Shown here: piece by piece, positions 1 through 64,000 of the stretch
Numbering within the stretch: position 1 is the first letter of the stretch
Layout of the letters: each line of letters begins with the position of its first letter
Program-made: the position numbers and the translations under genes
Source of the DNA: an uncultured Clostridium sp.
Lineage (GTDB): Bacteria > Bacillota > Clostridia > TANB77 > CAG-508
Length of the DNA stretch: 64,000 nt
Reading direction: 5' to 3'
Assembly (NCBI GenBank): GCA_905213875.1
Contig: CAJMJN010000003.1
Span: 3,565 to 67,564, forward strand
The notes under the pieces: model-generated
Told to the model about the DNA's origin: nothing
The model's database searches: none
What the model saw: only the letters and a program-made list of their open reading frames with translations

Positions 1-308
1 CCAAATCTTTCTATTATTCTTTTTGCTATTCTTTCTCCTATTCCTTTTATGTTTCCATTTGCTAAATATTTTTCTAATCCTGCTATTGTTTGTGGCATTA
101 GTTTTTCAAATGTATCTATTTTAAATTGTCTTCCATATTCTTTATGTTCAACAAATTTTCCAATTAATTTTAATGTATCTCCTTCATTTATAAATGGTAA
201 ATAACCTACTATTGTTGTTAATTCTTCATCTGTTTCAAAATCTGCTATAGTATAACTATTTACTTCATTTCTGTATCGTATATCTACTATTTCACCTGTT
301 ATTTCCAT
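1..308 (-). CDS. recD2: RecD2-like SF1B DNA helicase, N-terminal part only (gene runs off the window start)
   Basis: ATG at 306-308 (reverse complement) follows a GGAGAGG RBS. The translation MEITGEIVDIRYRNEVNSYTIADFETDEELTTIVGYLPFINEGDTLKLIGKFVEHKEYGRQFKIDTFEKLMPQTIAGLEKYLANGNIKGIGERIAKRI looks like the OB-fold plus HhH N-terminus of RecD2. It is missing from the ORF track because it is truncated. Confidence 0.55.
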   Translation of the reverse strand, partial: MEITGEIVDIRYRNEVNSYTIADFETDEELTTIVGYLPFINEGDTLKLIGKFVEHKEYGRQFKIDTFEKLMPQTIAGLEKYLANGNIKGIGERIAKRIIERF

Positions 309-411
309 TATGTCCTCTCCTTTACATTTAAGTCAGTTTATCATAAATATATAAATTTTTCAATTTTTCTTTCTAAAATCTAAATAATTGCTATGTTTAA
401 CTTTATCTAAA

Positions 412-762
412 TTATATGTCATCTATATTATCCATAATTTCTTTACATTCTTTCCAACTTAATATTTGTAAACATTCATATTGTTTTTCCATATTTTTTA
501 TTATTTGATTTGTTTTGTCTGTTGATTTTAAGTCTACTATCATTATATTTTTTATATAGTCTTCTTTTCCATATAAAAATTTAAATATTGTCGAACGTAA
601 AAATCCTTCTATTTTTTCTTCTTGATTTTTTACGCCAATAATTAGATATATTCCATCTGATTTAAATCCAGTATATGTATTAATATATATAATATTTTTA
701 ATAATTTCAAATAATCCGTATATTGCTAATATCCACAATATAGCATTCACTACATATTCCAT
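412..762 (-). CDS. small membrane-anchored hypothetical protein
   Basis: ORF 412..801. The start was moved to MEYVV (ATG 760-762), which is preceded by an AGGAGG RBS. It has one N-terminal TM helix (AILWILAIYGLFEII). No family was recognised. Confidence 0.4.
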   Translation of the reverse strand: MEYVVNAILWILAIYGLFEIIKNIIYINTYTGFKSDGIYLIIGVKNQEEKIEGFLRSTIFKFLYGKEDYIKNIMIVDLKSTDKTNQIIKNMEKQYECLQILSWKECKEIMDNIDDI

Positions 763-844
763 CTTTATGCCTCCTGTAGCATTATATGAAATATATAACA
801 AAATAGTTACTCTTATATTTTTTACACTATATAAAAAATATTTT

Positions 845-900
845 CAAAGCAAAAATAAAAAGGTTTATAACAATTATTTAGAATAATTTATTACATACCT
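845..900 (-). terminator. rho-independent terminator after rplQ
   Basis: Imperfect hairpin at 861-900, followed on the minus strand by a T-run. Its non-Watson-Crick positions become G.U pairs only on the minus strand, which fits a sense terminator. Confidence 0.6.
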
Positions 901-947
901 TTCTATTTATATTATTTTATATTAAATTTTAAATATTACTTTATTAA

Positions 948-1475
948 TTAGATTAATTGTAATATTGCAACTTCTGCTCCGTCTCCTCTTCTTGGACCAG
1001 CTTTAACTATACGTGTATATCCACCTACGTTTTTACCAGCATATTTTGGAGCTATTTCGTTGAATAATTTTGATGTTAAATCAACATTGTTTCCTTCGCT
1101 ATCTTTTACTTTATTGATTTTTTTCATCATTTTTCTTCTAGCATTTAATCTTGATGGCATATCTTTTTGTCTTTTTTCAGTAGTTTCTTCTTTCACTACT
1201 CTTAGATATTCTTTACCATTTTTGCTTTTTACTAATTCTGTTTCTTTGTTACCTTTTGCATCTAATTTTGCTTTTACTACTTTTACATCAACTGTTTCAA
1301 AGTTATCTTTTTCTTTTATTGCTAAAGAAATTAAGCTATCAGCTATTGATTTTACTTCTTTTGCTCTTGGTAAAGTAGTTTCTATTTTTCCGTGCATAAT
1401 AAGGTCTGTTGTTAATGTTTTTAGCATTGCCATTCTAATATCTGTAGTTCTTCCTAATTTTCTATTAGTAGCCAC
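948..1475 (-). CDS. rplQ: 50S ribosomal protein L17 (bL17) with an internal insertion of about 55 aa
   Basis: The N-terminus MATNRKLGRTTDIRMAMLKTLTTDL and C-terminus GGYTRIVKAGPRRGDGAEVAILQLI are canonical bL17. The protein is 175 aa against a usual 113-127 aa. Confidence 0.92.
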   Translation of the reverse strand: MATNRKLGRTTDIRMAMLKTLTTDLIMHGKIETTLPRAKEVKSIADSLISLAIKEKDNFETVDVKVVKAKLDAKGNKETELVKSKNGKEYLRVVKEETTEKRQKDMPSRLNARRKMMKKINKVKDSEGNNVDLTSKLFNEIAPKYAGKNVGGYTRIVKAGPRRGDGAEVAILQLI

Positions 1476-1499
1476 TTTTATTCACCTTACCTTCCTAAT

Positions 1500-2447
1500 T
1501 TATTCATCTTCTTTTGCAAAATCTAATCCTAATGAATGTAATTTTGCAATAACTTCTTCTAATGATTTTTTACCAAGGTTTCTAACCTTCATCATTTCTG
1601 CATCTGTTTTGTTTGTTAAATCTTCAACTGTTGATATTCCAGCTCTTTTCAAACAATTGAATGATCTTACAGATAATTCTAATTCTTCTATTGTCATTTC
1701 AAGAACTTTTTCTTTTTTAGATTCTTCTTTTTCAATCATAACTTGTGTATTTTTTGTTGCTTCAGATAAATCTATAAATAATTCTAAATGTCCTGTCATG
1801 ACTTTAGCTGCTAAACTTAAAGCTTCATGTGCTTTTAAGCTTCCATCTGTCCAAACTTCGATTACTAGTTTATCATAATCTACCATTTGACCAACTCTTG
1901 TATTCTCTACTTGATAATTTACTTTTTTAACTGGTGTATAAATTGAGTCTATTGGAAGTACAGAGATATCTTGATTTGGTTTTTTATTCTTTTCTGAAGA
2001 ATTATAACCTCTTCCTCTATCTGCAGTCATTTCCATTCTTAAGTTTCCACCTTCAGCTATTGTTGCTATATGTAAATCTGGATTTAATATTTCAACTGTT
2101 CCATCTGTAATAATATCTCCAGCTAATACTTCACCTTCACCTTTAGCTTCTATTCTTAAAACTTTTTCTTCATCACCGTCAAATTTTAATCTTATGTTTT
2201 TTAAGTTAACAATTAATTCTGGAACATCTTCAACAACATTGTCAATTGCTGAAAATTCATGTAATACTCCATCTATTTTTACACTTGTTATAGCACAACC
2301 TGGAAGTGATGATAACAAAATTCTTCTTAATGAGTTACCTATTGTTACCCCATAACCTCTTTCTAATGGTTCACATACAAATTTTGCATAATTGTTTGCA
2401 TCATCTACTTCTAGACATTCAATATTTGGCTTTTCAAATTCTATCAT
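1500..2447 (-). CDS. rpoA: DNA-directed RNA polymerase alpha subunit
   Basis: 315 aa. The NTD shows [14 protein letters not shown] and the CTD shows [17 protein letters not shown]. It sits in the conserved position between rpsD and rplQ. Confidence 0.96.
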
Positions 2448-2551
2448 TTTTACCTCCTAATATTCGAGACTACATCTCAAACTTTTTAAAACCTTGTTTA
2501 AGTTTTTTTCAAGTAAAAGTTTAAAAGTTTTTATAAAATAACTTTTAATTA

Positions 2552-3178
2552 TTATTTTGAGTAAAGCTCTACTATTAAATGTTCTTCGATTGGAATTTCA
2601 ATATCTTCTCTAGATGCTAGTTTAATTACTTTACCACTTAATTTTTCTGTATCTCTTTCAAGCCAAGCTGGTACTGGTCTTTTAGCTGATTCTTCAATAT
2701 TAGCCTTTAATGTAGCATTATCTTTTTTACTTTCTCTAACTGTAATAACATCTCCAGCTTTTACTAGGTAAGATGGTATATTAACCTTCTTTCCATTTAC
2801 TTCGAATTGTGCATGGTTTACAAGTTGTCTAGCTTGTGCTCTTGATGCACCAAATCCTAATCTGTATACTACATTGTCTAATCTGCTTTCTAATATTTGT
2901 AATAAAGCTTCACCTGTTACACCTTTTTGGTTTGAAGCCATTTCAAAATATTTTCTAAATTGTTTTTCTCCAACTCCATAGTATGTTTTTGTTTTTTGTT
3001 TTTCTCTTAATTGTGTTCCGTATTCAGAAAGTTTTGCTCTTTTTTGTCCATGATCACCTGGTGCATAGTTTCTTCTTGAAATACTACATTTGTCAGAATA
3101 ACATCTGTCACCTTTTAAGAACAATTTTTGTCCTTCTCTACGGCATCTACGGCATTGTTCATCTATATATCTTGCCAT
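2552..3178 (-). CDS. rpsD: 30S ribosomal protein S4
   Basis: 208 aa. It has the [27 protein letters not shown]-terminus and an S4 RNA-binding domain. Confidence 0.96.
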
Positions 3179-3208
3179 TTCTATACTCCTTTCACTTATT
3201 TACTAATT

Positions 3209-3604
3209 CTATACTCTTCTTCTTTTTGGTGGTCTACAACCATTATGAGGTATTGGTGTTACATCTTTGATTGCACTTATTTCTAATCCAGCTGTTTGTA
3301 ATGAACGAATTGCTGCTTCTCTTCCTGAACCTGGTCCTTTAACAAATACTTCTACTGATTTTAAACCATGTTCCATAGCAATTTTAGCTGCTGTTTCTGC
3401 AACTTGACCAGCTGCGAATGGTGTGCTTTTTCTTGAACCTTTGTAACCTAATTCTCCGGCACTTCCCCATGATATTGTATTTCCTTGTGTATCTGTAATT
3501 GTAACTATTGTATTGTTAAAACTAGAATGAATATGAGCTGCACCTTTTTCGATGTTTTTTCTATTTCTTCTAGCTACTTTTTTTGTTGTTACATTTTTAG
3601 CCAT
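3209..3604 (-). CDS. rpsK: 30S ribosomal protein S11
   Basis: 131 aa. Motifs [13 protein letters not shown] and [13 protein letters not shown] are present. Confidence 0.96.
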
Positions 3605-3673
3605 TTCGCATTTTCCTCCTTATTCAAATTTATTTTGAATTATACTCGATTTATTTTTTATATCAATCACTTT

Positions 3674-3799
3674 AAAATTAATTTAAATTAGTAAGATGTG
3701 CTTTTTTATTTATATTATTCTAGCTGAAGGTGTACGTTTGTACATCGAAGCGTAAATAATTAAATAAAAAAGTGCAGATTGCTGATTTAAATTGATTTT
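3674..3799 (+). repeat. long imperfect hairpin, GTAC-core family, copy 1 (rpsM-rpsK spacer)
   Basis: The arms AAAATTAATTTAAATTAGTAAGATGTGC... and ...GTGCAGATTGCTGATTTAAATTGATTTT flank the apex GAAGGTGTAC-GTTT-GTACATCGAAG. It ends 2 nt from the rpsM stop codon. Confidence 0.7.
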
Positions 3800-3801
3800 A
3801 T

Positions 3802-4170
3802 TTATTTTTTACTTCTACTAACTAACTTCCTAGGACCTTTTCTAGTTCTAGCATTAGTTTTAGTTCTTTGACCTCTAACTGGAAGACCTCTTCTATGTCT
3901 TAATCCTCTGTAGCATCCAATTTCTGTTAATCTTTTAATATTTAATGCTACTTCTCTTCTTAAGTCACCTTCAACAACATAAGATTCGTCTATTGCTTTT
4001 CTTATATCATTTACTTGATCATCTGTTAAGTCTTTTACTCTTATATCTGGATTAACTCCTGCTTTTTCTAGGATTTTTCTTGAGCTTGACACTCCTATTC
4101 CATAAATATAAGTAAGTCCTATTTCTACTCTTTTTTCTTTAGGTAAATCTACTCCTGCTATACGAGCCAT
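3802..4170 (-). CDS. rpsM: 30S ribosomal protein S13
   Basis: [14 protein letters not shown]... The start was moved to ATG 4168-4170, which follows a GGAGGTG RBS. The ORF-track start at 4188 adds 6 unsupported residues. Confidence 0.95.
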
Positions 4171-4364
4171 ATTTTTTTGCACCTCCAAAATTTTTTGTTT
4201 TGTTTTTGTTTGTCCTAAAAGAGCTTAAAAAGTGAAATGTACTAGCGTTTACTCTAGTCAGTTTAAGATTTTAGAACATATATATAAACACAAACTAGAT
4301 AAATGTAACCTAAACTGTTTCAGGTTCACAGCCGCTACCTCATTTGTGTTGTTAACTATAAGGA

Positions 4365-4478
4365 TTATCCTTGTCTTTGTTTGTGTTTAGGGTTTTCGCA
4401 AATTACTCTTATAACCCCTTTTCTTTTTATAACTTTGCATTTGTCACACATTGGTTTTACTGATGGTCTTACTTTCAT
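4365..4478 (-). CDS. rpmJ: 50S ribosomal protein L36 (zinc-binding form)
   Basis: Below the ORF-track size cutoff. The reverse complement translates as [37 protein letters not shown] (37 aa). An AGGAGGTG RBS lies upstream. Confidence 0.92.
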
Positions 4479-4534
4479 CTTATTAGCACCTCCTTGGCTT
4501 GCTTTAAATTTATATTTTTGGGTTAATTTCTATC

Positions 4535-4753
4535 TTATTTAGCTCTCCATGTAATTCTTCCTCTTGTTAAATCATATGGTGAAAGTTCTACTTTTACTTT
4601 GTCTCCTGGTAATATTTTTATATAGTTCATTCTTAATTTACCAGAAATATGAGCTAATATTTGATGTCCATTCTTTAGTTCTACTTTAAAAACTGTGTTA
4701 GGTAATGCTTCTACTACAGTACCTTCTACTTCAATTACATCTTCTTTTGCCAA
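4535..4753 (-). CDS. infA: translation initiation factor IF-1
   Basis: 72 aa, [30 protein letters not shown]..., an S1-like fold. Confidence 0.96.
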
Positions 4754-4840
4754 CTTTTTCCCCTCCTATTAATTAAAGAGTTTTTACATTTTTATGCAAA
4801 ATTGGGCTATTGTGCATAATAACTATTTCATTATACAAAA

Positions 4841-5614
4841 TTATTTTAGAATTGTCAATATCTCTGGCTCTTTTTCTGTAATTAAAATTGTATTTTCATA
4901 ATGAGCTGCTAAACTTCCATCTTCTGTTATAATTGTCCATCCATCTTCTAATTCCAAAATATTAGGTTTTCCTTGGATTACCATAGGTTCTATGGCTAAT
5001 GTCATTCCTGGTTCTAATCTTATTCCTCTTCCTGCTTTTCCATAGTTTGGTATTCCTGGATCTTCATGCATTTGTCTTCCTATTCCGTGTCCTTGGAATT
5101 CTCTTACTACAGAGTAACCTTGTGAACGCACATATTCACCAATTGCATGACATACATCACCAATTCTATAACCTGGTTTCGCATATTTTATCCCTTCATA
5201 AAATGCTTGTTTTGTTACTTCTACTAATCTTTTTGCATCTTTTGATACATTTCCTATCATGAATGTTCTTGCTGCATCGCCATTAAATCCATTTTTTAGT
5301 GCTACTGTGTCAATGCTTACAATATCACCTTCTTTTATGTATTTGTGTTTTGAAGGTATTCCGTGTATAACCTCATCATTTATAGATATACATATTGATG
5401 CTGGGTATGGTGGCACTCCTCTCATTCCTGATGGATATCCTTTTTCTGCAGGCAATGCTCCTTCTCTTCTTATTATTTTTTCTGCTAATTGATCAACTTC
5501 CCATGTTGACATTCCTGGTTTTATTTTTTTTTCTAATTCCTCATACATTATAGCAACTACTCTGCAAGCTTCTTTCATGTATTCTATTTCTTTTTTAGAT
5601 TTAATTGTTACCAA
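4841..5614 (-). CDS. map: type I methionine aminopeptidase
   Basis: 257 aa with metal-ligand motifs (DIVSIDT.., GHGIG.., EP.., the E of the HYENT region). It sits in the conserved adk-map-infA position. Confidence 0.95.
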   Translation of the reverse strand: MVTIKSKKEIEYMKEACRVVAIMYEELEKKIKPGMSTWEVDQLAEKIIRREGALPAEKGYPSGMRGVPPYPASICISINDEVIHGIPSKHKYIKEGDIVSIDTVALKNGFNGDAARTFMIGNVSKDAKRLVEVTKQAFYEGIKYAKPGYRIGDVCHAIGEYVRSQGYSVVREFQGHGIGRQMHEDPGIPNYGKAGRGIRLEPGMTLAIEPMVIQGKPNILELEDGWTIITEDGSLAAHYENTILITEKEPEILTILK

Positions 5615-5626
5615 TTATATCATCTC

Positions 5627-6295
5627 CTAAAAATTTTCTTTTATATATTTTACTACATCTTCTGCTACATCTTTTCCTAATTTATTTACTGATTTACTTA
5701 CAAGTGCAGAATATATTTTTTCTTGTTTTTCATAATAATCTACTACTGGACTTGTTTGTTCCATATAACTTGAAAGTCTGGCTTTTACTGTTTCTGGTGT
5801 ATCATCTTTTCTTTGAATTAATTCTGATCCACACTTGTCACAAATTCCGTCTACTTTTGGTGGGTTTAATAATACATTATAAACTGTTTTACATTCTTGG
5901 TTTGAACATACTCTTCTGTTTACTATTCTTTCTATTATTTCTTCTTCAGGTGTTGTTAAATTAATAACTATATCTACCTTTTTTCCTTCTTTTTCTAATA
6001 TTTTATCTAGTCTTTCTGCTTGATATACTGTTCTTGGGAATCCATCTAATATTATTCCATTTTCAACATCTTTTTGTTTTAATCTTTCTTCTACTATTTC
6101 TATTGTAACATCATCTGGTACCAATTGACCTTTTGATATATATTTTTCTGCTAATTTTCCTAATTCGTTTCCTTCTTTAATATTTTTTCTAAAGATATCA
6201 CCTGTTGATACTTGTGGTATCCCTAATTTTTCTGTTAATATGCTAGCTATTGTACCTTTTCCTGTTCCAGGTGCACCTAACATTATTATAACCAT
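5627..6295 (-). CDS. adk: adenylate kinase (zinc-lid type)
   Basis: P-loop GAPGTGKGT. The lid has CSNQEC...CDKCG cysteines. Confidence 0.95.
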   Translation of the reverse strand: MVIIMLGAPGTGKGTIASILTEKLGIPQVSTGDIFRKNIKEGNELGKLAEKYISKGQLVPDDVTIEIVEERLKQKDVENGIILDGFPRTVYQAERLDKILEKEGKKVDIVINLTTPEEEIIERIVNRRVCSNQECKTVYNVLLNPPKVDGICDKCGSELIQRKDDTPETVKARLSSYMEQTSPVVDYYEKQEKIYSALVSKSVNKLGKDVAEDVVKYIKENF

Positions 6296-6440
6296 TAATA
6301 AACACTTCCTCTACTTTTGTTTTAGGCTATTTTAATAACCTTTACCATATCCACCAATTAACTAATGGACATGCGAAAAATTATTAAACAAAGATACAGG
6401 GACGTTTATATCTTAAAAAAAGCGACGTCCCTTAATTATC

Positions 6441-7760
6441 CTATTCCAAGAATCCTTTATAGTGTCTCATCGCTAAGAAAGATTCTAATTGTTGTACTGC
6501 TTCTAGTGCTACACCTACAACGATTAATATTGATGTACCTCCAAATGCAATATTTAATCCTGTAAATCTTAGTAACATTGGTAGTATGGCAATTACTGCC
6601 AAGAATAATCCACCAAACCATGTTATTTTTGATATTACTGATGATAAGTATTCAGTTGTTGGTTTTCCAGCTCTAATTCCTGGAATAAATCCACCATTTT
6701 TCTTAATGTTACTAGATATTTCTGCTGGGTTAAATGTAGCAAATGTATAGAAGAATGAAAATCCTACTATTAATAATAAATATACAATTGCATTTGCTAA
6801 TGAATACCCCCAACCAACATTTGATGTTGATGTTGCAATAGAAAATTTATATAATCCTGCTAAAAAGCCTGTTTGGTTTGCTATATCAGATACAAATATT
6901 TGTATAATCATAGCTGGGAATGTCATAAATGATGATGCAAAAATTATAGGCATAACTCCTGACATTGCTAATTTTAATGGGATATGTGTATTTTGTGCAC
7001 CCATCATTTTTCTTCCTACTACTTTTTTAGAATATTGTACAGGAATTCTTCTTTCTGCTTGTTGTACAAAAACAACTCCTGTTATTAATATAATAGCTCC
7101 AATTAAAATTCCTATAGCTATTAATAATCCTGTTGTACTAAATCCTGTACTTGGCATTATTAATCCCCATAATGTTGTAATTAATGATGGAAATCCTGCT
7201 ACTATACCTACAAATATCAATAATGATATTCCATTTCCAATACCTTTACTTGTTATTTCTTCTCCTAACCACATTAATATTGATGTACCAGTCATTAATC
7301 CTAATACAACTAGTACTCCTGTTAGGAAACTATCATTTACAAATATTCCTGATGATTTATATGATAAGTAAATTCCTACACCTTCTATAAAAGCTAATAA
7401 TACTGTTAACATTTTAGTATATTTATTTACTTTCTTTCTACCTTCTTCTCCGCCTTCTTTAGTTAATCTTTCTAAAGATGGAATAATTAAAGCTAATAAT
7501 TGAATTACTATTGAAGCTGTAATATATGGGCTAATTGACATAGCAAAAACTGAAAATCTAGAAAAAGCTCCTCCAGAAATCATATCAATTAATCCAGCAA
7601 TTCCATTTGTATTTGACATTGCTTCATTTAATGCTACACTATTTACTCCTGGTACTGTAATGTAACATCCAAATCTAAATACAACAATTAATAATAATGT
7701 ATATAGTAATCTTTTTCTAACATCAGGTGTCGAAATAGCATTTTTGATTGTTTTAAACAA
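6441..7760 (-). CDS. secY: preprotein translocase subunit SecY
   Basis: 439 aa, polytopic, with a conserved N-terminus (..RKRLLYTLLLIVVFRFG..). It sits in the rplO-secY-adk position. Confidence 0.96.
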   Translation of the reverse strand: MFKTIKNAISTPDVRKRLLYTLLLIVVFRFGCYITVPGVNSVALNEAMSNTNGIAGLIDMISGGAFSRFSVFAMSISPYITASIVIQLLALIIPSLERLTKEGGEEGRKKVNKYTKMLTVLLAFIEGVGIYLSYKSSGIFVNDSFLTGVLVVLGLMTGTSILMWLGEEITSKGIGNGISLLIFVGIVAGFPSLITTLWGLIMPSTGFSTTGLLIAIGILIGAIILITGVVFVQQAERRIPVQYSKKVVGRKMMGAQNTHIPLKLAMSGVMPIIFASSFMTFPAMIIQIFVSDIANQTGFLAGLYKFSIATSTSNVGWGYSLANAIVYLLLIVGFSFFYTFATFNPAEISSNIKKNGGFIPGIRAGKPTTEYLSSVISKITWFGGLFLAVIAILPMLLRFTGLNIAFGGTSILIVVGVALEAVQQLESFLAMRHYKGFLE

Positions 7761-8195
7761 TTAAATCACCTCTGCCTTTCCGCCTAAAGCTTCGATTTCT
7801 TCTTTTGCTTTCGCTGTGAATCTTGTAGCTTTTACGTTTAATTTTTTCTCTAATTTTCCTGTTGCTAAAATAACGATACCATCATTAACTTTTCCAATAA
7901 TTCCTTCTGCTAATAAACTTTCAGCAGTAACATCTGTATTTTGTACTTTATTTAACATTTTTAATGTTACTTCTGTGTAAGTTTTTGCATGAATATTAGT
8001 AAATCCTCTTTTTGGTAATCTTCTATATAATGGAGTTTGACCACCTTCAAATCCACGTCTTACTCCTCCGCCGCTTCTTGATTTTTGTCCTTTTTGTCCT
8101 CTACCTGAAGTTTTTCCATTTCCAGAACCAATTCCACGACCTACTCTATTTCTGTTTACTTTTTTTACAGCTGGTTTTAAATCATCTAATTTCAT
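7761..8195 (-). CDS. rplO: 50S ribosomal protein L15
   Basis: 144 aa, Gly/Arg-rich N-terminus [22 protein letters not shown]. Confidence 0.95.
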
Positions 8196-8238
8196 TTCTG
8201 GTTTGCACCTCCTTTTTTCGCTTAAGTTTTATATTTAA

Positions 8239-8721
8239 TTATAAAATTTCTTCTACTTTTTTACCTCTTTTTTTAGCTACTTGTTCTGCAGTTTGCATTG
8301 ATTTTAATCCTTCTAATGTAGCATAAACAACGTTTCTTGGATTGTTTGTACCAATAACTTTTGTTCTTACGTTTTGATATCCTGCTAATTCTAGAACTGG
8401 TCTTACACTACCTCCAGTGATAAGTCCTGTACCTAATTCAGCTGGTTTTAATAAAACTTTGGCACTTCCAAATTTTCCAACAAATTCATGAGGTACTGTT
8501 GTTTCAACAATTGGTACTTCAACTAAGTTTTTCTTAGCTTCTTGGATAGCTTTTCTTATAGCATCTGGAACTTCTGATGCTTTACCATTTCCAACACCTA
8601 CATGACCATTTCCGTCACCAACAACTACTACGGCACTAAATCTAAAAGTTCTACCACCTTTAACAACTTTGGCAACTCTGTTTATTGCAACAACTTTTTC
8701 TTTTAACTCTTTTTCTTCCAT
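8239..8721 (-). CDS. rpsE: 30S ribosomal protein S5
   Basis: 160 aa, [36 protein letters not shown]. Confidence 0.96.
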
Positions 8722-8751
8722 AGGTTTTAGTTTTCCTCCTTCTTTAATCTA

Positions 8752-9111
8752 CTAAAATTTAAGTCCGCCTTCTCTTGCAGATTCTGCTAATTCTTTAACT
8801 ACACCATGATAGATATATCCTCCACGGTCAAAAACTACTGTTTCTATTTTTTTGTCAGCTGCTTTTTTAGCTATTAATGTACCTAATTCTTTAGCTGCTT
8901 CTTTATTAGCATGTTTTGTTTTGATTTCTTTATCTAATGTAGAAGCAGATACTAATGTTTTACCAGCAACGTCGTCAATAACTTGTACATATAAGTTTGC
9001 GTTACTTCTGTAGATACATAGTCTTGGTCTTTCAGCTGTTCCGGAAATTTTTGTTCTAACTCTTATATGTCTTCTTGTTCTTTCCATTTTTCTATCTGTT
9101 TTCTTAACCAT
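8752..9111 (-). CDS. rplR: 50S ribosomal protein L18
   Basis: 119 aa, [20 protein letters not shown] ... [26 protein letters not shown]. Confidence 0.96.
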
Positions 9112-9150
9112 TTTTATTCTCCTTTCTCTAAATTCGAATTTCTAGACTTC

Positions 9151-9183
9151 AAAATTAATTATAAACGAGTATAACTAGGCAAC
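9151..9183. repeat. 33-bp direct repeat, copy 1 (AAAATTAATTATAAACGAGTATAACTAGGCAAC)
   Basis: Repeated at 9308-9340 with one mismatch. The two copies bracket hairpin copy 2. Confidence 0.85.
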
Positions 9184-9189
9184 TCACCT

Positions 9190-9313
9190 AATTTTAATTT
9201 AGTTCTGCATATTGTGCATTTTAATGAATTAATCAAGACGAAGGTGTACGTTGGTACATCGAGGTTTGATTAATGAAATTAAAATGTGCAAATATAAACC
9301 AAATTCTAAAATT
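9190..9313 (+). repeat. long imperfect hairpin, GTAC-core family, copy 2 (rplR-rplF spacer)
   Basis: The apex is GAAGGTGTAC-GTTG-GTACATCGAGG (9240-9264). The arms include TGTGCATTTTAATGAATTAATCAA paired with TTGATTAATGAAATTAAAATGTGCA. Confidence 0.7.
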
Positions 9314-9340
9314 AATTATAAACAAGTATAACTAGGCAAC
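9308..9340. repeat. 33-bp direct repeat, copy 2
   Basis: AAAATTAATTATAAACAAGTATAACTAGGCAAC matches 9151-9183 at 32 of 33 positions. Confidence 0.85.
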
Positions 9341-9396
9341 CAAATTCAAAATTTTTGAAGCGTACTGGTGTACGTTGATAAAATTTTGAATGCAGG
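9340..9396 (+). repeat. short diverged hairpin of the GTAC-core family, copy 2b
   Basis: CAAATTCAAAATTTT-TGAAGCGTAC-TGGT-GTACGTTGAT-AAAATTTTGAATG. The apical stem carries two compensatory pair changes relative to the other copies and keeps the G.U. Confidence 0.55.
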
Positions 9397-9428
9397 TTAA
9401 CGACGTTAGACGAAGTTTAGAATTAATT

Positions 9429-9965
9429 TTATTTACCAGTTTTACCTTCCTTACGTCTAATAACTTCATCAGCATATTTAATACCTTTTCCACCATAAAC
9501 TTCTGGTGGTCTTTTAGATCTTACTTCTGCTGCTGTTTGACCTACTAATTCTTTATCAATTCCTTTTACAATAATTGTATTTGCATTTGGAACATCAAAA
9601 GTAATACCTTCTGGAGCTTCTACAATTACTGGATGTGAAAATCCTAAAGATAGATTTAATCCTGTTCCTTGTTTTGCAACTCTATATCCAACTCCATTAA
9701 CTTGTAGCTCTTTACTATATTCATTAACTACACCTGTTATCATATTATTAATTAATGTTCTTGTTAATCCATGTAAACCTCTGTTAAATGGTTGATCATT
9801 GATTCTTGTAACATTTATTGTATTTCCTTCCATTGATACAGAAACATTATTGTGTATTTCTCTTTCTAATGTACCTTTTGGTCCTTTTACAGTAATGTGT
9901 TTTCCGTCTATTTTAACTTCAACACCTTCTGGTACTGTAATAGGTTTATTTCCTATTCTTGACAT
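9429..9965 (-). CDS. rplF: 50S ribosomal protein L6
   Basis: 178 aa, MSRIGNKPITVPEGVEVKIDG... Confidence 0.96.
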   Translation of the reverse strand: MSRIGNKPITVPEGVEVKIDGKHITVKGPKGTLEREIHNNVSVSMEGNTINVTRINDQPFNRGLHGLTRTLINNMITGVVNEYSKELQVNGVGYRVAKQGTGLNLSLGFSHPVIVEAPEGITFDVPNANTIIVKGIDKELVGQTAAEVRSKRPPEVYGGKGIKYADEVIRRKEGKTGK

Positions 9966-10001
9966 GTTAGGTTTTTCCTCCTTCTTCTACTATTTTATGT
10001 A

Positions 10002-10400
10002 TTACCAAATATAAGCTAATACTTCTCCACCAATTCCTAATTCTCTAGCTTGTTTATCTGTTTTTAATCCTTGTGATGTAGAGATTATAGCAATTCCTAA
10101 TCCGTTTAATACTTTTGGTAATTCGTCTTTTGATGCATAAACTCTTAATCCTGGTTTACTAATTCTTTTTAAACCATCAATTACTCTTGTTCCTTTTTCA
10201 TCATATTTTAGAGTAATTCTTATGATACCTTGTGCATCATCTTTTATTTCTTCATAAGATTTTACATATCCTTCATTTGTTAATATTTCAGCAATTCCTA
10301 ATTTTAATTTAGAAGCTGGGATATCAACTGTTTTATGTTTTGAACTATTTGCATTTCTTATTCTAGTTAACATATCTGCAATTGGGTCTGTAATATTCAT
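10002..10400 (-). CDS. rpsH: 30S ribosomal protein S8
   Basis: 132 aa, [13 protein letters not shown] ... GGEVLAYIW. Confidence 0.96.
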
Positions 10401-10452
10401 TTAAATATTTCCCTCCTTTTTTCATTTTTTCTATATTAATTGTACTAAAATT

Positions 10453-10638
10453 TTACCAGCTAGCTTTTTTAACTCCAGGAATTTCTCCTTTATGAGCTAA
10501 TTCTCTAAAGCAAACACGGCAAATTCCATATTTTCTTATATATGAATGTGGTCTACCACAAATTTTACATCTGTTATATTCTCTAGTTTTATATTTTTGT
10601 GGTCTGGCTTGTTTAATTTTCATTGAAGTTTTAGCCAT
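10453..10638 (-). CDS. rpsN: 30S ribosomal protein S14, type Z (zinc)
   Basis: 61 aa with [20 protein letters not shown] (CxxC...CxxC). Confidence 0.95.
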
Positions 10639-10670
10639 AGTTTTTCTCCTTTCCTTTGACTAATTAATGA

Positions 10671-11210
10671 TTAATTTTTAAAAGGCATTCCTAGAAGTTT
10701 TAATAATTCTCTTGCTTCTTCGTCAGTTGTTGCTGTTGTAGCAAATACGATATCCATACCTCTTAATTTGTCTACTTTATCATATTCGATTTCTGGGAAT
10801 ATTAATTGTTCTTTAATACCCATTGAGTAATTTCCTCTACCATCAAATGAATGAGCTGAAACTCCTCTAAAATCTCTAACTCTTGGAAGAGCTACATTGA
10901 ATAATTTGTATACGAAGTCATACATTTTATCACTTCTTAATGTAACTTTACATCCAATATTTGCTCCTTCTCTTAATTTGAATGCAGCGATTGATTTTTT
11001 AGCTTTTGTTATTACTGGTTTTTGACCTGTAATTTGTGTTAAATCTTTCATTGCATTTTCTAAAGCTTTTGGATTTTCTTTTAAATCTCCTAATCCAATA
11101 TTTATTACTACTTTATCAAGTTTTGGAACTTGCATAATTGATTTATATTCAAACTTTTTCATTAAAGCTGGTACTACTTCATTATTATATTGTTCTCTTA
11201 GTTTTTCCAT
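10671..11210 (-). CDS. rplE: 50S ribosomal protein L5
   Basis: 179 aa, conserved uL5 sequence, in the spc-operon position. Confidence 0.96.
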
Positions 11211-11228
11211 TATGAAAACTCCTCCTTT

Positions 11229-11537
11229 CTATTTTAATTTAGCTCCACATTTTTTACAAACACGAACTTTTTCATCTTTTTCTACTTTATATCCTACTTT
11301 TGTAGCTTTTCCACATTTAGAACATACTACATTAACTTTAGCTGCTGGAATACTGCATTCTACTGCTATAATTCCACTTTCATCTCCTTGTTTTCTAGCT
11401 TTAACATGTTTTTTTCTAACATTAACGCCTTTAACAACGATTTTATCAGCTTTTGGTATAACTTCTAAAACTTCTCCTGTTTTACCTTTATCATTTCCAG
11501 ATAAAACTTGAACGTTATCTCCTTTTTTGATTTTCAT
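11229..11537 (-). CDS. rplX: 50S ribosomal protein L24 (with C-terminal CxxC..CxxC ribbon)
   Basis: 102 aa, MKIKKGDNVQVLSGNDKGKTGEV, a KOW motif. The C-terminus reads CSKCGK...CKKCG. Confidence 0.95.
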   Translation of the reverse strand: MKIKKGDNVQVLSGNDKGKTGEVLEVIPKADKIVVKGVNVRKKHVKARKQGDESGIIAVECSIPAAKVNVVCSKCGKATKVGYKVEKDEKVRVCKKCGAKLK

Positions 11538-11635
11538 CAGAGCTTGCCTCCTTTTCTTAATTTTTAAAAGTTCTCTATATTATTTCGAAAATTATTATAA
11601 TTTTTTCTTCACTTTTCCCAAATTTTCTTTTTTGT

Positions 11636-11759
11636 AAAAGCAGTCAAATTGGTATATTGTGCATTTTTAGGAATTAGTTACAAGCCGAAGGTGTACTTTT
11701 TGTACATCAAGGTTTGTGGCTAATGACTAAAATGTGCAAGATGCCGATTTCAATGCTTT
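11636..11759 (+). repeat. long imperfect hairpin, GTAC-core family, copy 3 (rplN-rplX spacer)
   Basis: The apex is GAAGGTGTAC-TTTTT-GTACATCAAGG. The arms each span about 50 nt and contain at least 8 G.T (G.U) pairs when read on the plus strand. It abuts the rplN stop codon. Confidence 0.75.
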
Positions 11760-12128
11760 TTATAGAACCTCTGGAGCAAGTGAAAGAATTTTCATATAAT
11801 CCTTCTCTCTTAATTCTCTTGCAACTGGTCCAAAAATACGAGTTCCTTTTGGTGTTCCATCTTCTTTTATAATTACAGCTGCGTTTTCATCAAATTTTAT
11901 ATATGAACCATCTGATCTTCTTAATCCGTTTTTAGATCTTACGATAACAGCTTTTACTACATCACCTTTTTTTACAACTCCACCTGGTGTTGCTGATTTT
12001 ACAGAAGCAACTATTACATCTCCTATGTTTGATGTTTTTCTGTTAGAACCACCTAAACATCTAATGCACATAATTTCTTTTGCACCTGTGTTATCTGCTA
12101 CCTTTAATCTTGTTTGTTGTTGTATCAT
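11760..12128 (-). CDS. rplN: 50S ribosomal protein L14
   Basis: 122 aa, [22 protein letters not shown]... Confidence 0.96.
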
Positions 12129-12145
12129 TTATGGTTCCTCCTTTC

Positions 12146-12409
12146 TTATTTTATAATTGCTTTTTCTACAACCTCAACTACTCTCCATCTTTTATCTTTA
12201 GAAAGTGGTCTAGTTTCCATTACTTTTACTTTGTCACCAATTTGGCAAACATTTTCTTCATCATGAGCTTTTAATTTATATGTTGTTTTTACTGTTTTAC
12301 CATATTTTGAATGACTTACATTTCTTTGAACAGCTACTACAACTGTTTTATCCATTTTGTTTGATAATACAGTTCCTATCATAACTTTACGAAGATTTCT
12401 TTCCTCCAT
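12146..12409 (-). CDS. rpsQ: 30S ribosomal protein S17
   Basis: 87 aa, uS17 OB-fold sequence. Confidence 0.95.
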
Positions 12410-12471
12410 TTAGTTTTCTCCTTTCCTCTTTCTAGTGTTTAAACTAAAAATCGTTTTATATCTGCTTATAA

Positions 12472-12681
12472 TTATGCTTTTTTAGAGTCTGCTATTTTTC
12501 TTTCTGTTAATACAGTATTTATTTTAGCTATATCTTTTTTAACTTCTTTTATTTTCATTGGATTATCTAATCCATTTGTAGCTAAACTAAATTTTAATTT
12601 GAATAATTCTGTTTTTAGTTCACCTAATTCTTTTTCTAGATCTGGTGAAGACATTTCTCTTATTTTATTTATCTTCATCAT
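12472..12681 (-). CDS. rpmC: 50S ribosomal protein L29
   Basis: I chose the ATG at 12679-12681, which follows AAGGTAGG. The ORF-track start at 12687 is a GTG. The coiled sequence reads ..[19 protein letters not shown].. The gene overlaps the rplP 3' end. Confidence 0.9.
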
Positions 12682-13108
12682 TTTCACCTACCTTTTCAGT
12701 TTCTCTAACTACGAATTTTGTTTTATTAGGTAGTTTTTGCATTGCTAAACGTAGGGCTTCTCTAGCTACTTCTTCTGATACTCCAGATATTTCAAACATT
12801 ACTCTACCTGGTTTTACTACTGCTACCCAACGTTCTGGAGCTCCTTTACCTTTACCCATACGAGTACCGATTGGTTTTGCTGTTAATGGTTTGTCTGGGA
12901 ATATTTTAATCCAAACTTTTCCACCTCTTTTTATATAACGAGTCATAGCAATTCTGGCTGCTTCAATTTGATTTCCTGTAACTAAAGCTCCTGTAACAGC
13001 TTGTATTCCGTATTCTCCATCTGTTACTCTATTTCCTCTTGTTGCTTTTCCTCTCATTCTACCTTTTTGCATTTTTCTATGTTTTGTTCTTTTTGGCATT
13101 AATGGCAT
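12665..13108 (-). CDS. rplP: 50S ribosomal protein L16
   Basis: 147 aa, [17 protein letters not shown]... Confidence 0.96.
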
Positions 13109-13764
13109 TATTTATTTCCTCCTTCCACTTTCTTTTCTGGAAGAATTTCTCCTTTATAAATCCAAACTTTTACACCGATTTTTCCATATGTTGTGTCTGC
13201 TTCTGCAAATCCATAATCAATATCAGCTCTTAATGTTTGTAGTGGAATGTTTCCTTCTTTATAGAATTCTGTTCTAGCCATATCAGCTCCACCTAATCTA
13301 CCAGAAACTGATGTTTTGATTCCTAAAGCTCCTGCTTTTACAGATTTTTGCATACATTGTTTCATAGCACGTCTGAATGAAATTCTTCTTTCTAGTTGAC
13401 CAGCAATGTTTTCTGCAACTAATTGTGCATCTAAATCAACATTTTTAACTTCAACTATGTTTATGTTAATATCTTTTCCAATTAATTTTTTAAGTTCAGC
13501 TCTTACGCTTTCAACTCCTGCTCCACCTTTTCCAATTATAATTCCTGGTTTAGCAGCATATAAATTTACTTTTATAGCTTTTGCTGTTCTTTCTATTTCG
13601 ATTTTAGAAATTCCAGCAAGATATAATTTTTTCTTTAAAAATTTACGAATCTTTTGATCTTCTACTAAATAATCTGCAAAATTTCTAGAATCTGCATACC
13701 ATTTTGAGTTCCAATCTCTGATTACACCTACTCTAAATCCTGTTGGATGTACTTTTTGTCCCAT
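13108..13764 (-). CDS. rpsC: 30S ribosomal protein S3
   Basis: 218 aa, [24 protein letters not shown], a KH domain. Confidence 0.96.
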
Positions 13765-13768
13765 GGAT

Positions 13769-14134
13769 TTAAGCCTCCTTTTCTTTTAATACTATTGTTA
13801 TATGACTTGTTCTTTTTCTAATTCTTACTGCTGAACCTTTTGCTGCTGGTCTAATTCTTTTTAGAGTTGGACCTTGGTTAGCATAAATTTCAGCAACATA
13901 TAAATTCTCATGTTTCATATCATGATTATTTTCAGCATTTGCGATAGCTGATTTTAATAATTTTTCTAATATTTCTGATGATGCTTTTGGTGTAAATTTA
14001 ACAATTGTTAATGCTTCATCAACATTTTTTCCTCTAATTAAATCTGCTACTATTTTAACTTTTCTAGCAGAAATTCTAGAATATTTTAAAGTTGCTCTTG
14101 CTTCGTTTTTTACAACTGTTTCTTGCTCTTGCAC
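13769..14134 (-). CDS. rplV: 50S ribosomal protein L22
   Basis: 121 aa, ..[20 protein letters not shown].. Confidence 0.95.
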
Positions 14135-14172
14135 TATATTTCCCTCCTTAACAACTAATTTTTCTCATTAAT

Positions 14173-14454
14173 TTATTTTCCAACTTTAGTTGTTTTGTCT
14201 CCTGCATGACCTTTGAATGTTCTTGTAGGAGCAAATTCACCTAATTTATGACCTATCATTTCTTCTGCTATATATACTGGAACATGTTTTCTTCCATCAT
14301 GTACAGCAATTGTATGTCCAACCATTTGTGGATATATTGTAGAAGCTCTTGACCATGTTTTTAAAACTTCTTTGCTTCCATTTTCGTTCATAGCTTCGAT
14401 TTTCTTTAATAATCTTTCTTCTACAAATGGTTTTTTCTTGCTTGATCTTGACAT
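14173..14454 (-). CDS. rpsS: 30S ribosomal protein S19
   Basis: 93 aa, ..[19 protein letters not shown].. Confidence 0.96.
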
Positions 14455-14471
14455 AAAGAATGTCCTCCTTC

Positions 14472-15305
14472 CTATTTACTGTTTCTTCTCTTAACAATAA
14501 ATTTATTAGATAATTTCTTTTTATTTCTTGTTTTATATCCAAGAGCTGGTTTACTCCAAGGTGTTAATGGACCTGCGTGTCCTACTGGAGCTTTACCGTT
14601 ACCACCACCATGAGGGTGATCTACTGGGTTCATTACAGAACCTCTAACTGTTGGTCTTATACCCATATGACGTTTTCTTCCGGCTTTACCAATTTTAATA
14701 TTCTCGTGTTCGCTATTTCCAACTACACCTATTGTTGCTCTACATTTAATTAAGATTAATCTCATTTCTCCTGATGGTAATCTTACATGAGCATATTTAC
14801 CTTCTTTAGCCATTAATTGAGCACTTTGTCCAGCAGCTTTTACTAATTTTCCACCTTGTTTTGGATTTAATTCTATATTATGAATTAATGTACCTACTGG
14901 TATATTGCTAATTGGCATACAGTTACCAGGTTTAATATCAACGTTTTCTCCTGATATAACTTTATCTCCATCTGTTAATCCTTGTGGAGCTAAGATATAT
15001 GCTTTTTCTCCATCTTCATATTGGATTAATGCTATGTTAGCACTTCTATTTGGATCATATTCAACACCAATTATTGTTGCTTCCATATCATCTTTTATTC
15101 TTTTAAAATCTATAATTCTATATTTTTGTCTGTTTCCACCACCATGATGTCTTACAGTGATTTTTCCATATGAGTTTCTACCTGCATGTTTTTTCTTTTT
15201 AGCAAGTAAAGATTTTTCAGGAGTTTTTTTAGTTACTTCTGCAAAATCAGAAACTGTCATATTTCTTCTAGATGGTGTATAACCTTTAAAATGTTTTACT
15301 GCCAT
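14472..15305 (-). CDS. rplB: 50S ribosomal protein L2
   Basis: 277 aa, ..[18 protein letters not shown].. Confidence 0.96.
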
Positions 15306-15376
15306 TTTTAATTCTCTCCTTTTTAATATTTATTTTCCGAGTTTTCTCTCGATATTTTAATTTGGAAGTTATTTAA

Positions 15377-15724
15377 TTAAGCTCCCATAAATTCATCAAT
15401 ACTATCTTTGTATTTTTTGCTTATTTTTGTTACTTTTCCACCTTTAGCTAAATATGTTTGTTCGCTTGGGTTTGTATCTATTGTAACAATAGCTTTTTTC
15501 CAATCTGAAGTTTTTCCTGTATGGTATCCAACTCTTTTGCTTTTACCATTAACATTCATTGTATTTACTTTTAATACTTTAACTCCAAATAATTTTTCAA
15601 TAGCTTTTGCTATTTCAACTTTTGTTGCTTTTTTGTTAACTTTGAAAGTGTATTTTCCTTCTTGTAATTCATCATTACTTTTTTCTGTAACAACTGGTGC
15701 TACTATAATTTCTTCTGGTAACAT
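15377..15724 (-). CDS. rplW: 50S ribosomal protein L23 (C-terminal extension of about 20-25 aa)
   Basis: 115 aa. A uL23 core (..PVVTEKS.., ..KVLKVNTMNV..KAIVTI) is followed by an extra Lys-rich tail. Confidence 0.93.
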   Translation of the reverse strand: MLPEEIIVAPVVTEKSNDELQEGKYTFKVNKKATKVEIAKAIEKLFGVKVLKVNTMNVNGKSKRVGYHTGKTSDWKKAIVTIDTNPSEQTYLAKGGKVTKISKKYKDSIDEFMGA

Positions 15725-16347
15725 TATGCGTACACCTCCTCTAATTTTTTAACAGTATCTACTGGTAAAACTAGATTGTTGTATTTTAATAAATCAAATA
15801 CATTTATATTGTTTGCAGAAATTGTTTTAACTCCTTCAATGTTTCTTGCTGACATAACAACATTTGTATTGTTTTCTGGAAGAACGATTAATGTTTTTCC
15901 TTCTAATTTTAATGCTGATAAAGCTTTTACCATTGATTTTGTTTTAATTTCTTTTAATTCTATTTTATCTAATACTGTTAATTCTTTTTCTAATACTTTA
16001 GAACTTAATACAGATCTTATAGCAAGTCTTCTTTCTTTTTTATTTACAGTATATCTGTATGAACGTGGTTTTGGTCCTAAAGCAATACCACCTTTAATCC
16101 ATTGTGGTGCTCTTGTAGAACCTTGTCTTGCTCTACCTGTTCCTTTTTGTCTCCATGGTTTTCTACCACCACCAGAAACTTCTGATCTTGTTTTTGTACT
16201 TTGTGTACCTTGTCTTTGATTTGCTAAATAATTTTTTAGTACACTGTGAACTATAGCTTCATTTGGTTCAATTCCAAATACGTTTTCAGCTAATTCTATA
16301 TCACTTACTTTTTTACCGTTTAAATCATATACGTCTACTTTTGGCAT
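15724..16347 (-). CDS. rplD: 50S ribosomal protein L4
   Basis: 207 aa, ..GGGRKPWRQKGTGRARQGS.. Confidence 0.96.
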   Translation of the reverse strand: MPKVDVYDLNGKKVSDIELAENVFGIEPNEAIVHSVLKNYLANQRQGTQSTKTRSEVSGGGRKPWRQKGTGRARQGSTRAPQWIKGGIALGPKPRSYRYTVNKKERRLAIRSVLSSKVLEKELTVLDKIELKEIKTKSMVKALSALKLEGKTLIVLPENNTNVVMSARNIEGVKTISANNINVFDLLKYNNLVLPVDTVKKLEEVYA

Positions 16348-16367
16348 TTCGTATTCCTCCTTCCTTT

Positions 16368-17003
16368 CTACTTACTAGCTTTTACAGTTGATTTTACTTT
16401 TAGTATAGCTCCTTTTGGTCCTGGAACGCTTCCTTTTACTAATAGTACATTTTTGTCTGTATCAACTTTTACTATTTCTAAGTTTTGTATTGTTACTGTT
16501 ACTTTTCCCATATGTCCTGGTAATTTTTTACCTTTGAAAACTCTACCTGGAGTTGATGTTGCACCCATTGAACCTGGTCTTCTGTGGTACATTGAGCCAT
16601 GTCCCATTGGTCCTCTGTGTTGTCCATGTCTTTTGATAACACCTTGGAATCCTTTACCTTTTGAAGTTCCTTGGATATCTACTTTTTCTCCTGTTTCGAA
16701 GATGTCAACTTTTACTTCATCTCCTACTTTGTAGTTTTCTACTGAATCTAATCTGAATTCTCTTAAATGTTTTTTATTTGGTAATTTTGCTTTTGCAAAA
16801 TGTCCTGCTTCTGGTTTGTTGATGTGTTTATCTTTCACATCTCCATATCCTAATTGAATACTTTGGTATCCATCTGTTTCTACAGTTTTTATTTGAGCTA
16901 CGATATTTCCTTCTGTTTCTATAGCTGTTACTGGTATAACATTTCCTTTTTCGTCAAATATTTGTGTCATACCAACTTTTTTTCCTATAATTCCTTTTTT
17001 CAT
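16368..17003 (-). CDS. rplC: 50S ribosomal protein L3
   Basis: 211 aa, [20 protein letters not shown]... Confidence 0.96.
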
Positions 17004-17142
17004 TGTTTGTTTTCCTCCTAACTATTGGCTGATATTTTAATTTTACATTCTTATATATGTATTATCAGCTTGGTTTTTGTTTTTGAATTATTTTGAATTT
17101 TATTGATATTTATAATCATTTGTATTAAATAAATCACAAAAA

Positions 17143-17463
17143 TTATAATTTAATTTCTATATCAACACCAGCTGGTAATTCTAATTTCATTAGGTTGTCA
17201 ACTGTTTTTTGTGTTGGGTAAAGAATATCAATTACTCTTTTATGTGTTCTCATTTCGAATTGTTCTCTTGAATCTTTGTATTTGTGTGGAGAACGTAAAA
17301 TTGTTACGATTTCTTTTTGTGTTGGTAATGGAATAGGACCTGAAACCTTTGCTCCTGTTTTTTTAGCAGTATCTACTATTTTTTCAGCAGACTGATCTAA
17401 AACTACATGGTCATATGCTTTTAGTCTTATTCTAATTTTTTCACTTGTTGCTAAATTTGCCAT
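17143..17463 (-). CDS. rpsJ: 30S ribosomal protein S10
   Basis: 106 aa, ..[21 protein letters not shown].. Confidence 0.96.
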
Positions 17464-17748
17464 TGTAATTTTCCCTCCTTTTATTGTTTTATTTTTTCGG
17501 CTTTTGCCGGAGATAGCAATTATTTGCTATCGAAATTACCGTGGCAAGTTAAAACGCACTCAGGTGTTTTGAAAAATACCTGTATAAAAGCCCAAAATAC
17601 GCATGATAATCTTGGGATAAGTGCTTTTTTATTTAGATAACTTACCGCCTGGTCTTTGCCATGACATACTCCGCTAAAGTTCCCTCCATACTTACTTGTT
17701 GTAAGAATGTAGCCACATTTAGTTTCATCGCTTAATTCATGCTTTTAT
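17464..17748 (-). promoter_or_regulatory. long (about 280 nt) structured 5' leader of the S10 operon
   Basis: Lies between a consensus promoter and the rpsJ RBS. Nested helices are visible on the minus strand: GCACT...AGTGC encloses CCCAAGA..TTTTGGG and CAGGT..ACCTG; there are also GGCAA...TTGCC, GATAGCAA-ATAA-TTGCTATC and CGGC-AAAA-GCCG. Confidence 0.45.
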
Positions 17749-17777
17749 ATTATACAATGAATCACTTACAAAGTCAA
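17749..17777 (-). promoter_or_regulatory. sigma-A type promoter for the S10 operon
   Basis: On the minus strand: TTGACT, a 17-nt spacer, then TATAAT. Confidence 0.7.
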
Positions 17778-17798
17778 CCTTTTTTTACTATTTTCCAA

Positions 17799-17823
17799 AT
17801 GATTTTGGGGACGGAGCAAAAAA
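17799..17823. repeat. 25-nt repeat ATGATTTTGGGGACGGAGCAAAAAA (copy 1)
   Basis: An inverted copy lies at 17916-17940 (24 of 25 match) and a third copy at 52518-52541. Each copy can fold as an AU stem with a GGGGACGGAGC loop. Confidence 0.8.
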
Positions 17824-17846
17824 TCATTTTATAAAAACACATAAAA

Positions 17847-17879
17847 ATATCCTAGTGCATAAATTAAACACTAAGATAT
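17847..17879 (-). terminator. ldh rho-independent terminator
   Basis: On the minus strand: ATATCTTAGTG-loop-CACTAGGATAT followed by TTTTAT. It contains a G.U only on the minus strand. Confidence 0.65.
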
Positions 17880-17915
17880 TTTTTATTTTAAGATCAGTTT
17901 GAAAGGTTTAAATGT

Positions 17916-17940
17916 TTTTTTGCTCCGTCCACAAAATCAT
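17916..17940. repeat. 25-nt repeat (copy 2, inverted)
   Basis: TTTTTTGCTCCGTCCACAAAATCAT is the reverse complement of ATGATTTTGTGGACGGAGCAAAAAA. It starts 7 nt after the ldh stop codon. Confidence 0.8.
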
Positions 17941-17947
17941 CTTATAA

Positions 17948-18913
17948 TTATCCTTTTATTATTTTGTCTATTGATTGTTTTCTGAAATCCTTTATTACTT
18001 CACAACTATGATTTAATTTAGCTTGTTCTTCTTCATCTAAGTCTAATTCTAATAATTCACGTACACCTTTACTATTTATTATAGCTGGTACACCAATATA
18101 AATATCATCTTGTCCATATTGACCATCTTTCAAATATGTTGATACTGTTAATATTGAATTTTCATTATTTAAAATTGCTTTTACTAATCTATTTAATGCC
18201 ATTCCTATTCCATAATATGTCGCTTTTTTCTTTTCTATTATCTCATAAGCTGCATCTATAACACCTCTATGAATTTTGTCTAAATCTTTCATTGGATGAT
18301 GATTATCTTTCATTATATCTTTTATACTTTTGCATCCAACATATGCATGTTTCCAAGGTACAAATGAAGAATCTCCATGTTCTCCCATTATATATGCATG
18401 TATGTTTTTACTTGATACTTTTAAATAATCTGCTAATAAATAACGTAATCTAGCTGTATCTAAAACTGTTCCTGATCCGATTACTCTTGATTTTGGTAAC
18501 CCTGACACTTCTGAAACTACATATGTCATTAAATCTACTGGGTTACTTGCTACAACTATTACTCCATCAAATCCGCTAGCCATAATGTTTTCTGTTATTT
18601 GTTTCATTATTTTTGTATTAACTTCTGCAAGTTCTAATCTTGTTTGCCCTGGTTTTTGTGCTATTCCAGCTGTTATTACAACTACTTGTGCATCTTTACA
18701 TTCATCATATTCTCCAGCTTTTATAACCATTTTTTGTGGTGCATATGGTAATCCATGAGCCATATCCATTTCCTCACCTTTTGTTTTGTCTTTGTCAATA
18801 TCAATCAGGATTAATTCATTAACTCCACCTTGATTTAACATAGAATATGCCATGCTCATTCCTACAAAACCTGTTCCTACTAAAACTACTTTTCCTTTTT
18901 TCATAAAAACCAA
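17948..18913 (-). CDS. ldh: L-lactate dehydrogenase
   Basis: 321 aa with a Rossmann GTGFVG motif, the ..VITAG..QKPGQTRLEL.. substrate loop and a catalytic MGEHGDS motif. Confidence 0.9.
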   Translation of the reverse strand: MVFMKKGKVVLVGTGFVGMSMAYSMLNQGGVNELILIDIDKDKTKGEEMDMAHGLPYAPQKMVIKAGEYDECKDAQVVVITAGIAQKPGQTRLELAEVNTKIMKQITENIMASGFDGVIVVASNPVDLMTYVVSEVSGLPKSRVIGSGTVLDTARLRYLLADYLKVSSKNIHAYIMGEHGDSSFVPWKHAYVGCKSIKDIMKDNHHPMKDLDKIHRGVIDAAYEIIEKKKATYYGIGMALNRLVKAILNNENSILTVSTYLKDGQYGQDDIYIGVPAIINSKGVRELLELDLDEEEQAKLNHSCEVIKDFRKQSIDKIIKG

Positions 18914-19056
18914 CTCCTTATATATGTAGTCTTATTTTTTGCGCATATATTATACCACTTTTTTTCAATTTGCAAAAGATTTTTTAAAATTATTTTACTT
19001 TTTCTGTTAATTATGATATAATTTGCAAAAATAATTCAAAGTAAGGAGTGCTTTAT

Positions 19057-19614
19057 ATGAGTTCAGAATCAAATAATAATACCACTACTTTGGCTGAAAA
19101 TAAGGTTTTGATTTTATATATATTAAATCTAATTGATAACGATATTAGACAAGATGATTTATTTAAAATTATAACCTCTATAAATAATATGAATTATTTT
19201 ATTTTCAAACAAGTTTTAACTGATTTGATAGAATCCAAATTAGTAGGTAGTTATACAAAAGAAGAAGAACCAGTAATCAAAATTACTTCTGAAGGAAAAA
19301 ATGCATATATTCTTACCAAAGACGTTTTACCTGGAATTTTAAAATTAAAAGCTGATAATATTTTCAAATCCGAATTTTCTTCAATAGAAAACGAATCTTC
19401 TATTATCGCTGAATTTATTCCAAAAAACGAAAATTCTTATACAGTAAAATGCAAAATTGTAGAAAATAATGAAACAATATTTGAAGTTAAATCTTTTGTA
19501 GGCTCACGTGAAAGAGCAAAAAAAATTGTTGATAATTGGAACAAAAATGCCAATTCTATTTATCCAGAAATTTTAAATTTGTTATTAAAAGATTCTTCTA
19601 GCAATAATATCTAA
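19057..19614 (+). CDS. DUF4364-like (PadR-type winged-helix-like) protein
   Basis: ATG at 19057 follows an AAGGAG RBS. The N-terminal region LAENKVLILYILN... looks like the clostridial DUF4364 family. Confidence 0.5.
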   Translation: MSSESNNNTTTLAENKVLILYILNLIDNDIRQDDLFKIITSINNMNYFIFKQVLTDLIESKLVGSYTKEEEPVIKITSEGKNAYILTKDVLPGILKLKADNIFKSEFSSIENESSIIAEFIPKNENSYTVKCKIVENNETIFEVKSFVGSRERAKKIVDNWNKNANSIYPEILNLLLKDSSSNNI

Positions 19615-19750
19615 AAAAATATATATTATTTTATGTAATGCCATGCAAGCAATCAAACGAGCTGTGCGAGTGAGATTGGAGCAACTTACACAAATCAAAA
19701 TCATAAGGTTGCGACACACAAGGCATAAATAAAATAATATATATTTTTTA
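19614..19750. terminator. long AT-rich palindrome between convergent genes (bidirectional terminator candidate)
   Basis: AAAAAAATATATATTATTTTATGTAATGCC ... GGCATAAATAAAATAATATATATTTTTT. Confidence 0.5.
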
Positions 19751-19767
19751 TTTTTATATTAACTTTT

Positions 19768-20103
19768 TTATTCCATTACATCTCTAATAGCTTCACCAAT
19801 AATCTTATTTACATCTGCTATTAGGATATTAAATTTTGTTTCTGCTTCAAAAAACTTTTTAGCATCAGGATTTTCTACTAATTCTGCATACTCATTTTGT
19901 AATTGTTTATTTTTTTCTTCATCATTTTTTCCTGTTTGCATCATTGTTAATTGAATTTCATATCTTAATCTATCAAAATTTTCTATTTTTTCTTTTAAAC
20001 TACTATTTAAATTTAATGCTTGTTTAGCCATTTTATAATTAACATATTCTTCTGATTCTTTTATTTCACTTGCTAATCTATTTGCTGTATCATATACGTT
20101 CAT
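19768..20103 (-). CDS. YlbF/YmcA-like helical regulator family protein
   Basis: 111 aa, MNVYDTANRLASEIKESEEYVNYKMAKQ..., typical of the UPF0342/YlbF family. Confidence 0.55.
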   Translation of the reverse strand: MNVYDTANRLASEIKESEEYVNYKMAKQALNLNSSLKEKIENFDRLRYEIQLTMMQTGKNDEEKNKQLQNEYAELVENPDAKKFFEAETKFNILIADVNKIIGEAIRDVME

Positions 20104-20130
20104 TCTAATCTATTCCTCCACTTTTTTACT

Positions 20131-21216
20131 TTATTGATTTACTGTATTAGTTGTTTCAGTATTTGTTACTAAATCAGTACCTTCGATTGTTACTTTAGCA
20201 TCTGTTGGACATATATTTACAAATGTATTTCCATCATTTACTTTTATGACATTTCCTTGCAAGTCTTGATATATAGTTTTACTATCTCTAGCTTCTTTTA
20301 TACATTTTATTTTTATAGCTTTTCCATTTGTTATATAATAACCCTCAAATGTTCCTATGTTTTTTAAACCTTGTCTTCCTTTGTTTTCTGTATCTGTTAA
20401 TGTATAATTATCACAATAAGTTATTATGAGATTTTTTATTGTTATAGCATCTTTTGTATCCCAATCTTTTTGAGCTACACCTCTTGCATATCTTTTATAT
20501 ACTTTATTTTCTGAATCATATTCATATTTTACTGTTTGTAATTGAGAATGTGGAATCGTGATAGTTTCTGCACTTTCCCCATCTTCAAGATTAACTTCAT
20601 CTGTTACATAGTTTAATACACTTTTTTCTGTTGATGTAGTTTTAAACTTTTTGCTTTCTGCTGATTTCTTTAAATTTGCCATACTAGTTACCGCATTGTG
20701 TGGTGCTGTTTTATCTTTTACTCTCCAGAATGTGCTTCCATCTTCTGATATTCCATTTATATCATTTATACTATATTTTTTTATATCACTTGCTGCTTGT
20801 GGACTTTGTCCAAAGTGTACATATATAGCATCATTTTCCATTGCATAATCTATAAAATAATGTCTAGCACTTCTAACTGGTCCAATTTTATCTACATCTG
20901 CACCTTTAAATAATGCCATTAGTCTTGTTTCTCCACCTTCAACTACAATTTCATATACCATATATGCCTTTTGTAATCCTGCTTGTGGCCAAGCATCTTT
21001 ATGGTTGTCTATCATTACTGCAAAAGGTCTTTCATTTCCTTGAAATATTTGCACTTTTTTTTCTTCTTTTGCTGTTCCAACTAATATATTATCTTCGTTT
21101 GACACTGTTGTTTCTTCTTTTTTACTTTGTGTTATCTTATATGCCAGTACTCCTCCGGCTACAATTACTAATATAACAAGTATTGTTATTAATACTTTTA
21201 CTCCGCCTCTTTCCAT
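20131..21216 (-). CDS. membrane-anchored DUF3048 (YerB-like) protein
   Basis: 361 aa with an N-terminal TM helix. FAVMIDNHKDAWPQAGLQKAYMVYEIVVEGGETRLMALF is the characteristic DUF3048 block. Confidence 0.6.
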   Translation of the reverse strand: MERGGVKVLITILVILVIVAGGVLAYKITQSKKEETTVSNEDNILVGTAKEEKKVQIFQGNERPFAVMIDNHKDAWPQAGLQKAYMVYEIVVEGGETRLMALFKGADVDKIGPVRSARHYFIDYAMENDAIYVHFGQSPQAASDIKKYSINDINGISEDGSTFWRVKDKTAPHNAVTSMANLKKSAESKKFKTTSTEKSVLNYVTDEVNLEDGESAETITIPHSQLQTVKYEYDSENKVYKRYARGVAQKDWDTKDAITIKNLIITYCDNYTLTDTENKGRQGLKNIGTFEGYYITNGKAIKIKCIKEARDSKTIYQDLQGNVIKVNDGNTFVNICPTDAKVTIEGTDLVTNTETTNTVNQ

Positions 21217-21269
21217 TTTATTCTCCTCTTATCATTATATTTTTGATTTCCAGGTAACGTGTTTTTTCT

Positions 21270-21746
21270 CTAGCACTCTCTTAAAATTTTTAAATCATTT
21301 AATATCTTTTCTTCTTTAGGTCTCATTTTTACTTTATCTTCTTCTTTTATATGGTCATATCCCATTACATGATAAAATCCATGAACGACCATATAACTTA
21401 ACTCTCTTTCAAAACTATGACCATACTCTTTTGCTTGTTCTTCAACTCTTGCAATTGATATTATAATATCTCCCAAAACATCTTCATGTTCAAATTGTTT
21501 TTTAGCTATCATTTCATCTAGTTCTTGCTTTTCGAACATTGGAAATGAAAGAACATCTGTCTCTTTGTCTATTTTTCTGTATTCTTTGTTTATCTTTCTT
21601 ATATTTTCAGGATTTGTTAATGTTACTGTTAAACATAATTTAGAGTCAGAAATTCCTTCTTCTTCAAAGCATTTTTCAACTACTTTTTTTATTGTTTTTT
21701 CATATTTACTATTTTCTTCTATGTCTTGATATATAATTTCATACAT
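21270..21746 (-). CDS. ybeY: rRNA maturation endoribonuclease YbeY
   Basis: 158 aa with the HGFYHVMGYDH zinc motif (HxxxHxxGxxH). Confidence 0.9.
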   Translation of the reverse strand: MYEIIYQDIEENSKYEKTIKKVVEKCFEEEGISDSKLCLTVTLTNPENIRKINKEYRKIDKETDVLSFPMFEKQELDEMIAKKQFEHEDVLGDIIISIARVEEQAKEYGHSFERELSYMVVHGFYHVMGYDHIKEEDKVKMRPKEEKILNDLKILREC

Positions 21747-22967
21747 TTATGCTACTTCCTTTAACTTTTTTATGTATTGTCCTTGTGATCTATAAGAGTT
21801 TTTTAATTCTTTCATTGCTCCATAATCTACTAATTTTCTTTTATAATATTTTATTATTTTACTATAATCTATTTTTTCTTTATCTAATTTTTTAATATCG
21901 TCTTTTACAAATAATATTTCTTTTTGCTTTACATATTCTATAAAATCTGTTTCTTTTAGATTTGAAATTTGTTTATATTTATTCCAGAACTCTTTATATT
22001 CTTCTCTTGCCTTTGGTGTTTCCCAATATACCTTTGTTGATAATAATTTTATGTTATAATCTTCTATTAAATTAATAAGCATTGAATATGCTTTTTCTCT
22101 TTTTGTTGCAATTTTAGTATCTTGTACTAATGTTCTTGCATCTTTTAATAGTTTTTCATAACATTGTTCTGCAACTATTAGTGGTAAGCTATGTGTAAAT
22201 AATTTTCTGCTTATTCCTAATAAAATCATATTTTTTTCTATATTATCTTTTGTATCTAATTTTCCAACTGTATATGTTTCATATCTTTCATAATCTGCTG
22301 ATATTTCTTTTAAATGTTTATCATTACTATTGTTTTCAATTTTTATTGGTAATATATTTTGAATATATTCTTCTAATGTATTAAATATTTTCATATATAT
22401 CCATTCTTTTGTTGAATCATATATATTTGTTGTATCTGCTACTTTTATAGAGTAATTTTTTAATATTGATTTATACAATGTATCCATTTTTGAGATATAA
22501 AATTGAGTATATTTTTCAAGTATTTTTTGTTTTGCATTTGCTTTTAAACTTTCATAATCTAATTCTAATAAATATTTTTGTTTTCTATATTTATATTCTA
22601 TAAATTCACTTTCTTTTAAACTTGTAACTTCATAATATCTTGCCATTGCATTTTGCTCAAATTCTGATGCTGTATTATTCCTTACTTTTTTGTAAATAGA
22701 GTCCATTACATATTTGTCTAATGAATCTAAATATGCCTCATATGCTAAATTATATTTTTTTTCTAGTTCATCTTTGTCGTAATTTTCATTGTCTGCTATG
22801 TAATTCTCAAAGGCTTTTATAAGAATGTTTCTTTTTATTGAAATTAACATTCCATTAATTCCTATTTTTGTTGGTATTAATATTTTTGTCAAAGTATTTG
22901 TTATTTTATTAAAAAAGTTTCTATCTGCTCCTACTATTTTAAGGCTTCTTTCTTCCATTTCTATCAT
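21747..22967 (-). CDS. hypothetical 406-aa Lys/Glu/Tyr-rich helical protein
   Basis: A long clean ORF tightly packed between yqfD (4-nt gap) and ybeY (adjacent codons). No motif was recognised. It occupies the slot where phoH and yqfF lie in Bacillus. Confidence 0.6.
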   Translation of the reverse strand: MIEMEERSLKIVGADRNFFNKITNTLTKILIPTKIGINGMLISIKRNILIKAFENYIADNENYDKDELEKKYNLAYEAYLDSLDKYVMDSIYKKVRNNTASEFEQNAMARYYEVTSLKESEFIEYKYRKQKYLLELDYESLKANAKQKILEKYTQFYISKMDTLYKSILKNYSIKVADTTNIYDSTKEWIYMKIFNTLEEYIQNILPIKIENNSNDKHLKEISADYERYETYTVGKLDTKDNIEKNMILLGISRKLFTHSLPLIVAEQCYEKLLKDARTLVQDTKIATKREKAYSMLINLIEDYNIKLLSTKVYWETPKAREEYKEFWNKYKQISNLKETDFIEYVKQKEILFVKDDIKKLDKEKIDYSKIIKYYKRKLVDYGAMKELKNSYRSQGQYIKKLKEVA

Positions 22968-22971
22968 CCCT

Positions 22972-24156
22972 TCAAAACACTATTTTTTCATTTGTACCTA
23001 TGTTTTCTAGAACTTCATATGTAACGTATATTTCAACACCGTCTTCTTTTTCATAGGTATTTATATTTTTATTTACAATCTTTTTTTCATCCTTTATTTC
23101 TTTTTTTAGTTCTTCTTGTAATTCTTCTATCCCTAATGTTTTGGCTTCTTCTAATGTGTATTTTTGTGTATAATTTTCTTTTTCTTTAAATGTGGTTTTT
23201 ACTACTGAAATCGGTAAATAAAAATCTGAAAATATTCTAAATTTACTATCAGTTTCTATTGTATCATAAATTTCAAATTTTGAATACTTTTTTAAAAAAT
23301 TTATTTCAAAATTATTTATTTTCAAACTATATTTATTTTCTTGATTACCTGTTTTCCTTGTTTGCGTAAGAATATATGGTATTTTTTTATTCTTTGTATA
23401 CCATACTTTTGCCTCAATTTCTCCTTTAGCATGTACGTATCTTATTCCTGTATATTTTCCTTCCATCCAGCCATTAATTAAAATATCACCTTTGTTTATT
23501 GTATCCCCTACTTTCACATTTGCTGTTCCATTTTGTGCATTGATTTTTGTTATTACTCCTGTTTTATCTGAAACAATATTACAATATTCATTAGTATCTA
23601 CTATTTCTGGTTTTTGATCAGCTTTCACTAATTTAACAATAATATTTGTACCTTTTTTCTCTATTCCCATCCATGCAACATCATTTCTTTTTAATCTTAT
23701 CTTATTTATAATTTCTTTGGAATTTATTTTTGATTTTAAAGTCCCTAATTTTATTCCTGCTTCTTCTATATCCTGCCTTATATTAGGCAATTCTTGATTA
23801 TTTTCTTCTATTATATCCACATTCCATACATACATTGATGATAATCCAATTATAAAAACTACTATTATAAGTAAAATTGCAAATGTCTTTCTTTTTTTAT
23901 ATTTATACATTAAAAATGGAAGACCTTTTTTACTTCTTATTTTTAATTTACAATTCAATTGTTTTACAATTTTACATACTTCTTTAAATTCTTTAATTCT
24001 TACATTAAAAAATAACATAGTATTTTTATTTCTTTTTAAATTCCAAATTGTAATATTTCTTTTTTTACATATATTTATAAATCTTTCTATATAATATCCT
24101 TCAATAGATATTCTTAAATACCCTAATATGTAGCTGAAAACTATTTTAAAAAACAT
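22972..24156 (-). CDS. yqfD: sporulation protein YqfD
   Basis: 394 aa. It has the characteristic N-terminus MFFKIVFSYILGYLRISIEG, a central TM helix, and sits in the yqfC-yqfD pair. Confidence 0.85.
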   Translation of the reverse strand: MFFKIVFSYILGYLRISIEGYYIERFINICKKRNITIWNLKRNKNTMLFFNVRIKEFKEVCKIVKQLNCKLKIRSKKGLPFLMYKYKKRKTFAILLIIVVFIIGLSSMYVWNVDIIEENNQELPNIRQDIEEAGIKLGTLKSKINSKEIINKIRLKRNDVAWMGIEKKGTNIIVKLVKADQKPEIVDTNEYCNIVSDKTGVITKINAQNGTANVKVGDTINKGDILINGWMEGKYTGIRYVHAKGEIEAKVWYTKNKKIPYILTQTRKTGNQENKYSLKINNFEINFLKKYSKFEIYDTIETDSKFRIFSDFYLPISVVKTTFKEKENYTQKYTLEEAKTLGIEELQEELKKEIKDEKKIVNKNINTYEKEDGVEIYVTYEVLENIGTNEKIVF

Positions 24157-24167
24157 ATAATATCTCC

Positions 24168-24452
24168 TTAATTTTCTTCTATTGTTCTTTCTATGTCTAT
24201 GCTTTCAATCTTCCCTTTTACTTTTATGTCATCATTTGTCATATTTTCAAGATTTAAATTGTATCCGTTTATATTAACAACCCCTATATATGTTCTAATT
24301 CTCACAAAAAATTCTTCATATTCTAAAATTCCTTTAAAATTTTCTATTATTAATTCATCAAATCCTGTTATCGTAATTTTAGGAATATTGGAATATACTT
24401 CTTGTGGTAATTCTAGTATTCTACTCATTCTATTTTGATTCTTTTTTCTCAT
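24168..24452 (-). CDS. yqfC: sporulation protein YqfC
   Basis: The start was moved to ATG 24450-24452 (MRKKNQNRMSRILELPQEV..), which avoids overlap with the upstream gene. ..ITITGFDELIIENFKGILEYEEFFVRI.. is YqfC-like. Confidence 0.8.
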   Translation of the reverse strand: MRKKNQNRMSRILELPQEVYSNIPKITITGFDELIIENFKGILEYEEFFVRIRTYIGVVNINGYNLNLENMTNDDIKVKGKIESIDIERTIEEN

Positions 24453-24498
24453 ATAAAAATCAATCCTCTCTTCTTTTGACTTTGTTGTTTGTAAGTTT

Positions 24499-25299
24499 TT
24501 ATTCAAATTCATCTAATGATTTAAATTCATATCCCATATTTTTTGTTTCTTTAATTACTGAATCTAAAATATTTGTATTTGTTTTAGAATTTCCATGTAA
24601 TAACATAATTTCTCCATTATGCAAGTTTTCTATAATTTTCTTTTTTGAACTTTCTTCATTAGGTTGTTTGTCTTCGTTCCAGTCTTCATATGCAAAAGAC
24701 CACATTACTGTTTTATATCCTAAATTATTTGTGCTTATTATACTTTTTTCACTAAATTCGCCTTTTGGTGGCCTTATATATTTCATATCATATCCAAATT
24801 TTTGGTATATTACTGTATGTAGTTCCATTACTTCTTTTTTTATTTCTTCTTCTGATAATGTTGGCATTGATTTATGATTAACTGTATGATTTCCAACAAT
24901 ATGTCCTTCATCTATTATTTGTTTTACCAATTCTGGTTGTGTATTAACAAAATGTGCTGTTATAAAAAACGTTGCCTTTACATCATTGTTTTTTAACGAC
25001 TCCAATATTTTAGGTGTATAACCTGCCTCATATCCTTCATCAAATGTTAAATATATATACTTTTTTTCACTATTTCCTAAACATATTCCATTATTTGACT
25101 CTAATATTTTTTTGTTACTTTTTCCTACATCTGGTTGTTCATGATTATTATTTCTTTTTATTCCCCATTCCATCTTTTTACTACTAATTGTTGATACTGA
25201 TGTTTCTATGTTTTGCTCTTTTTGTTTTTCTCCTATACTTAAAATAACAACTAAAATTATAATTATAATACTTATAATTATTTTTACTTTTTTATTCAT
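24499..25299 (-). CDS. polysaccharide deacetylase (PdaA-like, spore-cortex delta-lactam type)
   Basis: 266 aa with a signal anchor. NodB motifs are present: TFDEGY, HIVGNHTVNH. Confidence 0.8.
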   Translation of the reverse strand: MNKKVKIIISIIIIILVVILSIGEKQKEQNIETSVSTISSKKMEWGIKRNNNHEQPDVGKSNKKILESNNGICLGNSEKKYIYLTFDEGYEAGYTPKILESLKNNDVKATFFITAHFVNTQPELVKQIIDEGHIVGNHTVNHKSMPTLSEEEIKKEVMELHTVIYQKFGYDMKYIRPPKGEFSEKSIISTNNLGYKTVMWSFAYEDWNEDKQPNEESSKKKIIENLHNGEIMLLHGNSKTNTNILDSVIKETKNMGYEFKSLDEFE

Positions 25300-25526
25300 T
25301 TTAGTCTTACTCCTTTTCTTTAATTCTTATTAATTTTATGTTATTTTTCTTATTATAGAACTAATATTTTACTTTCAATTTACTCTACAAAACGAAAATT
25401 TTTTTTGGATAAATTTGTAAATTTCTATTGACAAGATTTCTTTTTTAGAATAATATTTATAAAAATTGGAAAAAAAAGGTAATTTTTTATTTTTTTACTA
25501 AAGATTAACAAAGAAGGCTGATATTT

Positions 25527-26237
25527 ATGATTAAATTTGCACTATGTGATGATAGTATTAATATTCTGGAAAAAGTTTCGAAAATGCTCGAAACTATCTT
25601 TAATGAAAATAATTTTAATGCTGTAGTAGCTTATTCATCTACAAATACCAATGATATGTTAAATTATATAAATAACAATAAAATAGATGTTATTATTTTA
25701 GATATAAATATAAACTCAAATAAAGATGGTTTAAATTTAGCAGAGTTCATACGAAAAAATAATAAAAATACTTATATTATTTTTTCAACCGGTCATTTGG
25801 AATATATTATGCTAGCATATAAGTATAAAACATTTGATTATTTAGCTAAGCCTCTTACTTATGATCGACTGAGCGAAACTATTGTTAGACTGTTTGAAGA
25901 TATAAATGGACAAACCACAAAATATATTAGAATCGACAATAAAAATACTTTAATTGACGCCTCTGAAGTACAATTTATAAAAAGAGACGGAATGAAATTA
26001 GTTTTTCACACTACTACTCGTAATTATGAAAGTTATAATTCTTTTAATAAAATCCAAAACAGCTTACCAACCAATTATAGAAGATGTCATAAATCTTGTA
26101 TTGCAAATATATTACAGATAAAAGATATTGAACCTGTATCTAATACTATTACTTTTAAAGATGGAAGTATTTGTAGTATGGGTCCTAAATATAAGTCTGA
26201 TATAATGGAGGTTTTACAAAATAATGAGAACATTTAA
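25527..26237 (+). CDS. LytTR-family (AgrA-like) response regulator
   Basis: A receiver domain with acidic pocket CDD and phospho-Asp in VIILDINI, followed by a C-terminal LytTR-type domain (..IRIDNKNTLIDASEVQFIKRDGMKLVFHT..). Confidence 0.85.
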   Translation: MIKFALCDDSINILEKVSKMLETIFNENNFNAVVAYSSTNTNDMLNYINNNKIDVIILDININSNKDGLNLAEFIRKNNKNTYIIFSTGHLEYIMLAYKYKTFDYLAKPLTYDRLSETIVRLFEDINGQTTKYIRIDNKNTLIDASEVQFIKRDGMKLVFHTTTRNYESYNSFNKIQNSLPTNYRRCHKSCIANILQIKDIEPVSNTITFKDGSICSMGPKYKSDIMEVLQNNENI

Positions 26238-27192
26238 TTTTATTCTTTTTCATAGATTCACATATTTTACAATAATTTATTTTTTCTCTGTAATTACTAT
26301 TATGTCAATCAGTAACAGAACTTTACAGATTAGTTTTTCAAATATTCCTGCAAAAAAAAATTTGTCAATTATAGTTATAAATTTATTTTTAGGTATGTTA
26401 ACTTTAATTGTTCATGCTATAATGATATTTCATTACAGATATAAATTGCCAATATTTATTATTTCATTAAATTTAATTTCTTTACTAACATATTTCTTTA
26501 TAATCATTTATAGCTTAAGCAAAAATTTATTATCAGTATCAAATACAATTCAAAAAATGTCTACTTTGGAATATTATAATACAAGTTTACGTACTTTGTA
26601 TGATGGTGTTCGAGGATTTAAACATGATTTCGATAATATTGTTACCACAATTGGTGGATATATAAAAACAAATGATACATATGGATTACAAAATTACTAT
26701 GATCATCTAAATTTTGATTGTCAAAAATTAAACACTATTTCTTTATTATCACCTGAAATCATTAACAATCCAGGCATTTATAGTTTATTATCTAAAAAAT
26801 ATCAATATGCTATCGAAAATAATATAAAAGTAAATCTTTCTTTTATGCTTGATTTAAGTTCTTTGCATATGAATGTTTATGAATTTACTAGAATCCTTGG
26901 TATTTTATTAGATAATGCTATTGAAGCAAGTGCAACAAGTAATGAAAAAATAATTAATTTAACTTTCAGAAATGATATTAGAACTTCTAGACAATTAGTA
27001 ATTATTGAAAATACATATTCTAATAAAGATGTAAATACTGAAAATATATTTGAAAAAGGAATTTCTTCTAAAGATAATCACACAGGTCTTGGTTTATGGA
27101 CTGTTAAAAAAATTTTAAGCAAAAATCACAATGTCAATTTATCTACTTCCAAGGATAATAAATTCTTTTCACAACAACTTGAAATATATTAA
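26224..27192 (+). CDS. AgrC-like (HPK10) sensor histidine kinase
   Basis: About 4 N-terminal TM helices, an H-box VRGFKHDFDNIV, an N-box LLDNAIEA and a G-box GLGLW. It overlaps the regulator gene by 14 nt. Confidence 0.8.
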   Translation: MRTFNFILFHRFTYFTIIYFFSVITIMSISNRTLQISFSNIPAKKNLSIIVINLFLGMLTLIVHAIMIFHYRYKLPIFIISLNLISLLTYFFIIIYSLSKNLLSVSNTIQKMSTLEYYNTSLRTLYDGVRGFKHDFDNIVTTIGGYIKTNDTYGLQNYYDHLNFDCQKLNTISLLSPEIINNPGIYSLLSKKYQYAIENNIKVNLSFMLDLSSLHMNVYEFTRILGILLDNAIEASATSNEKIINLTFRNDIRTSRQLVIIENTYSNKDVNTENIFEKGISSKDNHTGLGLWTVKKILSKNHNVNLSTSKDNKFFSQQLEIY

Positions 27193-27207
27193 TGTAATAA
27201 CTAAAAT

Positions 27208-27231
27208 AGCTTGTATCTATTGATACAAGCT
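27208..27231. terminator. perfect hairpin AGCTTGTATC-TAT-TGATACAAGCT (terminator for the kinase and, ancestrally, the tRNA)
   Basis: A 10-bp stem followed by a T-rich run. It partly lies inside the attL repeat. Confidence 0.7.
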
Positions 27232-27263
27232 ACTTTTATTGATTATTTCTTTGGTAGCGAAGA
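27220..27263. repeat. attL: 44-bp perfect direct repeat
   Basis: TTGATACAAGCTACTTTTATTGATTATTTCTTTGGTAGCGAAGA is identical at 37555-37598. Its last 12 nt equal the tRNA 3' end. Confidence 0.9.
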
Positions 27264-27652
27264 CCCTACGCAATTCTTATATATATTTAAATTTATTACA
27301 TTTGTTTTGTTTTTCGTTTAAGTAAAATAAATTATCAAAAATTAAAATAAATTTATAAAAATTAAATTTGTTTTTGACTCTTTCCTAATTTTTGTTAACT
27401 TCCATAAAGGCTTCTTCAATAGAGCATACATTCCCATCTTCTATATCTTGCATACCTTTTTGTAATTTTGTTAGCTTTAGCTTACAAAATTTAATTATAA
27501 AAATATGAGCCTTAGCAAATATTTTTGTATCACGATTAGAATATTTTATTTATTGAGCTTCTGCGAAATAAATTAAATATTAATCGTGCCAAGAAAGATA
27601 TTTTATAAAATTTGAAAAATTTTATTATATATCTTTCTAAAAAAGGGTTGTT

Positions 27653-27698
27653 AGGGAAAAGTATTTTCCCTGACCATACAGAACGTCTGCGACGTTCT
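27653..27698 (+). promoter_or_regulatory. candidate oriT (two adjacent inverted repeats upstream of the relaxase gene)
   Basis: AGGGAAAAGTATTTTCCCT and AGAACGTCTGCGACGTTCT lie about 100 nt upstream of the mob start. Confidence 0.35.
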
Positions 27699-27803
27699 AG
27701 TATGTTAGAAACTCAAAATAAGTTTATTTAAGAAAAATCATTGGAGGTGTTTTATTTTAAGTAAGCCTTCGAAGGCTATCTATAATAAAAAGGAATTTTA
27801 AAA

Positions 27804-28754
27804 ATGAGTTATGCAATAATTAGAAATGCAAATTACAAAAGAGATAATTTAGCAGGACTATATAAACATAACGAAAGAAAAAATACTAATTATTCAAATA
27901 AAGACATCAATAAAAATAGTTCTATAAAAAATTATTCATTAAAGCAATGTAATACAACATATTCTAATGCTATAAAAAAATTACAGCAAGAAAATAACTT
28001 ACAAGGTAGAATTATAAAAACTACAAATATAGCTTGTGAATTTATCATTACTTCTGATAAAGAATTTTTTGATGCAATCGGAATAGATGAAACAAAAAGA
28101 TATTTTCAAACTGCTTACGATTTTGTTGCAAATTATAAAAACTTAGGCGAAAAATACATTATATCTGCAAAAGTTCATATGGACGAATCAACACCACATC
28201 TTCACTTAGTTTTTGTTCCTGTTATCCATACTAAAGATAAACAAGGAAACACAATTGATAAAATTGCTTGTAGCCAATATTGGAAAGGAAAAGATAGTTA
28301 TAGACAATTACAAGATAAATTTTATTCTTATATGACTGAAAACGGATTTGATTTAGAACGTGGCAATACTAAAGATAATACCCATATTCCTATTGAAACT
28401 TTGAAGCAAATAACTAATTATGAAAATATAAAATATGAATTATCTAACGAACAAATTAAATCTATTTCCACTAAAAATACTAATTTAATATTACAGCAAA
28501 ACAAAGAATTAATACAATATACAAATAAATTAAAATTACAACTTAGTAAAACATATCCATTAATTAATAAAGCTGAACAATTACAAAAAGAAAATACTTA
28601 TCTAAAGACTGAAAATGTAAAATTAAAAACAGAAAATAATAGATTAAAAAATTATATTGATAAAACCTTTGAGGTCGTAAAACATCTTTTTAATTTTCCT
28701 TCTGGAATTTTAAAAAATATTGTAGATGATTTTATCAAACATTTTGAAAAATAA
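27804..28754 (+). CDS. mob: MobV/Pre-family plasmid recombination/mobilization relaxase
   Basis: 316 aa. The N-terminus is MSYAIIRNANYKRDNLAGLYKHNERK. HMDESTPHLHLVFVP is the HxDE..PHxH metal motif of Mob_Pre relaxases. The C-terminus is coiled-coil. Confidence 0.85.
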   Translation: MSYAIIRNANYKRDNLAGLYKHNERKNTNYSNKDINKNSSIKNYSLKQCNTTYSNAIKKLQQENNLQGRIIKTTNIACEFIITSDKEFFDAIGIDETKRYFQTAYDFVANYKNLGEKYIISAKVHMDESTPHLHLVFVPVIHTKDKQGNTIDKIACSQYWKGKDSYRQLQDKFYSYMTENGFDLERGNTKDNTHIPIETLKQITNYENIKYELSNEQIKSISTKNTNLILQQNKELIQYTNKLKLQLSKTYPLINKAEQLQKENTYLKTENVKLKTENNRLKNYIDKTFEVVKHLFNFPSGILKNIVDDFIKHFEK

Positions 28755-28765
28755 TATTTATACCT

Positions 28766-28802
28766 ACTAGACTGTTAACAAGCATTTTGTTAACAGTCTA
28801 GT
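28766..28802. terminator. bidirectional terminator hairpin
   Basis: ACTAGACTGTTAACA-loop-TGTTAACAGTCTAGT lies between convergent genes. Confidence 0.65.
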
Positions 28803-28808
28803 GTTATA

Positions 28809-28958
28809 TTAATCATCATTAGGCATTGCAATAACAGATATTATTTCAATTTTCTTTTTTACTAAATCACTAACAAATTTATCTACATTTCTTGCTTCAC
28901 ATTCCTCTTTAAAAACTTGCTTATTATATAGATAAATAATTTTATATTTTTTAATCAT
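28809..28958 (-). CDS. 49-aa hypothetical protein coupled to the pseudo-receiver gene
   Basis: Below the ORF-track cutoff. It translates as MIKKYKIIYLYNKQVFKEECEARNVDKFVSDLVKKKIEIISVIAMPNDD. A GGAG RBS lies 8 nt upstream. It starts 2 nt after the stop of the upstream gene. Confidence 0.35.
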   Translation of the reverse strand: MIKKYKIIYLYNKQVFKEECEARNVDKFVSDLVKKKIEIISVIAMPNDD

Positions 28959-28960
28959 TT

Positions 28961-29569
28961 TTATTTACTCCTATCCAATAATATTTTCTCTAAAATAGGC
29001 TTTATTTTTTCCTGTGTAATAGGTTTCTCTATATACTCATCAAATCCAATTTCATTTATAAAATAATCTCTTTTATTTTTTGAAATTGTATGTAAAACAA
29101 CAGGTATATTAAAGCCTTCAATTCTTTTTAATTCAGCTAAACATTTACTTCCTCTATTATCTCTATACACATTATTAGAAAAAATAATATCATATTTTTC
29201 TCCATCACTTATTCTTTTTATTACCTCAGCACAACTTAATGCTACTTCAACTTCAAACCCTAAGTTTTCTAGAACAGTCTTTGTATTAATATAAGACATT
29301 TCTAAGTAATCCCCTATTAATGCTTTTTTTCCTTTATATATAGGTTCTACTTTAGATTCATCAATAAAACTATCAATTTTAATATATCCAATTTCGTGGT
29401 TTATATCTACTATATCTTTTAATGATTTGCACTCTTTTTTATAATATTCTAATTCTGCCAATAATTTTTTTATTGTTTCTTTTTTAGTATTAATTTCCTT
29501 TTTTTGATATAAAATATTGTAAAACATAATAAAAATAATAATAAATAGGATAATAAATTCGTTATACAT
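28961..29569 (-). CDS. membrane-anchored CheY-like pseudo-receiver domain protein
   Basis: 202 aa with an N-terminal TM helix and a coiled segment. The REC fold keeps Thr (VVLHTIS) and Lys (YIEKPI). The phospho-acceptor position reads IIFSNN, so Asn replaces Asp. Confidence 0.6.
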   Translation of the reverse strand: MYNEFIILFIIIFIMFYNILYQKKEINTKKETIKKLLAELEYYKKECKSLKDIVDINHEIGYIKIDSFIDESKVEPIYKGKKALIGDYLEMSYINTKTVLENLGFEVEVALSCAEVIKRISDGEKYDIIFSNNVYRDNRGSKCLAELKRIEGFNIPVVLHTISKNKRDYFINEIGFDEYIEKPITQEKIKPILEKILLDRSK

Positions 29570-29698
29570 CGTTTACCTCCTTTCTAAAAAAATTACTTAC
29601 TATATTTATGCTTTGTTATAACTTCTGCTTTAGTAGTATGTTATAAAAATTCAAATCATACTAGAATAATATTGATTATGGTCAAGGAGGTAGTATTC

Positions 29699-29950
29699 GT
29701 GGCAGAAACTAGAAAAATATTAGCAAACAATATTATATATTTTAGATTAAAAAATAAGTGGTCTCAAGAACACTTTGCCGAACTATTAGGTACAAGTCCT
29801 AGTTATGTTTCAGAAATAGAAAATTGCAAGCGAAACATATCTATTGATTATATTGACCATATCTCAAATATTTTTAAAGTTGAACCACATGAATTATTTA
29901 TAAAACGTCTAACCGTAGATAAAAGACGTGTTCCAAAACGTAAGAGATAA
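29699..29950 (+). CDS. XRE-family HTH transcriptional regulator
   Basis: A GTG start at 29699 lies 8 nt after an AAGGAGG RBS. The HTH reads WSQEHFAELLGTSPSYVSEIENCKRN. Confidence 0.75.
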   Translation: MAETRKILANNIIYFRLKNKWSQEHFAELLGTSPSYVSEIENCKRNISIDYIDHISNIFKVEPHELFIKRLTVDKRRVPKRKR

Positions 29951-30086
29951 AATTTATTATCTCTTTTTTATAGTAAGTAAACTTATTATAACATAAATAA
30001 TTATTTTTGAACATATATACCCGTATAAATAAACAGCTGTTTAATATCCACTTTCTTTGTTAATATTTATTTTGGAGGGAATATAT

Positions 30087-30338
30087 ATGTTAGAAGATAA
30101 TAGTATTTTTTTATATAAAGATTATGGTAAAATAGTTTTTGATTTAAAAACCATTATGGATAAAAAAGGTATTACTGTGAGTAAAATTGTAAAAACAACA
30201 GGTTTACACCACAAAGTTATAAAACGATATTATGAAGGCTCTGCAGAAAGATATGATAAAGATGTTTTGTCTAAACTTTGTTTCGTTCTTGATTGTAATT
30301 TGGAAGATATTATGCATTATGAAAAGCCAAAAAAATAA
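30087..30338 (+). CDS. XRE/Cro-like HTH protein
   Basis: ATG at 30087 follows GGAGGG. The HTH reads ITVSKIVKTTGLHHKVIKRYYEG. Confidence 0.65.
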   Translation: MLEDNSIFLYKDYGKIVFDLKTIMDKKGITVSKIVKTTGLHHKVIKRYYEGSAERYDKDVLSKLCFVLDCNLEDIMHYEKPKK

Positions 30339-30393
30339 TAAATGCAACAAAATACAGCATATATATTTTATATATGCTGTATTTTGTTGTATT

Positions 30394-30738
30394 TTACTTA
30401 CTATATTCATATTTTATGATTCTTGAAATTTCTTCAATTATATTTTTATTAGTAAAATAATATTTATTATAATCATATCCAAATATTTTTTTAAAATTAG
30501 TTATTGACTTTTGTTCTTCTCTATTATCTATGGCATATTTTATAGAATTTCTAATTTGTGTAGAATTTAAATTATCATATTTATTAGCAATATTTTTATA
30601 TACATTTTCAAAAATTATAAATTCATTATTACTATTTACAACAATTTGTATAGCTTGTATTAATAATTTAGTCCCTTTTAACGATGGCGATAACCCTAAT
30701 TCCATTAATATATTGTAAATTGTTATTATATAATTCAT
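30394..30738 (-). CDS. stand-alone Spo0A C-terminal (DNA-binding effector) domain-like protein
   Basis: LMELGLSPSLKGTKLLIQAIQIVVNSNNEFIIFENVYKNIANKYDNLNSTQIRNSIKYAIDNR...FKKIFGY aligns position for position with B. subtilis Spo0A [64 protein letters not shown]...SSLFGY. No receiver domain is present. Confidence 0.65.
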   Translation of the reverse strand: MNYIITIYNILMELGLSPSLKGTKLLIQAIQIVVNSNNEFIIFENVYKNIANKYDNLNSTQIRNSIKYAIDNREEQKSITNFKKIFGYDYNKYYFTNKNIIEEISRIIKYEYSK

Positions 30739-30966
30739 TTTTCTAACTCCTAAATTCTATCTTTTACAAATACTATACCAAAATTATTTTTCTTTTTCAA
30801 AATATAAAAAATTACATGCTATGCAATAGATTTTACACATCACGTAATTTTTTTTACTAAATTCTATTATATTTATAATAATATTTCTTAATTTTAACTC
30901 TAATATTTGTAAATTCATAAAATGTTACTTTTTACGTAATACTTTATAAATTTATATAAAAAATAC

Positions 30967-30985
30967 AGGAGACCAACAAATGGAA
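30967..30985. repeat. 19-bp inverted repeat, left copy (AGGAGACCAACAAATGGAA)
   Basis: The perfect reverse complement lies at 31186-31204, 200 bp away. Confidence 0.85.
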
Positions 30986-31185
30986 AAAGCCCCTGTATTT
31001 TTTCTCTAGATATTTCTACCTAAAGCTATATAATTAATTTAAATTATTGCAACTAATTTAAATTAACTAACTTAATTATACTAAAGATATAAATAAAATT
31101 CAATATATTTAAAATATATAGGGGGAATTTTCCCCCTTTTTCTTATGCTCCTGGACTTCCGACCATCTAAGCAAAATTCTCTTTC

Positions 31186-31204
31186 TTCCATTTGTTGGTC
31201 TCCT
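31186..31204. repeat. 19-bp inverted repeat, right copy
   Basis: TTCCATTTGTTGGTCTCCT. Confidence 0.85.
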
Positions 31205-31456
31205 TTCACTATATTCTATAAGTAATTTTCAATTATGATAAAAGAAGATAACAAATGTCATTCTTACAAAGTCCAAGCAGTTGCAATGCTTGAATTTCAA
31301 ATCATAATTGAATACAAGTATTGCAAACTTGCAAAATAGCTTTTAGCCATTCCATGCTTATAGTATTTTAATTATACCATATTTTACCAGTATCTTCAAT
31401 AAAATCTTTTATATTATGTAAAGTTGTGATATAATATATATATTAGGGGTGATTAT

Positions 31457-32176
31457 ATGTCCATTTTTAGTAAAACTGATTTTGGTGAAAATATTAGGAA
31501 ATTTCGAAAAGCAAGGGGATTAAGTCAAGAAAACCTGGCTTTAATTTTAAATAAAACTTCTGCCACAATTGCAAGATATGAAACTGGTGAAATAATTCCA
31601 AATGCTGAACAAATTCATTTGATATGTGATGCACTAGGAATATATGAATATGAGCTTTTTAATAATAGTCAAAAAATTATCAATACTGAAACTATTAACA
31701 ATCCTTTTAATACGGATATTCTCTATTTATATTATATAGCATATTATCCAAAATCTAAAAAATATGGTAAAGCAAAATTTAGGTTAAAACTTACTTCAAA
31801 ACCAGACTTGTGTAAAGTAGATTTTATGGAATATAAAAAAGATTTTATCTACCTTTCTGGTTATTTACAAACTGACAATCATATTGCTGTATTTGTCTTT
31901 GAAAATTACAAAGAAAATAATTTTCGATTTGAATTATCGCATCTTATTGTCAATATTGCAAGAGGTACTAACTCTCCTATGCTTGGTACTTTTCATTGTA
32001 CTAATGGTGAATATGTTCCTAGCATACGCAAATGTATTGTATCAAAAAAAGATTTAGACTTTACAGATGATTTACTTGAAAAAATAAAAATTACCGAATT
32101 AGAAAAACAAAATTTGAATAACCACAATATTTTATATCTTGATATTACTGATACTTATGATTTTGAAAATCTTTAA
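31457..32176 (+). CDS. XRE-family HTH regulator with an unknown C-terminal domain of about 170 aa
   Basis: The N-terminus FGENIRKFRKARGLSQENLALILNKTSATIARYETGE is a Cro/C1 HTH. An extended -10 TGATATAAT lies upstream. Confidence 0.75.
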   Translation: MSIFSKTDFGENIRKFRKARGLSQENLALILNKTSATIARYETGEIIPNAEQIHLICDALGIYEYELFNNSQKIINTETINNPFNTDILYLYYIAYYPKSKKYGKAKFRLKLTSKPDLCKVDFMEYKKDFIYLSGYLQTDNHIAVFVFENYKENNFRFELSHLIVNIARGTNSPMLGTFHCTNGEYVPSIRKCIVSKKDLDFTDDLLEKIKITELEKQNLNNHNILYLDITDTYDFENL

Positions 32177-32266
32177 TTTATTATATTAAAAGTAAAAATA
32201 ACACTTAAATATTAATTATTTAAGTGTTATTCTTGATAATTTTATTACTTTATATTTTTTAATATT

Positions 32267-32845
32267 TTAATTTTTATTATCTAATATTTTTTCTGCTCTT
32301 GCTAATAAACTCTCATCTTTTTCTATACTATCCATACTAATTTTTATATCTTTTTTTAATATTTCATATTCATCAGTAGTTAAATTTTCTTCTTCTAATA
32401 TTCTTAGAATTAAATCATAAAGTCTTTTTTCATAATTTTTTAATGGACTTTTCGTTATTTCTACAATACCAGTATCCTGTTCATTTTTTGATTCTTCTAA
32501 TATATCTTCATACTCTTCTGGATAAAACTTCTTTATTATTGCTACTCTTTTAGCATCTTCTTCTTTTAATTGAGCTATTTGCTCATTTATAAATGGATCA
32601 TCTCCTTTTTGCACTTCAGCTGTTTCATATTTTGATGTTATATTTTCATTTGAAATATTATTTTTAGCAAATTCTTCCTTTTTAGCTAATGCATTATTTT
32701 TTTCTTGGATATTTGCCTCCTCTATCTCCTTATCCGTCGGAAAGTGTACACTTATAGTTTTTGAGGCATAAATTGCAATAGGAATTACTATTACCGCTAT
32801 TATAACTATTATTAAGAGTATAATTAATTTAGTTTTCTTTTTCAT
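32267..32845 (-). CDS. membrane-anchored Glu/Lys-rich hypothetical protein
   Basis: 192 aa with an N-terminal TM helix (LIILLIIVIIAVIVIPIAIYA). It lies immediately downstream of the lectin-amidase gene. Confidence 0.5.
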   Translation of the reverse strand: MKKKTKLIILLIIVIIAVIVIPIAIYASKTISVHFPTDKEIEEANIQEKNNALAKKEEFAKNNISNENITSKYETAEVQKGDDPFINEQIAQLKEEDAKRVAIIKKFYPEEYEDILEESKNEQDTGIVEITKSPLKNYEKRLYDLILRILEEENLTTDEYEILKKDIKISMDSIEKDESLLARAEKILDNKN

Positions 32846-32866
32846 AAAATTCCCCCTTTATAATTA

Positions 32867-34024
32867 CTAAAATAAATAAAATAAAAAATATTCATCTGGA
32901 TAACTTCTACATATATCTAATAAACTTTTATTCAATACATTATTTGAATGATATGTCAATAAATATGTATTATTAGTACCATCATTTACATAGCCTGATA
33001 CATACATACTATGATGGGATTCTCCTAAGCTTCCATCTGATTTTCTATTCGCCATCTGTATTACATCGCCTTCACTAAATGGTATATTCCATGCTAGTGC
33101 TGGATTTTCTAAGATTTGACTACCAGTAGCTTTATAACCTGCCGAAATATTATTTTTCCAATACTCCCTAAACTCTTGAGCACTAATCCATGGGCTTGGA
33201 TCTGTTGCTTCCCAACTCTCATTAAATTGGTATCTAGATGGTGTACTATATTTTGTATTTTTCCTATGAATATTCCAATTATCTCTCATATGAATGCCAG
33301 ATGCAAGCATCGCTTGTGAAACAAAATTAGTACAATCTCCACCCATATTAGTTAAATTTGGATATGCTGGAACATATGAATTATAGTTATCCATTGCATA
33401 TTTAGCTCCTAAATCAACATCTTTTTCTACTGGTTCCAGTATCCAACGTTCATTCCAAGCACCAATATAATTGTATTGATGTACATTCTCACCTAAATCA
33501 CATCCTGCATTACAAGTAGAAATTGCTTTAGTATAATTACTTACTTTAGTTACTATAACATAAACTGCTGAATCAGTTCCTCCTATTTTAAATTTTTGTG
33601 CATCTGTTCCATTATATTCATATATATGAACATTTGCTCCATTTTCTGTACTTGCATTAGAAATATCTAAAACCATGTTATTTCCCACATTCGAAAAAAA
33701 TGAAAATGTTCCATCATTATTATAATTAATATACCACCTTTGTGCATTTGTACCATTATATTTATATTGATGAACATTAGTTCCGTTTGTGCTTTGGCCG
33801 TTAGAAACATCTAAATACTGTCCTGAAAGTGCATTTTTTATATAAAATGTTTTATTCATTATGTGATATATCAAATTATCTGAAGTTATTCTTGCATTAT
33901 TATCTTCTCCTAAAAAATTAAGTTCCTCTAGTTTTTGAATATTTTCTTTTGCTAATACTTGATTTTGAAATAGCAAGAAAATTGTAATTGCTATATATAT
34001 TATAATAGCTATTCTTTTCCTCAT
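32867..34024 (-). CDS. secreted ricin-type beta-trefoil lectin fused to a putative cell-wall amidase/peptidase domain
   Basis: 385 aa with a signal peptide. There are three QxW-like repeats (AQRWYI, AQKFKI, NERWIL). The C-terminal block GGDCTNFVSQAMLASG resembles the putative amidase (Amidase_6-like) catalytic Cys motif. Confidence 0.6.
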   Translation of the reverse strand: MRKRIAIIIYIAITIFLLFQNQVLAKENIQKLEELNFLGEDNNARITSDNLIYHIMNKTFYIKNALSGQYLDVSNGQSTNGTNVHQYKYNGTNAQRWYINYNNDGTFSFFSNVGNNMVLDISNASTENGANVHIYEYNGTDAQKFKIGGTDSAVYVIVTKVSNYTKAISTCNAGCDLGENVHQYNYIGAWNERWILEPVEKDVDLGAKYAMDNYNSYVPAYPNLTNMGGDCTNFVSQAMLASGIHMRDNWNIHRKNTKYSTPSRYQFNESWEATDPSPWISAQEFREYWKNNISAGYKATGSQILENPALAWNIPFSEGDVIQMANRKSDGSLGESHHSMYVSGYVNDGTNNTYLLTYHSNNVLNKSLLDICRSYPDEYFLFYLF

Positions 34025-34361
34025 TAAAATTCCCCCTTTTATTTTTATATAATATTTTCCTCCTTTCCAAATTTTTTATATTGCTTTAATTATAGTGTAC
34101 GCTTAATATAGTTTTTCTCATTGTATAACATAGTTTCTAAAATTTCAAGTATTTTTACATTTTTTTCTATTTTTCTATTTTTTTCCACTATTCTTGTAAT
34201 TCTTACAAATTTTTACAAAATACTATATTTTAATATAAATTCGTTTATTTCAGTAAAATTCTTTACAAAATTACCAATTAACTATAATTACAAGTATCAT
34301 AATACCAGTTCGAACAACTAAAAATTTCTAGAAATTTTAATTTTATTTATAAGGAGTTTAT

Positions 34362-34760
34362 ATGAAATCTAAAATAATCAATCAATTAAACCAAAAAGAT
34401 ACTGAATTAAATTCAGTTATTGAAACAATACTTGAAACAGAAACTATAATTCAAATGTTAGAAAGTAACTATTATCAAAAGTCCATGGAAAATGCCGATG
34501 TTGCAGATGTTAATATAAATCATTTAGAAAATATTTTTACAAATGAAACTTATTATTTGGCAATGAAAATCGTTCCTTTAATTGAAAGAAAAGTTTTATA
34601 TCTTTCATATATCGAAAATCTTAGATTAAATGATATTTGTAAAAGATTAAAGCTTTCTAAAAATGAAGTTATAAAATTAAGAACTAAAGGTATTAACCAC
34701 TTCAAACATAATTTAGAATTGTTATATAAAACAAATAAAATTAAGAAAGGTACTATTTAA
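34362..34760 (+). CDS. sigma-70 region-4-like / ArpU-like small transcriptional regulator
   Basis: 132 aa. VLYLSYIENLRLNDICKRLKLSKNEVIKLRTKGINHF resembles a region-4 HTH. Confidence 0.5.
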   Translation: MKSKIINQLNQKDTELNSVIETILETETIIQMLESNYYQKSMENADVADVNINHLENIFTNETYYLAMKIVPLIERKVLYLSYIENLRLNDICKRLKLSKNEVIKLRTKGINHFKHNLELLYKTNKIKKGTI

Positions 34761-34761
34761 A

Positions 34762-35085
34762 ATGTGTATTGAACATTTAGAAAATGCAATAACAATGCAA
34801 TCAGCTAAAAACAAATTATTAAATAGTTGGAATTGGATTTGTTGCAATGATGGTTCAGGATATTTACAAAGTCCAAATGGAAACTCTTATTTTCATTACG
34901 ACTGGTCGACTACTGAATATAAACATACTAATAAAGATTCTTATTCTTTATGGGGTACTAGAAATGATGATGGCACTTCTACTACTTTCAAAGATTTTCA
35001 AGAATATGCTGAACAATATGTTATTAAACATTATTTAAAAACTAATAATTTAGAGGTATTAAAAAATGAAGAAAATGAAAGATAA
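34762..35085 (+). CDS. hypothetical protein (Trp/Tyr-rich)
   Basis: 107 aa, tightly coupled to its neighbours. No family was recognised. Confidence 0.45.
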   Translation: MCIEHLENAITMQSAKNKLLNSWNWICCNDGSGYLQSPNGNSYFHYDWSTTEYKHTNKDSYSLWGTRNDDGTSTTFKDFQEYAEQYVIKHYLKTNNLEVLKNEENER

Positions 35086-35578
35086 TAAAATTTATTTTAA
35101 ATGCAAAAACCATAATTCAATTAGAGTTCTATATAAAAAAGTTGGAAAAGCTCCTGAGATTAAAATTATTTCAAATGTTTTTACTCTAAAAAAAGCGATT
35201 ATAAAAAAGCAACTTACTATTATTCCTTATGAGGGTGCCTATATAATTTGTAATAATAATAAATTTAATAATTTTATGAGAACTAACATTATTTTACCTT
35301 TAAGAACTATAAGGGGGGATTTTATCCTTGTTAATATTGATAAAAATGAACGAGAATTTAAATCATTATCTCAAGAAGATGTTTTATGGTTTACAAAAGA
35401 TCTAATTAATAAAACTCCCCTTTCCTCTTCTTCATCTACTATAAAATCCTCTGTTTTATCTACTTATTCTAAAACGTTTGATAATTCTAATAATAGATAT
35501 ATTAGTTTTGAAAAACTTTTAATTGATGTATTAATAAATGTTCAAACAATTTTATCTAATATATCAAAAAAATGTTAG
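35066..35578 (+). CDS. hypothetical protein
   Basis: 170 aa. It overlaps the upstream ORF by 20 nt. No family was recognised. Confidence 0.45.
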   Translation: MKKMKDNKIYFKCKNHNSIRVLYKKVGKAPEIKIISNVFTLKKAIIKKQLTIIPYEGAYIICNNNKFNNFMRTNIILPLRTIRGDFILVNIDKNEREFKSLSQEDVLWFTKDLINKTPLSSSSSTIKSSVLSTYSKTFDNSNNRYISFEKLLIDVLINVQTILSNISKKC

Positions 35579-35630
35579 AAAGGAGTTTTTACTTTGAATA
35601 AAATTAAAAATAGAAATGGAGAAATAGAAA

Positions 35631-35900
35631 ATGAATAATATTAATACTTCAAATTTAATTGATACAAAAGAAAACAAAAATTCAAATGAACAAGTAGTAA
35701 TAAATTATTTAAATAGAATAACTAATCCTTTTGCTATATTATCTGTTCAAGATGTTTCTAAAGATTTACATATTGGAATAAACCAAGCTTATGACTTATT
35801 TAAACAAAATGATTTTCCAACTATATGTATTGGTAAAAGAAAAACTGTAACTTTAGCAGCATATTTGCTTTGGAAAATGTCTACAAAAGGAGGTGTTTAG
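35631..35900 (+). CDS. xis: excisionase-like / MerR-type HTH DNA-binding protein
   Basis: 89 aa. ILSVQDVSKDLHIGINQAYDLFKQNDFPTICIGKRKTV resembles an HTH_17/Xis motif. It lies directly upstream of int. Confidence 0.6.
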   Translation: MNNINTSNLIDTKENKNSNEQVVINYLNRITNPFAILSVQDVSKDLHIGINQAYDLFKQNDFPTICIGKRKTVTLAAYLLWKMSTKGGV

Positions 35901-35901
35901 T

Positions 35902-37110
35902 ATGGCTCAAAAAGGATTGGGCGAAGGTTATGTGTTTTTTAATAAACAAAGAAAAAAGTGGAATGCACAATATCGAGATTATGATATAAATACTGGAACT
36001 TTAAAATTGAAAACTAAAAGTTTTAAAACAAAAGAAGAAGCAAAAAAATATTTAAGTACAATTATGTACCAAAAAGAAAATCCTATATATGTAGAACATC
36101 ATGGAATACCGCTTTGTGAACTTATGCGAGCAAATTTAAAATTTAAGTTAGATACTAACTTAATAACTGCTACACAATTTTCAAGAGTATCTACTACAAT
36201 TGGAGCTTTAGAAAAATTACCTATTGGAAACAAAAAAATTGATGAAATAACATCAACGGAAATACAAACATATCTTAATTCTATTAGTAATTTAAGTAAC
36301 TCATCAATTAAGAAAATCTATGGACAATTTGTCCAAGCCTTTAAAATAGCCATGAATAAAGGTTATATAATGAAAAACCCAATGAACACTATTATAAGGC
36401 CTATCAGTCAAAAGCAGGATAAAAAAGTTAGAGCATTAACTTTGGATGAACAGCAAGCTTTTACCGACTATCTTTTAACTAAAGACATAAAGCAATGTAA
36501 ATACAAAAATGTATTTTTAATTCAAATGTATATGGGATTAAGAGTGGGCGAAGCTTTGGCTCTTACTATGAATGATGTCGACTTAAAAAACAAGAAAATA
36601 AACATACATAGAACATTGACTACAGATGAAAATAATGAAACCATAATGGGAAATAAAACTAAGACCTATGCAGGAATGAGAGTTGTACCTATTCCAGAAG
36701 TTATCCATCCTTATGTGATAGAGCAAATGAATATTGCAAACACTCAATATAATAATGATGAAAAGCTCTTATTTAAACCATTAAATCATAACTATACCAA
36801 AAGAACAAATGTAAATTCTGAATTGCATAGAATATTGAAAAGAGAATTTGATATAACAGATATTTCTACACATAGTTTACGACATACATTTGGGACAAGA
36901 TGTATTGAAAGTGGTATGGCTCCTGTGGTTGTTCAAAGATTAATGGGGCATACAGATATAGGTGTTACTTTAAATACATATACTTCTGTTTTTGATAAAT
37001 TTAAAGAAAATGAAGTTAACAAAGTAAATCAATATTACTTAAATAATAATTTGGTTTCAAACAATACTAATTTAATTGATAGTACAATATCAAATGAACA
37101 TGAAAAATAA
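35902..37110 (+). CDS. int: tyrosine site-specific integrase
   Basis: ATG at 35902 follows AAGGAGG. The catalytic region reads GLRVGEALAL, ..HSLRHTFGTRC.. and ..LMGHTDIGVTLNTYTSV (R, HxxR, H, Y). Confidence 0.9.
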   Translation: MAQKGLGEGYVFFNKQRKKWNAQYRDYDINTGTLKLKTKSFKTKEEAKKYLSTIMYQKENPIYVEHHGIPLCELMRANLKFKLDTNLITATQFSRVSTTIGALEKLPIGNKKIDEITSTEIQTYLNSISNLSNSSIKKIYGQFVQAFKIAMNKGYIMKNPMNTIIRPISQKQDKKVRALTLDEQQAFTDYLLTKDIKQCKYKNVFLIQMYMGLRVGEALALTMNDVDLKNKKINIHRTLTTDENNETIMGNKTKTYAGMRVVPIPEVIHPYVIEQMNIANTQYNNDEKLLFKPLNHNYTKRTNVNSELHRILKREFDITDISTHSLRHTFGTRCIESGMAPVVVQRLMGHTDIGVTLNTYTSVFDKFKENEVNKVNQYYLNNNLVSNNTNLIDSTISNEHEK

Positions 37111-37137
37111 AATTAATATAAATTAGATAAAATTAAT

Positions 37138-37150
37138 ATCAACTAAACAA
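37138..37150. repeat. ATCAACTAAACAA motif (candidate integrase arm-type site)
   Basis: The same 13-mer forms both arms of the palindrome at 37381-37439. Confidence 0.4.
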
Positions 37151-37380
37151 AGTTTTAAAAAATGGCTAAAAATAAGCATTTTGTTTTGATATTTTATCTG
37201 TTTATAATAAATATTTTTATTTTTATGTAAAACTTGTTATAGTATTATTTTGTAATACAGTTATACCAAGCATTTCCTGCAAATTATTTTATAATATTAT
37301 TTGTTAATCCCAACTGATTAATTTCATCATAAAAATTATAAAAGCGTTGATATATAAGTGTTTCAGTGTAGTTTTCTAAA

Positions 37381-37439
37381 CATCAACTAAACAACATCTA
37401 AACAAATATAAAATTGTTTAGTTTGTTGTTTAGTTGATG
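37381..37439. repeat. 59-bp palindrome built from ATCAACTAAACAA motifs
   Basis: CATCAACTAAACAACATCTAAACAA-ATATAAAA-TTGTTTAGTTTGTTGTTTAGTTGATG lies between int and attR. Confidence 0.8.
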
Positions 37440-37554
37440 GATTTATGAAATAAAATAAAAATCCGTTAAACCATTGATATTACTAGTGAAAATTAATTTT
37501 TATAAATTATATAAAATTTATAGTAGTTGCAAACAACAAAACAGCCTGTATCCG

Positions 37555-37598
37555 TTGATACAAGCTACTTTTATTGATTATTTCTTTGGTAGCGAAGA
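37555..37598. repeat. attR: 44-bp perfect direct repeat
   Basis: Identical to 27220-27263. It overlaps tRNA positions 37587-37598. Confidence 0.9.
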
Positions 37599-46715: not shown

Positions 46716-47666
46716 TTACTCTTTTATTTCTTTTTCTTCTGAATTACTTTTCTTATCTTCTTTTTCTTTTTTCATTTTATTACGTAATTCTTTTAATCTA
46801 TGTTTTCTTTCTTTTTTCTCTATTGTAAATCTCTTTGTTACTATATTACTTATTAATATTTTCTTTAATACATCTTCTCTAACATCTGCAATTAAAGTTC
46901 CATCTTTTGCTACTGATATTTTTCCAGTTTCTTCTGATACTACAACTACTAAACTATCTGATTCTTTTGATATTCCTATTGCTGCTCTATGTCTTGTTCC
47001 TAATTCTTTTGCAATATCTTTGTCATCTGCTAATGGTAAAACACATGCTGCTGCTGCTATTTTATTTCCTGATATTACAACTGCTCCATCATGTAATGGT
47101 GTCTTAGGTACAAATATATTTACCAATAATTGTGGTGATACTTCTGCATCCATTGGAATTCCAGTTGATATTATATCTTGAATTTTTATATCTCTTTCTA
47201 TTACTATTAATGCTCCTGTTTTTGTTTTTGAAAGTTCTGTAGCAGCAATTACAATTTTATATATATCTTCTTTTGTCTTTGTAGCCAAATCCTTTTCTAT
47301 ACCAAAAAATTGTGCTAGTCTATTTGTTCCAAGTTGTTCTAACGCTCTACGCAATTCTGGTTGGAATATTACTATTATAGCAATAACTCCTAAATTCATT
47401 ATTCCTGTTAATATCCAGTTTAATATTTTTAGATTTAATAATCCACTTACCCATGTAGCCAAAACCAATAATGCAATCCCTTTAATTAATTGCCATGCTC
47501 TAGAACCTTTTACAATTTTTAAGAAACAGTATATTAAAAATATAACTATACTTAAATCTAATATTAATGTAATTAGTTCAAATGGATTACTTTGAAGTGA
47601 CTTTACATATGCTACAATACTATTTGTATAAAAATTTTCCCAATTCATTCCTAAATTTATAATCAT
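46716..47666 (-). CDS. cdaA: diadenylate cyclase CdaA
   Basis: 316 aa with three N-terminal TM helices. DAC domain motifs are present: ..GALIVIERD.., ..PLHDGAVVI.., ..GTRHRAAIGISKESD.. It has an extra Lys/Glu-rich C-terminal tail. Confidence 0.9.
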   Translation of the reverse strand: MIINLGMNWENFYTNSIVAYVKSLQSNPFELITLILDLSIVIFLIYCFLKIVKGSRAWQLIKGIALLVLATWVSGLLNLKILNWILTGIMNLGVIAIIVIFQPELRRALEQLGTNRLAQFFGIEKDLATKTKEDIYKIVIAATELSKTKTGALIVIERDIKIQDIISTGIPMDAEVSPQLLVNIFVPKTPLHDGAVVISGNKIAAAACVLPLADDKDIAKELGTRHRAAIGISKESDSLVVVVSEETGKISVAKDGTLIADVREDVLKKILISNIVTKRFTIEKKERKHRLKELRNKMKKEKEDKKSNSEEKEIKE

Positions 47667-47682
47667 ATATTTTTATTACTCC

Positions 47683-47820
47683 TTAAAAAATTAATGCATA
47701 TACAAGTGAAATTGCAGTTCCTCCTAGCATTAAAATTGCAAGTATTCCTGCCATTATTTTCACAAATATTTGTCCTTTATCATATTTTCTTTTTTCAATA
47801 TTAACATTTTTATTTTTCAT
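47683..47820 (-). CDS. 45-aa small membrane protein (DUF4044-like)
   Basis: Below the ORF-track cutoff. It translates as MKNKNVNIEKRKYDKGQIFVKIMAGILAILMLGGTAISLVYALIF. A GAGGAAG RBS lies upstream. Confidence 0.45.
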   Translation of the reverse strand: MKNKNVNIEKRKYDKGQIFVKIMAGILAILMLGGTAISLVYALIF

Positions 47821-47841
47821 TAATTTCTTCCTCTATTATAA

Positions 47842-47876
47842 TATTTAGGTTTTTAAATGGTTTTACCTATAAACCT
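47842..47876 (-). promoter_or_regulatory. conserved upstream element, copy A (TATTTAGGTTTTT..GGTTTTACCTATAAACCT)
   Basis: Lies 20-55 nt upstream of the small-ORF start. A near-identical copy lies upstream of pdp. Confidence 0.5.
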
Positions 47877-47960
47877 TTTTTATTTTAATAATATACTTAC
47901 TAAATTCTTCTTTAATATTATAACAATTTAGCACATTTTTTTCAATTACTTTTATAAATA

Positions 47961-49277
47961 TTATTTATCTTCTATAATTTTTATTATTGTTTTTGTTTTT
48001 TCTGCTTGCTCTTTTCTGATTTTTATTGTTTTACTTAAATTTTCTTTTGCTATTTGCAATTTTTCTAAATCATTTGCATGTATATATGCTATTGGTTCAT
48101 CTTTTTGTACTATGTCTCCTATTTTCTTTTCTAATACAATTCCAACTGCTGGATCTATTTCATCTTCTTTTCTTATTCGTCCTGCTCCTAATTCCCCTGC
48201 AATTTTTCCAACTGCTTTAGCTTTTATTTCATATATATATCCAGATTTTTCGCTATATATAGGTTCTATATATTTTGCTTCTTCGAAATTATCTATATCT
48301 GATATATATGTTATATCTCCACCTTGATTTTTTACTAATTGTTCAAACTTTTTATATGCTTTTCCATTTTTCAAGTTTTCTTCTAACATTTTTTTGGCAT
48401 CTTCTAAATTACATTTGATACCTGCTAGTTTTACCATATAACTTCCAAGTTCTAGTACTACTTGTTTTACGTCTTCCTCAATATCACCTTTTAAAGCTTT
48501 TATTGCTTCTCTTACTTCTAAACTATTTCCTATATTATGACCTAATGGCTCTTCCATGTTTGTTAATATACATACTGTTTCTCTATTAGCTATTTTTCCT
48601 ATTTCTATCATTTCTTTAGCTAATTTTTCTGCATTTTTTTGATTTTTCATAAATGCTCCATCACCAACTGTTACATCTAAAACAATTTTTTCAGCTCCAC
48701 TAGCAATTTTTTTACTCATTATACTAGATGCAATTAAAGGCATACTTTCTACACAAGAAATACTATCTCTTAATTCATATATTTTCTTATCAACAGGCGC
48801 TAAGTTCATTGTTTGTGATATCATGCTTATACCTATTTTTTTTACGTTTTCTATAAAATCCTTTACTTCTATATTAGTTTTATATCCCGGTATAGATTCT
48901 AATTTATCAACTGTTCCTCCTGTAAATCCTAGTCCTCTACCTGACATTTTAGCAACTGGAACTCCACAAGAAGCAACTAATGGTAATACTATTAATGATA
49001 CTTTATCACCTACTCCTCCTGTTGAATGTTTATCTACTATTACTTTATTTAAATTTGATAAGTTTAATATTTCTCCTGACTTTGCCATTGCTATAGCTAA
49101 ATTTGCTGTTTCTTCATTAGTCATTCCTTGTATAAATATTGCCATAATTAATGCAGCTGCTTGATAGTCTGTTATTTCTCCTTTGTTATATCCTTCTACA
49201 AAATATTCTATTTCTTCTTTTGTTAATTGTTTTTTATCTCTTTTTTTCTCTATTATATCTAAAATGTTCATTTGCAT
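47961..49277 (-). CDS. pdp: pyrimidine-nucleoside (thymidine) phosphorylase
   Basis: 438 aa. Motifs ..DKHSTGGVGDK.., ..SGRGLGFTGGTVDKLE.. are present. Confidence 0.92.
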   Translation of the reverse strand: MQMNILDIIEKKRDKKQLTKEEIEYFVEGYNKGEITDYQAAALIMAIFIQGMTNEETANLAIAMAKSGEILNLSNLNKVIVDKHSTGGVGDKVSLIVLPLVASCGVPVAKMSGRGLGFTGGTVDKLESIPGYKTNIEVKDFIENVKKIGISMISQTMNLAPVDKKIYELRDSISCVESMPLIASSIMSKKIASGAEKIVLDVTVGDGAFMKNQKNAEKLAKEMIEIGKIANRETVCILTNMEEPLGHNIGNSLEVREAIKALKGDIEEDVKQVVLELGSYMVKLAGIKCNLEDAKKMLEENLKNGKAYKKFEQLVKNQGGDITYISDIDNFEEAKYIEPIYSEKSGYIYEIKAKAVGKIAGELGAGRIRKEDEIDPAVGIVLEKKIGDIVQKDEPIAYIHANDLEKLQIAKENLSKTIKIRKEQAEKTKTIIKIIEDK

Positions 49278-49292
49278 AATCCTTGTATAATG

Positions 49293-49330
49293 TATTTAGG
49301 TTTTTTTATAAAGGTTTTACCTATAAACCT
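49293..49330 (-). promoter_or_regulatory. conserved upstream element, copy B
   Basis: TATTTAGGTTTTTTTATAAAGGTTTTACCTATAAACCT lies 15-55 nt upstream of the pdp start. Confidence 0.5.
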
Positions 49331-49350
49331 ATTACTACCATTATTATATT

Positions 49351-49992
49351 TTAAGAATTTGTAAAATGTTTTGTAAATGTTAGTCTATGTATTGGGCAAA
49401 GTCCATATTCTTTTATTGCAGCTATATGTTTAGCTGTGCCATATCCCTTATGTGATGAAAATCCATATTGTGGATATATTTCATCCCATTGTCTCATTAT
49501 TCTATCCCTTGTTACTTTAGCTAAAATTGATGCAGCTGCAATATTATAACATTTAGCATCACCTTTTATTATTGGTTCATATGGAATTCCTCTTGTATTA
49601 ATATGTGTTAATGCATCAACTATAATTAGATCTGGCTTTACATCTAATCCATCAACAACTTCTGTAACTCCTTGTTTTGTTGCATTTAATATGTTTATAT
49701 CATCTATTACATGATGGTCTATTACTGCTATTGAATAACTTATTGCTTCTTCTTTTATTACATCATATAATTTTTCTCTTCTTTTTTCTGTTACTTTTTT
49801 TGAATCATTAATACCTTCTATCATTGAATCTTGTGGCATAATAACCCCCGCAACAACAACAGGACCAGCTAATGGTCCTCTTCCTGCCTCATCTATTCCA
49901 CATATATTTTTAAATCCTTTACTATATAAATCTTTTTCTATTTCTTTTATTTTTGTTAGTCTTTCTAATTCTTTTTCTTTCATATTAATCAT
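49351..49992 (-). CDS. rnhB: ribonuclease HII
   Basis: 213 aa. Motifs ..GIDEAGRGPLAGPVV.., ..DSK.. are present. Confidence 0.92.
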   Translation of the reverse strand: MINMKEKELERLTKIKEIEKDLYSKGFKNICGIDEAGRGPLAGPVVVAGVIMPQDSMIEGINDSKKVTEKRREKLYDVIKEEAISYSIAVIDHHVIDDINILNATKQGVTEVVDGLDVKPDLIIVDALTHINTRGIPYEPIIKGDAKCYNIAAASILAKVTRDRIMRQWDEIYPQYGFSSHKGYGTAKHIAAIKEYGLCPIHRLTFTKHFTNS

Positions 49993-49997
49993 ATTCC

Positions 49998-50495
49998 TTA
50001 TTTTTCTATATTATCTATTTCTGTTAATGAATATCTTCCATTATATCCAAGTGTATTATATACTTCAACAGTTGCATTTGAGTCATCAAATTTTATTAGA
50101 TAATATTCTTTATTTTTTAATTCTACTTTATCTAATCCCCATTGTTTCATTGCTTCTGCTGTAACCTTATAGCATTCTGATACAGGTATTTCTGATGATG
50201 TTGATATTCCTGTTGCTGGTTCTAGTTTCGCCTCTGTTTCATATATTGCTTTTCTTATTTCTGCAATTTTAGTTTCATCTGTTGATTTACCTATTTTAAA
50301 ATTTGCTTCTTCTACATATTCTTTTGATTTTGCCTGTATTAATAACATATTTGTTCTTAATTCTTCCAATTTTGATCTATTTATTGTTTCTTTACCTTCA
50401 TATACAGTTATTCCTGCAATTATTAATAATACTACTATTGTTATTACTAGTGCTAATAAAGTTACACCATTATTTTTTTCTATTATATCTTTCAT
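49998..50495 (-). CDS. prepilin-like N-terminal helix protein (atypical, no Glu5)
   Basis: 165 aa. The sequence NNGVTLLALVITIVVLLIIAGITV resembles a type IV pilin/pseudopilin leader and hydrophobic helix. Confidence 0.45.
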   Translation of the reverse strand: MKDIIEKNNGVTLLALVITIVVLLIIAGITVYEGKETINRSKLEELRTNMLLIQAKSKEYVEEANFKIGKSTDETKIAEIRKAIYETEAKLEPATGISTSSEIPVSECYKVTAEAMKQWGLDKVELKNKEYYLIKFDDSNATVEVYNTLGYNGRYSLTEIDNIEK

Positions 50496-50738
50496 TTTTT
50501 ATAAAATTCCTTTCTAAACTTCTATTTTTCTTCCTATTCATTATAAATAAATTCCTATAATAATTCAAGCATTTTAATATATTATTTTATGTAAGATTAC
50601 CTAATCTTTTAAATAAGCTAAAGTTTTATTAAGATCTTAAAACTTTCTAATTTTTTTCACAAAATATTCACAAACCTATTGTATTATATAATTACATTAG
50701 GATATTATAAATATAGATTATTTTCAGGAGGTATTAAA

Positions 50739-52049
50739 ATGGAAGAAAATAATAAAAAACCAATTATCGAAATAAAAAAAGAAAATTCTAAAAAATCTTC
50801 AAATTTTGAAGCTGTAAAAGCAAATAATAAAAATACAGCAAATTCTAAAAAATCTAGAACTAATAATAGTGGATTTGGTAAAACAGTATTAGTTCCATTT
50901 GTTAGTGGAGTTGTGGGTTGTGCCATTGTAGTTGGTACATGTTTTGGTGTTCCATCTATTAGAACAAAATTGTTAAGTTCTAATTCTACTGCATCTACAT
51001 CAAATTCTTCTAATTCAAATGTAAGTGGATATGTTAGTCAAACTTCACTCTCTAATTACTCAGACACCGCTGTATATGCTGCTAATAAGATATTGCCTTC
51101 AGTTGTAGGAATTGAAGTTCAATATAGTGTAAATTCTATGTTGTCTATGTTTGGAAGTAGAAGTCAATCTCAAACAGCAACAGCTACTGGTTCTGGAATT
51201 ATAATAAGTGAAGATGGATATATTTTAACAAATAATCATATTGTTTCTACATCTTCTTCATCATCTAGTAGTTCTTCTAGTAGCAACTACTATTCAGTAT
51301 CAGAAGCTGAAAAGGTTACTGTAACATTATTTAATGATGAAACAACATATGAAGCAAAAATTGTAGGTACTGATGAACAAACAGATTTAGCTGTTATAAA
51401 AATAGAAAAAACAGGACTTCCAAAAGCAGAATTTGCAGATTCTGACAGTATTAAAGTTGGTGAATTTGCAATGGCAGTTGGCAATCCTTTAGGAATGCAA
51501 AGTAGTATTACTTGTGGAGTAGTAAGTGCTATTAATCGTAAAATTACAGATAGTGATGGAAAAGAATTTACTTTAATTCAAACTGATGCAGCAATAAATG
51601 CTGGTAACAGTGGTGGTGCATTAGTTAATAGTCAAGGTCAAGTTATTGGTATTAATACATTAAAATTACAAGGAACTGGAATTGAAGGTATGGGATTTGC
51701 TATTCCAATTAATTCAACCACAGATATTACTTCACAATTAATTCAATATAGTAAAGTAAAAAGACCTTATATTGGTGTTACAGGTATGGATTTAAGTGAA
51801 AATACAGCAAAAGCAAATAATTTAGTTAAAGGTATTTATGTTAAAGCTGTTGATGATTTCTCTGCTGCTGAAAAAGCTGGAATAAAAATAGGTGATGTAA
51901 TAATTGAAGCAGATGGAACAAAAATTACAACGATGGATGAATTAAACTCAATTAAAAATAAACACTCTATTGGTGATGAAATGAAAATCAAAGTAAATCG
52001 TAATGGTCAAGAAAAAGAATTAACTTTAACTTTAGGAGAACAACCTTAA
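50739..52049 (+). CDS. htrA: HtrA/DegP-family serine protease with PDZ domain
   Basis: ATG at 50739 follows AGGAGG. It has a TM anchor, the catalytic residues TNNHIV (His), DLAVIKI (Asp) and GNSGGAL (Ser), and a C-terminal PDZ domain. A 12-Ser run follows the catalytic His. Confidence 0.9.
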   Translation: MEENNKKPIIEIKKENSKKSSNFEAVKANNKNTANSKKSRTNNSGFGKTVLVPFVSGVVGCAIVVGTCFGVPSIRTKLLSSNSTASTSNSSNSNVSGYVSQTSLSNYSDTAVYAANKILPSVVGIEVQYSVNSMLSMFGSRSQSQTATATGSGIIISEDGYILTNNHIVSTSSSSSSSSSSSNYYSVSEAEKVTVTLFNDETTYEAKIVGTDEQTDLAVIKIEKTGLPKAEFADSDSIKVGEFAMAVGNPLGMQSSITCGVVSAINRKITDSDGKEFTLIQTDAAINAGNSGGALVNSQGQVIGINTLKLQGTGIEGMGFAIPINSTTDITSQLIQYSKVKRPYIGVTGMDLSENTAKANNLVKGIYVKAVDDFSAAEKAGIKIGDVIIEADGTKITTMDELNSIKNKHSIGDEMKIKVNRNGQEKELTLTLGEQP

Positions 52050-52160
52050 TCTTTTCACTTTTAGTTCACACAATGGACAAAATACATTGTTAAAATACAA
52101 GCATAGTCAGTAAGGAGATTACTGATTGAATATAAAAAACATCCCCTTTTATTTTCAAAA

Positions 52161-52188
52161 AGAGAAGAAATTTGTCGATTTCTTCTCT
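52161..52188 (+). terminator. htrA terminator
   Basis: AGAGAAGAAAT-TTGTCG-ATTTCTTCTCT followed by CCTTTTTT. Confidence 0.7.
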
Positions 52189-52463
52189 CCTTTTTTATTA
52201 TAACCATATTATAGTAAATACTAAAAATCTAGAAGTATGGAGCCATACTTCTTTTAGTTTGAATTATAATCAATCTATTTATATAGTAGGAAGTATGGTC
52301 AATCTACATATTAATTTTATATTTGATAATAATATTACACCATGACCTATAACAAAACTATGTACGCAGATTTGTCCTTATCTCCATGAATTATTATATC
52401 AAATTTTTTCCATTTATTATTAAATATAAAGTTATTGAGTGTAGCTCTCGTAAATGAACTTGA

Positions 52464-52489
52464 AAAAAGCCACTTAAAGTGGCTTTTTT
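52464..52489. terminator. bidirectional hairpin AAAAAAGCCACTTAAAGTGGCTTTTTT
   Basis: A perfect stem flanked by A- and T-runs, downstream of the minus-strand gene at 52538..53401. Confidence 0.65.
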
Positions 52490-52517
52490 CTTTTTATTTA
52501 TATTTATATAAAATGAC

Positions 52518-52541
52518 TTTTTGCTCCGACCCCAAAATCAT
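52518..52541. repeat. 25-nt repeat family, copy 3
   Basis: TTTTTGCTCCGACCCCAAAATCAT is the reverse complement of ATGATTTTGGGGTCGGAGCAAAAA. It overlaps the TGA stop of the upstream gene. Confidence 0.75.
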
Positions 52542-53401
52542 AATACTACTATATCCATTTCTGATGTTGCCATTTGGTTTCCATATGCATATATTACATA
52601 TAATATATTTCCTGTAAAATAAAATTCTGTTGATTTTTCTATACTATAAATATCACTGTTTATATCTCTTGAATATATATTATATCCTAAACTTTTTAAA
52701 TCTTGAGCTTTTTTTTGCTCTGTCTGTATATCTGCTTTTATCTTATTTTGAACATCATTTTCGTTTAACTGCTCTATTTTTAAGACTTCTGCTAATGTTA
52801 TTTCTTTATTATTTCTTAAGTCATAATTATATGTTTGGATTATTACTTTCTGAGCTTTTGATCCTTCTTTTAAATTAGATTTAATCATTACTGATAATAT
52901 GTCATCTTGAATATTTGCAACATATTCCACTGTATAAATAACATTATTATTTTCGCTTTGTAGAACTTTTTTTGCCATATCAACAAAAATATTTTCTATT
53001 TCTTGATTGTATTTTTCCACTACTTCTCCACTTATATTTATATGTGGTATATGTACCTCTAAATCATAACTATTCAATTTCGTTTCTTTTTTCTCATATT
53101 TAGTATACACTATTTTTTTGTCTGCTTCTTCTTTTTTAGAGTTATTTGTGTCATTATCATTTGTTATTGTATTATTAAAAATAGTATTAAATTCTGATTT
53201 TATTGTTTGTTGCTGTTCTTCTGTTTTGCTACCTAATCCATCTTTTTGACTTATTCCAATAAATTTAGCTATATCTATTCTTGTATAAAATTGTACATAA
53301 AATGCAATTATTACACTAATTATACAAATTATTATTATTGATATATAAATAAATAATTGTCTCTTCTTTATTCTGTTTTTTTCTGGTAAAACTACGTTCA
53401 T
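52538..53401 (-). CDS. membrane-anchored hypothetical protein (possibly DUF4163/DUF3298-like)
   Basis: 287 aa with an N-terminal TM helix. The extracytoplasmic domain shows ..EVHIPHINISGEVVEKYNQEIENIF.. The family call is weak. Confidence 0.45.
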   Translation of the reverse strand: MNVVLPEKNRIKKRQLFIYISIIIICIISVIIAFYVQFYTRIDIAKFIGISQKDGLGSKTEEQQQTIKSEFNTIFNNTITNDNDTNNSKKEEADKKIVYTKYEKKETKLNSYDLEVHIPHINISGEVVEKYNQEIENIFVDMAKKVLQSENNNVIYTVEYVANIQDDILSVMIKSNLKEGSKAQKVIIQTYNYDLRNNKEITLAEVLKIEQLNENDVQNKIKADIQTEQKKAQDLKSLGYNIYSRDINSDIYSIEKSTEFYFTGNILYVIYAYGNQMATSEMDIVVL

Positions 53402-53566
53402 TATCTACCCTCTTTTACATTTGTATTATCTGTTTTATTATAACATTATATTTAATTTTTATCAACATTAATTTTGTATTAATATTAACTCAAAATATTG
53501 ACTATTACTAGTTTTTAAGGTATTATATTGTAGTAATATTTTATTAAGAAATGAGGAATTTTAAGT

Positions 53567-55924
53567 ATGTTATGTTCAGAATGTAATAAAAATCCAGCAA
53601 TACTTTTTTATAAAAAAATTGAAGATGGAAAAGAATCTTTAGAAGGTTATTGCTATGACTGTGCTAAGAAAAAAGGAATAAATCCTACTGAAGTACTTTC
53701 ACAACAAAATAACTTTTTATCACATGATAAATTAAATATTAATGATATGTCAAAACAATTTGAAAGTATTTTTAAAGATTTAGCAGAAAATATTAATCTT
53801 GAAGATTTAGAAAATATTGAAGGTGCTATTACCTTTGATAATATAGATGGAAAAACTGATGATGATGGTGAATCATCTAAAATATCAGGTACAGCTATTC
53901 CATTAGGTTCTATTTTTAATATGTTTCAAAATAACAATAATAATGAAGAAGAAACTGAACCTAGTACAGGACGTAAAAAAGTTAAAGTTGAAAAACGTCC
54001 TAAACAAAATAAAAAGAAAAAATTTCTTGATACTTTTGGAACTAACTTAACTACAAAAGCAAAAAATAACCAACTAGATATGGTTATTGGTAGAGAAAAA
54101 GAAATTCAAAGGATTGTTCAAATTTTAAATAGACGTTCAAAAAACAACCCTTGCTTAATTGGTGAACCAGGTGTTGGTAAAACTGCTATTGCACAAGGTT
54201 TAGCTATAAAAATCGCTAACCAAAATGTTCCAGCCAAATTACTTAACAAAGAAGTTTATTTGTTAGATATGACTTCTGTCATTGCTGGTACACAATTTAG
54301 AGGTCAATTTGAATCACGTATGAAAGGCATAATTGACGAATGTAAAGAATATGGAAATATTATTTTAGTAATTGATGAAATCCATAATATTATCGGAGCT
54401 GGTGATGGTGAACATTCTATGAATGCAGCAAATATTCTAAAACCTGCCCTATCTAATGGTGAAATTCAATTAATTGGTACTACAACATTAAAAGAATATA
54501 GAAAATATATCGAAAAAGATTCTGCTTTAGAAAGAAGATTCCAACAAGTTTTAGTTGAAGAGCCTTCAATTGATGACAGTATAGGAATTTTGGAAGGAAT
54601 AAAAAAATATTATGAAGAATATCATAAAGTAAAAATTTCTTCTGATGTAATTCGTCAAGCTGTTATAATGTCTGAAAAATATATACATGACAGATTTTTA
54701 CCAGATAAAGCTATTGATATATTAGATGAAGCTTGTTCAAGAATTAACCTTGAAAATAAAGCTCTATACAAATTAGAAATGTTAAAACAAGAATTATCAA
54801 AAGTTCAAGCAGAAAAAGAAGAAGTTATTGCAGCAGATTCTACTGAAGATTATCAAAAAGCTGCTGATTTAAAAACTCGTGAATGTCAACTTATAGAAGA
54901 AATTGATAAATTAAGTGCTAAAACAAAACCAAAACAATTAACAGTTCAAGATATTGCTACTGTTATTGAAAACTGGACTAAAATACCTGTTAAGAAAATA
55001 ACTGAAGAAGAAACTCAAAAATTATTAAATTTAGAAACAAATCTTCATAAAAGAATTATTGGTCAAGACGAAGCTGTAAGCAGTGTTGCAAGAGCAATTC
55101 GTAGAAATCGTGCAGGACTAAAAAGCACTAAAAGACCACCTTCTTTTATATTTGTAGGTCCAACAGGTGTTGGTAAAACAGAACTTGCTAAAAGCTTAGC
55201 TTATGAAATGTTTGGAAGTGAAGATTCTATCATTAGAATAGATATGTCTGAATACATGGAAAGTCATTCTACATCTAAATTAATTGGTGCACCTCCAGGA
55301 TATGTTGGATATGATGATGCTGGTCAATTAACTGATAAAGTAAAGAGAAAACCATATTCTATAATTTTACTAGATGAAATTGAAAAAGCTCATCCTGATG
55401 TATTTAACATTTTATTACAAGTATTAGATGATGGTAAATTAACTGATAGCCAAGGAAATACAGTAAGCTTTTCTAACACAATTATTATAATGACATCAAA
55501 TGCAGGTTCAAATGTTAATAATAATTCTATTGGTTTTGGAAATGAAACTGTTAATAAGGATAAACTTATAGACAGATTAAAAGAATATTTTAGACCTGAA
55601 TTTTTAAACAGAGTTGATGAAATTATTAGTTTTGATTCATTAACAAAAGAACAATTATTACAAATTGTTGATTTAATGTTAAAAGATACATCAAAAGCCT
55701 TACAAGATAAAGATATTACTTTAGAAGTTTCATCTAAAGCCAAAAATTATCTTTTAGAAAAAGGAACTGATATCAAATTTGGTGCAAGACCTTTACGTAG
55801 AGCTATCCAAAGATATATTGAAGATGAATTATCTGAAATGATTTTAAGAGGTCAATTAATTGATGGTCAAAAAGTAGTAGTAGATTTTGAAAAAGATAAA
55901 CTAAAATTTAAAATAGAAGATTAG
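53567..55924 (+). CDS. clpE: ClpE-type AAA+ Clp ATPase (N-terminal zinc ribbon, two AAA modules)
   Basis: 785 aa. The N-terminus is [15 protein letters not shown]...[11 protein letters not shown] (CxxC..CxxC). Walker A motifs are GEPGVGKT and [12 protein letters not shown]-like linker is present and the Clp_N repeats are absent. Confidence 0.85.
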
Positions 55925-55933
55925 GAGAAAACA

Positions 55934-56536
55934 ATGTTTAAACACATACCAAATATCTTAACAATTATAAGATTTTTATTAATACCATTTATATTATTAA
56001 ATATATTTACAGGTAATTATATACTAGCTTTTGTATTTTTCACAATATCAGGCATAACTGATATTGCAGATGGATTTATTGCCAGAAAGTTTAACCTTAT
56101 TTCAAATTTTGGCAAATTAATGGATCCGTTGGCTGATAAATTAACACAAATAGCAACACTTACATCATTAGTTATTGTTAATATTATTCCTTTATGGATT
56201 TTAATAATTGTATTATTAAAAGAATTTATAATGATTGTAGGAGCTTCTTTCCTCTATGGAAAAGATGTTGTTGTATATAGTAAATGGTATGGAAAATTAG
56301 CAACTGTATTATTCTATCTTGCAATTGTATTTTCTCTTGTAATTAAGCAATTTAACCTTGTTGGTATTTGGGAACATTTAACACTCACAACATACTGTTT
56401 AGCGTTAATTGCAACAGTATTTGCATTAATTATGTATGTAAAAGCTTTATACCAAAAGGGATTTATTGATAAAGAAGATTTAAAAAAAGATGTTACTGAA
56501 GTAACTATTGAGAAAAAGCATTTTAAAAAGAACTAA
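55934..56536 (+). CDS. pgsA: CDP-diacylglycerol--glycerol-3-phosphate 3-phosphatidyltransferase
   Basis: 200 aa with the CDP-alcohol phosphatidyltransferase motif DGFIARKFNLISNFGKLMDPLADK. Confidence 0.85.
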   Translation: MFKHIPNILTIIRFLLIPFILLNIFTGNYILAFVFFTISGITDIADGFIARKFNLISNFGKLMDPLADKLTQIATLTSLVIVNIIPLWILIIVLLKEFIMIVGASFLYGKDVVVYSKWYGKLATVLFYLAIVFSLVIKQFNLVGIWEHLTLTTYCLALIATVFALIMYVKALYQKGFIDKEDLKKDVTEVTIEKKHFKKN

Positions 56537-56546
56537 TTATGAAGTG

Positions 56547-56594
56547 AACCCAATTTATTAGACAAAAAAGTTTAATAAATTGGGTCTATTTTTT
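56547..56594 (+). terminator. pgsA terminator
   Basis: ACCCAATTTATTA...TAATAAATTGGGT followed by CTATTTTTT. Confidence 0.7.
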
Positions 56595-56728
56595 ATATGC
56601 TAGTTTAATATATTTTTTATGCAGTGACAATTCGGGGGGATCGACAAGTTACAGACTGTTATGTAATTACAGTCTGTACGTAGTTTGGAGTCACAAAGAA
56701 AAAATATATTAACTTAGAACAAAATAAA

Positions 56729-64000: not shown

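Follow-up and report, generated by a model that had tools for sequence, protein, structure and literature searches.

Truncated spo0A homologues have been described from human-gut phages and viromes, and a signal-independent action on sporulation was proposed for them (Schwartz et al., 2023; PMC10294663). The Pfam family Spo0A_C (PF08769) has also been found to be enriched on mobile genetic elements (MGEs) of gut Firmicutes (Jiang et al., 2019; PMC6907783). Both the occurrence of spo0A homologues without a receiver on such phages and MGEs and the notion of a sporulation hijack have thus been published before, but DNA-contact residues, gene context and regulation were not examined in these two studies. 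The protein analysed here is likewise restricted to the effector domain and borne by a mobile element in what appears to be a gut spore former; its gene, however, lies on an apparently mobilizable integrative element and not on a phage. Another precedent is DevI of ICEBs1, which was concluded to delay sporulation, to inhibit the expression of biofilm genes and, probably, to target Spo0A (Jones et al., 2021; PMC8032392). DevI and the present protein are both encoded by mobile elements of spore formers and could affect Spo0A-dependent development, although DevI has no sequence relationship to it and is a cargo protein made when the ICE is activated. In its organisation, the locus can be compared with the CI/Cro- and ImmR-type switches of temperate phages and ICEs, and with the immI region of P1/P7 (c4 antisense RNA, icd and ant).

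The Spo0A_C protein and its mobile element

The gene is located on the minus strand of the window, which is the whole 64,000-nt stretch of uncultured Clostridium DNA that was analysed, and starts with ATG.

30394..30738, minus strand: Spo0A_C gene, encoding a 114-amino-acid stand-alone HTH protein of the Spo0A_C fold (identified by ORF, Pfam, phmmer, AlphaFold2 and Foldseek)
30747..30751, minus strand: Shine-Dalgarno sequence AGGAG of the Spo0A_C gene, 8 nt 5' of the ATG, read from the sequence

A Pfam search assigned the protein to Spo0A_C (PF08769; E-value 8.7e-12, 45.4 bits against a gathering cutoff of 25) and not to an unrelated HTH family, the match extending over residues 7–105 and over positions 1–101 of the 104 in the profile. 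Using phmmer against PDB sequences, B. subtilis Spo0A-C/DNA (1lq1, E 2.5e-5) and Spo0A-C (1fc3, E 7.5e-5) were found, with residues 5–110 covered by the alignment. The whole-length match to the Spo0A C-terminal domain claimed in the initial annotation was thereby recovered, as was the pairing quoted there for the recognition-helix region, in which STQIRNSIKYAI is aligned with a segment of Spo0A-C. The AlphaFold2 model consisted of six helices (pLDDT 94.6), and a Foldseek search of the PDB with this model gave a probability of 1.0 for 1lq1 and 1fc3 only (TM 0.66–0.81, mostly 0.73–0.81), all subsequent matches having E-values >2. The predicted HTH comprises helices 43–51 and 59–71, with STQIRNSIKYAID as the recognition helix.

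The Spo0A equivalog model TIGR02875, which has a cutoff of 200 bits, gave 35.8 bits and matched in its C-terminal part only. Since 114 amino acids are too few to hold one, a receiver domain is absent, as had been annotated, and the protein cannot be controlled via phosphorylation of a receiver of its own. The protein is homologous to the Spo0A effector domain and has no receiver: it exceeds the gathering threshold of the Pfam family over most of the model and has a superposable six-helix HTH fold, but it is no Spo0A orthologue, lacking the receiver, an equivalog-level score and the signature recognition helix. With the Spo0A effector domain (PF08769; 1LQ1, 1FC3) it has in common the fold, an end-to-end alignment and the invariant residues I216, A219, the F-G-Y motif and T-N; it differs in being only 20–27% identical, in having no receiver and in being borne by a mobile element.

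This element is 10.3 kb in size and is flanked by 61-nt direct repeats that are 93% identical and 10,335 bp apart.

27203..27263, no strand: left att repeat, 61 nt, from direct-repeat comparison
27804..28754, plus strand: Mob_Pre (MOBV-type) relaxase, 140.5 bits
28961..29569, minus strand: membrane-anchored pseudo-receiver whose phospho-acceptor position holds Asn, an accessory gene present in this element lineage only
32267..34024, minus strand: cargo, a 192-aa membrane protein and a RicinB-lectin/Amidase_6 protein
34362..34760, plus strand: sigma-70 region-4-like small protein, a weak match, conserved in the close subfamily
35066..35578, plus strand: DUF3846 protein, conserved in the element family
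35631..35900, plus strand: candidate excisionase (presumed role), an 89-aa ORF directly 5' of int and overlapping it
35893..37110, plus strand: tyrosine integrase, by domain match
37538..37598, no strand: right att repeat, 61 nt, overlapping the 3' end of the tRNA-Met gene
37587–37663, minus strand: tRNA-Met, overlapped at its 3' end by the right att repeat

Searches among the ORFs of the 10.3-kb element for T4SS and coupling-protein domains, and for phage-type genes, gave no hits. The integrase at one end, the direct repeats at both and the relaxase without a mating-pair apparatus identify the element, as judged from its sequence, as an integrative mobilizable element (IME), and its mobility was read from two insertion sites. 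The same element, its Spo0A_C protein identical, was found both at tRNA-Met (L061) and beside radA/disA (L060, L062 and L063), this second chromosomal site being read from copies in other metagenomes. These data agree with the mobile-element location given in the initial annotation. Both cargo genes are missing from L060, an otherwise identical copy, and the identical Spo0A_C gene occurs in copies with and without cargo. The 202-aa product of the pseudo-receiver gene was considered as a split Spo0A receiver and rejected on account of its membrane anchor, its Asn and its absence from the other elements of the family.

The genes flanking the element include yqfD and one of the YabP/yqfC type, which fits the earlier description of the host as a spore former and makes that status probable. 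All relatives come from gut Clostridia MAGs; as all of these hosts appear to be spore-forming Clostridia, the distribution is compatible with a link to sporulation.

Recognition helix, 0A boxes and possible action on the host

The protein had been proposed to be a constitutively active or competing 0A-box binder, which would activate, block or retime host sporulation independently of the phosphorelay. The Spo0A-C fold without a receiver and the spore-former context would allow this, and the isolated DNA-binding domain of Spo0A is known to reach its legitimate targets unphosphorylated (PMC3485338). The same has been proposed for the truncated gut-phage homologues (PMC10294663), and manipulation of sporulation by mobile elements is known, for example, from DevI of ICEBs1 (PMC8032392). 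In addition, some receiver-less Spo0A_C proteins retain the E-R-R triad of Spo0A.

The 114-aa protein belongs to a family outside this E-R-R class. Its recognition helix reads Q-I-R-N-S-I-K-Y, continuing A-I-D, where Spo0A has R-V-E-R-A-I-R-H; it lacks the signature V-E-R-x-I-R-H-A-I-[ED] of receiver-linked Spo0A, which is kept in both PDB sequences, and its relatives have Q-[IV]-[RK]-N-x-I-K-Y-A-I-D throughout the family. Four positions that are invariant in receiver-linked Spo0A are changed (E213->R, R214->N, R217->K and H218->Y). Among these, E213, R214 and R217 are reported to contact bases in the Spo0A-C/DNA complex, an assignment backed by conservation. With R/K-N-K in the place of E-R-R, one charge is reversed and one arginine is lost. 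Stand-alone Spo0A_C domains are hypervariable at these three positions, and about 100 combinations were counted among 208 Spo0A_C-like domains, indicating that specificity has diversified within the Spo0A_C fold.

The sequence TGTCGAA is not present anywhere in the element. The relaxed 0A box TGNCGAA occurs at a chance rate, its occurrences within the element being confined to coding sequences or tRNA, and no 0A box was found in the element promoters. The conserved promoters P1, P2 and P3 between the Spo0A_C gene and its XRE partner (see below) appear to be of the sigma-A type, and nothing in them points to sporulation-specific control. Together with the low identity to Spo0A-C and the position of the gene as a core regulator inside a dedicated control module, and not as cargo (see below), these findings make 0A-box binding, and reprogramming of host sporulation by that route, unlikely.

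It was further observed that R217->K, taken with the conserved I216, A219 and F-G-Y, leaves room for partial overlap with the functions of Spo0A.

Sporulation may be affected by other routes, namely DNA binding of altered specificity or protein–protein contacts. The protein could act on the host by titrating sigma-A or sigma-H, by pairing with the Spo0A effector domain via the F-G-Y surface, or at other host promoters. Residues F86-G87-Y88, N81 and F82 are invariant or nearly so and align with L235-F236-G237-Y238 of Spo0A, in which F-G-Y forms part of the sigma-A-activating region (region named in PMC4690370), and the element also encodes the sigma-region-4-like protein. The conserved residues may, however, be mere structural core, and the linkage to an XRE gene and an RNA module indicates a role within the element, so that we regard such contacts as rather unlikely to be the main function.

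Synteny, control region and RNA module

About 80 protein clusters of 97–138 aa have Spo0A_C as their sole domain. Among 59 loci, the gene for XRE239 was divergent and adjacent in 36, an integrase gene was present in 32 and Mob_Pre in 30, and accessory genes near the Spo0A_C gene were not conserved. Where enough flanking sequence was available, about one locus in four had no XRE, Int or Mob partners; most of these look decayed or fragmentary. An IMG/VR scan yielded no relatives, tblastn against phage and plasmid collections gave only marginal matches (28–30% identity), a single match was obtained in GenBank phages (30% identity, E 9e-3), and PHROG matches were weak. The head-to-head pairing with XRE and the conserved RNA control region indicate that the Spo0A_C gene is a core gene and not variable cargo.

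31457..32176, plus strand: XRE239, 239 aa, with an N-terminal Cro/C1-type HTH and a ~170-aa beta-rich C-terminal domain

XRE239, the conserved divergent partner, is by analogy a candidate for the element repressor. Its AlphaFold2 model had an overall pLDDT of 54, with about 30–50 in the C-terminal domain. As in CI/Cro and ImmR switches, a long XRE-HTH protein is encoded divergently from a small HTH protein, with back-to-back promoters and the integrase operon on the repressor side. In contrast to these switches, the small partner has the Spo0A_C fold and is neither Cro/XRE nor RHH, and the genes are separated by an intergenic region of ~750 bp that contains an RNA module; neither an ImmA-like protease nor an S24 peptidase domain was detected in the element.

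Small HTH proteins often serve as accessory factors in recombination or transfer, and the Spo0A_C protein, as a small core gene product beside the core Int, the Xis-like protein and Mob_Pre, could be an architectural factor of this kind, acting as a recombination directionality factor or in the relaxosome at oriT. However, a separate Xis-like ORF lies directly 5' of int, the position of Mob_Pre relative to the Spo0A_C gene varies between subfamilies whereas the XRE pairing is kept, and the gene has an elaborate transcriptional and RNA control region of its own, which is typical of decision regulators. We therefore consider an architectural role quite improbable.

The region between the Spo0A_C gene and XRE239 is 720–840 bp long and is 78% identical within the close subfamily.

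30344..30390, no strand: bidirectional intrinsic terminator with a 20-bp stem, common to the Spo0A_C gene and the convergent HTH_26 gene
30772..30800, minus strand: P3, a sigma-A-type promoter with extended -10 (TTGAAA-17-TGgTATAGT), directly 5' of the Spo0A_C gene and kept in both subfamilies
30803..30856, minus strand: long imperfect palindrome, its half sites of the TTACGT/ACGTAA type, and behind it a T-run abutting the P3 -35 (presumed function given below)
31075..31103, minus strand: promoter P2 (TTGAAT-17-TATAAT), conserved in both subfamilies
31120..31137, minus strand: G/C hairpin AGGGGGAAAATTCCCCCT where the tiny ORF ends, terminator-like on both strands
31371..31399, minus strand: promoter P1 with extended -10 (TTGAAG-17-TGgTATAAT)
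31408..31435, plus strand: promoter-like site of the XRE239 gene, back-to-back with P1

The palindrome 5' of P3 is a candidate operator and/or third terminator. In relatives its arms are perfect and about 20 bp long, and its type differs by subfamily (TTACGT-type versus CTGCA/TGCAT-type). Palindromes of this sort fit a dimeric XRE protein at least as well as the Spo0A-fold protein. In a k-mer search for shared operators, ATGGTATAAT at the P1 -10 was the sole 10-mer common to both subfamilies.

The freshest part of the locus is an antisense-RNA-like module between P1 and P3.

30956..31068, minus strand: putative ~110-nt small RNA from P2, comprising hairpin H3, hairpin H4 and terminator T2
30967..30988, minus strand: arm B, the loop and 3' stem of T2, exactly complementary to arm A
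31183..31204, minus strand: arm A, the SD (AGGAG) and ATG (31191–31189) of a tiny ORF, MEEREFCLDGRKSRS...
31272..31294, minus strand: hairpin H2, whose 7-nt loop (UUGCAAC) is exactly complementary to that of H3
31315..31331, minus strand: hairpin H1 with the loop UUGCAAU

The predicted small RNA folds with an MFE of -35.2 kcal/mol (z = -6.3), H3 exposing the 7-nt loop GUUGCAA and T2 having a 13-nt loop and a U-run. In the RNAalifold consensus, compensatory changes affect 10 of the 32 stem pairs, and a strand-specific G.U pair in T2 is present in 12 of 14 sequences. The loops of H2 and H3 are complementary in 22 of 25 loci, with seven co-varying variants. In almost every locus, the arm with the SD/ATG and the arm in the terminator loop make up a perfect repeat of 10–22 nt (mostly 15–22 nt), these long-range pairs being counted anchored in register and the arm lengths varying among loci. 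The repeat exceeds shuffles in 14 of the 15 loci tested and exists in 17 variants, all distinct, with a single cross-locus match in 272 comparisons. The P2 small RNA is a putative same-strand antisense RNA.

Conservation of the tiny ORF is limited to its first ~15 codons. A type I toxin was considered for it and rejected, the peptide being basic and not hydrophobic; the loss of the frame after ~15 codons and the basic peptide suggest that conservation is probably at the RNA level.

The perfect 15–22-nt inverted repeats lie about 200 bp apart and enclose P2, are homogenised inside any one element and vary from one element to the next, and the element encodes a tyrosine recombinase; an invertible DNA switch (phase variation) that involves no RNA pairing would have these properties. 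The enclosed segment is, however, identically oriented in 25 of 25 loci. One arm coincides exactly with the SD and ATG and the other exactly with the terminator loop, a second co-varying pair sits in two hairpin loops, stems contain strand-specific G.U pairs, and P2 and the U-run terminator delimit a discrete small RNA. Inversion of the 19–22-nt repeat was disfavoured on the grounds of constant orientation, arm positions and G.U pairs, and we regard it as very unlikely.

The module resembles that of P1/P7 immI, where a small structured RNA is likewise encoded on the strand of its target. In both, two short segments exposed in loops are complementary to the target, and one of them covers the RBS of a small ORF that precedes the gene of an anti-immunity regulator (a role that would here fall to the Spo0A_C protein), and specificity shifts from element to element through compensatory changes. 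For P1, the comparison draws on PMC8201110; c4 was reportedly also studied by Citron and Schuster (1990). The present system differs in having no sequence or Rfam similarity to immI and a Gram-positive host; its RNA gene is downstream of the target and has its own promoter, and the downstream gene is served by P3 and encodes a Spo0A-fold protein, not Ant. An Rfam search of the P1–P3 control region assigned no family, the only sub-threshold matches being to the terminator hairpin 3' of the gene, plus a chance-level L20-leader; the module is therefore analogous to c4 and not a member of the C4 family.

A proposed element switch and its implications

With moderate confidence, we favour the view that the 114-aa protein is a transcription factor of the element itself, working in a repressor/RNA/regulator switch, and a core gene product of an IME family, which would comprise 8–10-kb elements in uncultured low-GC gut Clostridia. 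In the scheme that follows, we infer that the protein binds DNA, which promoters it targets and in which direction it regulates them, and also what XRE239 and the RNA do. The Spo0A_C gene would be transcribed from its own sigma-A-type promoter P3. The CI-like XRE239, head-to-head with it, would head the side encoding the sigma-like, DUF3846, Xis and Int proteins and would maintain quiescence of the element. The P1 transcript would present a hairpin loop and the SD/ATG of the tiny ORF, each complementary to a loop of the P2 small RNA, and by blocking the tiny ORF the small RNA would confer element-specific immunity. The Spo0A_C-fold protein would be the opposing arm, an activator or Cro-like factor that acts on element promoters through a target sequence different from the 0A box. 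That the protein regulates the element was the last option raised in the initial annotation, where it was tied to the developmental state of the host; control of the element as such is the part that fits best, the tie being conjectural.

In its fullest form the proposal is that the Spo0A-fold protein, XRE239 and a same-strand antisense RNA make up an undescribed three-component decision/immunity switch of a widespread IME family with private RNA pairing codes, in which Spo0A_C serves as a generic element regulator; this is tentative, and we hold it to be possible but somewhat doubtful. If it is true, the private RNA pairing code of each element would set the specificity of immunity, and the Spo0A effector domain would fall within a far larger HTH family, diversified in specificity and with tandem multi-domain forms among its members.

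For the present family, the residues expected to read DNA and the wiring of the locus favour a regulator internal to the element over a tool for hijacking sporulation, and the presence of Spo0A_C should therefore not be taken as a marker of sporulation unless the recognition helix has been checked; among the stand-alone domains sampled, credible 0A-box readers are found only in the subset that retains E-R-R. The element family is common in gut metagenomes. Its compact regulatory system of ~1.8 kb, with a repressor-like gene, an element-specific antisense RNA module and a Spo0A-fold factor, could account for immunity and activation in small mobilizable elements of uncultured Clostridia.

Spo0A effector domain and mobile element

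The 114-aa ORF at 30394–30738 (minus strand) starts with ATG and is preceded by a Shine-Dalgarno sequence, AGGAG, 8 nt upstream. The initial annotation had aligned its product over the whole length with the C-terminal DNA-binding domain of Spo0A, and this homology was confirmed, well above chance level. A profile search placed the protein in Pfam Spo0A_C (PF08769; E 8.7e-12, 45.4 bits, cutoff 25, covering profile positions 1–101 of 104), and sequence matches in the PDB were the two solved Spo0A effector-domain entries, 1lq1 (E 2.5e-5) and 1fc3 (E 7.5e-5), with an alignment containing the recognition-helix pairing quoted initially. An AlphaFold2 model based on 26 family sequences had six helices and a pLDDT of 94.6; when compared with the PDB by Foldseek, it had meaningful matches to 1lq1 and 1fc3 only (TM 0.66–0.81, mostly 0.73–0.81; probability 1.0), all matches to other structures having E above 2. 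The receiver domain is absent, as had been noted, and with 35.8 bits on the Spo0A equivalog model the protein stays far below the cutoff of 200. Compared with its relatives, the window copy carries a deletion (30739–30775; columns 45–80 of alignment A2) that takes away an N-terminal extension of ~13 aa.

The gene lies between 61-nt direct repeats, 93% identical and 10,335 bp apart (27203–27263 and 37538–37598), the right one overlapping a tRNA-Met gene at its 3' end. Just 12 nt of the repeat belong to the tRNA; the other 49 nt span the terminator hairpin downstream, so that integration duplicates the terminator. Since neither conjugation nor phage-structural genes were found among the genes between the repeats, the element was classified as a small integrative mobilizable element (IME).

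Gene content of the element between the repeats
Mob_Pre relaxase
28961–29569, minus strand, membrane-anchored receiver-like protein
Two small XRE proteins
Spo0A_C gene, with the divergent gene (31457–32176, plus strand) of XRE239, a 239-aa Cro/C1-type HTH (XRE) protein
32267–34024, minus strand, 192-aa membrane protein and RicinB-lectin/Amidase_6 protein
Sigma-region-4-like protein and DUF3846 protein
89-aa Xis-like ORF and tyrosine integrase

A metagenome collection lists an identical Spo0A_C protein for 292 of its blocks, and the same element occupies two sites, the tRNA-Met site (locus L061) and one beside radA/disA (L060, L062 and L063). The L060 copy is missing the amidase and membrane-protein genes, which elsewhere sit between XRE239 and the sigma-like gene, and is otherwise identical to those of L061–L063. 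The two sites and this absence show that the element is mobile and that the two genes are cargo. The att repeats at tRNA-Met, Mob_Pre, the integrase and the second chromosomal site thus bear out the initial assignment of the gene to a mobile element, and the flanking yqfD and YabP/yqfC-type genes are consistent with the spore-forming host assumed there. No genuine spo0A signature is encoded within the 64-kb window.

In the 202-aa receiver-like protein an N-terminal transmembrane segment and a coiled-coil-like stretch accompany a receiver domain whose phospho-acceptor Asp is replaced by Asn (DIIFSN vs DVIFMD); together with a downstream 49-aa ORF the protein is confined to this element lineage. 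Gene calls at the radA/disA site give an integrase of 350 aa and an additional 68-aa ORF (405 aa in the window, 402 aa as called in L061), which may reflect a frameshift or a variant C-terminus. In L063 a ToxN-type toxin gene lies directly outside the element. An agr-like pair of LytTR response regulator and GHKL histidine kinase (25527–27192, plus strand) also lies beyond the element, its end separated from the left att repeat by 11 bp; L061 has this pair in the same position.

Distribution and conserved partners

A word-indexed search retrieved 81 clusters of relatives (97–138 aa, 45–72% identity), all Spo0A_C-only and unnamed. When one genome per species was scanned, relatives were encoded at 56 loci, every one in a metagenome-assembled genome of Clostridia that are uncultured and mostly from the gut, with human, rabbit, deer, chicken and mouse as sources. 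No relatives were found in IMG/VR, and GenBank phages and plasmids gave marginal matches only. When the element's proteins were compared by tblastn with 59 fetched loci, 36 of these had an XRE239 gene next to the Spo0A_C gene and divergent from it, 32 had the integrase, 30 Mob_Pre, 21 DUF3846 and 11 the sigma-like gene; essentially restricted to the window's element lineage were the receiver-like protein, small XREs and amidase. Gene calls for L001–L003 agreed with this picture, and loci without partner genes were truncated genes, gene fragments or copies beside transposase or recombinase genes. XRE239 is strictly 239 aa long and 76–83% identical in the best 120 of 237 clusters, a higher conservation than that of the Spo0A_C protein. 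By this synteny the Spo0A_C gene belongs to the core of an IME family, with XRE239 as its constant partner. For a protein encoded at loci that often include integrase and Mob_Pre, an architectural function in excising or transferring the element appears very unlikely beside the regulatory one proposed below.

An exhaustive Spo0A_C profile search yielded 503 representatives, most of them stand-alone proteins of 100–130 aa, with true Spo0A surfacing at about E 1e-6 only. Seven representatives of 340–1003 aa (P0109, P0123, P0138, P0139, P0141, P0170 and P0225) carry 3–7 tandem Spo0A_C-like domains, the recognition-helix triad differing from domain to domain, and P0167, P0169, P0172 and P0173 have two such domains and no receiver. 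We know of no description of the multi-domain tandem architecture.

Recognition helix and 0A boxes

The initial annotation suggested that the protein, as a constitutive or competing binder of 0A boxes, could reprogram host sporulation. Receiver-linked Spo0A proteins and both PDB sequences retain V-E-R-x-I-R-H-A-I-[ED] in the recognition helix, whereas the element family has Q-[IV]-[RK]-N-x-I-K-Y-A-I-D, corresponding to E213 to R/K, R214 to N, R217 to K and H218 to Y in B. subtilis numbering. Zhao et al. (2002), who described 1LQ1, reportedly assigned the base-specific contacts to E213, R214 and R217. Within TGTCGAA, Spo0A contacts G2, C4 and G5 (PMC3485338). Among 208 domains from the best 150 of the 503 representatives, the three contact positions show ~100 combinations; 43 domains have the E-R-R triad, and the element family belongs to the R/K-N-K/N classes. 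TGTCGAA occurs twice in the whole window, as expected by chance and both times far outside the element, and TGNCGAA 10 times (~10 expected), inside the element just in coding sequences and the tRNA, so that no 0A box lies in an element promoter. Competition for 0A boxes is thus not supported for this family; despite the shared fold and the probably spore-forming host, such action on host sporulation seems improbable. Interference with the host through protein contacts or other promoters is scarcely more plausible.

PF08769 is among the domains enriched on mobile elements of gut Firmicutes (Jiang et al., 2019, PMC6907783), and spo0A homologues truncated to the effector domain, with a proposed signal-independent control of sporulation, occur in gut phages and viromes (Schwartz et al., 2023, PMC10294663). 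Both the initial observation and its hypothesis are therefore already published as a kind. New here are the specific IME family carrying the gene, the evidence pointing to a core regulator whose recognition helix is not of the Spo0A type, and the antisense-RNA-like module predicted upstream.

Control region and proposed switch

XRE239 and the Spo0A_C gene are separated by 718 bp (740–840 bp in relatives), a region with 78% identity among nine close-subfamily loci and 69% among ten distant-subfamily loci. For the minus-strand features the consensus scan and alignments agreed.

Features of the control region, in order from XRE239
31408–31435, plus strand, promoter-like site for XRE239 (consensus scan)
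31399–31371, minus strand, P1, sigma-A-type promoter, back-to-back with the XRE239 site
Minus strand, hairpins H1 and H2, between P1 and the tiny ORF
Minus strand, tiny ORF with strong Shine-Dalgarno (SD) sequence, conserved over its first ~15 codons only
Minus strand, G/C hairpin, between the tiny ORF and P2
31103–31075, minus strand, P2, sigma-A-type promoter
Minus strand, putative ~110-nt RNA from P2: hairpins H3 and H4, terminator T2 with U-run
Minus strand, palindromes between T2 and P3
30800–30772, minus strand, P3, sigma-A-type promoter immediately upstream of the Spo0A_C gene

In comparison with relatives, ~22 nt are deleted between the XRE promoter and P1 in the window (31400–31440; A2 columns 777–815), including a TAGAGnCTCTA palindrome. 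A long palindrome with a T-run (30803–30856; perfect 20-bp arms in relatives) touches the P3 -35, and one arm is partially copied ~100 nt upstream (~30925–30940); in alignment A3 the palindrome and the copy correspond to columns ~655–680 and ~775–830. Half-sites are of TTACGT-type or CTGCA/TGCAT-type according to subfamily. Palindrome and copy could serve as paired operators or as a terminator/antiterminator.

The antisense-RNA-like module (30956–31400, minus strand) is conserved in the intergenic regions of L001 and L004–L048 and had no match in Rfam. The predicted P2 RNA has an MFE of -35.2 kcal/mol (z -6.3), with compensatory changes in 10 of the 32 pairs of the RNAalifold consensus. The 7-nt loop of H2 is exactly complementary to that of H3 in 22/25 loci, in seven variants (TTGCAAC, TTGCGAC, TTGCACC, TTGCGAT, TTACGAC, TTGCGAG and TTGAGAC). 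The SD and ATG of the tiny ORF form a perfect inverted repeat of 10–22 nt (15–22 nt at most loci) with the T2 loop and 3' stem; of 15 loci tested, 14 had a repeat exceeding that of the shuffles. No two of the 17 variants are alike, and just 1 of 272 comparisons gave a cross-element match. Both complementarities co-vary between elements, which would give each element a private specificity. A DNA inversion switch at the SD/ATG–T2 repeats is disfavoured: the enclosed segment was never inverted among the loci examined, and T2 contains a strand-specific G.U pair, both favouring RNA pairing.

The c4 RNA of phages P1 and P7 works through short loop complementarities that are different in the two phages. 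The immI region of P1/P7, where in P1 c4 antisense RNA acts on icd and ant (PMC8201110), is the closest analogue of the element's predicted module. We regard it as most likely, with moderate confidence, that the Spo0A-fold protein is the opposing factor in a switch formed by XRE239, the RNA and this regulator. XRE239 would act as maintenance repressor at the head of the sigma-like/DUF3846/Xis/Int side; the P2 RNA, judging from its conservation and covariation, would block translation of the tiny ORF and thereby confer element-specific immunity; and the Spo0A-fold protein would act as an opposing transcription factor on element promoters, with a DNA specificity of its own.
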